A stretch of 64,000 nucleotides of DNA from Gnetum montanum (lineage: Eukaryota > Plantae > Gnetophyta). The stretch is from positions 260,061-324,060 of the forward strand of contig MNCI01002981.1 in assembly GCA_015680685.1 (NCBI GenBank), written 5' to 3'. The position numbers were made by a program, and so were the translations under genes. This document shows, piece by piece, positions 1-64,000 of the stretch. The first letter of the stretch is position 1; the number at the start of each line of letters is the position of its first letter. Below the pieces are notes generated by a model. It was not told where the DNA came from. It saw nothing but the letters and a program-made list of their open reading frames with translations, and did not search any database.

Positions 1-173
1 AGACTTGCTTAACCATACACCGTGACACTTACAAGCAAGCCTGGGAAGACAACGAACGATTAACCCCAAGTGTTTCTTGTGGCGTTAAGGCATTTAGTCT
101 GCGGAGTTCGACTGGATCGCGCGTGTACGCTCGTTTCGTATGGTTGAGTGTAGGGGTACCTCGCCACTCATCA
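1..173 (+). mobile_element. 3' end (U5) of an Athila-family LTR in + orientation (solo or 3' LTR, truncated by the window edge)
   Basis: Reverse complement reads TGATGAGTGGCGAGGTACCCCTACACTCAACCATACG, matching the LTR termini at 10481 and 56854. It ends in CTCATCA at 173 and no PBS follows. Confidence 0.8.
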
Positions 174-525
174 CCAACAAAGGCCAAGAGAGAGAGCTTT
201 TGAGAGAAGAGAGCTTGTGTAAGGAAGTTGAGTGAGAGGCAAGGGAGAACACTTGAGAGAGGTTAGGATAATCTCTTATAAGTGTCTTATCTTGAGCTTA
301 GGCTCCATTGTGAGCAATTAAGGATTGAGAGAGGACAAGTGTGGCCTTTAAGATCCTTGGGAGAGTTGTGAGTTGAGCTTGGCTCCTCATCTTTGATGTA
401 TTTTCTATGTATTTTGAGAATTATCTTAATGTAAGGGAGATTTTCTCCATTTTAGTGTGTTATTCTTATTTTCTAAGCTAGATTTTCTTGGAAGTTGTGG
501 ATTGGGTCCTATTTGGGTCTATTAC

Positions 526-960
526 GGTGCAACCCTTGCACCATGGTAAGGTACTTAATTTAGAAGCTGTAGGTCATAGGTTCGATTCTAGTGGGCAATG
601 CTAAGTTATATAAAGTTCTAATTAGACTTGGGGTGTATCTATGTTTGATTTATTTTAGGTTTCAACACCCCATTTTTCATTAGCAAAGAATAAAATATAA
701 ATTGTAACTTTTACCAAGTAGTTAATCTCATTAATAGAGTGTATTATTTGTGCATAGGCAATTAGCTAGTTGGTTAGTACACATTGCTTTGCAGTCAAAG
801 GTATTGGGTTTAAAACTTGGTACCAACATCCTAAGCATGCTAGCTTGGAAGCATTTCTCCAAGTTATGGGTTTAATTCTCTGACTTCTAAAGTTCTAAGT
901 CAACTATAGATATCTTGAAGTGTACATGTATTTCAATTATATTGGGTTCAAACATTTCCC
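526..960 (+). repeat. Two degenerate tRNA-headed SINE-like units (third copy at ~11941-12090)
   Basis: A-box-like TAGCTAGTTGGTTAG and B-box-like GGTTCGATTCT (579-589), followed by a partly shared AT-rich tail (CTAAGTTATAAA.TTCTA...TGTACATGTATTTCA.TTATATT). Heavily decayed. Confidence 0.3.
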
Positions 961-1316
961 CTTATCTTTTAAAAAAAATAGAGTGTATTTTTAAAAAATC
1001 AAATATGAGTTTAACGAGTTGCAAATTATTTTTGGAAAAAAAGAGCTAACCACTAGACTTAAATCAAAGTTTATTCTTATTGATATTTATATTTTGAGGA
1101 TGGGTGTTGGCTGTTGGAAGATTAAGACAAAAAATACCTATATGTCTCCTAAGACATACATCCAACACAATGCATATACCATTGATAGGTGGCTAAAGTG
1201 GTTAGCTTATTGTTTTATTATTTTTTGTAAGACTTAGGTAGAACAAAATTAACATGGCTACTTTTTAGACAACAAGATGACAAATTGGGCTAGAGATAAG
1301 TGTTGGAATGGAAACT

Positions 1317-2227
1317 TGATGAGCGTCGAGGTACCCCTATGAATACAAGTGTTTCATGCACAATCTAGTCGAATTTCAAGGACTAAGTGCTTATGCACCC
1401 TTGTGGAATAAGGACGGGTTGGTTGATTGTTGTCTTCCCAAGCTTACCTGTATGTCATGATTGTATGGTTCAATAAGCTTGAGGCATATGATTTTTATAG
1501 CTTTTATGTTTTTATGTCCTACACTACTAGAAAAGGAGAGAGGTAACTAAGTGACTAATTTAACTTAAGTACTCATTAACTAAGTTCTAACTAATCCTAA
1601 CACCGGCATTCGTTCCCACTTGTCGTACACATCCTAAACTATTGCAACACTACTGGGATTACCAAACACTAATCGTTATTGGGTTACCAAGCATTACACA
1701 CATGCTCGAAGTCATCGTGCTTGTGTAATTTAACGATTTTCTTAATTGATCAAAATGAATTGTTGTGCTAATAACAGAAATATAAAGTGCATAAAATAAA
1801 ATAAAATAAAATAAATGCATAAGAAAACAAATCTCAAGTGTTGTAAGGATGAATCAAAGAGCTCATCTTTATTGTTGTACACAATGTGTGCTCAGGTACA
1901 CAATGCTTGAATAAAGATTCGTCCATACTTAGACCTCCTGTTGTGGGCACTTGAAAAATACTCTAACTTTCAAACAAACTACAAGAGTTTCGCTACTTGA
2001 CTGCTAAAAGACTTCCTCCCAATTGTGCACATGGGCACTGTATTTATAGACTTGGGAGTAACTACTCTAATAATTAGAGTAATCGCTCTAATAATTAGAA
2101 TAACTACTAAAGTAACCGCTAGAGTAACCACTCTAATAATTAGAATAACTGCCAAAGTAAATTAGAGTAACTACTAGAGTAACTACTCTAATAATTAGAA
2201 TAACTCCTAGAGTAACCGCTCTCATCA
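1317..2227 (-). repeat. 3' LTR of Athila-like element 1 (911 bp)
   Basis: Direct repeat of 10481-11509; adjacent polypurine tract (reverse complement AGTTGTGGGGGTG). Confidence 0.93.
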
Positions 2228-4127
2228 CACCCCCACAACTGAATGAAAAATCGTCCTCAAGTTCCTTACAAAATATTGGGAAGGTATGGGATTATTGACT
2301 AATTAACAACTGATGGTGGAATTGGATGATAGACTCAACATGCCTAGTGAATGGATTAATAAGCATATTACAACATTAGTGTTCATGACCATTGTGGTGA
2401 ATACTCGTACAAAAATGACATCTAAGCCTTTATTTGGTAGCTTGAAGAGAAAAAGAGAGAGAGAAAGAAGATGGAACATGTTGCCGCCAATGCTAAGATT
2501 GCACCTTCCATTGTTTATCCATAGTCATGCCACCAAACTTGCTCCTTTCATAAATGCTTCAGTTTCAGTCCATCCTGAGTGCTTCCTCCAAGCCCAGTCC
2601 ATTGTTTGTATGATCGCCATCTGAACATACAACATAGTCACAAATGAGCAAGGATAGATAATCCACAATGCAGTTGATACCTTGTCTCAATATGAAGTGC
2701 ATTGGCTAAGTTGTGGTTATGGCAAAAACTGGTTCGGAGATTTATTACTGGCAACTACCCAAGGTGTAGGGGTTAGGCAATTAGTAAAATGGAAAAAATT
2801 GAAAAATTTGTGCCAAGGCCCCCACAATTAAGAGCAAACCTCTGGTAGCTATAAGATGGAAAAACATGAGGAACAAGAAAGATGAAAAATATCAACGGTA
2901 ATGCCAATAAAATGGATGTCATGGATAGGGATGAAACAAGAAATGATTGATTGCATGAAATGTTTGAAGTTAACAATTGCACCAAAAAGAAATGCTAGTG
3001 GGTCCTCCCCAAAGTAGGCTCATGCCCTCTATGCCCTAGCAAACCCACAAACCAAAGAGTCCATAGGCTCTAGGAATGTCGTTTGGAAGCAAGAGTTAAA
3101 ACTTACCCACAAGAATTCACCAAAGAAAAACAATGCATCAACCCAGAATAGACTAATGATAAAACCGATAATGAGGTGGAAAATGGGAAGAAAGATGGAG
3201 AGGAGAGAATGGAATGGAATCCCAAGAGCAAGGTTGTGTAAAGCCCCTTATGTATTTCATGGTTAAGATAACTAAGTAGAACTCATCCCAAATCCAGACT
3301 CAAACCAACCACATTCAGTGACCTCACATCAATACATTTGGCCAATCCATCCTCTTAAGGCAACAAGAATTATTTCACAAAGAGTGACCACCATCCCAAG
3401 GAGAGTGAGATGGAGAAGCATAAAGTGAGAAAGGGCCTTAGTTAGAGGGAACCTTCAAGCATGGGTAACATATCTTTCCAATGCCATAACCAACGCTTGT
3501 AACTCATATTACTTTATCATGTCTAAGGGGTGTGCTTTAAATTCTCACTTTTTTTTCTTTTTTTTTTCTCTCTCTCTTTGATGCATGAGAACCACACCAT
3601 GCAAAGACTTATTTTTATTCACTCAGCTTCCTGATATTTGAACAATGTCAAAATGGTAGAAAACCCAAGAAAAAGCATCCAAGCACCCAAGAGAATAGAC
3701 AACACCAATGCATCAAATCCCCTTGAAGTCACACCCTTTTCATCCTTTGAGTCTTTCCTTGGTTTGAAAAATACCCAGCCACCAATTCATTAACAAGTTT
3801 ACTTACAAAAAAGGGGACTGTATAGTTCCAAGTCAAAAGAGACCATAGAGTTGTATGGATGAGTGGACGGCATGGACTCATTGCCTATTTTACCAAAAGA
3901 ACCATACCTTAATATCAACATCATAATTCAAAGGTAAAAACCAAACATTAGTAATCAATATGATATAATTCAATCCACCCTCATGAGCACTTATTAGATA
4001 ATGAATAAAAGTAAATCAAGCAAACAAAGAAATAGTAAAAACATGAACAATGATGTAAAACAAAAATAAGAAAAGTTGGGAAAATGTGTAAAATAAAAAT
4101 TCAAAAAGAACTGAGGGCCTATAATGG

Positions 4128-7100
4128 TTAGCATAGGTGGCCATCTCCCACATGACTAAGTTGGAAGGAGGAGATCCGAAACAGTAAGCATGGTTGTCCA
4201 TCAAGAGAGGTAGCATGTGTACTAGCTATCCTAAGCTCTTGGAAAGGTTTGGTTTGTTGCATGTTGACCAAATTTTTCTTATCTGGGCTCTTAGGTTTAT
4301 ATATTGTCATGGCCCCTGAAGGAAAAGTTGCATAAATAATATAAGGTCCTTTGCACAATATTTGAAATTTAGTACATTGTGGCACATGTGGTTGATATTT
4401 AACTTTCTTAATTCTTAGGTCATGACGTTGCTTATTGAAGGCCTTGTGCAATTCATTAGATGACAAGGTAGCTAACTGGTTTTCATCTAGCAAGTTAAGG
4501 GTTACTAACCTTTTGTTTTTGTGCTAGATTAAGGTCAAGGTTGAGGTCACATGCTGTGGATAGTGTACAGAGCTTAGTTTGAATAGGAAGCATTGGTAAT
4601 TTACCATACACTAACTCATAGGGAGAGTAGCCTGTAGGGAGTTTCCATGTGGAGTGGTATGCCCAAAGAGCATCATTTAGTTTAGTGCTCCAGTCCCGCC
4701 TAAACTTGCTAATGGTTCTTCTCGATATCTTCGTAATCTCCCTATTGATGACTTATGCTTGACCATTCGCTTAGGGGTGGTATGGTGTAGTCAATTTATG
4801 CTCAACCCCTAAGCATTGCATTAATTTCTAAAAAGTTGCACCTGTGAAGTGTGTGCCATTTTCTGAAATAAGTGCACGTGGCACACCAAACCTATTTATG
4901 ATTTGTTGTTGAACAAATCGTGCAACTATAGATGATGTACATTCTTTAATAGTAGCTGCTTTAGCCCATTTTGTTAGGTAATCAACGGTAACAATAATAT
5001 AAGCTTTTCCATTGGACATTGGTGTAATTGGACCCATAAAATCAATTCCCCAAATGTCGAAGGGTTCTAATGGTTGAATCAATTATTGCAGACCCTCCAT
5101 TCTAGCAATCATTCCCCCATCATGTTGACAACGCTTACAAGATTGGACGAAATGATGGGTGTCCCAAAATAATGTAGGCCAATAATATCCTACAAGCAAG
5201 ATCTTGATGGTCATTCGTCTCCTAGCATAATGACCCCCACAAGGACCCTCATGAGCATCTTGGAGAACATGTAGTTGATCTATATCGGGAACACACCATT
5301 GAACCAAGCCATCAAGACACACTTTGTAAAATTTATCATTGATCTCCATAAAGTACTTGGCTCGGTGAAGAAACTGTTGTTTCTTCTTAAGGTTTAACTC
5401 TTATGGTGTTTGTTAGGTGAGGAGATAGGTAAGAATGCTACTGTACTAGTTTATCTCTATGGGTGATTGATTATTCACTACACCAGCAAAGAGGAATTCA
5501 TTAGAGAAATGATTAGAAATTGGATACGCATCCTCTTTGTTGTCCCATCGCAACTAATATAAATGATCAGCAACTACATTCTTAGTGCCCTTGCAATCGA
5601 TCATCGTTAAATCGAACTCTTGTAAGATTATAAGCCATCGTATGATACGAGGGCTTACCATTGGCTTTCATGAGGAACCGAATTACACTATAATCTGTAT
5701 GTATATATACTTTATATCCCAATACATAGTATAGTGTCTAAACTTTTCTAGTGCAAACACTACAGCCATTAATTCTTTCTCTGTGGTAGTGTAGTTAAGT
5801 TGTGCACCAGCGATACTTCTACTTGCATAGTGGATGTAATAAGGACACTTCAGGTCATCTAATTGTGTAAGTACAGCTTCTAAAGCATAGTTGGACGTGT
5901 CAATCATGATATGGAATGGCTTGGACCAATCAGGAGCTTGTAGAATGGATGTTTTTACTAGCTTCTATTTCAAAGTTTGGAAAGCTAATTCACATTCCCT
6001 AGTCCACTCAAAAGGTACGTCCTTTTTCATTAATTTCACCAATGGTTTGGCAACCTTTGAAAAGTTCTCAATAAATCTCCTATAGTAGCTAGTATGTCCA
6101 AGGAATAAATGAATATCTTTGACAGTTTTTGGTTGACGGGTAATTCCTTGGATAATTTTGATTTTCTTGGGGTCTACCTCTATCCATGTGTGTGAGATTT
6201 TATGCCCTAGTACTATGCCTTCTTGGATCATCAAATGGATTTTTTGCTAATTGAGCCTCAAATTGATTTCTACACATCTTTTTAACACTTACTCCAATCA
6301 GTCCAAGGCTTGATCAAAGTTTACTCCATAAGTGGAGAAGTCATCCATAAAGACCTCCACGCCATTCCCTATTTGCTGTTGGAATATGCTTAGAACTAGT
6401 TGTTGAAATGTTGCAGGGGCATTATACAAGCCAAATGGCATCTGTTTGTATGTAAATGTTCCCCAAGGACTGGTGAACATAGTCTTAGCTTGGTCTTCTA
6501 GGGCTATTTGTATTTGGTTATATCCGCTATATCCATCTAGAAAACTGTAATAGCGATGCCCTACAATGGTGTTTAAGACTTGGTTGACAAATGACAATGG
6601 AAAGTGATCTTTGAACATTGCCATATTTAGTAGCTTGAAATCTATGCACACCCTCCATTTGCCTCCCTTTTTAGGCACAATAACTAAGGGGCTAACCCAT
6701 TTGCTATCAGCAATGGGGTACATGAACCCAACCTTGAGAAGGTGTTCAATTTCTTCCTTAACTACTTGCTTCAGCTTAGGGTTCAGTCACCTCTACGGTT
6801 GTCTTTGAGTCTTTATGGAGGGGTCAGGGTAAATTCTATGTTGGCATATCCTAGGATCTATTCTAGTTAATTCAGGATATGACCAAGCGAAGGCTTTTGA
6901 CCATTTATTTGTTACCTTCAGCAGTTCTTCTTTCTGTTGAGGAGCAAGCTTAGCGTTGATAATTACCGATTTTCCATTTCTAAGGAACGTGTATTCCATA
7001 CCGGTGGGCAATGGTTTTAGCTTAAGGGGCTCCTGCTTAAATTTCTCAGGGGTTTCCAACTTCCCCCAGTTGATATTTTCAAGGTTAAGACTTGGAAGTT

Positions 7101-10100
7101 GGTGATGTAATTGCTCTAATGCATCTATGTTATCGATGTAAGCATAAGTTAAACCCTCAGTTGGTTTTATGCATATGAGTGAATTGCTTTCTTGATCAGC
7201 TATCAGCCACTGGGTGTCTTCCTATCATGTGGCTACTGCATACAGGCATCTTTGTATGTTAATCACTTGTGCACACTGATTGCATGCAGGCAATGCTAAA
7301 CTTTGCACAAACCATGACCTCTGCATGCAGTTACACCTTGTGTCACTGTATGTGATGCATGGAAATTTCTTCTTCTCAATCTTTCTAAATGGATTTTCCT
7401 TTGATATTTCTAGGGAAAGATCGTGAATTCCTAGGCATGCGTCAATGGTGCTTAGCCATGCTCTTCCCATTATGATTGGAAAGTCCCCCTTACCATTATT
7501 TACCTGAATCACTAGGAAGTCAACAGGGTATGACCATCCATGAACAATGGTAACAATGTCTTCCACTAGTCCCAATGGAACAATGATGGACTGGTCGGCC
7601 AACTCTAGATGGATGTTGCTCTTTTTCAATGGAGGCAGGTTCCAGGCCTTGTACATTTCTTGAGAAATTAAGTTAACATCGAAACCTGAATCCAAAAGAG
7701 CCTTGCACGGCACATTTCTAGTGATTTGTAAGTATATCAAAGGATTCCCAAGATTAGAGAATTTCTTGGGAAGGTGGCCAGATTTGATCCAATCAATGAC
7801 GACATGTATTAGCATGACCGTATGTGTTGAGTGCGGTGATTGGGTTGAAGAGGGCTCTGAAGTTTTAATTGATACTGAGGTGTCTAAGGAATCAGCCGCT
7901 TGTGATTGCAAGGGCTTGGTTGGACTATTGGTTCTAAAGAAAAGTCTTTTCTTCATGTGGTTGTTGAAACCAACAATAGGTTGAGAGTTAACAGCCCTCG
8001 TGGCATTACATTGCTGTGATTGGGTAGGGATTTCACCTTGCATTGCGGGAGCAAGTGGTAGTGGAGCTATTGGTGGAAGAGATGCAACTGAATGAGAAGG
8101 ATGATATGCTTGCAGAATATTGCCTCTAGAAGAGGGAGTCCCATAATACTTGCAGGCTTAGTAGTGAGGTTGAGGAGTGACGTGACCAGTAGAGTCACAT
8201 GGGGAGATTGGCTGCTGCATGTAATATCCATACAAGTTAGGTTACCAGTAAGGATACTGTTGCCTTGGTGGTGGCATTCCCAATGATTTTGGGTGCTACC
8301 ATTGTTGATATTGCTCAATTGGTTGTAGTGGAGTTCCACTGGGATAATATGTTAAGGGTTGGTGGAATTACCTTAGGTTGCCTTGAGGATAAGGTAACCT
8401 TCGAAGTGTTTGCCTTTTGTTTAATCGTGGGTTGAGTGCATACACCCTAGACTCCTGCAGATGTGAGATTACAGGGCAACATCCCTTAGAATGGTTATAT
8501 TGACATATCTCACATCCACTATCATTGTCTATTTATGAATCCACAACCTCTTCAATGATGGCAACTTTGCCCTTACCCTTGCTACGTGCATATTCAGCCT
8601 CTTTCTTTTTTCTTTTCTCACTACCTTGCTCTCTAGACTCCTCTACTATTTTAAGAATATTTTGAAATCTATTGTCTAGGGAATTCCACATTTGGTCTAC
8701 CTTTGCTGAAATTTCTAATGTCATCTTTTGGATAGGCAAAGTTTTTCTATTCACCATCTCTTTGAGTGATGGCTCTTCTTCATCCTCACAAAATCTTACT
8801 CCCTTCTTCCAAAGGGAAGGGTCTCAGTTATACTCTTCTGTACTTTCTCTCTTCCATAGTTCACCTTCTTCCTTAGCAACTTACTCCAATAGTCTTTGAA
8901 TTTGATGGGACCTAAGCTCGGATAGTCTTCCTTGGGCATAAGTCCCAAGGGTTCTTCTCGTTTCATGCCTAAGCCCATCCATGAGATGGTGCAATTGATC
9001 CCTTTGCGAATAACCATGGCCAAGACAACGATGTAATAGTGCATAGCATCGGCCCAGGGTAGCATCCAAGGATTCATATCCTCCTTATTTCTAGCCTTGG
9101 ATTTTCTTTCACACGTTAGACACTCGGGAGTACGTTTAGTACTTGTCATTAAATAGTTCTAACATAGTACTTCACCTATGAATGGATTCTGATTCTAAAG
9201 ACCGGTACCAGCTTTTTGCTTCTTTAACTAATGTTCGTGGGAACAACTTAAGTTTTTGCCATTTGTTCTCTATGTTCTATAAGGCACACGCATCATGGAA
9301 GGCTTGTAAATGATTCTAAGGATTAACGTTGTATCCCCCTTCAAATTGTGGGATGTTGTTCATATCTATCTCTTGATCTTACTATCTTTCTAATGCCTTG
9401 TTGGAATTCTAACAGCCTCAGTTATGTCCAACATACTTTGAGTAGCGAGGAGGGGTTCATCGTGATCATCTCATCCATGGCGTCTACAATGCCTATGTTG
9501 TTCCCTACTCTCCCTTCTTCTATGTCGTGACTCTCTAGAGTGCCCTCGTCTCCTTTCCTGGCTTTTTTGTCTATGGCTTCCACTTTGCCTACCTTTATCC
9601 CCATGATCTTTTTCTTTACGACCACATCTAGATATTGAAGGAGAGGGTGAAGGAGATGATGAAGGTGAAGAAGAAGGAGAACCGTCACCATGACAGTGTC
9701 TACTACCTTCTCTTCTATGGTCTTGGCCCAGATCGCAATTGCGATCCGAATGTCCACCTTTATCATGAGTTCGTGTCCCTTTTTCAGATCCTTTGTGCCC
9801 ATGGGTATCAGAACCTGATTATGAATAGTGGAATGAATGTCCTGATACACAACCCCTTGGCCAAAGTCAAGGGGAGGAACATCGTTGTGTGGGCGACCAC
9901 CTAAGGTAGGTTCACCACCCTCATTTTCGCTTAAGACATTTGGGGCATCCTGGGACCACTTACCCTTCAAAGACTTATGATGTCTCTCTTGTTGCAAGTC
10001 CCTTGAACGTTGTGCCTCTGTGGAACAGTATTCTCTCGAGTCATGGTCTTGCACAACGTATTCTGTGTTAAGTGCAGCATGCCAATTTGTGTAAGAGCAC

Positions 10101-10395
10101 AAAGAAGCATGCTCAGGACTGAATAATCAGGAGGTAACACTATGTTACTTTCTAAGTCTCGCCAACACAGTTGTTCATCTTGATGTAGGATAAAGGTGAA
10201 GTCTGGTATATACTCATCGGGATGAATATATACCACTCGAACTTGTTGAGGAACTAGCGGATCAATGTCATGTGTATTATGTTGTTGACTATTTCTTGTT
10301 TCAGACCTAGGCGGTGAGGCGCTTTCGTACGAAGAAGGAAACATACTTGTCTGTTCAGTGTGCAATGTATTCTTGTTTATTATTTTCTCAACCAA
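4128..10395 (-). pseudogene. Disrupted gag-pol of Athila-like element 1
   Basis: Gag remnants ~8400-9350; protease ALLDSGFDVNLI (7225-8043); RT YPIADSKWVSPLVIVPKKGG...FLDGYSGYNQI...VFMDDF (6298-6723); RNase H DTSNYALEAVL...NYTTTEKELMAVVFALEKFRHY (5683-5907); integrase H-H-C-C zinc finger and [11 protein letters not shown] (4828-5349). Many stops and frameshifts. Confidence 0.92.
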
Positions 10396-10461
10396 CCCTA
10401 AGGGTTCATTCCAACGTTGTGAATGATTTCCTATGTTCTAGTTAGCGCACAAACAACTAAG

Positions 10462-10479
10462 TCCCTGGTAACAGCGCCA
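10462..10479 (-). promoter_or_regulatory. Primer-binding site (tRNA-Asp type) of element 1
   Basis: Minus strand TGGCGCTGTTACCAGGGA just inside the 5' LTR, close to the Athila-type TGGCGCCGTTGCCGGGGA. Confidence 0.8.
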
Positions 10480-10480
10480 A

Positions 10481-11509
10481 TGATGAGCGACGAGGTACCC
10501 CTACACTCAACCATACGAATACAAGCGTTTCATGCACGATCTGGTCGAATTCCAAGGACTAAGTGCTTATGTGCCCTTGTGGAACAAGGACAGGTTGGTT
10601 GATCATTGTCTTCCCAAGCTTACTTGTATGTCACAATTGTATGGTTAAGTAAGCTTGGGGCATATGATTTTTATAGCTTTTATGTTTTTATGTCCTATGC
10701 TAGTAGGGAAGGAGAGAGGTAACTAAGTGACTAATTTAACTTAACTACTCATTAACTAAGTTCTAACTAATCCTAACATCAGCATCCATTCCCACTTATC
10801 ATACACATCCTGAACTAGTGCAACACTGCTGTGATTACCAAACACTAATCGTTACTAGGTTACCAAGCATTGCACACATGCTCGAAGTCATCGTGCTTGT
10901 GTAATTTTAATGATTTGCTTAATTGATCAAAATGAATTGCGGTGCTAATAATAGAAATGTAAAGTGCATAAAATAAAATAAATGCATAAGAAAATAAAAT
11001 AAAAGAAATGCATAAGAAAACAAATCCCAAGTGTTGCAAGGATGAATCAAAGAGCTCGTCTTTATTGTTGTACGCAAGGTGTGCTCAGGTACACAATGCT
11101 CGAATAAAGATCCGTCCACACTTAGACCTCCTGGTGTAGGCACTTGGAAAATACTCTAACTTTCAAACAGACTGCAAGAGTTTCGCTACTTGACTGCTAA
11201 AAGACTTCCCCCCAATTATGCGCCTGGGCATTGTATTTATAGACTTGGGAGCAACTACTCTAATAATTAGAGTAACCGCTCTAATAATTAGAATAATTGC
11301 TAAAGTAATCGTTAGAGTAACCACTCTAATAATTAGAATAATTGCTAGAGTAACCACTTTGATAATTAGAATAACTGCTAAAGTAACCGCTAGAGTAACC
11401 ACTCTAATAATTAGAATAATTACTAGAGTAACCACTCTAATAATTAGAGTAACTGCTAGAGTAACTGCTCTAATAATTAGAATAACTGCTAGAGTAACCG
11501 CTCTCATCA
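10481..11509 (-). repeat. 5' LTR of Athila-like element 1 (1029 bp) with a U3 tandem array at ~11247-11503
   Basis: Direct repeat of 1317-2227; TATA (reverse complement of TATTTATA at ~11235); array of CTAATAATT and AGAGTAACCGCT-like modules. Confidence 0.93.
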
Positions 11510-12334
11510 AAACTATTTTAACTTTATGTAGGCGTCAATATAATACTTCGCTAGAATATAAAGGTGCTACAAGTATTTTCAAGACAAAATTGAGTCTTAC
11601 CATTAGGTTAACACCTCATTGTAATCTCAAGCTTGTAATCTCTTTAAGGTAAATATAACTAATCCAACATTTTGCTAGAATATTGTAACTTGAACTTGTA
11701 ACATTCTTAATAAATATCAAACAATTTAACCAACTAAACTTGAGTTTTGCATGATTATGGGAAAAAAGTCAACAAGGCATTGCTCAAGCATATAGTTTGT
11801 GATTTTCAAATCATAGGTTCAAATTTGATAAGTATGCAGTTAAGGGGTATTCGACCAAGGGAAAAAAAGTCAAAGTACATTGATAGCTAGAATTGCTAAT
11901 CATCATCATTTGAGAATATTCTAATGGTGATGAAACAACGAGGTGTTAGTTTAGTGGTACAAGACTTGGCCTAGTAACCCTAGGTCACAAGTACTATTAC
12001 AAGTTTGATTTTACTAGGTAACACTAAGTTATAAACTTCTATAAATTCTTTAAATGTACATGTATTTCACTTATATTAATTTCCAAAGCCGCATCCCCAT
12101 CATCATTAAAAAATATAAGGAAAAAGCCCAACCAATGCAACCCTATTTTTCTTGAAATTTTTTTAAATGCGATGGGAAAGAGGCAAAGCCCCAAAAGGAC
12201 ATTGACATTGATGATGATGGGGTGGCTCATAAAAACGCGCCATGTCACGCTTTGCGATTCAATCTTTTCAAGAAAGCGCAATGTGTTTTGAAGAGCTACA
12301 CAACATAATACTTTAAACTGTTTGCCCTTTTTCA

Positions 12335-12607
12335 ACGACGACGACGGCGACGACGACGACGACCGAATTTTTATCTCCGGATTCTTCCTCCTACTTTCGC
12401 TGCCACAACAGCAACATTTTCAAACGCAGAGCATAGCAGGAACTGCGGAACGCGCGCCTTTTTGACTTCAAGTTCCAGATTGACATGCTATCAGAGTTAT
12501 TGTTTGCAGCACAACGAGCTATTTTGTAGTCCCGGACTCTCCTTTTTCCATCTCTCCAGAGCATCTCTGCATTGTTTAAGCTTATCACGTCCTCACTCTC
12601 TGCACAG
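12335..12607 (+). promoter_or_regulatory. Probable non-coding first exon / 5' UTR of the ARM-ankyrin gene
   Basis: CpG-retaining island with a (GAC)n tract and CT-rich leader, ending in donor CAG|GTACGG at 12607/12608. An acceptor TTCTCAG| at 18999 lies just before the ATG at 19005. Inferred; no transcript data. Confidence 0.45.
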
Positions 12608-13658
12608 GTACGGTTTATCGCATTTTCAATCTTTGTATGTTTTTCGATTGAGAATGAATAGTATATGTTAATTGCGAATTGCGCGCGCAACAGTCTGAAT
12701 GGCGGCTGCGGTAGTTTTAAAGAATATTTTAAACAATGTTTTCTTTGTTCTTTTTTAAGTAAAACAGATAAGATTTCGGCCTTTTTCTGCGTGCCCTGTC
12801 ACATCCGATGCGAAGCTTGTTGCCTCCCTTGTTATGTGCTAATAAGCTTTTACCTGCGTGCGAGGTATAACTTACAAAGTGTGTAAATTACACGACATGT
12901 ACACTTTCACGATACTTAACATAACCTTAGACGATTCTGCGATATTTCTTATGCAGAATAAATATAGCGAAACTAAACGGTCATCATTAGAAGGCTCAGG
13001 TATACGGTACTGGAATATTAGCGAAAACTTAAACTTCTTTTTGAGCGACTCCATTAACCAGATAAACAAGTCACACTACAAATATAGCCAAACCAAGGAA
13101 GAATATTAAAATTTTTCATACATGTACCTCAGATTGTCATAAGTTCCGCGATGATTTCAAGCGTGTACATGGCTAGTTTCTCGGAAAGAAATTATTGTAA
13201 CCATTTACGGAAACTGAATGGCTTGGAACGGTTCGATAAATGTGCCTGTTACAACCGTTCCATAAAAGTTACGGCTTGTAACGGTCCCATAAATTTGACT
13301 GTTACAACGGGTTTCATAAAAGTGATTGTTACTGTAAAATTTGTAATGGTCTCATATTTGCCATTTAAACAAAAGTTTGGTAATTAACATTTTTCTAGCA
13401 TATAAAATGTTCTTGATGAGATAACAAAGGTCAAGAACAAAGGCACAAAGAAATCATGACAGTGTTATAGTTTTGGTCCCTATCACAAACGTTTAGATTC
13501 TGCATACACCATTGTTGTTGATCGTTGGTGTGATAGAAGAATTAGAACACTCGCTGTAACAAGTTTACACAAAGGTATTAATGGCTGAAGGTCAGTTTTG
13601 ATTTATTTTCGCATCTTTGATTCCTTGTGCAATTCGATTATTGTGCCATCTGGCCAAT

Positions 13659-16600
13659 TGATGAACAATTTGAGTTATCAGACAAGGCTTTGGCTAGCAC
13701 CTTAATAATGAAATTTTCATCCATGAAGTTCATTGAAATCCATGGTGTGTGTGAGCACATCATGCAAATGAGGGATATATCGGCTTAGCTAAAAACACTT
13801 GAAGTTGAGATTTCAGAGTTTTTTCTTGTGCACTACATTTTGAACACGCTCCCATAGTAGTACAGACCCTTTAAGATTTCTTATAACACACATAGAGAAA
13901 AATGGTCAATCAATAAACTAATGACCATGTGTGTACAAGAAGAGGGTAGACTTGCTATGGAAGTGGGAGAGTGTGCATATGGCTACACAAGAAAAGAATA
14001 AGGGGCAAGCCAAAAATAAGTGGAGGGGCAAATTGCTTGCACAAGCTGACATTAAGAAGGAACCTAGATGCTTTTTTTGCAAGAAGAAATGGCATATAAA
14101 GAAGGATTGTCCTAAATATCAAAAATGGCTTGAAAATTAAGGTACTCAATTCTCACTTGTTTTTTTTGAATCTAATATGGTTGATGTTGGCCATAACATA
14201 GGGTGGATTGACTTCGGTTCTACAATCCATGTTACTAATTCCTTGCAGGGGATGCAAAACCTAAGAAGGCCAGTGGGAAGTGAGTTGTGCATCTATTTAG
14301 GCAATAAAATGTGCTCACATGTGGAGGCAGTTGGAACATGCAAATTAGTTTTAAGTAGTGGTTTTGTTTTAGAGCTAGAAAAGACATTTTATATTCCAAG
14401 TTTTTTAAGGAATTTAATTTTTGTTTCAAGGCTTGTATTATTGGGATTTTCGTTTATTTTTCAGACACTGTATTTAGTTTATATTATAGATTTGAACTTA
14501 TTGGAAATGGTACATTAACAGATGGTATTTTCAAAATTATTTTACAAAATGAAACTTCTTATACTTCTATTCATGGTGGTGTTGGTGTTAAGAGATGTGT
14601 TATGAATGAATAATCCTCTCTATGTTATGGCATTGTAGATTAGGACATATCTCTATTGAGAGAATAAAGAGATTAGTAGATGATGGAGTATTTAGTACCC
14701 TAGATTTTATTGACTTTGACACTTGTGTGGACTACATAAAGGGAAAGCAAACCAATATGTCCAAGAAAGGTGCCAAGAGGAGTTTAGACATATTGGAGAT
14801 CATACATATAGATATTTGTAGTCCAAAAATGGACACGTGTGGTCAAAGGTATTTCATTACTTTTATCAATGACTACTCATGATATATGTATCCCTACCTA
14901 CTTCATAATAAGAACAAAGCTTTAGATTCCGTAAAGGTGTTTAAGGTTGAAGGAGAGAAACAGTGCAGTAAGCAAATAAAGATAGTGACGTTTGATAAAG
15001 GTGGTGAATACTATGGTAGATATATTGATGATGGACAACTGCTTGGTCTGTTTCCTAAGTTTCTTCAAGCGCATGGGATTGTTGCCTAGTACACTATGCC
15101 TGGTTCTCTAGACCAGAATGGTGTGGTAGAAAGAAGAAATTGAACATTATTGGACATGGTGCGGAGTATGCTTAGTAGCTCCAAGCTTCTTAAGTCCTTG
15201 TGGACTGAAGCTCTCAAGATGGCTGTATATATATTAAATCAAGTTCCAACCAAGGCTGTGTCAAAGACACCATTTGAATTATGGAAAGTTTGGAAATTGG
15301 GTTTGCGACATATACGCTTTTGGGGATGCTTGTTTGAAATCCACAAGAAACGAAGCTAAACCCAAGGACCACAAGTGGGTATTTCATTGGATATGTTGAA
15401 CGATCTAAGGGATACAAATTTTATTGTCCATCACATGCTACTAGGTTTGTGGAACCAAGTAATGCTAAATTTCTTGAGAATGACTTGATTAGTAGGAGTA
15501 ATCAATCCTGGAACATTGTTCCAGAGAAAGATCATGCAAGTGCCCAACCCTTTACTTCAAGTGAAAGACTAATTATTGTAGACAACACGCCTAGGGCACA
15601 AACATGTGAGGAACAACAACCAATCATTGAAGTTCCATAGACTGTTGATCAAAAAGCAATAGATCTAGCTGCACAACAAATACCAAAACCTATTGATTGT
15701 CATGCTCCTTAGGAGAATGATGAACCAACATTAAGAAGATCTACTAGAGTAAGGCTATTAGCAATTTCTAGTGACTATATAGTGTATCTATAGGAGTCTA
15801 ACTATAACATAGGAGCCAAAAATGATCCCAAAATGTTTTCACAAGCCATGAGTTGTAAGGAATCTGACTTGTTGTATGATGCCATGAAAGATGAGATGAA
15901 CTCTATGTCATCTAATGGAGTTTGGGATCTTGTCAAGTTGCTTGATGGTGTAAAAACCATTGGATGCAAATGGGTCTTCAAGACAAAGAAAGACTCATTA
16001 GGCAACATTGAAAGATATAAGGCAAGACTTCTTGTGAAAGGGTTCACTCAAAGAGAGGGAATAGATTACATGGAGACTTTTTCTCTTGTATCTAAGAAGA
16101 ACTTTCTTTGTGTGATTATGCCATTGGTTACCCATTTGATTTTGAATTACATTAAATAGATGTGAAAATGACATTCCTCAATGGTGATGTAGAGGAAGAG
16201 GTTTATATGAAACAACCTAAAGGATTTTCCTCTTGTGTGGTGAGCAATTGGTATGCAAGCTCAAGAAATCCATATATGGATTGAAATAGGTCTCACATTG
16301 ATGGTATTTAAATTTCCATGATGTCATCACTTCATTTGGTTTTGAACAGAACATAATGGATCAATATATATACTAGAAAGTTAGTGGGAACAAAATCTAT
16401 TTCCTTGTCCTATATGTGGATGATATCCTTCTTGCGACCAATCATAATGGATTTCTATATGAGGTGAAGCAATTTCTCTCTAAGAACTTCGACATGAAGG
16501 ACATGGGTGAGGCATCTTATGTCATTGGCATTAAGATCCATAGGGACAAATCTATATGTATTTTGGGACTATCACAAGAAACCTATATCAATAAAGTTTT

Positions 16601-17390
16601 AGGGATATGGGCGAAAGGTTGTTCACTGAGTATAGCACCCATTGTGAAGGATGACAAATTCAATTTGAACCAGTGTCTCAGGAATGATTTATAGAAAAGA
16701 CAAATGAGCAACATTCCATATGCTTCAACTATTATAAGCCTAATGTATGCTCAGGTCTACACAAGACCTAACATTGCATTTGCTGTGGGAATGTTGGGCA
16801 AATATTAGAGTAATCCATGCATTGACCATTGGAGGGCTACAAAAAAGGTGATGAGGTACCTTCAAGGTCCAAAAGATTACATGCTTATGTATAGATGAAT
16901 TGACAATCTGGAGGTGATTGGCTACTTTGATTCAAACTTTGTTGGCTGTGTTGATTCAAGGAAATCAACATCTGGTTATGTTTATATGTTGGCTAGAGGA
17001 GTTGTGTCTTGGAGGAGTGGAAAGCAAACCTTCGTTGCTACTTCCACAATGGAGGTAGAGTTTGTTTCTTGTTTTGAGGCTACTTCACATGTTGTATGGT
17101 TGAAGAATTTCATGTCGGGCCTTAGAATTATAGATTTTATATCTAGGCTATTAAGAATGTTGTGTGACAATTTAGCTGATGTCTTTATGGCTAAGAATAA
17201 TAAGAGTGGTAGTCGAAGTAAACACATCGACATGAAATACTTAGCCATAAGGGGACATGTTAAGGAAAAGAAAGTGGTCATTGAGCATATAAACACTGAA
17301 TTGATGATAGTTGATCCTTTGACAAAAAGAATGCCACCGAAGTCATTTAAGGATGATGTAGTTCAAATGGGACTTGGTTCCATGATGTAA
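13659..17390 (+). pseudogene. Disrupted Copia gag-pol polyprotein
   Basis: Collinear ORF fragments at 13931, 14177, 14622, 14886, 15150, 15833, 16416 and 16914 in gag-PR-IN-RT-RH order. Confidence 0.9.
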
Positions 17391-17444
17391 TTTGTACGGA
17401 TGATGTAGTTCAGATGGGACTTGGTTCCATAATGTAATTTGTAC
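17351..17444 (+). repeat. 47-bp tandem duplication spanning the Copia pol stop codon
   Basis: GGATGATGTAGTTCA(A/G)ATGGGACTTGGTTCCAT(G/A)ATGTAATTTGTAC twice. Confidence 0.9.
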
Positions 17445-19004
17445 GTATAATTTTACAATCTTAATGAAACTTTTATTCAGTTGTGATGTTTTCTCATATT
17501 TAGTTTGCACATATAGTTATTGGAGAAAATTCACATATGACAGGACTTAGAATGAATATTGAGTTTATTCATAAAGTTTAGTTACCATATAAGAAATTAA
17601 GTTTAAGAGATAATACATTGTAATATATAAAAGATAATACTCACATTCAAAGGAACTATCGCCATGATTCATGTATCCATCTGATGGATATTAATTAAAA
17701 TATGGAGATCAAGTGGGATAATGTAACCATTTATGAGAAAATGATGGTTTGTAATAGTTCCATAAAAGTGACTTTTATGAGAAAATCAACAATTTGTAAT
17801 ACTTACCACAAGAGTGGTCTCATATTTGCCATTTAAACCGAAAGTTTGGTAACTAACATTTTTCTAGCATATAAAATGTTCTTGATGGGAGAGCAAAGGC
17901 ACTAAAAGAAATCACATCAAAGCTATAGTTTTGGTCCCTATCACAAATGCTCAGAGTTTGCATACACCATTGTTGTTGAGTGTTGTGATAAAAGAATCAA
18001 AATACTTACTGCAACAAGTTCACTCAAAGACATCAATGGCTGGAAGTCAATTTCAATTTATTTTTGCATCTTTGATTCTTTGTGCAATTCAGTTATTGTG
18101 CTGTCTAGCCAATGCTTTTGCACAATTTTTTCCAACAATTATATGAAAAGATAGACCATTCCATAAAATGATTAGACCGGAAAAGCAAACACAAAAAATG
18201 GATTGAATGTTAAAAGTTTGTTTTTTCCCCACTACAAACGTACTAAGATCCTGATTAATTATTTATGAACCACTTGATTATTTTCTATTTCTACCAACAA
18301 TAGTTGATTATTGGAAGCTTTGTATTTTACTTTCTTTTGCGGAAACCTTCATATTGCGTTATCTTTTGTTTCTAAAGTCGTTACAGCTCTATATTATTGT
18401 GATTGTAGTGTAGTTCTTCGTTTTGTGTAGCTGGCTAATTAAGGTTTGACGATAGATTAATGTTAACTATAATCATAAGGACCTTACCGCTGATATTTAT
18501 AATGAAAAATAATGTTAGATCATATTTCTCAAAGAGGCATATAAATTCCCATACTATAATTTCAACAGGAATTAGCTATGAACGTTCAAAACTAAACATA
18601 CAAAGTAGCCATTAAGTTTTAAACATTGTTCATTTTAGGGATCCTGTAAGTTTTACTTCTGATGAGCATAGTTTATGGTATTCGGCAAGCATTGGCCTGT
18701 AATGATCATCCGGCAAAGTGAATTTGGAAGTTCCGTTTTACTTAAATATCAATGACCTATGTATATAATGATATAAAACTAAGCAACTAATTTTAATTTA
18801 TATTGATTATCACATGTGGCTATGTTGTTTTTATATATGTTTAAGGGAATAACTAGTTTTTGTGAAGGTTTATCTGCTAAAGAATATATGTTACTTTTCT
18901 TTAAAGGGAAAAACATCTGAAGGGCAATTTACCTATTAATTTATCAATCATCTTATATTTTTTTGGCAGTTTTATTTACAAATATTTTGTGATTCTCAGG
19001 AATC

Positions 19005-22000
19005 ATGCCGATGTCAGCCAAAAAAGTTTCCCAAAAATCTATTCGAAATAAGATATGCAGAGTTGAAGCGAGCATTTCTTTTTCTTCTCATTGGCCACTT
19101 GAAGATATAAATCTTGATAAACCTGCTTGTACTTCTGCAACCAGAAAGAGTTCATCTTTTCGCAATTGTAATTCTTGCAATTTAGCATATTTTGGTTGCA
19201 AATCTCCTTCCCGTTCAGCTTTTCACAATGCAGTAATAGCGAGTTTATCTGACCTGGATAGACGCATGGCTCAAAAGAACACACACTCAATTGATAAAAA
19301 TTCTAGTGTTAAGAAAAAGTATTCTGTTACACATGATGTTTCGTTGCAGTTTATGGAAGGCTTGGATGATGCTAGTAAGTTTGGAGATGTTTATACTGTG
19401 GAGAGGCTACTATATGCTCTTGCAAAGCGTCTTGATTCATTGGCGTCGGTGTCTACCATCTTGTCTGCTGGTGGGATACAAAAAGTAGCACTTGTATTAA
19501 AAACGTTTATGCATCATTCATGGCAAAATCCTTTAAAGGAGATTGTCAAGGAACCAAATGTGACTCAAACTAACAGCTCTTGTAAAGATAAAGGAACTGT
19601 TTCTGTGGGCTGCAGTAGTATAGATAGTTTCAGTAAACGACATTGTCAGAAAGAGGAGCAAGTTACTCCCTGCAAATCAAAGATGACTCTCGTGGTGTCT
19701 GCAGGGTGTTTTTTGCTTAAAAAGTTAATTGATGTAGTATTGCAATGCAAGGAACATTCAGAATCCCAAGCATTGGTTGGTGAAGTAAATGAAAAAAATT
19801 ATCACACGTGTTTAGTGGAGATGTACGTTGCATTGACAGAAGCTTTTATTGAAATTTTACAGCCATTGCAAGGTGTTCCGCCTCTGCCTCCATGGTGCTT
19901 TGATTGTTTGGCAAAGCTTATGCCTATTCTTTGGGATGCCTTTAGCAGGTGTGGTACTATTGCAGAAAAAAATTTTCAGAAAAAGGCTACCACACCCAGT
20001 GAAGCTTCTCAAGTTGATCCTGGATTCTTGATCTCTTGTAGTATTCATTTTGGCAACACTGAAAAGGCTGAAATATGTAATGTTACTAAAAATCATGATT
20101 CAGGTGATGTCACTGAAAATGAACTTGTATGCTCTTGTTCAGGCTTGGCAACTATGGCTGTTCCTAAGAAAGCTGAACAAGCCCTGAGGAGTATCCTACA
20201 GTTTCTTCATTCACAGAGCTATTTGCCAGTATCTCTTACTGTGGGTGAGTTGGTTTAATAAGGAAAAAATGTGTAATTTACAAAGAAATTGTAATGGTCC
20301 ATATATTTTGTTTGGAAGTTTAAGTTTCAATAACATCATTAGGAAATAGGTAATCTGTATCTCATCTGATATATATTGCATTAGGAAATAGGCATTGATA
20401 ATCAACAGAGCAATATGAAAGTGATAATTAAGAATGAAACTTTGGATTTTAAACGTTTATCAATGATGAAAGTGTAAAGTTCGGTAAGAATTTGTTTAAA
20501 GATGTTTGTTTTTTGTTCATTGCAGTGGCACTGCATGTTCTTTCAATCTATTTATCTGTCGTACCTTCACCGAGTCTAATGTTTGATGCGTTATCATTGA
20601 CCATCTCATCCATGAAAAAGAACTTGAGAAATGAAGAAGTTCAAATTCAGGGTTTGGTAGTAATTGATTTTGTTGCAGCTGCCTTAGATTCTGCAAAGGC
20701 CCTTCAAGCATGGGATACTGTTACTACTTGCATGGAGCATCATAAAACTAATGTTGATGTTCAGGTACTCATAAGATCTTGTCCAGCTTTTTTAACAATA
20801 ATGAGTTTGTACAAGCTAACAGTTGTAAACAAAATTAAGAACAAGAATTTCTTATTGTAATAAATTTATATGTCGATAAAAAATCTGATTTAATGAAGGG
20901 TCTAGAAAAAAACAATTTACCAAAATTTATGCATGGATATCTTATTTTATTGGGCATTACTTGTAGGACATACTTTATATTTTATTTGTGTAACAACATA
21001 TAATATATACCATTTTGATGAAAGCAGCACTTGATGATAAGAAGGAATGCAAGTGCTCTATCAGCTAGTTCTATTTTTAGTGGATGACTGTGAGTTTATT
21101 TTGCAGATATCTGGAATCATGTACATTTCTTTAGAACCAATACTAAAATGCATGCCATTGCATTCTTACCTTTCATCAATATAATAAAAAAACTGCGCTT
21201 CCACCTTTCAAATTAAACATGTGTATATATATTTTTGAGGAATTTTATATAAAATCAAAAGCTGAATCTGCAAAGTCTTAGATTAATACAGAAATTTATT
21301 AAGTGTTTTTTTTAATATTTAAAAAAAGCGTTCTTAAATGTATGCTGTTGGTATGCTATCTCAAAGTAGTTATCATAAAATTGAGAGGGTTTGATGACAA
21401 TAGATATTACCCTCAGCTCATCTGTCGGATCATACTAATGTTACCATGTTTTGTGCATGTTGAAGCGGGAAGGATGTAGAACTCTTCAAGAACTTTGTTT
21501 AGGTATTATAGTTGGTGACTTGCATAAAGCTGACGAAGACTCTGCTAGAGAAGATGGTGTATGTGCTCTTGTATCGGCAATGTCTCAGTTTCCGGAGGAT
21601 ATAAGAATTCAGTATTATGCCTGCATGACTTTGTCAAGTTTAATTCATGGTGCATGTAAAAGAAGCATTTTTGCTATGTTGACTTCTGGTGTTATTTCAG
21701 CAACTATTAGCGCAATGTCTTTATGCAAAACAAATGAAACTATACAGGTAGAAGCATGCAGAATTCTCTATACCATATGTAAGGTGACTGCAGTGGATCA
21801 CAACTATCATACTGTTGAAATGATGATTAATCCAGCTTCAAATGTCAATTCATTTGAAAATGGTGATGATTGTGATGCAACACAAAAAGGAAATTCAATG
21901 ACAAGTACAGATAAAGACCATGCATGCTATAGTGAAGAGAACAGATTGGTGTTCTTACAAGAATGGAGGGCTGCTTTCTGGGTATTTTTGGGAGCAATGA

Positions 22001-25000
22001 ATGTTAATAAAACCTCTGAATCTGTTCAAGAGTATTGTACTTATATCATTGCCTCCATCCTGCAGATGTTCACTGGAAAAGAATTGTTTGGTTACCATAT
22101 TTATCAGCTATTTTATTCAAATTCCTCTGCTCAGGTAAAATTCAAAAAGGATGTTGATAAGGCCTCTTTATTTCATTGGTTCATTGTTGATGGAATAAGA
22201 AATGTGCACGATGTCTTCGAAGTTATAATTCGGGCAATGGCTGCTTTTCCAACGAATAAAGTCATACAGATAGGCACTTCCTACGTGCTAGAGAAATTGT
22301 TTCAACTTTACCTTCTTACAGCTAATGTAATGCATATATCCAACGGAGAAGAAAATGATGAATTTGTTGAGTACCAAAATAATGATTTGAAAGATACTTC
22401 ATGTATGTCAGGTGCCCCTATATTTCCATGTATTGATTAATGAATAATTCAGATATGCAACCTCTTATATCTTCTTTCTGTTTCTTTGTCGTGTGCAGAC
22501 AGGGAATACAGGAGTCAGAATAATTATTCTAGTAATTTTGGCCAGAGTTCAAGACTAACGGACGGCTTTGCCAGAGTGCATGATTCAAATGATTTTATTG
22601 ATTATGTGCTGCTAGAAGCAAGCTTATTGCTACATGTAGCATCAAAATTTGTTGCAGTGTTCTTCATGAATGAGCAAAGTAGCGTTTCTTCACACACATG
22701 CAAAAAGTTACCCATGAAGCTCACGGGCATGAAGTTCTGCTGCAATGTTAGTGCTTCAATCTTTCCAGAGGAGAGTTGGCTTTGTCTGTTACGTGTTATT
22801 GGAAAATTTTTATGTAAACTCTCAGAGCATCTCAGAGATTTCTCTACAAGAGTATCAAATGATTTTTCTTCCACCAGTATTGATGACCAATCCCCTGAAA
22901 TAGCAATTAAACAATTTCTAATGGTAGCCAGGAAGTATTTTGATTCAAAGAGAGATCTTTTCAATGCAAATTCTCTAGAAGTTATTGATGCAACCCATAA
23001 CAAAATTTTGGAACACAAATTATCATCTAATGATGTCTTTTTGGATCTTCCATCATTGCTCACGAAGGCAATACAGAATGTTCACCGACTACTATCAATG
23101 TTAAGAGATAGTGATGCTCGTGCTTCGGCTCTTCAAGCTCTTCCTAATCTCTATGAAGGATACAGGACCGTTTGTGTGAAAATAAATCAAGAAAGTGATA
23201 CGCAGACTTTAAGGCAGGCACTCTGGTCAGTATAATACAGTGCAACATATATCTGTCTTTTAAAAAGCTTAAAGGTAGGTTGACCTCATTGACATTTATT
23301 TGGAAATAAATTTTTCAATATTTTTTTTCACAGGAATGATGAAGATGTAGGCATAGACATTCTGCTCGATTGTGTGGGTGTCTGGAAAGATAAAACCACA
23401 TTAAACATAGCAATACTCTCTATGCATGCTCTTTTTTGTGCTTGTAAAAATGTTGCAGCTTCAGAAGAAATAAATCGCGTATTTGGACATGAGGGCAGTG
23501 GCACTAAACTTCTAGTTTCTACTCTACAAAAAGCAGTAAATCAAAATATTGATTTTAACGAAAGGAAGAAATTACTTAAGTGGTGTCTTAATGGTTTAAG
23601 TATTATTTGTAGATGTAGTTTTGATGTAGAATTCTCGTATGCTTTGACTGGGGGAGCAGACCTTGTTGTTGCAGCTCTAAATCAATACAGTCATGATGAA
23701 GAAATCTGTGAAAGTGCCCTCAAGTCCCTAGGAATTTCTTTGGGTGGGAAACATGATTTCCTCACTGTTCTTTCCGCTGCAGTAGAGAGGAATCTAACCT
23801 TTGGGAAAGGCAAATCAAGCAAGAAAAAAAAGCACGTTTCAAATGGGGCAAATGCTGTGGTGGGACTGAGTCATATCTTTGATGAATTTATTTTTAGTAG
23901 TAAAGCTTCTTTGGAAGACAAAAACAGTTCTGAACAGAGCATGGAAGAAAAGAGGTGTACCCAAATTAGAAGTGTACTTAATCTGTCAGAACATTCATGT
24001 CATCTTTTCCAAACATTAGTTGCTGCAAGTCCAAGGTGTGGAGGACCTATTTTTACAGTGGAGCTTCTTAAGTATCTTAATAATCGTGCGTTAAACGGAA
24101 TGGTAGTTACTGATACTCAGCAAGGTCATATTTGCGAATTAATTGGCTACATGGCAAATCATAGTGCAACTTGGCGCAAAGATTTTATCAATGGAGGTGT
24201 CATTGAAGCTGTTTTGTTAACAATGGAAATTAGATTTCAGTGGAGGAAGCAAAAATTTTCATTCTGTAAATCATTTGATGATTTTTCGGGAATGCCTGGA
24301 ACTCCTTTACAAGAAATTGAAGTTATAGTTTCTGAGGAAGCTTGTACTAAAACGAACACGAGTATTTCAGGTAAGTTTCCTCTCTTGAAACTTTTGGAAC
24401 TAGAAGCAGTAATGCTTCATAAATTTTAATACATATGTTTTTATTATCAGAAAATGGCATTGTCTTACAATTTCTTCAACCTGCATTACGGGCTCTTTTA
24501 AACTTGGTGAAGGATCCCGAAGACTGCAATTTTTCAGCATTACACGAAATTATTCAGGTTTGCAGGAATACCATCTTTTCTCTCTTTCATATGAGTTATG
24601 CTGTCCATCTCAGGTTACGATTACTTTGGATTGTATAATTAAATTTAGGGACGAAAGCTAAAGTAGAGCTAGGTTGATTATCTTTAAACTGTGATTTGTT
24701 ATTCAAATATTTCATGGAATGAGTAGTCAATAAAACGAACTCCTGAAGTTGACACACGTGCATATTTTGCATTTAACTTTTTCGGGATACCAGTGAACCA
24801 ATTACATGTTATGGAAGCAATCATGTTTTTTAAGAGAATTGTATGAGTAGATATTACTGGATGATTTAAATTTGAAATGATATAGAGACTTGGGATATAA
24901 ATGATAGAACAAGTACAATGACTTCAATTATTTGAACATGAAAAATCAACTTAAAATATTAATACAGGAGAAGTCAATATATTCTAACACGTTAGCATAT

Positions 25001-28000
25001 TTTTATAACTTATAATTAACAGCAATGAATAACTTCTAAATTTTAATAGAAACTTATGTATTTGAAAAATAGATCTGGGTTTAATATAGAGCATATTCTT
25101 CTACTTGTATTTGAAAAATAGATCTGGGTTTAATATAGAGCATATTCTTCTACTTGTAGCATAAGTGATTAGGTGTTAGCTTAATGCAAAGATATTGACT
25201 TCAATTAGCAATGTATGGTTCTCCATGATAAGTAAATAGTAATGAATATCCTCGGAAAAAAAGAACACTAAAAAATCACAGGCAATTTTACCAAATGAGT
25301 ACCACAATAAATAATGAATCATATCATTAAATCTCGTAATCACTGATAGAACATAGAAAATTTTGACCGGTAAATTGAAGACATTTTTCAAGTAAATTAC
25401 ACGAACAAAGGGAGTATATTGCATGATCCTGTATTAGGCAATAAGTTTTTTCAATTAAGAAAAGCTTTCTATTTAGTTGGATCATACATAATTGGGAAAA
25501 TTAAGTAAGGGTTTGAGAATATTTAAATTGATTTTCTTTAGAAGATAAGATTACATAATGATAAATTATGACAAAGTTGTATTGATCATGCTTGCACCTT
25601 TGTTGCTTCTGTAGGTTTTGAAGGTTTGCTTTTAGATTAAATATTTTTTAAATAAACTATTAGTTGTATTATTACAATAATCTTCACTTTGAATTAAGTT
25701 AAATCTGTTTACTTTACTATTTTTATTTTTTCCTTAGAGAAATAAAATGAGCAATGTTTTTTTCTTCATAATAATTGGTGGAAATCTTTTCTTCTTTCTT
25801 TTGTTGCAAATTCCTTATTCAAGATAATTTGCATAATGATAATTTTGTTTGTGGCACATTGATGTTTAAATTAAATATTAACAGTTATATTATTATTCTT
25901 AATTTAAATTGAGTAACAGATTCCTTAATTATATTATTTGATTTTCATGTTAATACACAAGAGATTGATTTAGTATTTTTTGTATATATTTTAAATGAAA
26001 TTTATAATTAAAATAAATAATATTTTTATTTTTTAATATTTAAGTTCTTAAAATTCTTCAAATTGGTATTTACTCTATTTCTTTTATGTTCTTACCTGGA
26101 ATACAAACAGGCAATCACAGTTCTCTTGCATAGTTTTGGAGGTTTGCAGGATGAAAGGACAGTCACCTGGAGCCACAGGGCTCATCCCACAAGTAAATTA
26201 TTGCGTCCATCATTCTTTACTAATGCAAGGCAGATTCTAGCTCAGCTTGGAGTAACAAGGTTTGTCCTTATTTGGTAATTATATTGAGTTTTATTAGCTT
26301 GTACCAAAAACGTTGTATTTTAACATTTCACGTTCATATTTGTTTGTGAATTTCATTCATTTTTAATTAGCTAAACATTATTTCAGGATTAATGGTAGGA
26401 ATTTATGCCAGATGGCTACAGAGGTAGGGGATCTGGAGTGTTTGAAGATTCTGGTTAGTAAAGGTGTGGACGTATGTGCGCAGGATTCTTTGGGTAGAAC
26501 TGCTCTATGGTACGCTCAGAAATCTCACCAAGATGACATCGTTCAATTTTTAAAGTCTCATTTAAACTCTTGTAAGATGAGATCACACGTAAAAGCAAAG
26601 AACGTGAAAAGAGGAGAAAGATGCAAAAAACATGAAGTTACTCCACCCAAAAAAAAGGAAATAACTGAAAATGGAATCCAATCATCAGATACCTCTTCCA
26701 TACGCGAATTAGATCACAGATCAGTTGGGGGAATATTTAATGAATCAAATTGCTTGCAGAACGGGGACAAGCCCACCGTAAAAGAGAAAATGCAAGGCAA
26801 TTTTGGGGAAGATAATGTGACCTCTAGAGTGGCAAATGTCAAATCAGAAAAAGTTGGAAAGTTGAATTCAATGCTACAAGAAGCTCTGGTTTCTGGGAAC
26901 AAAGAAAAGTTAGAACTTTCTCTACGAACTTGTGAATCTCGTTCTGCAGAATGTAATCAGGAACTAATAAAAAAAGTCAAAGCTTCCCTGCAGAAAAAAG
27001 TGAGACGCCATGAAAAGTATGTTAACCTGGAGGAGGAATTAAATTCATCCTTAAGAAATGGTGATAAAGATTGTCTCGCTGCAGCTATCTTAGCAATCGA
27101 ATCTGTGCCAAGGTATGTAACGTTATTGCAGCAGAAACTAAATGCTGCCAGAGAAGAACTACGCAAACTTGAAGCTCTAGAAATCGAAGCTCAAAAAAAT
27201 ATCCAAGTTTCAGAAGTTGCACAAACTTCTGAATGCCTGAAGGATAAAGGTAAACTTCAAGATGACAAACCTGCAGCTGAAATTGAACCAAGTAAAGAAT
27301 ACCAAAAGAAAGTTTCTGATAACAGCTCTGATGATTTCAAGTTATGGGATCAATGTGAACCACAGAAACAAAGCAAGAAATCTTATGAATCAGTGGCTGC
27401 CACGACCGTTTCCAACAGCTTCAACACGGTAGAATCAAAGCATAAACCAGGTCAGATTCAGCCAGTTTCAACTAAATTGTTAAATTCAATGCAACCAATA
27501 GATCCAGTGGTTCATCCTAAGCGCATAGAGACTTCGGATCATCCAAAGGCAGAGTCATCACATTGCAGAAATACTGACCAATACCGTCCTTGCCAGAGAT
27601 TCTTCAAGGCAAAATTGGACGATGAAACTCCTACACAGATGCACAATTCTGTTGCAGAAGAAGTATCCAGTCAAAAAACGCCACCAGATACAGCGCGGAG
27701 GTTCTCGAACAATAACATGGCTGAGCCTGCCAATTTCGGACAGAACTTGAACAGGGAACCAGACACATCACAACTCCTTTTTGGTTTTAGTGGCCATCCC
27801 CTACCATTTGGATGTCATGCAACATACGGTGATATCCAGCGCAGAAGCAGCTTTCCAGATCAAAGCCAAATCACGATGACACCTACCCTCCATCCATTTC
27901 ATATTATTGACAGTCAAATCTATTCTGACTCAATTGTTCCTGAGCTTTTGCATACACCCTCTTTCAGTACAGAAAGCCCCAGTTCTGAACAAATGGATTT

Positions 28001-28091
28001 TTATAACAAGTTTTCAGATAATGAAGCTTGCTGTAGCTACTTTTTACCTTCAACACTGTTAGATGATCCAGACGATTGGGAGTGTACGTGA
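19005..28091 (+). CDS. Large armadillo-repeat + ankyrin-repeat + coiled-coil protein (~2049 aa, 8 coding exons)
   Basis: Phase-consistent GT-AG model join(19005..20244,20526..20764,21466..22411,22499..23225,23334..24370,24451..24557,26111..26259,26387..28091) = 6150 nt with no internal stops. ARM-like units such as VSAMSQFPEDIRIQYYACMTL, ISAMSLCKTNETIQVEACRIL and IRAMAAFPTNKVIQIGTSYVL. Ankyrin: GDLECLKILVSKGVDVCAQDSLGRTALWYA. Confidence 0.85.
25057..25154 (+). repeat. Perfect 49-bp tandem duplication in the sixth coding-region intron of the ARM-ankyrin gene
   Basis: TGTATTTGAAAAATAGATCTGGGTTTAATATAGAGCATATTCTTCTACT twice. Confidence 0.92.
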
Positions 28092-29026
28092 ACATGATTG
28101 TGCAAGTGATACGCGCGAAACATGTTCGTCTTGGGAAGCTGCGGAGACACATTTGATTTTTCATTCTGCTTCAAAGTCATATCGGAACGTGGCTGCAAAC
28201 TCTGCTGGAAGCCTAATGTCTTGCATGAGGTTACATTCGGACAAATAGGTATTCCCGGCCTTTTGGTCGCATGCGGACGTCGTTTCTGTTTTAATGGAAT
28301 TGTACAGAGAGCCTTAATGCCTGTTCAACTTTTTCAATTGTTATAGAAAAATGAAATTGATTCTTTCAAGTATGGAAAACTACCGATAGTAAATAATTTT
28401 GTTCATAACACACAAAGGGAGGGTTTGAACTTTGATAAATAATATAACTGTCCCAGAAAATCATATATATTGGTTATGGCATTCATTTTTGTTTGGCCGT
28501 TTAAGAAAAATCTAACATTCCACCTGAAATATTTTGTTGCAATTTTTTTTGGAAAAATCCTTTCAATTAAAATATAAAAATATTATAAACTTTATCTTAT
28601 AATCATTATAAATAAGATTTAAGATTCATTTTTTAAGTACAAAACCATTTATGTGATGGCATTTACCATCGAAATGGTTAACTTTGATTAGAAATAATGA
28701 AACTGAAATAGGCTAGTATTTTTTAAAATTTTTTATTTGCAATGTTTAGAAGCGATGAACAATGGGAAAGAAAACGAAATAGAAGGATACCCTACGTTAC
28801 CCTCAGTACATCTCGGACCAAGAATGTAAGGAATATTTGGACCGAGTTAACATGTTGCTTAAGGAAAATGTGATGTACTTGCATCCGTGTGTTCACCATG
28901 TCTTTTTACCATGCCTTTGAATGCATAAATTCATTGTATACAAGATGTGAAAAAAAAAAAAAAATTTCTGTTAGTGCTAGCACTTGGCCATTGAAGATTT
29001 CATTTTGAAAACCTTAAAGCATTTTA

Positions 29027-29166
29027 GAGCCGGTTTGGATGCCTGATTCTTTGGGTACTGTTTCTACAGATTCTATCCATCTTATCTAAAAATTTATATG
29101 GTTTTGACTGGTTCTACGAAATTTTACCTGTACACATCTTCAGATTGCACGTATCCAAACAGACCC
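29027..29166. mobile_element. Tourist (PIF/Harbinger) MITE, 140 bp
   Basis: Imperfect TIRs GAGCCGGTTTGGATGC / GTATCCAAACAGACCC with TTA on both flanks. Confidence 0.7.
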
Positions 29167-29889
29167 TTATGGAATCCATAAAAATGTACTAATGAATCCA
29201 ATCTTCCATTCATGCGTCATGCAATTTTTTACCAGTATCAAGAAGTCCTGTAAAACTTCTTGCATTTCTGAGTACATAAACGGTTTTCGACCCATTTTAG
29301 TAATATGGGAAAAAATTTCAATAAACCTTTGACTTTTTAAGCAATATCGAAATTTGCTACTGTTGTTTCCATGATTTATGGAAAGCCTTCCAAACTGTTT
29401 TTCTCTTTTTTACAAATTTTTACCCAAGATGTAACTAAAAAATCTTGATCATTCAAGACTGCAATGGGTGGTAACCTCTTAGCACAATTAGCACTTTGCA
29501 TGCAACCATGGCCTTGCCACTTTGTTTCTGTCAAATAGGCCCATATTTTGTTTGCTGCCAAAACAAATATGATAAATAACCGGAGGCAGGGAATAATACA
29601 GTATTTCATGGACGATTACATGTTTGCATCTGATATTCGATAAATCAAATCTAATGCATAGTAACCTCATTCTGGAACAAGATACCATACCTTAAATCAG
29701 TGTTACTTAAGAGCTCATGTATCCGTTTTCATCACATGCATGTTTGGTAGTTGTAAAGTGCTTTCAATCAACGCAACTATTACCCAGAGCAACAAACCTC
29801 TAATGGTCAAAGCTCAGCAATTTCTCCAGAGAACTCATCTGGCAATTACAGTTCACAAACTCCAGTTTTTCACAAAATCAGTTTTTTAT

Positions 29890-32800
29890 TTATATACAAT
29901 CTTCAATGTCTGGAATGCTATCGCTTGTTGTGTTACACTTATTTTTGGCAGGTGCTTTTGTTGCCAAAACATCTACCACAAGTTGACCACAAGCACCACT
30001 TATGTCTTGCCCCATTTCCTGGCGGATTGTTGTTCTGATGTGATACACGGTCCTCAGCAGTTTTTGGAATGCCTTGACATTTTCCAGTGTGCTTGTTTTA
30101 TATTTGCTGACAGTTCCAATAGGATTGAAAGGTATCAAATTTACAACCTACAATGAACAAATTCAACACTAATCACAATTAAATGCAGAATTGGAATTAA
30201 AAAAAAAATCTAAATAGCAATGTTAAGACAGACAGACAAAAAAAAGTTATTTCTGAGGAGTTCAGGTGTTCGATGTTGTGTCCAAAACAACGGTATGGAA
30301 GTTTTTATTCACATGCAATGTCATGAAATATCAAATATTCCTGTTCAGCACAATCTGTTTCACTATATTAAAATGTATGCCTTACACAACACATACCACA
30401 TCATAACCGCTGAGCAACTCTCCCAAGAGATGCGCATGTGCTTCTTGATCATTTACTCCATCCAACATTATGTATTCAATCAGTATTTTACGTTTGCTAC
30501 ATAGAAACATAAATAAAATTATTGGCCATGGTTTTCAGACATTCTTGAGATATCAGATTACAATATCAAGGAAATATGAACAATAAATTTAAATAAGCAG
30601 GCATTCCTATTTAAATGTGATTCCTTCAAAGTCTCAAATTTCAGGATTCAAAAAAGAAATTGAAGTATACAACTTCTTAATAACTGAAATGATTGAGCTG
30701 ATGCCATCAGCCGACAAACATACAAACAAAAGCTCCAGCCCATTATAGCATTCTAAAATTCTAAAATTCGATATTCAATTATTGTGATTTCACATATGGG
30801 TGGAATTTGTAAACTCCAACCTTAATGTAAGAGCGACATACCAGTGTTCTTGATAACTACGCAATGACTCCATAAGCTTTGTTAAAGGAAATGCACGTGC
30901 AGCTGGCATTATTTGACAACGAATATCTTGTAAAGGAGCATGAAGTGAAACTGCAAGATTAATATTTGGTAAATCATGCTTTAAATTATTAATTCCATGA
31001 ATGATTCCCACCTGTCAAAATTTCAAAATTAGTTGCCAAGTTAATCGGCTAAGATTTTTTGTATAACAAAAAAAGTTGCAAGAGTATTATGGTAAGCAGT
31101 ATAAAATATAAAATGGAAAACCGTCAAAACTGAAATGCAACATGAAAGTCGATTTGGGCTTTGAAATAACAAGACATCTTATCATCAATTTTCTCTTCAT
31201 TAAAAACCTAGAACAAAAGAATACAGATTACCAATCAATTTTACGAACAAAACTTGAAAGATCGCAAACCGTAAAAACTCAAACAAATCATAAAGAGTAC
31301 AAAAGATCAGGGACATTGTTTGACAAACAGGGGTCCTGTTATGTTTTAATTGGGAACAAAACACTTTGAAACGCTGATCAGTGAGGCATAGCTTCTTGGT
31401 AACGTATGTGACATCAACCCTACTAGTTTCAGGTGAAATATTTAGAAATTTAGCTATGCGTTAGGATAATAATTTGATCCACATGAAGGTGGGTAGCAGA
31501 TGCCACACGTAATCAAGATATCCTAGTTGCAACCAAAACATGCCCGTACCCAAAAATCGGTATGAAATTGGAAAGCAGCTACTAAATAGAAACCTATACA
31601 CAATAGCAATGATTAGCATCAAAGATCAAGTGAAATGGCAAAAGGCCAAGGGACTCCCAGAATGAGAGCTATTGGGTTGAAAGTAGCCCAAGAGACTTGA
31701 ACAATAGGTGGGCTGTAATAAACAGCAATGAGGCACACTAGCAGATAATCATGTGCTGTGAATTCTATTAAGGATGACAACTTGAAGAGAGTTATTTGGA
31801 AGACCCATACTAAAGCATTCACTAGAATTTGTATAATCCGGTTTTTGTATTAGAATTAATGATTCTATAACATTATCCACTAATTATATGAAATACCATT
31901 CCCTCACTAAGTCGATGGTTAACTGAAATTCCTGCTTTCGTAGTTAACAAAACTTAAAACACTTGAACATGATAAAACATATTTGAATCATAAGTTCACA
32001 AGGTATAGTAGTTCATATATAATTAGTGGATAATGTAATGTTATAAAATCATAAATTCTAACACAAAAACCCAATTATTCAAATTCTATTCTATGCTTTA
32101 GTATGGTTAATTAAAACTCCTGCTTTTGTAATTAACAAAACTTTAACAATTAAACAGGATAAAACATTTATGAATCATAAGTTCAAGAATGTTTAGCAGG
32201 TCTAGCCCAATGCCCCATAAGATTGAAAATCACACAGCCTATGAAGAGAAGAAAATGTAAACGCTACAACAGTCTTTGGGCCGTGTAAACTTCCTACTGT
32301 GCCAAAGTTATTATCATATAATGGTCTTCTAAGTTGTCTTCTGCATGATAAAATTCAGAATAATGTGTTGTTATCAACAACAAAATCATGTTGGTTTTTT
32401 GAAATGGGCAGAGTGGGGAAGGGAGCAGGAGTGGGAGTGGGGGAGCGGGTGCTGGTGCATTTGCAGAGGGGACCGCGCATGCTGGAGCTGGAGCGGGAGA
32501 TGTACAGAACAGTCCAGAGGGCACCGTCAGCTCTGAGGAAAGTGGGCCTATGCAGGAGGGTGGTCAACAAGGATCAGTTTGGGTTCTGCAGGAGGACCCA
32601 AGGACGTTGCGGAACGGCCCAGGGATAGGCGGGTCTCTTGGAGGGGGGTGGAAGCCAAGAGTGGGAGGAATTGATGCCTGTTACCAGCAGGAGGGTCACA
32701 TATGACTACAGATGAAAGGCTGTTCTGAGGAAGGAAATCAAAGGATGGAACATAGCCTCATTGGGAAATTCATCTCCAAGGGTGTCAGGCCCAGCCTCAA

Positions 32801-35800
32801 CCTCACTGCAAAGTGGGAACATACCATGTGGAAAATGGAGGAGGTTGGGGTTCAATGCCTATCAGGGGAACTGCTCCTATTTATTTTATGGACTATGGAG
32901 GAACAGGACCGGGTTCTGGCTGGGAGGCCCTAGTTCTATGGGGCATGTGGCCTTGCTTTGACCCCTTGGAGACCCGGGGTGCACAGAGAAGAAGATCTAT
33001 TTGCTTGGGCACTAGTGTGGATTCGAACCTCCGGGATTTCATGGAAAATGTGGACGCCGGCGTTCCTCACAGCTTTTGCAGATTTCTTTGGAGATTTCAT
33101 TACCTTAGACAGATCCACTAACTCCATGATGAGGATGGGTTTTGGTTTTGTGCATTTTTGTCTCTGGCGCCCCCTGTCGTCAAAAGACCTTGTCAAGGAG
33201 GTCTCATTGGAATTTCCTATTGGTGCAAACACCATCAAAATCGAATATGAAAATCTGGAGGAACCCAATCCCACGTTGCAGTTTGGGAGGGGTTGTGCGG
33301 TCTGTGAAAAGACTAGAAACTTGGCCATTGAATGCAAGGTGAAGCAAGGTTTGGGAGATGCAGCAAAGCCCAAGGGCATGCAAGGAAAAGGTTCGGGCTG
33401 GTTCCAAATCCAGAAGGGACAAGCGATGTTGGTTGCCACAAAAAAGGAGATGCCTCCACAGATGATGGAGGAGACACAACTGGATGGGCCTGAGCCGACC
33501 AAAGCATTAGAGATGAAAGGCAAGGTTGTGAACAGGGGAGCAGGAAGGGCTGTGGAGGAGGAAGTTACATAGCGGACCCCCTGCACACCAGCGGGGAACA
33601 AGAGTGGAGGGGACCTGTCAATGCCAGAGCTCCCACTGTTGGGGGATTGGGTGTTGGTTGTTCGCAAATCTTCCAGACCATCAATGTCGGAGGTCCACGG
33701 GGAGGTCATTCAAACCCCTAGATTGGCCAACCTCACAAACCCATTGCAAGAAGCAAGCAAACACAACTGGAAATAGATTTGGGAATTCAATGAACCCTAA
33801 GGGAGGCTTTTGGGAATTGATCATTGAGTTTCCCATGAAGATTCTTTCTTAGAATTGCAAGGACTGGGGTACACCCTACAAAAGAACTACCCTAAAAGAC
33901 ATTGGTGGGCGTGAGGGTTGTGACGTAGTCTATTTGCAAGAGATGAAGCTACAACAGTTGGAGTTTGGTTGGTTGCAATGGCAAGGTTGGAATGCATAGT
34001 TATTTCCTTGTAGTGGTAGAGTGGGTGGTAGAGTGGGGGGCCTTGCGATACTAGCCCAAACAACGTTGGTGCTAGTGGACGAGTCCCGCTAGAGCCAAAT
34101 GGTACATTTGGCTCAAGAGGACCTTTGGCTCACAAACATATATGGGGCACAAAATTGGGAAGTTCCGGTATAGGAATTCCAGAGGCTGGCATTGGTGGTG
34201 CTAGACAAAAAGCGTTGGATTTTGATTGGAGATTTTAACCTGCATCTTTACACATGGAAAAAGATGGGAGGAAATAACAATATTCCCTCAAGCAGCCAAG
34301 AGTTGTTGGAGTTCCTCCAACAACATAGCCTGGTAGATATGGAAATAGAAGGCTGCAGTTTCTCTTGGAGCAACCAATGCAAAGGGATTGAGTGCATCTA
34401 GTTGAAGATTGACTGGGTGTGGGTGAGTACTAGTTTAGCACTTTAGTATAACATTCAGGTAATGAGCAAGGAGCGACAGGCATCTGACCATTGCTCCTTA
34501 TTATGCAACCTGCATGTGGTGCGTGGTTTGGGCCCTTGGCCTGTTAGATTTGAGCGTACATAGCTTTCTAAACCATGGCTCAGGCTGCTTGTGCACAATA
34601 TCTGGCAAGGGTACTCAGAAGAGGTGGACCCAAGGAACTTCATCAAGCACGACCTACGCACTCTCAAGGGCCAAATCAAGAATAACGCCACTGTGAATAA
34701 ATATGGTTTTTGGACCTTCTTCTCCTAGTTACTGCACCAGCTCTCTGCTATGCAGGCAAGGCAGGAACAAGGTGAAGATCTACATGAAGAGGAACAAACA
34801 CTACTGCGAGAATTGTAGGACCTCTCGCTGGAGGAGGTCTACTGGTGGCAACGTGCCAAAATCACATGACTTAGGGAGGGGGATAAAAATACCAAATTTT
34901 TCTTTGCGTTAGCAAAGGAGCGAGGACAGGAGAAGCACAAAATCAAGCTTGTTCAAGATGGGGTTGTCCTGGCAAATGAGGAGCAAGTCGCTAATACTGT
35001 GTGTCATTACTGGGGGAAGATCTGGTGAAGGAAAAATACTGGTCCAATTTTGGCGCACATACTGCAAGTGCTAGGATTGGTGGACAACCTGGCCTTGCTT
35101 CGCCTATTCACAGTGTAGGAGCTGGTCATCACAATGAGGACGATGAAGACTAACAAGGCACCTAGCCCTCACAGGTGGCCAATAGAGTTCTTCAAGGCAC
35201 ATATGGACCTCATGGGTGCAAATATCTTGTCAATCACATGCTCCATTGGTGGGAGGTAAGAAGCAAATTAAACTACTCACGCATTATTTTAATCCCCAAG
35301 ATTCCGGTGCCATCATCTCCCATGCACTTTCAGTCGATTGGGGTCTGCAACACTCTCCTCAAACTGTTTACAAAGATGTTGGTACAACGCTTGGTGCCGC
35401 TCATGCCTCAACTTGTCAGGCAGAATTAAGCAAGCTTTGTGAAGGGTCTTCCTACAGGACCAGGTACTTTTGATGCAAGAAACAATGTTGCGGAAGGGCT
35501 TTGCGCTAGATTTCGTGTGCCTATGCATGCAAATTCAGTTGTCGGGACAGTACTCGTTCAACATTGGGGGCAGGTTTTGGGGTTTTGCCTCGCCTAGGCA
35601 TGGCTTGCATCAAGGAGATCCCCTATCCCCCTTGCTCTTTATTTTGATCATGGATTTGCTGCAAGGGTACTGCAAGATAGAGGGGCTCTAAGGTGTGTTG
35701 GTAGTTGGGGTGCACTGCATCACAAAGCACTACGCCAATGACATGATTATCTTTGCATGTGCGGCCATCCTGTAGGCGATGACCCTTCAATGAGCACTGG

Positions 35801-38800
35801 AGCGGATGGAGGTAGAACTAGGACTTGTGGTCAAGCAAAGTCTGCACTGCACCTACTCAACATGGACACATAGGTGAGTTCCCAAATCTGTTAGGTCCTA
35901 GGTATCTTGCCTGGGACAACACAGGACTCCTACCTTGGGATGCCAATCTTTGACTGGCACAGGAGGTCAACATGGAACACACTGCTTCACAAATTAGAAA
36001 CAAAGATGAAGCATTGGACAAACCGCTTTCTATCAAGAAAGGGCAAGCTAATCCTTGTGTCATCAATTTTAATGGTGATGGCAAGAATTACGGCTTCCAT
36101 GGCACATTCGCCTGAGGGGGTGACCCAAAAAATCGATCAGATTATAAGGCGCTTTGTCTAGTCGAGAGGCAAAGGAGGAGGTAAATTGCACTTGGTCTAC
36201 TAGGAAAATATCGCAAAGCCAAAAAATGCAAGAGGAATTGGTATCTTGAATTTTAAGACTGAGATTCTGCTGGGAATGCAAAGGCTTGTCAATAAATTGC
36301 TAGTGCCGAAGGGACAGCCTACCCAATGGGTTAGCATCATCCAAGGGAAATATTAGTTTTGGGAGGTTGGCTCAAGAGGATCGTAGTTCTGGAGAGCATT
36401 GTGCCAGCATGCTACTCAGATGAGGGTCTTTGTTCTGTTGGGCATGACTCCAAAGGAGGTTTATCTAACATTACTTTCTACCGACCCCTAGGTGGAATAT
36501 TATATGGCAAGGTCAATTTCTTGAGAAAGTGAAGGTTTTCCTATGGTTGGTGGCTAATAGGGCGCTACCAGTGAGATGGCTCCTGCAAGAGAAAGGCTTG
36601 GAAATCGATCCTCAGTGCCCCCTCTACATGCAGAGTACAGAAACGACTCATCATTTTATTTCTCAATGTCCCTACATGCTTGACACCTGGTAGGCCGTGG
36701 GGCTACAATTGCCTGCGAGATTGGATGGGGATAAAAAGGAAACAACAATGCTGTGGATGACTTGGAAGCACCGAAATCACTTGATTTTCAAGGGGCAATG
36801 GCTGCCACCATCATCAGTTGTTGCCACTCAAGTTGAAGCTTTGGGAAGAGGCAACACACAATATGGGGCACCTATGTTATCAGTGGCCAACGGTGGCAGA
36901 ATTTAGAGCTGACAAAGAGTTGTCAACACTAATATGACAAACCAAATGGGAGGACTTGTTGTCCCAATTGACAAAGTGCCAGATCTAGTGGATGATACCT
37001 TTTTCGAGCAATGGGTTGGGGAGGAAACAACATTTCAGGGAAGGAAGATTGTGTTGATGGAGGGGGTTGTGGCTGAGGCACTGGGTGTCCCGACGGATGG
37101 GGTGGTGCCCAACCAGTGCTCCATAGCTACAAGTATGTGCGTTAGTTCTTCCATGGCCCGACACCAAAAACAACCAACGGCCATGTCCCCTGGACGACAC
37201 TACCGCTGCTATGGCAGAAGGCGGTGACCCTAGTTGACACATTTCTTGTGCAGTCTAGCATTGTGAAGGCGGTGACCCTAGTTGACACGTTTCTTGTGCA
37301 GTCTGGCACTGTGTCAAAGTTGCTGGGAGTACACTTCGCCTTCATGCACTACCTCAGAGGGAGTTTGAGGGTCAACATTCCGCATTTTCTCTTGTCGTCC
37401 CTGTGAAGACGATAGCTTGGACGACATACAAGGCTTATCATGGCTCTATGGTAGCATGCAACGGAGGCCCCGACAATGGTCCATATGGCGATTTTCCTTG
37501 TCTACCATCGGTGATGGCTCCGAGACGACCATCGCACTGACGTGTCTAGATCTGGGTTGCCTACGGCAAAAGGAGGGGGGGGGGGGGGGGGGGGGGGGNA
37601 AGGGAGGACTGAACAAGTGTGGATGAGGATAGAGGAGGTCAAACAAGTTTGCAAGGCAACGGGACACTAGGCCCATAAGGAGGAGACAGGTTTTTTAGGA
37701 GGGTTGGGATGTGTGTGAAGAGGCCCTCCAGAGGGCGATCAATTTGGCAACATAGCACAAGGAAGAATGGCAAAAGTTCTCCCGGTGGAACCAGCAAAGA
37801 CAAGTGTTGATCATGTAGCTGTTGAGGTAGGACAACCCATGGCTGGGGGAGAAAATAGGCACATAGTTAGAATCAGAGGGTATGCAGCAAGAGGCGGTAG
37901 GAAGGTAGGATCGGGGGGTGGGGGGAGGGAGGAATGATGGGGGATCAAGTCGGGTGCCCTAATCATGTTTGGCTAGGGCTACAGCCTTTCGGGATGGGTC
38001 GCTACCTAGTGGAGTTTTTGTGGGTTGGGCCATTGGCTCGTTTCTTGTGCCACATGTGTTCTCTCTAGGTGTGCGGTGTACGATCTGTATGGCCCATTTG
38101 GAGGCCCTCTTGGTCTTTGGGTTTTCCGATTTTGGGGTTAGGTTTGGTTCCTTTGCATGGTGCCACTTGCAATGGTGGATCCTGCCATGTCAACACGTGG
38201 GATAGTGGTTGCCGGGTGCCACCTCTTCCCAATTTGTAAATATTTCATTACACTTTTAATAACAACCTAAACATTTCTCATAAAAAAAAAACAACAAAAT
38301 CATGTTGATATTTTATGTTGAAAATAATATATATAGCATACAACCTCAATAAAAAATAAACAACGGCCAGATAAGAATAGTATCCACCTACTGTTGATAT
38401 CGTGACATGCCTTGGTGACAACTGAAAGCAGGGCCCTGTAATTGTTCGCACTGCTTGAACAACTGACTTGTAATTGTTCAGAGGTTCTCCCATTCCCTGC
38501 AGAATATAAGATGAGCTAAAAGAATGTTAAAGTTGTTTGATCACCTTCACCTATTTATGAATTATAGAGAAAATGCTGATTAAGAAAAGAGTGGATAATG
38601 CTTATTAACAGTCAAAATGTTGCCTATTTTTTTGAAAAAGTTGGGAAAATGTCCATCATGCAAAAAAGACCTTTTCCTGATGTTCTTAAAGGCAAATCTG
38701 AAAAGGTCACTAAAATCTGAATCACAGTCCTACCGTATTCAAAGGAAACCCACTCTTAAAGGCTACAATTTGGAGGACAAAATCTATAGTAATAGGTTTT

Positions 38801-41800
38801 GTTGATGCAAATTTATTGCTGATTTCAATATTAGGCAATATACAATACGATATACATTTACCTTTCACGGAGCTAGTGTAGTTGGTTGTCAAGGTTCGAA
38901 TCATTGATATCTTCATGAAAGACAGGTTGAATATGTAGCACTGGCAGAAGCTTGTAAAAACATGTTGTGGCTTTGCAGCTTTCTAAGGTCTGAGTATGAA
39001 ACAAAAGGATTATCATGTATTTTCTGATAACCAAAGTGCTATCTTTTTTTAGCAGACCTCATTTTGTTGGGATAAGGCTGGGGTGATGATGACAATGAAA
39101 GTGCTATTTTTTGGCTAAAAATCTAACTTATCATGAATATCACAATAAATACAGAAGATTGAGCTTTTATAAAGCCCTTTTATAAAAGGGTTTTATTTTT
39201 CACTTTTTAAAAATGCAATGTTCCTTCTAATATTTTAGAGTTACTTTTGTAATATAAACAATTGTACCATTGACACAATGTTATAGAGGGAAACTAAAAC
39301 TTTTTGGAGGTATGTAGAAAGGTAATCTAGAAGATTCCAAAGTAAGGCATATGGTAATTAGGTTTGAATGCTAGTGAGACACCTGTTGGGCTTGGGTTCT
39401 TCTTGTACTTTCATATTGTTTGTATCCTGGTTGCATTAGTACAATATCTCTGCATTGCTTTCTTGTGATTTTCCCACAGTAATTCCTTATTTCTCATTTT
39501 ATTTTCTTTACATTTTCCATTATTTCAGTTTCCACCAATATTCTACAACAATATAAACAATCACAAAAAACAGCTGCAACATCCTTTTTCGTTTGTAACT
39601 GTCAACCATATCAAATTGTTAAACAAAGTTTCTATGCGGATGTACCATGAAAACCACATTACGAATAGGGGCCACTCGAACTGCATGAACAAGCTGCTCC
39701 ACTATCTCTCCAGCTGAAAGATTGCTCTTAAAACCCATAGTTCCAGTAGCACAGAAATTGCAACCCATTTTGCAGCCAACCTAATAATTTTCATTCAGTT
39801 AATCATAACCTTCTGGTCATAGAAATGTTTGCATTAAATTTAAGTACCACTTTGTATTCATTACTCGATAGAATCTTTGGAATTTGACACAAATGTTACC
39901 TGTGATGATATACAGAGTGTCGCCCTTAAACCCCCAGGCCTTGGCTTACCAGCATAACTTCCTAATCTTGTATCATACACCATAATCACAGCTTCAACAA
40001 AAAGACCTTTCTGGTAGTAACAAACATGTTAGCAAACAATGTTGCAATTATATATATGAAATGTAATGCAAACAAGCATTAATGTGCAACCAAAAACCCA
40101 TTAATTAAAAATAAAAAAATTAATGTTTACATTCAGAATAATATAGGATATTTCAAGAAATTAAATTAAGATGAATTTGCACGTCATCTTGTATAGGCTT
40201 GAACTTTGGATTTTGGATTTGAACTAAAGCAAGGTAGTTTTTAGGTTTTGTGATATGCTTTCATGGTTTTGTGGTAAGGGTTGTGTTTCCTCACCAGCAG
40301 GCCATGGGTTCAGATCGATCTGTGCCACATGGAAAAACGCTTTCAATGTATCTTCTGGTAGGTGTCAGGCACAGCATTCAAGTATAAAAATATCCATAAA
40401 TTCTAAGAAAAAGGTGCGAACAAATTAGTGAGATAAAGAGAGAGAGGATTACATCTACCACAAAAATTAAATCACAAGTTTCTAAAAGCATGGAAACTAT
40501 TGCCAGAGAGCTTACCAATTTCATGTATCTAACTCAAAGTAAAACTTTTACACATTAGAATATGCACTCATTATGTACATGAACTGAATAACTTATTTAT
40601 AACAGAGAAAGTAGTTTATTGACAATTATGTACTGACAATTACAAAATAATTCATTACAATTTGGATAGGAAAAACTAGTTGTTATATCCTTACAAAGTT
40701 AAAGCGTTATCATTTCACTATATTTGAGAATGTCAGGAACACTGAAACAATAAATAAGCTACATGTCAATGACTTTAACAAGGAATAAAGCTAAATAGAT
40801 AGATACAAATAGATAGCTAAATTTTCTGGTAAAGAACAAATATATCAATTGTGTAATTAAAATAGCATTGAATATAAAATCCACATTATTGTACATTTTC
40901 CTAAATGTAAGTACATAAGACACAAGTAGTCCAAACTCTTAGCAGTTTTCTTGATGATATTTTCAAAACTTATAGCAAGTATGTTTCCACTATTCAATTA
41001 TAGAATCTATCTTTATTTTTCATGAAAATATAATATCTGTCCAATAGATCCCATGGGTCTTCGGATGTACTAAAGCTTCCTTTCATTTCATAATTCAAAT
41101 ATCAACATCATCACCATCCTAACTTTGTCCCAACAAAAAGAGGTCAGCCATATGAGTTCTTTCTCACCAGTCACCTCTATGAAGAGCTATGCTTATTTGT
41201 GAAAAAAGAGATGAAATGAAATAGTTCTCTTTATTAAAGTTTATGAAAGATTGCATACAAGGATTTATAGACCAGCCTTATTCCGTATTTCAGGAAACAA
41301 ACTAAAAAAGAAAACCAATCTTCTAGAAATCAGAAACGATAAAAATGGAAGCTATAAATCAGGGGAAAAAACTCCACAAAAACTGCAATTAATCCCAAAA
41401 AATCAGGAATTTACTTAGTCTTTCCAACACTCCCTCTCAAGCTGGAGAATAGATATCTATCATTCCCAGCTTGCAAACTAAAAACTCAAAACTTGGTTTT
41501 GATAATGCTTTGGTGAGGATATTGGCCTCTTGATCCTTGGTAGGAATGTAAGCTAGGCTGATTGCTCTCAAGTCAATCTCATGCTTGATAAAGCTTCTAT
41601 CTATTCTAACATGCTTCATTCGATCATGTTGAACTGGGTTGTGGACAATGCTTATTGCTGATTTAATGTCATTGTAGAGCTTCATAGGAGCTGAGAATGA
41701 AATTTTTAGATCCTTTAAAAGTCTCTCAATCCAAATAAGCTTGCACACTCCTTGGCAATCGCCCGGTACTCTGCTTTAGTGCTGCTTCTTGCTACAACTG

Positions 41801-44800
41801 ACTGTTTCTTACTCCATATCACAAGATTTCCCCATAATTTCACACAGTATCCAATTGTAGATTTGCTATCTTCCATTGATCCAGCCCAATTTGCATTAGC
41901 AAAGCCTTCCACCTCTTGAGATTCACCTTTCTTGAACAAGAGTCCCTTGCTAGGAGATCCCTTTAGATATCTTTGTACATGATTGGCTGCCTCTAGATGT
42001 CAATTTGTAGGTAAATGCATAAATTGACTAATCACACTCACACTATAAGCAATGTCAGGTCTAGTAAGTGAAAGGTAGATCAGTTTTCCTACCAGACGTT
42101 AATACTGCTCACGGTCAACTGGGGAATCATTATTTGTAACCTTTTGTTTCCAATTCCTTTCCAATGGTGTGCTAGCCGATTTACAACCTATTTTTCCTAT
42201 CTCCTTAAGCAAATCAAGAACATACTTTCTTTGGGTAACAAAGATCCCTTGTTTGCTTCTAGCAATCTCCATACCAAGAAAATACCTAAGGATCCCAAGG
42301 TCATTGACTTGAAATTCATTCTTTAGTTTAGTCTTCAACTCTGAAATCTCTAGGTGGTCACCACTGGTAATCACAATATCATCCACATACACAATGAGAA
42401 TGGACTTCTTCCCACTCGATGATTGCTTAGTGAAGATTGTATGATTGGCCTGCCCTTGGGTGTATCCAAAACTCTACAATGCTGAGCTAAATCTTGTGAA
42501 CCAAGCTCTAGGAGACCGTTTCAAACCATACCAAGACTTCTTAAGTTTGCACACTTTGTTGCTTCCCATCTCAAATCCTGGTGGCATTTTCATAAACACT
42601 TCCTCCTCCAAATTTCCATTCAAAAAAGCATTCTTTACAGCCATTTGGTAAAGATCCCATTCAAGATTTACGGCAAGTGACAACAATACCTTGATTGAGT
42701 TCATCTTGGCAACAGGGACAAATGTTTCTTCATAGTCAATACCAAAAGTCTGGGTGTATGCTTGAGCAACCAAGCAAGCTTTATACCTCTCTATCTCCCC
42801 ATTAGCCCTAAACTTCACAGTGAATATCCACTTGCAACCAACAACTTTCTTTCCGCTAGGAAGATCAACTACCTCCCACGTTCCATTCTCTCGAAGTGCT
42901 CTTATCTCTTCTTCAACAACTGCTCTCCAATTTGGATTCTAAAGGGCTCTTTGAATATCTTTTGGAATCTCCACACTGTTGAGGCTAGTAACAAATGCTT
43001 GTAATGATGAGACAAATTTGAGTAGGTTAGCTGCTGAGAGATGGGATGTTGGGTACAAGTTCAAACATCTTTCCTAAAGCAATAGGAAGATCCAAATCGT
43101 TAGGTAACACCATACCTTCTTCCATGGTTTCAAGATCCTCCCTTGGTTTAGATAGTTGCACAGTGTGGGGAGTCTCTAGTCTCCTTGAATAAACCATAAT
43201 TGGTTTGGAGGTGCTTGATTCTCCTCCTTGATTCAATTTGTGATCACATTGATTTGAAGGGATTTGTTCAGTATGAGGATTGTCTAGGTTGGTTGGAGGT
43301 GGAGACTCGAATGAAGAACGAGACTCAGATGGAATAGATATAGGAAGTGAGATAGAGGGATCCCAATGGTCATCTTCACTCATCATCTCCCCTTGAAGAG
43401 AACTACTGGGATAAAACATTTGATCTTCCAAAAAAGTTACATCATAAGAGACAAAGAATTTTCTGGAAGAGGGGTGAAAGCATCTATATCCCTTTTCATA
43501 TGGAGAGTAGCCAATAAAGACACACTTAAAGGATTTGGGATCAAGTTTAGTTTTGTGGGTGATGATTATAGACATTTGCAATGCAACCAAACACTCTAGG
43601 AGAAAGAGAGTTAAAAATACGAACATGAGGATATGTATCAAGTAGACAACGGAGAGGAGTTTGAAGATTTAGAGTTTTGGATGGCATTCTATTTATAAGA
43701 TAGGCTGCAATTAACACTGCTTCTCCCCAAAAAGAGTTTGGAACATGACTAGTGAACATAAGAGCTTTGGCTACCTCTAGTAAATGTTTATTTTTCCTCT
43801 TTGCCACTCCATTCTATTGAGGGGTGTAGGTACAAGAACTTTGATGAAACACTCCATTATCATTTAGGTATTGTGTCAAGTCATTTGTGAAATACTATAT
43901 ACTATTGTCAATTCTCAAAATTTGGATATTGGTTTGGAAGACATTTGAGATATGTTTGTGAAACTGTTTAACAATGGATTTAGTTTCTGATATTTCTCTC
44001 ATGAGATAAACCCAACACACCCTTGTATGATCATCAATAAACGTGATAAACCACTTAGAGCCCAGGAGAGTGGATTGACAAGCAAGACCCCTTATGTCAC
44101 TGTGTATAAGATGAAATGGCTTTGACACTTGATATGTATGAGAAGGATAATTTTTTCTAGTTTGTTTTGCACCAATACAATGTTCACATTGAAAATTTGA
44201 AGGATTTTTATTGATAAACAAAGTTGGATACAAAGATTTGAGATAAACTAAACTAGGGTGACCAAGGCGTATGTGCTAGAGCATTATTTCTGAACTAGAC
44301 AAGGTTGAAAGAGAGATGTTTTCACAAGATTGAATTTTTGAAGAAGAACCAACACCATTGAAAATGTAGAGACCATGTTTCTCCTCAGCACTACCAGTCA
44401 TCCTCCCCAAATGTAATGAACCACTTCTCCTTGATTTTTTGCATTAATGATTGTAATAGTCTTTTGGTGTGTTTGTGTGCATGTTTTGTTGACAAGTTGT
44501 GTGTGTGCTTTGGTGGAAAAGGCTAATTGGAATAGTAATAAATTTGTTGACCATATATTTATATGTATTATGATTAAATGTTTAAATACTTTATGCATAA
44601 GAAATATGATTTAAAATACATGCTGGGAATGTTTTAGAATAATAATAATAAATGATATATGGGAAAACAAAATATTTTCCATTCTATTTCAACAAAGATG
44701 CTAAGAAACAGAGGACAATGCTCTAAGGTGTGCCTCAAAAGCTAAAACAGGTATGTTGAGATGCAAATGAATGCTCATATTGAGGAACTTGACCTATAAA

Positions 44801-47800
44801 TCAAGTTGGAGGAACCTGACATATGAATCAAGTTGGAGGAACCTGACCCATGAATCAAGGATACTTTGTGCAAATACTGTAGCTTTATATTTTATTTTAT
44901 CTAAATGTGATAAATTGCTGTTTTTAGTTTAAAATAGTAGAGTATAAGTACCCTCGCCATTACTGTAGAAAGGTCACATGATGACCTTTCAGGGCTCATA
45001 AGACGATGGAAAAAATTCACATCGCTGATGACCAGAAAAGAAGGTGCCTTATTTGATTCTATATCTTGAACTGCCCTTATCATGAATCTATTTGAAAACA
45101 CTTTCCTTGCATCTTATGACAATTCTGAATGATAAAGAGATAGATATTATACCAGAATGTTTTGTAATTATCAAGAGGAATTGAACCTGAGATCTAGCAA
45201 AATCTGAATTCTGAAATATCAGAAATTGTTGATTTAGGAATTGAACTTGCAACCTATGAATACACATATTTTATTGATTTTATTATAGTGAGCATGAAGA
45301 GAATTGAACTCACAATCCATTGCTGAAGAGAGAGAGATATATATATATAACTTTAAAAAGAAAGAAAGAAATACAAACAGTCCCCAACTAGTCAGTTATA
45401 AGAAACCAAAAAAAAGAATATGAACAGTCCCAACAAGTCAGTTACAAGAAACCATTCATTATCCCTTATTCCACCTACAAATAGGAAGAGGAGAAGAGGG
45501 GGAAAAAAGGATACGCACAAGGCAAAAGTAACTATGCAGAACACAAAAAAAGTAAGGATACATCAACAAGGAGTGTGGCTGCAAAGGGAGAGAAGACTGT
45601 CGCTGTTACAAAAGATAGCAAAGATAAAGAAAACAAGTGCGGCATAGCAATCCAATGTTCGGATAATTCCTCCTAGTAAGCAAGATATCTAAGCAAGGAG
45701 GTAAAATGATCCATCTTTGTTATGTTTGATAATGGCTAGCAAGGGCTGATTTTCTCAAACTTTTCTCTTTTTGCTTGTCTAACCACCTTCACAATGCTTG
45801 TATGAGAATATCAAGATTGTTGTTGTAAGCTTAGACTTATTTTTTGGATCTCTCCGCCTGTCCTCTACACTCTCATACCTAAATGACTTGGATGAGAGTT
45901 GTTTTTGTAACGATTCAGAAACACCCATAACAATTTGGGGCATTTTTGGCAAAGGATTGCCAATAGGGACAATGGATCCTTGATGTGAGGATTGGTACCA
46001 CCGGCAAAAAGCAAGAGTATCCTTGGGCCCATTGATAATTGTGAATTGTTGAATTTTTGGATTTTGGTTGGAATTCGATTGATAAACCCTCCCCTTTTGA
46101 ATGCATAAATCTTGGATCTGAATCTTGAATTATACTTTTTTTTCCTTATACCTTCTCAAGTCTGATTTTAATATCTTTCTATAAGTTAATGGAGCGGGAG
46201 GAAACCTAGGATGTTAATTTATGGTTGTGATCTATCTATTCTATGCTATTGAACATATGAATTTCCTGATTAAATGATTACTGGTAAAATGGTTACAAGA
46301 GTTAAATTCAAATCTTGTTTTTGTGTGTGGCTGGAAATTATAAAATATTATTACGTGATTGAACAAATATGAGATTATTAATTTATCTGCTTATGTGGTC
46401 ATTACTTTGGTTTTCAAATGTGCAAATGATCTTGATTAAATATTTCTTTTTGGGTTGAATAATAAAAATTTTGATTTTTTTTAATCTGATGAATCTCGCA
46501 CAAATATTTTACTATGTCAATTTCTTTTTAAACTTATCTCTTAATTCTTAAATTAATATTAATTGACCTATTTTTGAGCTAGATCTAGGTGTTATCGATC
46601 TCGTTTTAATTTTATAGGATAACGTTAGTGTGATGGTTGTAGAAAGGAAGCCACCTGGGCATTTTCTTATTTGAACTTTCTTCTTTTTAGGGGGCTTCGG
46701 GTGCCAACTCTTGCTCCCTGAGTGGGTGTTACACCAAAGATAGGTCCTAGAACACATAGAGAGAAGGGAAAAATGTTACTGCACAATTTTGATCCTTTAA
46801 CAATTTGCTAATAGAGAGGAGGTTATACTTTAACTCTGGAACATAGTAAATAGATCTTAAATTCATCCCAGAAATATCAATTGACCCACAACCTACTACT
46901 CTTGACATAGTACCATTAGCTACAGTGATCTTAATGTCATCATGACACTCCCTTAATTCCAAGAATAAACTCTTGTTTCCAGACATGTGATCTGAAGCAC
47001 ATGTGTCAACAATCCACTTATCATTTACATGGCAATGTGTAAAACATGAAGTACTTAGATTACCTCTATGTGCAAGTAAGGCTATGGGAGTCTTTGATGA
47101 TGTGGCAGCCTCCTTGAGTAGGTTGGGATTGCTTAATACTGAGGCTATAGATAAGCTTTGTTTATCTATCAAAGATTTGGAAGAATAATTTTTTCGGCCA
47201 TTTAACTTGGCTCCAATGCCATGCACAAAGAGATGAAATGAAATAGTTCTCTTTATTGAAGTTTATGAAAGATTGCATACAAGGATTTATAAACCAGCCT
47301 TATTCCGTATTTCAGGAAACAAACTAAAAAAGAAAACCAATCTCCTAGAAATCAGAAATGATAAAAACAAATGCTATAAATTAGGGAAGAAAACTCCACA
47401 AAAACTGCAATTAATGCCACAAAATCAAGAATTTACTTGGTCCACAAAATCAGGAATTTACTCAATCTTTCCAACAATTTGTAATTTCTTTAAATTATTT
47501 TTAGTCATTTTTCCTATGTCTTTTTTATGTTCTTTTCAATGGCTTTACTAAAATAGTAACGTAGTAACCTTTTTTTGGTAAAATCGTTATTTGATCTTCT
47601 TTGCACATGTCCAAACCATCTACGATGGCATTTATGTAACTTGTCTAAAATAGAATCCACTCCAAGTCCTCTAATGTCTATTGCATAGTTTATATCTTCT
47701 AGTATCATTCAACATCTATTTAAGCATTCGCAATTCTATCACAATGATTTACAGTTCATGCCCCTTTTAAATAATTCAAATATAAATTCATTATTTAAAA

Positions 47801-50800
47801 AGTTTTTACGAACCTCTCAATATCTAGATGTGATTTGCCTTTTAACTTAATTTGAAAATCCATTGGTTGTCATCCTTAAAAGCTAAATTTTTTCTTCCCA
47901 ATTATCTCATCAATTTATGAGTGGTTTAGATAATAGTATGATGTCTCTTATACATTATCCCACATTTTATCAATCTGGGCTTAACATATGATTTATGACA
48001 TGCATCAGGATTTGTGCTACATTCATATAAGTTGTATAGCTATTACTAGAGGGCCTGCAGTTATGTATAGAAATATGTATTATAATTTTCATTTTGGAGT
48101 ACCAATGTGCAAATAGTATATTCTTTGAAATATTTCGGTCTCATTTATATGAAAAATTACAAGTGGGGAAAATGTGTCAAAGAAAGAACAATAGGAAGTT
48201 TCAAGGCTTTGTATGCTTTCAAAAACAAGTGTAATGATTTTGGACTTTAGGCTTGGAAAGTCAAAAAATAAATTTTCTAGACTATCATCTATCGTACTGT
48301 ATTATATGGATGTGTTGTTTGGGAACTTGGACCTAATGCTAAACTTTGGATCTATTTTAATATATGCCTTCACTTGGTGACTTTAATATACCAGGACCTA
48401 TTCTTAGTTGGAAGTGTAATCGTAACTCTGAATTTGATGATAATTGTGCTTCACAATAGTTTCTATAATTATGAGTATCATAAGTCATGAGCAACGAGAT
48501 ACCCCTACACTCAACCATACAAATACAAGCATGTATGCGTGATCTGGTCGAACTCTGTGGACAAACTAGTTATGGCACCTAGACAGTTATACATTGATCG
48601 CAGTTTGTTGTCTTCCCATCTAGACTAGTATTTGCTTGTCATGTATGGTTTAGTCTAGAGTGAGGTGTATGATGCGGTTTCTACCACTATGCTACTCCTA
48701 AGGACAACTAGAAATAATTGAATTAGGCTAGCCTAAGTGCGATAAGCATCAATCCCTAATCATTTGTACGCATCTTAAACTTTGTGTACTACTTCTGGGA
48801 TTACCAAATGTACATCACTCGAAACACTACTTGATACGCTACTGAGTTACCACGTAGTTACACTTAAATGTTTGTGATTAAGACATCCTCATTTTGCGTT
48901 AACATTAAGAATAGTAAATGACAATAAAAGGAATATTAACTAAGAAAACAACAATAAATAATAAATAATTAAAATAAATTACAAGTTAAGTAAATGCTGC
49001 AATGATGGAGTAATCTCAATCTTTATTGCCAATTGTGTGTGTGTCCAAGTACATCACACTTGAATAAAGGTTCCGTACAATTACAAGCATCACACTACGA
49101 GCATGCACTTGGGAAAAGAACTAAAAACTAATTGAAAACTGACAAAAGACTTGACCCCAAAAGACTCAAGACTCTCTTTCTCTCGTTGTGTGCCTGAGTG
49201 CTATATTTATAGGCTAACACAAGAATCACAATATCATGTATACGATATTGTGTCCAAGCTACGATATCATGTACCCAATATCGGGGCCTAGCAAACTGCA
49301 ATTCATCATACCCCCATGACTGAATAAAAACTTGTCCTTGAGTCAAACAAAATGAGGAACAAATTCATTTGATTACAACAATGGATAGGTATGGGTTTAT
49401 TGAATGACTATGGATTATTTCATGCCGTAGTGTGGAACTAGACAAAACAAAATCTGGACACCAACACAAAATATAAAATTTTTCGGAACTCATGTGGTTC
49501 TTGGTGGCGGTGGCTTCTCCATGGGCTTCTTTCCTTTATCCTGTGCTCCAAGCTTCTAAAATGGATACTTCTGAAGGAGCACCTGAAGTTTTTCCTCCTC
49601 TGTCCAAGGATTATGTGTCATCCATGCTAATGTTCCAATGTTTAATAGAGTCAACATTTCCCATGGGCATGACAATTGCCAGAACATCTAATTGGCTTTG
49701 ACATACCATGCCGCAAATAACTACCGTTCTTCTTCATAGGCTCTGGCTTTGCCTCTGAATTTTTGATAATCCGTAAGCCGTCAAGCCAATTCTGCTGCTA
49801 CATCTTTTTGGCCTTGGTAGCTAACTTTACCACCTCTAGTTCAAAGTTTGCTACCTTTAGTCTTTGCAATGTCTTCTTGTGTTCCACAAACTCTATCTCA
49901 TGTTTGGCATAGGTGGCAGCTACTTGCTTTTCTAGCTCAGTTCTTGGGTGCCCTACTGTTAACATGGCCAAGTTGGCGTACCGTAGATTTGCCAACTCCA
50001 TGTATTCTGTAAGATCCTGGATCTGCAACTCCCGACTTTTTAATTCTACTTGATTGACGAAGGCATAAGTATCTAGTATGGCTCGCCAATCAGTATGTTG
50101 AGCACTGAAAGAATTAATGTGGTCCTTAGCCATACAGATCTCTTTTTCGATGATCTCCTTATACATCTCCACCTGATCACCGAGGTGTTCCTTTAATTTT
50201 TCATGTCGCCTAGCCTCATTTTGCCACGCGCTTATTTCAATGGTTGTCTTCTGCCAAATGGCGCGTACCTCCTCCATTGAGAGGGTTCTGTTCTCTCTGG
50301 CTAAGTGACTTATATCTTGGTTGACTCTTATTAGTTGTTCTCACATTTGTTGGAAACTTTTCTTGAGAACATTCTTCTATTTTTCAACTGTCGTCAACCG
50401 AAGATTTTCGGCAACACGGAGCTTATTCACTTCTTATAAGGCATTGAGAGCTTTCACATGTGCATGTGTCTGAGCTTGTGCTTTCGAAACATCCCAATCA
50501 GCCTTCTCTTTTTCCATTGCCACCCTTTTATTCTCCATTAACAATTTATTTAACTGCTTTGTCCTGAATGATTCTAACTAATCGGTTGGAACAAGTTGGG
50601 ATGGATCCCGCTGTTCAGCTTATAGGGCAACGAACTTTTCTTGGAGTCTCCTCAACTCATCTTCTGCATGTTCAGCCCTAACTTCAACCATGATCAACTT
50701 CCCTTTAGTGGAAATGAGGTCTAACTGTGCCACTGTGACATCTTGGGGGATGTCAAACAAGGACATTGTTACTTGTCTTGTTTGTAGCAAGCGATCCAAA

Positions 50801-53800
50801 GCATCTTCATGTTCCGTAGAAGTCATTGAGATACTAATCAGAACTTGAGCATCACATGCTCCTGTGAAATCTGCTAATGGCACAACAAAGATGTTAAATG
50901 ATTCTTTGATGTGGTCCACGACCACCTTTGCTACTTCAGTTGCATCCTAGTGTTGCATGACCACCACAGTGGCACCTTCACCAGTTTCTAATTGTACTTG
51001 GAATGATGCAACATTTCCAAAGATTTGTTGTGACCAATGCAATTTCCCTCCTCTTGTTTGAATTGAGACCTCACCTCTTGCAGGATTGATTGATATGGTG
51101 GGTTGTACAGCATCATCGATCACCTTGAAAAGATTGGCCTCATCCCTACTTCCCCAACTGATCGTATCTATGATGACCCTGAGATGGCTCATTGATGATT
51201 GGTAATCTTACGGCAATGGTGGTGGTTGCTGGTCCTATTGACCTGTGGGCTATGTGCTAGGCCCTGGTTCATGTTGTTGGCTAAGCCTTGTGTCTGGAAG
51301 TTGGCTAGGCCTTGCTATTTGAGGTGCAATCGGCCCAACCATCTGTTCTTGTTCAGGCTCCAATGTCTCACTAACATCTTTTCTCGATGCTGGTGGCTTA
51401 AGTAATTTAGCATATGAAGCATTTTGAGCTTTTATGTGGACATCATTAGTGTACCCCAAAATTCCAGCACGTTGGCACAGCTTCCTAATTAGACACAGAA
51501 AGGACAATGTGAACTTTCCTATCTTCCGTTCTTCAAACCACCTTAATATCTCTGTTAAATATAGATGGGGCAAATTGGCATCAACCTTGCCCATCAAAAT
51601 TGCACTTCCTCTGGCCGCATAGGTAGAAATTTTGTTTAACCCCTTCATTGAAAAAATGTGATAGATGCCAATTTTAAAGTAAATTCTCTCTTCAAGAGTT
51701 AACTCTCCATGTCTTGTCTTTTTTGCCGTACGCCCTTTTTAACCACATCTTTCTTACATCTGCATCAAAGTGAGTGGACAAATGAGTAACTTTAGGCCTT
51801 GTATTTGGAAGATTCAGAACTTCCGCAATGGCCTTTGTGGATAAATCAACTGAAATTCCACCAATATCAACGATGGTGCCCTCTTCTTTATTGTGCCAAA
51901 ATTGATAGGTTTCACCCAAATATCAATCTCCATTTTCCAAAAGGATAGGCCATAGTGGAGATCCCTTAAATAAATCCTTAATTGGTTTAAGGGAAAATTT
52001 GGTAAAAGACCCAAAATTAAGTTCCACAATCACTGCAATAGATGTGGATCTTTCCTGAATGGCTTGAACACATTTTGGGGACAATGTGAGGTGTTGTCCT
52101 TATTCTGGTGCCCTGACCTCTCCACCTTCGGCTTGACCAAATTGTGTAGTAACAGGGGTTTCTTGATGGATGTTGAACGATTGTGCCTCCTGTTCTACAT
52201 GTTCCACATGAGGTCCTTGGCCTCTGCCTCTTCTCAAGCATTTGGCTACACCTTGAAAAGGTCCTCTCTATTGTCCTCATTTAGGGACCATCTATAATCA
52301 CACAAAGATCGATTGTTAATAAGGCTATTTAAAGAAATTCAATTATCCCATACCTTACTCATTACCTTTAATAAAGGTTCAATTCTTTGTTTATTGTGAT
52401 TTCAAAGTTAGTTTCAAGGAAGTTCTCCTAAAAAGTTTTAATGTCAGGCCTGATCTGCTCAGGCAACTCCTATAATAATTTAAATGATTTGGGTGAAGGA
52501 AGAAAAGTAGTTTGGCATGAGTTTTTAATATTTCCTAGGAGTACTTACCCCTATGATATCCTTCAAGCGATAGCAAATTTCGAAAAAGTTATGTGCAAAT
52601 TCTATCATACCCCTCCCCCACGACTAAGTTAAACACTCCGAGTTTAATTAGGCTTGATCAGAAAAGAAATCAGAGTGTTAACAAGTGAAATATTGACGGT
52701 TGAATTTAGTCTCTCAAATCACTAAAAATCGTGGAAGAAAATTTGAATAACTCCCCCCGCATCAACTGTTGAAAATGACTTCTGTAGCATACAAGGGCCC
52801 CATATATATAGTTTTTATAGACGCGATAACGCGTACCTGATAGCGTGTACCCAATATCACGTCGGACCTCATACCAAGTACCCGATATCGCGTCCTATCC
52901 AAGATAGGATACTTAGTAAAATTAATGATTTTTCAAATTTTTACGACCAAAAATGAATGATTTGAGGTAGATTTGAAAAGTCTAGGGTAATGTCAAGTGG
53001 AAATTAAGGCACCAAAAGTGTAATGGAGTGGAGTTATACAATGAAGTTCTTTGAAAAGGGGGAAGAAAAAGTACATGTAGTGGTTCTAATGAATGTTCAA
53101 TTAAAATGATGACAAAGAAAGGAATAGATTCGGCAATGGAGTACTTGAAGGGTAGAAGATAATGTGGTGGTGTGCAACAAGTACAAATTACAAAAGTCAT
53201 GGAAGTGGATCCTCCCCAAAGCAAGTTCCAACCTATCATGCCCTTGTGTAACCACGCCTTAAAATGTCCGTAGGCACTAGAAAGGTTAAATGCAATCTGC
53301 ACCTATGCAACAAAACACACACATGTTAAATACCACCACTATGAGGTATGAATTCGATGCCACACAAGACACAAGTTAGAAACACCTGGACGGTGAGGTG
53401 AGACGAATTACAGAAAAGATCGCAGAGATCAGGATGTGAGGTAACTTACCCTAGGCACAATGAATCCTAAGTGTTGTGCATGATTAAAGTACCATTACCT
53501 TTTCGCTCCAAGATCAAAACCAAGTCCATACCTCTGATTAATGACATTGCATTGTTTCATCTCAATGATAGACAACCATACGAGCATCATGACAGCAAGG
53601 TGTATGATCACTTGACGTTTTGTGCAAGGAAGGAGTGATTCAAATTTGTTTGCGGCACATTTTTCTTGAGTTTTTTTTTTTTTTTTGGTTTCTCTTCTTT
53701 CTTTTTCTCTTTCGCTTTCTTTTTCTTTTCTTTTTTTTTCTTCCAGCCACTCTTGCACTTGGTCTTCCCCAAAGGTGATCCAGAGAAGCCACCAACCTTC

Positions 53801-56800
53801 AAGCATGGGTACATGTCTTTCCAATGGGACCCTCCAGAACAGCATTGAGTTTCTTTATTGAGTGCCTTTATTACAACTCTTACTCCCATTGTTCATTAGA
53901 TCTACAAGGATTTTAGTACAACCCAGCTGCACAATAGCACATACAGATGTCACCAAAGAGAATCCACAAGTCCCCTTGATGTCACACCCTTGCCATTTCC
54001 TTTTGGTTTGTCACTCTTCGCTCTAGGTATAATGAGTACAAAGTTACTTTAAGTTTTAATCATAACAAGAATATCATCGTCCCCAAAGCAAGAACCTTTT
54101 ATTAATAGAATGGGTGGATGGATGTTGTAGGCTCACTGTCCAAATAATTAGTTACTTGTGACTCAATAGCATAGAACAACACCCCAACCAACCAATTACA
54201 TGAGTATTTTATTCACAAATGAGATTACCTACAAAAAGATAAAACGACAAATTGAAAAACGAGAAATTAGAAAACAAAAAATTGTAAAACCAAAGAAAAG
54301 AAAAAATATTTACTAATTCTGCTTGTTAGAATGGGGAATATCCCCCATAACTAAACCTTTGATCATGGCAAAAATTAATAAATGAAAAGTTAGGATCTAT
54401 GCATGTTGAAAATATTGGGGTCCAGTTATATCCAAACTACTAGGTGTCTTTTGGTGTAGTGGCAAGAATGTACCCAAATTGGGGTTCACACACTTGACTA
54501 AAGTAGGCATAGCAGGGCAGATTATAAGTTGTGGTCATGTGATAAGAAGCTAACCCACTATGGCACCCGTGACCATAAGATAGTATGCAAGGATCGATAT
54601 GTCTCCCCATGTTGTTATATTCATTGGGCCACGTGGTTGTTGGAGTGTTAATTGGTGGCTTGGATAAGGTAACAGGAGGTGTTAAGTTTGTAGAGGAAGG
54701 TGCATCACAATGTTGAGCTTGTGCTAACTTGGAAAATGCAGTGGTTTCAAAACCGTGCTATCTCTTTCTACGACCATGCCTAAAGAAAGGATGCTTCCGA
54801 CGTTGTGGAGGACTCCCACTGCTATTAATAGTAGTAGCACAAGTAATGTTCGTTGGTTGGTGTTGTGGTGCAAAACCTTTTGGTACAATTGGTGGTGATG
54901 TAGAAGGAGGTGAAAGATGAGAATATTGAGAGTATGAGAAGTGTAAGGAACATGAGGTAGTAATCCAATGGAAGAGGACATGGGTTGATGATACTCGAAA
55001 AAATGATAACAATGAGGTGAAGTAGAGGATGTTGATCCAGTTGGAGAAACAGGGTGTTGAACATAATAAGCACTTGGTTTCGGGTGATACGAAGGGTGTG
55101 GCCAGTTTGGCGATGGCCTCCCCCATGACTGGGAGTTTTGCCACTATAGTTGAACACGGTACTTCTGTACGAAATTTGGATGTAACATTTTTCCCCAATG
55201 CTCATGTAGATGTGACAAGATTGGGCATTGGCCTTTGAGGTGATCGTACAGGCAAACATTGCATTGATACTTATGATTTGCAATTGAGCCCCTATCCTTA
55301 TTTTCTTCAACCCTTCTTTCTTATTGTCAAATGGTGTTTTGTCCTGTTTCTAGGTTTGGTATCCTCTGGTTGTTCTGGTTGTCAAAGTTATCTTGCGTGG
55401 TTCTCCCTCTAATAATGTTTGCATATTCTCCACATTTTTCATGTACCCACTCAGTCATCTTATTAATCTTTGCCTCGATTTCATCTAGTGATTTTAGTAT
55501 TGGCAAGGATGGGGACAGTTCAACCTCCTCGAGGTGAGTTGATTTCTCCTCTTCATGATTATGGACCTTTGTTACTTTAAAAGTTTGATCCTGTTGAGAT
55601 CTTTCAACATTCTCCCATTTGGCTATTTCTCCTTCTTCTTTTGCTACCAGCTTAATAAGCTCTTAGAATTGGTGGGTTTGTAGTTCATATAGTTGACCTG
55701 GGGCATACATCCTTAGGGTCTTCCTCATTTCATTACGAAGCCCATCCATGATGTGACACATTAGCCTTTCCTCGAAGAACCCATGGCCTAGGCATTTGTT
55801 TAACAATGAGTAATATCTTTCTAAGGCCATGTCCAATTTCCACTCTTGAATTTGTCTCCTCAAGGCTGACACTCTTGCACAAGTTTGATATCTTTCATTG
55901 AAGAGTTTTACCATTGTAGGCCAACGGCGTATTGAATTCGATTTTAAAGACCTGTACCACACTTTTGCTTGGCCCACAAGTGTCATAGGGAAAAGCTTAA
56001 GTTTTTGCCACCCATTCTCAATGTTGTTCCATGCACATGCATCATAGAAGCCTTGTAAATGATGTTGCGGATCTAAATCATAGCCTTCTGAGAACTTAGG
56101 ATCCAACTCAAACACCTCTAGTGAGGATAGGACATCTCCTAGAATAGGGGGGGCCCGTAAGGACTTTCCTTGTGATGCCTGCAGGATATCTGGCCAGCCT
56201 TTGTTATATGCATTAGGCTCTTAGTGGCCAATAGGGGTTCATCATCACTAAGTAGGTTGTGAGTTCGTGAGTTGGGACGATGTTGTCTATGTTCATGTTG
56301 GCATTCCTAATTTTGCCTGTGGGTTCGATTTTTATTTCTATGCCGACCCCTTAAGGAATAGTCATCTGCATCACAACTTGACATTGAAAGAGCAAAGGCA
56401 GAGAGGGAACTAGAAGATTCATCATGACTTTTGTAAGTCTCCCAATCATCCTCTGATGTACTCTTGCTACCCATTGAGAAGGTCCTAGGCCTTACGGCCC
56501 CCCCCGCCCCCCCCTAATTCTAGGAGATGTCCTATCTTCACTAGAGGTGTCTAAGTTGGATGACAAAAGTCCTTGAGTATCGTTGGGGTGTCCATGAACA
56601 TATGAAACTCCTGCATAAGATTGAGTACTCCAAACTTCTTCTTCATCATAAATTTCGTTGGTTCTCCAATGAATTGCCTCGTTAGACGTTGTGTTACCGT
56701 TGTCTTGTGAGAGAGACATTGTCGTGAATTGTGTGTGACTCAACTGAATTTATTTTCTTTATCTAAAAGATATATCGTTACTAGCATGTTATAGCGACCT

Positions 56801-59800
56801 TGTATGATATAACTAATCTAGATAACTAGCACCATCCTCAGCAACGGCGCCAATGGTGAGGGGCGAGGTACCCCTACGCTCAACCATACGAATACAAGCA
56901 TGTACGCATGATCCAGTCAAACTTCGCAAACGGACTAGTTGTGACACCTAAATAGTTATACAATGATCACAACTGGCTGTCTTTCCACTTGGACTAGTAT
57001 TTGCTTGTCACGTATGGTTTAGTCCAAAGTGAGGTGTATGATGCAGTTTCTACCACTATGCTACTCCTAAGGACAACCAAAAATAACTAAATTAAGCTAA
57101 TAAGCAATAAGAAAATAAGATCTAAGCTAGCCTAAGTGTGATGAGCATCTGTCCCTAATCATCTGTATGCATCTTAGACTTCATGTACTACTTCTAGGAT
57201 TACCAAACATACATCATTTGAAGCACTACTTGATACGCTACTGGGTTACCACATAGTTACACTTAAATGTTCATGATTAAGACGTACTCATTCCGCATTA
57301 ACAATAGGAATAGTAAATGACAATAAAAGGAATATTAACTAAGAAAACAACAATAAATAATAAATAATTAAAACAAATTAAAAGCTAATTGAATGCTACA
57401 ATGATGGAGTAATCTCAATCTTTATTGCTGATCATGTGTGTGTCCAAGTACATCACACTCAAACAAAGGTTCCGTACAATTACATGCATCACACTGTGGG
57501 CATGCACTTGGGAAAAGAACTAAAAACTAACAAAAGACTCGACCCTAAAAAACTCAAGACTCTCCTTCTCTCGTTGTGCACCTAAGTGCTATATTTATAG
57601 ACTAACACAGGAATCACGATATCGTGTATACAATATCATATCTAGGCTACGATATCACATACCCGATATCAGAGCCTGGCAAACCACGATTCATCAATAA
57701 GCCTTACTGACTATTTACAAATCCTCTTAATGATGAACAATCACGTTGTTCTATTGTGTAACTTAGTAATCATTATTGATTAGGGTAGTCTATAACATGT
57801 ACTATTTCTGGTTCTAGCAAATTGCATCATCTTTAAGCTTGCTATTAATCTAAATTGGCCTATGCTAAGTTGGTGAGAATTTCTTGTGTTTCAATGGTGT
57901 TGATCTTCCTTTAGCAATGTTACAATTTTTATCTTCTTGTAAAATCTTGTGGCATCATGGGTTCACAGCACACTTATGATGCTAATTAGTCAGTTAATAT
58001 CCTTAGTCTTACATAGGTTGGGTCACCCTGAACTCCTTTCGGTTGTGTTTGATTGTCCAATTTTCCAAGTGCTGAATAGGCAAAGTCCACCTATTATATT
58101 TTGAAAATTGTTTGGCTTCACTTAATTCCATGTTGGTTTACCTAAAGTAATCCTCGTATTCATGTTGAGCCCACCATTCCTTTTGTTTTCTTGATTCTAT
58201 TTGGATTTCACTGATGGAGGTGTAATATACTTAGATTCATGAATCTGTAAACTTGGCATCTCCACCAATTCAATGTCTTTTAATTCATCCAACCAAACAA
58301 GCCCTCAATGATCTACCACTAAGTTGGTTCAATTTTTCTATGATAATTGATAGACTACTACCTCAACATGGCTTGTCCTTTTCACTTTTGTAACCTTTGT
58401 AGCTACTTCTATTTTGACATTTTTATTCAACTCACTATGCTAAATTTTATGCTAAATTTCTTTGGCCTATGATGCACCAGTCTGCCTTTAAATGTTGGTG
58501 ATATCCAGGACTTCAAGTTCTCTTGTTTTAGTTCTTCAAGTATCATTTGGTAGAACTAAGGACTACTTTCTTCTTATCTTATGTCATCTTTATAAATCAC
58601 CACAATTGTATCCTTTTGGCTTACAAATACTTATTGATTGTTGTTCCAATCCCACTTTGTTGCTTACTGATTCACATTGTTGTGCATGTTGTATATATAT
58701 TTTTATGAAGTGTGGACTTGAGCTTCTTTATACCTCATAAGTAGTTGTCTTTTGGTGAACCATTGTAACCTTTCAAAATGGTTGATGGCTTAAATTAAAC
58801 TAATGATTGTATCTTAACTTGGAGAGAATATTCTAACATATTAAAAGAGTACAAAAGTCTTTTTTCTTGATGAGTTAAAGGTGAATATGCAAACATCTTA
58901 TTCAATGTTATTATTTGAAAGTGATTTACTACTTTTAGTAGTAGAAGCCTTTGTGCCAATTCATTGCATACACTCGTAACTTGAATGTCTCAAGGCAAGA
59001 CATCTTTAAAGCAATTCTTCATGATTCATGACACTGCAGTTTGTATTTTCAGGAAATGTAATGGTTTGGAAAATAAAATATTTCTTTTTTTTTGTTTGGG
59101 GTGGGGGGGGGGTGGGGGGCGGGCGCGGAGGAGAAATCCTAAGCATAGTTCTCAATTAGTCAAGCAAAAGGTTTTAACATAGAAGGCAAGAAACAATTTT
59201 ATTTGCATCACATCATATCTAATAAATCAGATGTAGAAACTCACTATCTCTTACATTCTATTCCAATCAAGTATCCAAATATCTTCGAGAAGCTTTGCTT
59301 AAGTTTACATCATCTTAGAATTGAAAGTGGAAGATACATTTAATTTTCACGAGAAAATCGCACCTATAGATTGTCCAAGTAAGGAGACCTTGAGCATGTA
59401 TTTCTTTTATATGCTATGACTACCAGAGATAATGTTATAATATTACAGCAAAAAACTTATAAAGACAAAATATTTCAAATTTTCTGGCATTAAATTTCAG
59501 ACGAATAAATGTTATGCAAAAACATTGTTCCTAAAAACCTGAAGCTCTATTAGCAATTTTGTCGTTGATTCATCAGCAGACTTTGCTGAGGCTTTCAACG
59601 TCGTAGTCATGGCTCTGAACTTGGTACTTAGAACCTCGCACGCTGCCAACGACAGTCCAGGCACATGATGAGCCTCGACACCTTCATTTGACAGCAAGAA
59701 CCTGCAATAGGGAATACAATCAATATGATTCCTCAAACAAATTTCAGATTGACATGATTTTCATATGCTATGCTACGCAGCTCAGTCACAAAGGCGCTGG

Positions 59801-59944
59801 TTGAAACAAAAAATGTTCAAAGCATTGCCATGAAATTCACCTCCAAATGAGGGGAATGAACCGAGGATTGATCCCTCGCTCCTCGAATTCCGAACGCAAA
59901 GCTGCTTCATCAAAAACGGAACGAAAACCTGACGATGTCGCCAT
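29890..59944 (-). CDS. rlmN: RlmN-like radical-SAM RNA methyltransferase (381 aa, 8 exons)
   Basis: complement(join(29890..30147,30397..30496,30842..31011,38392..38496,39646..39780,39900..40010,59539..59701,59841..59944)) = 1146 nt, all GT-AG and phase-consistent. Motifs [20 protein letters not shown] (CxxxCxxC), [39 protein letters not shown] and [11 protein letters not shown]. No obvious transit peptide ([12 protein letters not shown]). Confidence 0.95.
31805..32185. repeat. ~90-bp inverted repeat interleaved with an ~83-bp direct repeat
   Basis: 31805-31892 is an imperfect reverse complement of 32012-32106; 31915-31997 is imperfectly repeated directly at 32103-32185. Confidence 0.8.
32404..33830 (+). 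pseudogene. LINE ORF1 (DUF4283/RRM-like domain + zinc knuckle), disrupted
   Basis: [11 protein letters not shown]...[11 protein letters not shown]; LTPWRPG...[15 protein letters not shown]...FGDFITLD; degenerate knuckle [14 protein letters not shown]. Confidence 0.8.
33835..36906 (+). pseudogene. LINE ORF2 (APE endonuclease - RT - zf-RVT), disrupted, no RNase H seen
   Basis: [20 protein letters not shown]; IILIPK...[19 protein letters not shown]; [18 protein letters not shown]; HYANDM; YLGMP; [10 protein letters not shown]; [15 protein letters not shown]...[11 protein letters not shown]; [12 protein letters not shown]. Confidence 0.88.
36863..37937 (+). pseudogene. LINE ORF3, resembling the accessory 'plant transposon protein' ORFs of Gypsy elements; disrupted
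   Basis: Joined across frameshifts: [35 protein letters not shown] / [34 protein letters not shown] / [26 protein letters not shown]...[26 protein letters not shown], then a charged helical tail. Contains a 48-bp in-frame duplication (37217-37312) and a poly-G run with an N at 37599. Confidence 0.6.
38600..39550 (+). mobile_element. Highly decayed Copia RT/RNase H 3' fragment with a probable LTR remnant (RlmN intron 4)
   Basis: GFVDAN and [19 protein letters not shown] remnants; LTR-like AT-rich block ending CTACAACA at ~39550. Boundaries approximate. Confidence 0.55.
39051..39097 (+). mobile_element. Extremely 5'-truncated RTE / Au-SINE-type 3' end insertion
   Basis: AGCAGACCTCATTTTGTTGGGATAAGGCTGGGGTGATGATGACAATG flanked by duplicated AAAGTGCTAT plus a T-run; a similar tail occurs on - at ~41100-41150. 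Confidence 0.65.
41200..47476 (-). mobile_element. Ty1/Copia LTR retrotransposon (short-LTR, Ale-like), gag-deleted, degenerate
   Basis: LTRs 41200-41429 and 47222-47476; TSD ATTTG (41195-41199 and 47477-47481); iMet-type PBS TGGCATTGGAGCC; PPT AGCTTGAGAGGGAG. Motifs: [21 protein letters not shown]...[25 protein letters not shown] and [22 protein letters not shown]. Confidence 0.92.
44412..46733 (+). mobile_element. 2.3-kb solo LTR (probably Gypsy/chromovirus-like) nested in the Copia pol
   Basis: TGTAA...GTGTTACA termini; TSD CCAAA (44407-44411 and 46734-46738); removing it rejoins the Copia frame (DLSLG / [13 protein letters not shown]); no internal coding domains. Confidence 0.85.
49480..52291 (-). 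pseudogene. Accessory (env-like / putative plant transposon protein) ORF with a long coiled-coil C-terminus, disrupted
   Basis: [22 protein letters not shown] (51692-51919), [16 protein letters not shown] (51250-51648), heptad-rich pieces 50620-50925 and 49798-50277. The ATG at 52291 directly follows a TTATAG acceptor. 3' end approximate. Confidence 0.7.
52795..52900 (-). promoter_or_regulatory. Putative internal promoter for the accessory ORF
   Basis: Minus strand GCGATATCGGGTAC...GTGATATTGGGTACACGCTATCAGGTACGCGTTATCGCGTCTATAAAAACTATATATATG, echoing the LTR U3 GATATCGGGTA...ACACGATATCG...GTCTATAAATA. Confidence 0.5.
54400..56743 (-). pseudogene. Gag-only ORF of the non-autonomous Athila-like element
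   Basis: Retrotrans_gag-like core, CX2CX3HX4C knuckle and Pro/His-rich tail; no D(S/T)G protease motif seen downstream. Confidence 0.75.
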
Positions 59945-61028
59945 AAATATGATGCTGCTGCAATGCCGCGGTGCTTAGGGTTCCTAGATATTTCGTTCAA
60001 TGCATTGGAGGAGAGATTTTGCAGAGAGCATATAAAAGAAAACCGAGTACCAACAAGAAAGATTCAATGAAAGTTTTGAAACCAACAAATTCAGTTTTCA
60101 TGGGTCGGAGTTCAATTACAATTCGGGGGAACTTGGGATTATGAACAGTTAAAACTGTTTTTTAATTTGTTACGCCGCATAGTGAAATTCACGTACCGTT
60201 CCTGTTTTTAAGCCGATTAATATTTTTAAATCAGATATATTCATAAATAACATTTTGAATACGCACAAAAAACTGTAATATTTTGAAATTCAAGTTTTAT
60301 TATCTATGTGATCAAAAAACAAGGGTCATCGTATGCGAATAAAAACTTTACGAAACGTATTGGCATAATTGTCACTCCTCGAATCAATGTTTATAAGGGC
60401 GAACACCTGAACATGCATACATTAGAAACATTAAAAATTATGTGTTAACTCTTCCAAGCATATATTTATGTATACCTTTACTTTTGGAAAGTAACAAGTT
60501 AAGCAAATATTAAAAATCAATTTTAACAGAGTAAAAATATTTTAAATATGTTATGTTGTGAGTGGGATAGTCTTTCAAGCAAATATTCAAGTGTACCCTT
60601 ACTTTTTAGAAAGAAATCAGTTAAAATTAAGATAATGCATTTAAAAGTAGATGCTTTAGAGATTACCTAGTTGGCCAGAAATGCTTCTTTTCATGCTTAG
60701 AAGATTGCAATTAAGAAAGAGAGGAAAGAGCTCATGCATCGGATTTATCCATGGAAACATAGTAAACTTGGACTTAAAGGGTTAACATTATTTGAATATG
60801 GCTCTCTTGGTAAAGTTCGGTTGGAGAATTAGGAGCCAAAATGTCACTCCTCTGGAAAGTAATTTACAAAAAAATATATATATAAATCGGAAAGCCGTCA
60901 CTGTCCTTGACAAATTCCAGAGGTATAACAAGAAGGAACGGTTTCTATGAATGAAAGCCGATTACACAAAGTAAACATGTGGAACTCAATCTAAACTCTT
61001 AAAAGATGATTAATCATTTCCGTAAAGA

Positions 61029-63015
61029 TTAATGCTTGTATTCAACGTACTGAGGCATGGTTGGATTATTTTTCTCCTGTCTCAAGAGTTCTTTGACAAT
61101 AAAATCTTCGGTGGTCTTTTTGATCAGGGGAAGGCCTGGCTCAAAATGTTCCTTCAGTTGATCAATGCATTCTGCCACGAGCGTTTGATGTGCCATAGTC
61201 CTCCTGGCCTTCATGATTCTTGCAATTGCCGCATCTAGTGCATGCTTTCTATTCTTCTGGGCTTTTTCAACAACCTCAGCGACCAGCTTTTTCTTTTCCT
61301 CTGCATGAATCATGGGAATAATTATTCTTGTTTTTCCCTCCCTAAACTCTGTAAACTCTACATTAAATTCAAGTTTCTCTACGATTCAAACCACGTTTAT
61401 ACATAAGTTTAGGGATGGGTTCGCAAGTAGGGATGTGAATTAATAAATAATAAAATATTTAAATTATATAAAAAGGGGAATAAGAATAATTTGAACAATT
61501 ATCACATGATTGTTGTGAGTAATAATTTTGCTAAAGTTGCTAGGCACTCTCCTAAAAAAAAGAATGACTTCTTAGGCTAAAGGTAACCAGGTCAAGACAA
61601 GATTTCATTTCTTAGGCTAAAGTTAACTAGGGCAAGATTGCAAGTAGGTTTCAAACAAAATCACTCTACTTTTGATCACTTAGTTACTCTTAGACATTGC
61701 ATGTAGTTTGCAAAAATGCTTAATAAAAAAGCTTTTATTTGTTTTATTGATTTTGCAAAACCATATGATTCACTGATTCATACAAAACTATGGTTACGGT
61801 TACATAAAATTAGCCTCCCTTTAGATTTGATTGCAACAACTTAACGATTGTATGAGAAAGTGATTATTGAAATTATAGATTGCAATTCAGAGAAAAATTT
61901 TCAATTCCAAAGCAAAATTGTAGTTAAATAAAGTTACCGACTTTCTCCAAGTCTCTTTGGTATTTTTATTGATGAAATGCTGAAATGGTTGTGCAATTGG
62001 CAAGATAGTTATGCTATCAAAATTGGATCCTAAGCAGTGAATCCTCTTTTATATGTAGATGATACTACCTTGATTTAGGTATGCAAAATATGTTGCAAAT
62101 TTTAGAAAATTATTGTCATTTATCTAGTGTTCAAGTGAATGTCAATAAAACCAAATTGATGATATGGGTTATAAGAAATAACTATTATAACTTTCATTTT
62201 GGAGGTACTAATGTGCAAATAGAAAATTTTTAAAAAATATTTGGGTCTTATTTATATGAACAATTATATGTGGGGAAAGTGCATCAAAGAAAAAATAGCA
62301 AGAGGTTTTAAGGCTTTGTGTACTTTTAGAAACAAGTGCAAGAATTTAGGACTCTTGGCTTAGAAGGTTAGAAAATAAAATTTTCAAACTATCATCTATT
62401 GTATTGTATGGATGTGTTATTTGGGTACCTAGACTTGATGATAAACTTTGGAAAGATATTGAAAGAATGCCAAAAACTTTCTTCTCAATGAGTTAAAGGT
62501 GAAGATGCAAATATCTTACTCAATGTTATTATGTAAATGTGATTTATTATCTTTAGAAGTAGAAGCCTTGTGCCAATTCATTACATATATACATTCATAG
62601 TTTGCATATCTTAAGGCAAAACAAATTCTATAAAGTAGTTCTTGAGGATTCACGAGACCATGGTTGGTATTTTTAGAAGATGTAATGGTTGAGAAAATAA
62701 AACATCTCTTGGGAGGATGTGTAATAAAATCCTAAGCATATTTGTTAACTAGTCAAGCAAAAGGTTTTAACATAGATGTGGACTAATGTGAAAGGCAAAG
62801 GTGATTTTATTTACACCACATTAAATCTAATAAAATGGATGTAGAAGCTCACTATCTCTAAGCTACTATTACCATCAAGTATTGGAATACTATTAGCAAA
62901 TTTTGCTTAAGTTCTCATCATTTTAGAATTGAAAGTGGAAGATGGATTCAACTCCCCCAAACAAATCACATTTGTAGGTTGTGCATATTAGGAGGCTTTG
63001 AAGATGAGTTACTTG

Positions 63016-63046
<31 letters not shown>

Positions 63047-63856
63047 TTTTTGTGCTATGACTAACTATTTGAAGCAACATTATAATGTTATAGCAAAAAG
63101 ATTATGATTTCTTTTTGATGCCCCATTGGTGCTTGGTCAATTTGTAGAATCTATATACATTGTTCATGAAAATGTAATATATGTCCAATAAATTTTATGG
63201 GTTTTAAAACATAATAAAGCTTCATTTCATTTTCATTTTCATTTAAATTATATATTTGTATCTTTTTTATATTTTATATTTATTAAATATTATTTGTAAT
63301 TTAAAATAAATTAAAAATATTAGCCAAGAATCCTATCCGCTTCTATTGGCACTCTTGCTTCGGATACACACTATACGCAGAAATTTTCCAGGATTCAGAA
63401 TCCATAACGCATACTTTAAAAGCTGGTATCTTCAGCACGACAAAAATTCCACCATTCATGCTGTATCTTCATGACTGCAGCTGTTTAACCTCATATTGAT
63501 TTCAGAAAATGCGAGCTTGTCTTCAGAGTTAAACAGCAGAAGTAGGCATGTCTAGTCAGTTGTAGAACCAGCTCATTCTCCTGCTTTCCCCATTTCCTGA
63601 TTACGTGGTAGGTTCCCACAGAATGAATCCATGTCAGTTTCCTAGTTTCAAGAGCTGCGGTATAAAAGTTTTTGACTAACTCTGTACATGTTAACAGTTC
63701 CACAGAGATCCAAATGATTTGTATGTCTCGCACTTCTATCGAGATACCCAAAGACTTTAAGAAAGCCACTTCACCATAACTTTGTATTTCTTCCAGTCTC
63801 TCTGTGCTCTTTTCTGGGTTATCAATTGGGATGCTGCTTGCCAAGTTTTGGTGCAC
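61029..63856 (-). pseudogene. Divergent CUL1-like cullin C-terminal region, apparently pseudogenised and interrupted by an RTEX-like LINE
   Basis: Neddylation domain RKHALDAAIARIMKARRTMAHQTLVAECIDQL...LIKKTTEDFI (61029-61380); cullin core VKNFY...RKLTWIHSVGT...ELVL, then a frameshift and stops (TD*TCLLLLFNSEDKLAFSEI...LSC*RYQLL) at ~63400-63600. Confidence 0.75.
61600..63200 (+). mobile_element. 5'-truncated RTEX-like non-LTR retrotransposon remnant
   Basis: CFIDFAKPYDS...KLW, LSPSLFGIFIDE, LLYVDD, VQVNVNKTK, KYLGL and C-terminal LSSHHFRIESGRW...ICRLC...EDE. Boundaries approximate. Confidence 0.75.
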
Positions 63857-64000
63857 TACTAAATAAGGTTCCCTAGATTACATCCTGGGGCTCTTTGTCA
63901 CGTCAGAAATATTAATTTTTTAAAATTTAACTTATTTTTAAAAATATATATATTTTTGAGCTTGACTCAATGGCAGCTAAGAGAGCCAAAGAGAGTGCGA

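Follow-up and report, generated by a model that had tools for sequence, protein, structure and literature searches.

Does a plant L1-type LINE carry a further protein-coding module behind ORF2? The original prediction, made from the letters of the window alone (the whole 64-kb stretch of DNA analysed here), read most of the GC-rich sequence between the end of ORF2 and the poly(A) as one ~350-aa protein. It took this to be the third ORF of a tricistronic LINE, with an origin in the accessory genes of LTR retrotransposons. We asked what the element is, whether the tail belongs to its family, how much of the tail was once coding, and whether that part has relatives elsewhere. The analysis points to an extra module of ~150 codons after zf-RVT, where many plant L1s have RNase H, and the LINE family probably carries it as a shared feature.

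The element and its family

The LINE is 5.9 kb long (32394-38289), closes with a short A-run (38282-38289) and is bracketed by a perfect 18-bp TSD, AACAACAAAATCATGTTG (Table 1). Pfam matches to separate pieces follow one another along it in the order DUF4283, Exo_endo_phos_2, RVT_1, zf-RVT. DUF4283 is the usual ORF1 domain in plant L1s, and its match here (9.3e-8) exceeds the curated Pfam cut-off; the RVT_1 score is only 0.043 because this copy is fragmented into pieces. A TSD and a 3' A-run without LTRs, a DUF4283-type ORF1 and an ORF2 with APE-type endonuclease, RT and zf-RVT in this order together place the element in the plant L1 clade. Given the TSD, the A-run and the ordered Pfam domains, we read it as a full-length L1-clade LINE, now dead. 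ORF1 and ORF2 are both split into many frame pieces. The block stands out at 45-55% GC from an AT-rich plant window of 33-38% GC, and its CpG observed/expected ratio is depleted to 0.32-0.48. An Rfam search of 32000-39000 gave no match.

To place this copy among its relatives, Logan contigs were aligned to 32380-38320 at a likeness of at least 80%. Three DNA runs (labels A, B and C) and a further run, presumed to be RNA (label D), supplied the contigs. The DNA runs contributed 758, 1002 and 979 aligned contigs, with identities mostly below 90% and with C>T and G>A as the prevailing differences. Judged by these contigs, the family is large, old and methylated. The insertion itself is common to the runs labelled A, B and C, contigs of each of which span the 5' junction. 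The interval 32394-38289 thus holds one full-length member of an abundant plant L1-clade LINE family, dead and decayed through methylation. Considered alone it is an ordinary dead insertion, and its interest resides in the family.

Table 1. Features of the LINE copy and its tail, in window coordinates
Feature	Position	Strand	Evidence
Left TSD (AACAACAAAATCATGTTG)	32376-32393		18/18 identity with 38290-38307
Complete L1-type LINE, strongly decayed, with numerous stops and frameshifts	32394-38289	+	TSD and A-run bounds
ORF1 remnant, DUF4283 type	32706-33569	+	Pfam DUF4283 E=9.3e-8 on 32934-33569
ORF2 remnant, many frame pieces	33853-36906	+	Pfam, searched piecewise
ORF2 endonuclease	34174-34398	+	Pfam Exo_endo_phos_2 1.7e-6, above cut-off
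ORF2 reverse transcriptase	35443-35688	+	Pfam RVT_1 0.043, weak
ORF2 zf-RVT	36469-36690	+	Pfam zf-RVT 2.5e-17, above cut-off
Variable linker, zf-RVT to tail domain; contains TAG 36904 and TGA 36910	36744-36965	+	Paralog contigs of 3 runs: 222 nt skipped, equal length, diverged
Tail domain block 1 (IDKVPDL...), in ORF2's frame	36967-37107	+	Paralog depth equal to ORF2 depth; ESM Atlas lead
Frameshift site	37108-37109	+	About half of paralog contigs have an extra T behind 37108
Tail domain block 2; one internal stop at 37143-37145; predicted all-helical, low confidence	37110-37403	+	AF2 pLDDT 64
Tandem duplication of 48 nt (16 codons, in frame); the 2 copies are 94% alike	37217-37312	+	Absent from paralogs
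Variable G-rich tail middle, stops in all frames	37404-38150	+	Paralog depth 4-5 times lower; no Pfam or PDB match
Poly-G run with one N at its end	37575-37599	+	Contigs of all runs break (37564-37598)
Conserved 3' end of LINE family with short A-run (38282-38289)	38151-38289	+	Paralog depth back at ORF2 level
Right TSD	38290-38307		18/18 identity with 32376-32393

The frame of ORF2 terminates at TAG 36904-36906, and 1373 nt then follow up to the A-run (~1.33 kb without a private duplication, 3' UTR included). These data bear out the predicted ~1.4 kb of GC-rich sequence: the tail measures 45-55% GC, with a positive GC skew as elsewhere in the LINE, and the flanks measure 33-36%. All peptide strings quoted in the prediction likewise occur in the translations. 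Contigs of ~82% identity bridge ORF2/zf-RVT to the tail (X1 records 5 and 6, X4 record 11, X6 record 18). One of them, X1 record 5, spans 36170-36743 and 36966-37189 and differs from our copy at 39 of 224 letters in the tail and at 110 of 574 in ORF2, a comparable likeness; X1 record 6 spans 36524-37026. Family copies thus continue into the tail and do not end straight after ORF2. Because contigs join ORF2 to the tail, the tail is a family trait and no one-off 3' transduction. It belongs to the LINE family and moved with the element, as had been proposed from its position inside the TSD.

Conservation along the tail is uneven. Summed paralog depth across 36957-37354 equals that of ORF2, falls four- to five-fold across 37355-38150, and recovers over the final 170 nt; several of the paralog contigs skip 37862-38158. 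Upstream, the linker 36744-36965 is too diverged for paralog alignment, yet its length is constant at 222 nt, or 74 codons. Paralog contigs contain joints that are 48 nt shorter on balance and lack the duplication at 37217-37312; on this comparison the duplication is private to the lineage of our copy. RNA folding of the 3' end (38151-38289) revealed nothing unusual (z 0.12).

Coding status of the tail and its relation to ORF2

Open reading frames in the tail were compared with 1000 dinucleotide-preserving shuffles. At 104 codons, the longest open stretch falls just short of the average of its shuffled counterparts, 106 codons, and the five longest summed give p=0.14. Stop counts per frame are even (16, 19 and 18), and several open pieces overlap in different frames, as expected for stop-poor, G-rich sequence. 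Open-frame length in the tail is therefore at chance level. Evidence for former coding comes instead from the paralogs, whose coverage and indels together support it only in 36913-37403, an interval that looks like decayed coding sequence. The predicted ~350-aa protein accordingly shrinks to these ~150 codons, the remainder being unsupported.

Within this interval, at the break between blocks 1 and 2, our copy has a 1-nt deletion when compared with about half of the paralogs: an additional T behind 37108, present in that half and in both X8 contigs, unites the two blocks. The resulting ancestral frame of ~150 codons, a count that leaves out the private 16-codon duplication, has suffered one frameshift and three stops, which is not above the damage in ORF2. 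Across the following ~0.75 kb (37404-38150), no frame is outstanding, paralog support is thin, and we found no coding support in this LINE copy.

Two explanations would remove the need for a coding module. The tail could be an ordinary long non-coding 3' UTR whose protein-like look comes from its GC-rich, stop-poor composition. Open frames that match the shuffles, stops spread evenly across frames and the lack of a database match of any kind all suit such a reading, and it is certainly suitable for 37404-38150. For the tail domain itself we consider it improbable: 36957-37354 has been kept in diverged paralogs as well as ORF2 has, and the next 0.8 kb has not; the shared indel at 37108 sits exactly where two open blocks join; the linker is held at 74 codons; and a Transposase_32-type ORF shows collinear similarity to the domain that is weak yet consistent, to which the ESM Atlas adds a lead. 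Alternatively, the tail could record a one-off event, whether flanking DNA carried along by 3' transduction or a foreign fragment that nested in the LINE once it had inserted. The scarcity of paralogs over 37404-38150, the poly-G/N break inside that stretch and the contigs that skip 37862-38158 would be in keeping with such an event. It is nevertheless excluded for 36907-37354 and 38151-38289, which are found joined to ORF2 in many contigs from four runs with four organism labels, and our search of the tail found neither a poly(A) nor a TSD inside it, and no shift in composition. As an account of the tail, a one-off event is very improbable. Searches of the 64-kb window with the tail, by blastn and tblastx, detected no second copy.

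With an extra family module as the preferred reading, the question becomes whether it was a separate protein. Block 1 shares the frame of ORF2 (36694 and 36967 are both 1 mod 3), and the only stops between them are TAG 36904 and TGA 36910, with an ATG in frame further on, at 36934. Because block 1 lies in ORF2's frame behind a linker of constant length, a C-terminal extension of ORF2 is at least as likely as an ORF3. Given the T carried by half of the family, the reconstructed ancestral frame of ~150 codons is continuous with ORF2. Judged by frame and linker, the tail domain in active ancestors would have been a C-terminal extension of ORF2p, a reading we moderately favor over a separate ORF3 that starts at ATG 36934.

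The prediction of a tricistronic LINE thus holds in so far as an extra coding module after ORF2 is supported. A separate ORF3, with its own start at ATG 36934 or 36946 and re-initiation after the ORF2 stop, could be read from the present copy, in which the stops at 36904 and 36910 precede an in-frame ATG. We regard it as rather unlikely, since two stops within 9 nt do not exceed what the general decay of this copy would bring, the block lies in ORF2's frame, and the intervening 222 nt retain their length even in diverged paralogs. WEDLLSQL, proposed as the start of the protein, is present as a string; its frame is joined to the next block only in the minority of contigs with an extra G behind 36966, and otherwise the next block is in the frame of ORF2. 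That G, which with the T behind 37108 is among the best-supported indels, would favor another upstream frame.

Homology searches and the Athila accessory ORF

The original prediction proposed comparison of the tail with Pfam and with the Athila-like accessory ORF (aORF) of the same window. None of 17 tail pieces from the three forward frames matched a Pfam family, in a search of low power in which most true ORF2 pieces of this copy also fail. A phmmer search of 1.84 billion representatives with the 104-aa piece 36913-37224, which holds just 47 in-frame residues of the decayed copy, returned one spurious repeat protein. Word-indexed protein searches, a method blind to longer or shorter kin, were blank for 37146-37403, for the Athila piece and for ORF1. 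Metagenome contigs scanned with the tail piece and zf-RVT gave no match, nor did scans of viral contigs or a PDB search with tail pieces, and the ESM Atlas gave no usable match to 37146-37403. When modeled by AlphaFold2 without an alignment, 37146-37403 (pLDDT 64) and the Athila piece (pLDDT 50) are both predicted to be helical, at low confidence.

Two known folds were looked for in the tail. An RNase H reading is rejected, as no piece matches the RVT_3 profile and the motif spacing is wrong. A J-domain is not recognizable in this copy: a loose resemblance (CPN at 37955-37963, AVYDLYG at 38073-38093) is within noise. Pfam DnaJ (PF00226) gave no match; hmmsearch --max with a profile of the J-domains of E. 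coli DnaJ, CbpA and DjlA found none in six frames at E up to 100; tblastn returned noise only; frameshift-aware alignment to the J-domains of E. coli dnaJ, cbpA and djlA gave z of 0.15, 2.3 and -0.56; and phmmer against the PDB listed no J protein among its matches.

The accessory ORF lies on the minus strand at 51253-51922. Its piece 51253-51738 matches Pfam PF20167, Transposase_32 (E=3.7e-5, profile positions 90-176 of 177), and its N-terminal piece has no PF20167 match. This assignment agrees with sunflower Athila 14, whose 3' aORF carries Transposase_32 (PMC11728184). Additional ORFs of Athila/Tat elements have been reviewed before (Vicient and Casacuberta 2020; Steinbauerova et al. 2011; both as cited in PMC11728184).

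The prediction had noted that the pattern GxxIxLxxxxVAExLxxP in the tail recurs in this ORF, and it does so as one of two collinear motifs common to both, G.x[IV]xLxxxx[VI]AExLxxP and xN[IL]PHxxL. Their spacing is ~96 residues in the LINE tail, with the duplication removed, and ~95 in the Athila aORF. A Smith-Waterman comparison of the two sequences gave p ~0.05. Semi-global alignment, in which the tail frames were fixed by paralog indels and not by similarity, gave z 3.8 (p 0.002), the best of 12, with the eleven controls between -0.8 and 2.4. When the halves were aligned separately, cognate halves gave p 0.01-0.15 and crossed halves scored lower. A frameshift-aware local alignment that chose its own frames gave z 2.0, which is not above the ORF1 and ORF2 control regions, and neither tblastx nor blastn of the tail against the window found a significant match to the Athila ORF. 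Taken together, these pairwise results are suggestive of the proposed kinship; in the unbiased test the score does not rise above controls.

Profile and embedding searches add a further lead. The PF20167 profile (curated score 45 bits) found no tail piece at E up to 10, the pieces being short and decayed. In the ESM Atlas, the first piece (residues 8-66) lies nearest to clusters of hypothetical proteins from streptophytes (0.92), and PF20167 is the sole named family among the 30 nearest, at 0.88, a lead by the tool's own rating. By these comparisons the tail domain may be a distant relative of the Athila/Tat Transposase_32 domain, a suggestive, unproven relationship to which we assign slightly less than an even chance. 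The fuller reading, in which a plant L1 lineage swapped the RNase H position of ORF2p for a domain homologous to Athila/Tat Transposase_32, is tentative and somewhat doubtful.

Known systems and a proposed history

Descriptions of plant L1s give, to our knowledge, an ORF1 and an ORF2, and RNase H is the one additional module that recurs among them. Smyshlyaev et al. (2013, as cited in PMC5203782) reported such LINEs, in which an archaea-like RNase H domain follows zf-RVT. These elements belong to the same class as our copy, with a DUF4283 ORF1, an endonuclease-RT-zf-RVT ORF2 and the extra domain at the end of ORF2; the present tail differs in that it has no RVT_3 signal and its domain is predicted to be helical, with no Pfam family. 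In the literature searched, including the survey PMC5203782, we found no description of another conserved domain at the RNase H position of plant L1s.

The 3' aORFs of Athila/Tat elements resemble the LINE tail in the two collinear motifs ~95 residues apart and in their helical prediction. They differ in being separate 3' ORFs behind pol, whereas the LINE tail is fused to or lies just behind ORF2 in a non-LTR element; the tail also has no Pfam match, and the likeness falls below significance in unbiased tests. More distant precedents exist for retroelements that gain accessory coding capacity. In bdelloid rotifers, extra ORFs are common to different retroelement classes (PMC5408684), and primate L1 has gained ORF0 (as cited in PMC5203782). 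Such cases share with the LINE tail the gain of an accessory coding sequence, and the presence of one module in several retroelement types, but they belong to other kingdoms, involve unrelated proteins and occupy other positions in the element.

Shared across the family of a very abundant LINE, an extra domain of this kind would add a new case of modular evolution among non-LTR elements. What this copy contributes is the tail as a family trait, its frame relation to ORF2 and the first controlled tests of kinship. If the relationship to Athila/Tat is true, it ties the unexplained "additional ORFs" of LTR elements to a LINE and offers two independent contexts in which to study function. One accessory module would then serve two mechanistically unrelated classes of retrotransposon in the same genome, which would indicate a common host target, e.g. 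silencing, nuclear entry or chaperone use.

We propose that the module was translated as the C-terminal part of ORF2p in active ancestors. As modeled, it would form a small helical domain that acts in cis within the ribonucleoprotein of the LINE; its most likely role would be non-enzymatic, as an adaptor that contacts a host factor. By analogy with the Athila aORF protein, for which nuclear localization is predicted (PMC11728184), a role in nuclear entry or in escape from silencing is possible. Beyond the domain, 37404-38150 of this copy would represent sequence that diverges fast or has been rearranged, and behind it come the conserved 3' end and the poly(A).

The LINE tail

Contigs from all four runs, three of DNA (X1, X4 and X6) and one guessed to be of RNA (X8), end at the poly-G run of the LINE tail, the sequence 3' of the ORF2 stop, and this run may therefore be an assembly artefact or a site concealing missing sequence. 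The N that closes it is the sole N of the 64-kb window. The two units of the tandem duplication in the tail differ at 3 of 48 positions; the duplication is absent from paralog contigs, which derive from diverged other copies of the family, and is present without gaps in organism label B, in its orthologous contig (X4 record 12). At position 38281 the window has T and every contig covering the position has A, so the A-run of the LINE family is two bases longer than that in this assembly.

A J-domain end at 37955-38095 was also considered, with CPN (37955-37963), three transitions from the HPD motif, in one frame and AVYDLYG (38073-38093) in a different one, and was rejected as a loose, non-significant likeness that stayed at noise level in every test run.

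Features of the LINE, its upstream flank and the Athila-like element
Feature	Coordinates	Strand	Location	Basis
Two direct copies, ~85 nt, 86-88% alike, 187 nt apart	31915-32185		AT-rich DNA immediately upstream of LINE	
In-frame tandem duplication, 48 nt (16 codons)	37217-37312		LINE tail	
Poly-G run, ~25 G, N at its end	37575-37599		LINE tail	
Accessory ORF, Transposase_32 (PF20167) domain	51253-51922	minus	Athila-like element	Pfam match

ORF2-end variant and upstream repeat

One LINE-family variant over the ORF2 end (36161-36956) reaches a depth of 234-536 in X8, a small run of organism label D, versus 10-50 elsewhere. This variant has indels peculiar to it, namely an 8-nt gap at 36741 and the insertions +A, +TC and +GG, and could represent a LINE fragment expressed or amplified in that organism. 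The direct copies upstream of the LINE are probably a short tandem or MITE-like remnant.

The Athila-like accessory ORF

The Transposase_32 match (E=3.7e-5) comes from the piece at 51253-51738, and one frameshift, within 51695-51738, splits the ORF. The pieces downstream, at 49801-50946, match no family and have a coiled-coil look.
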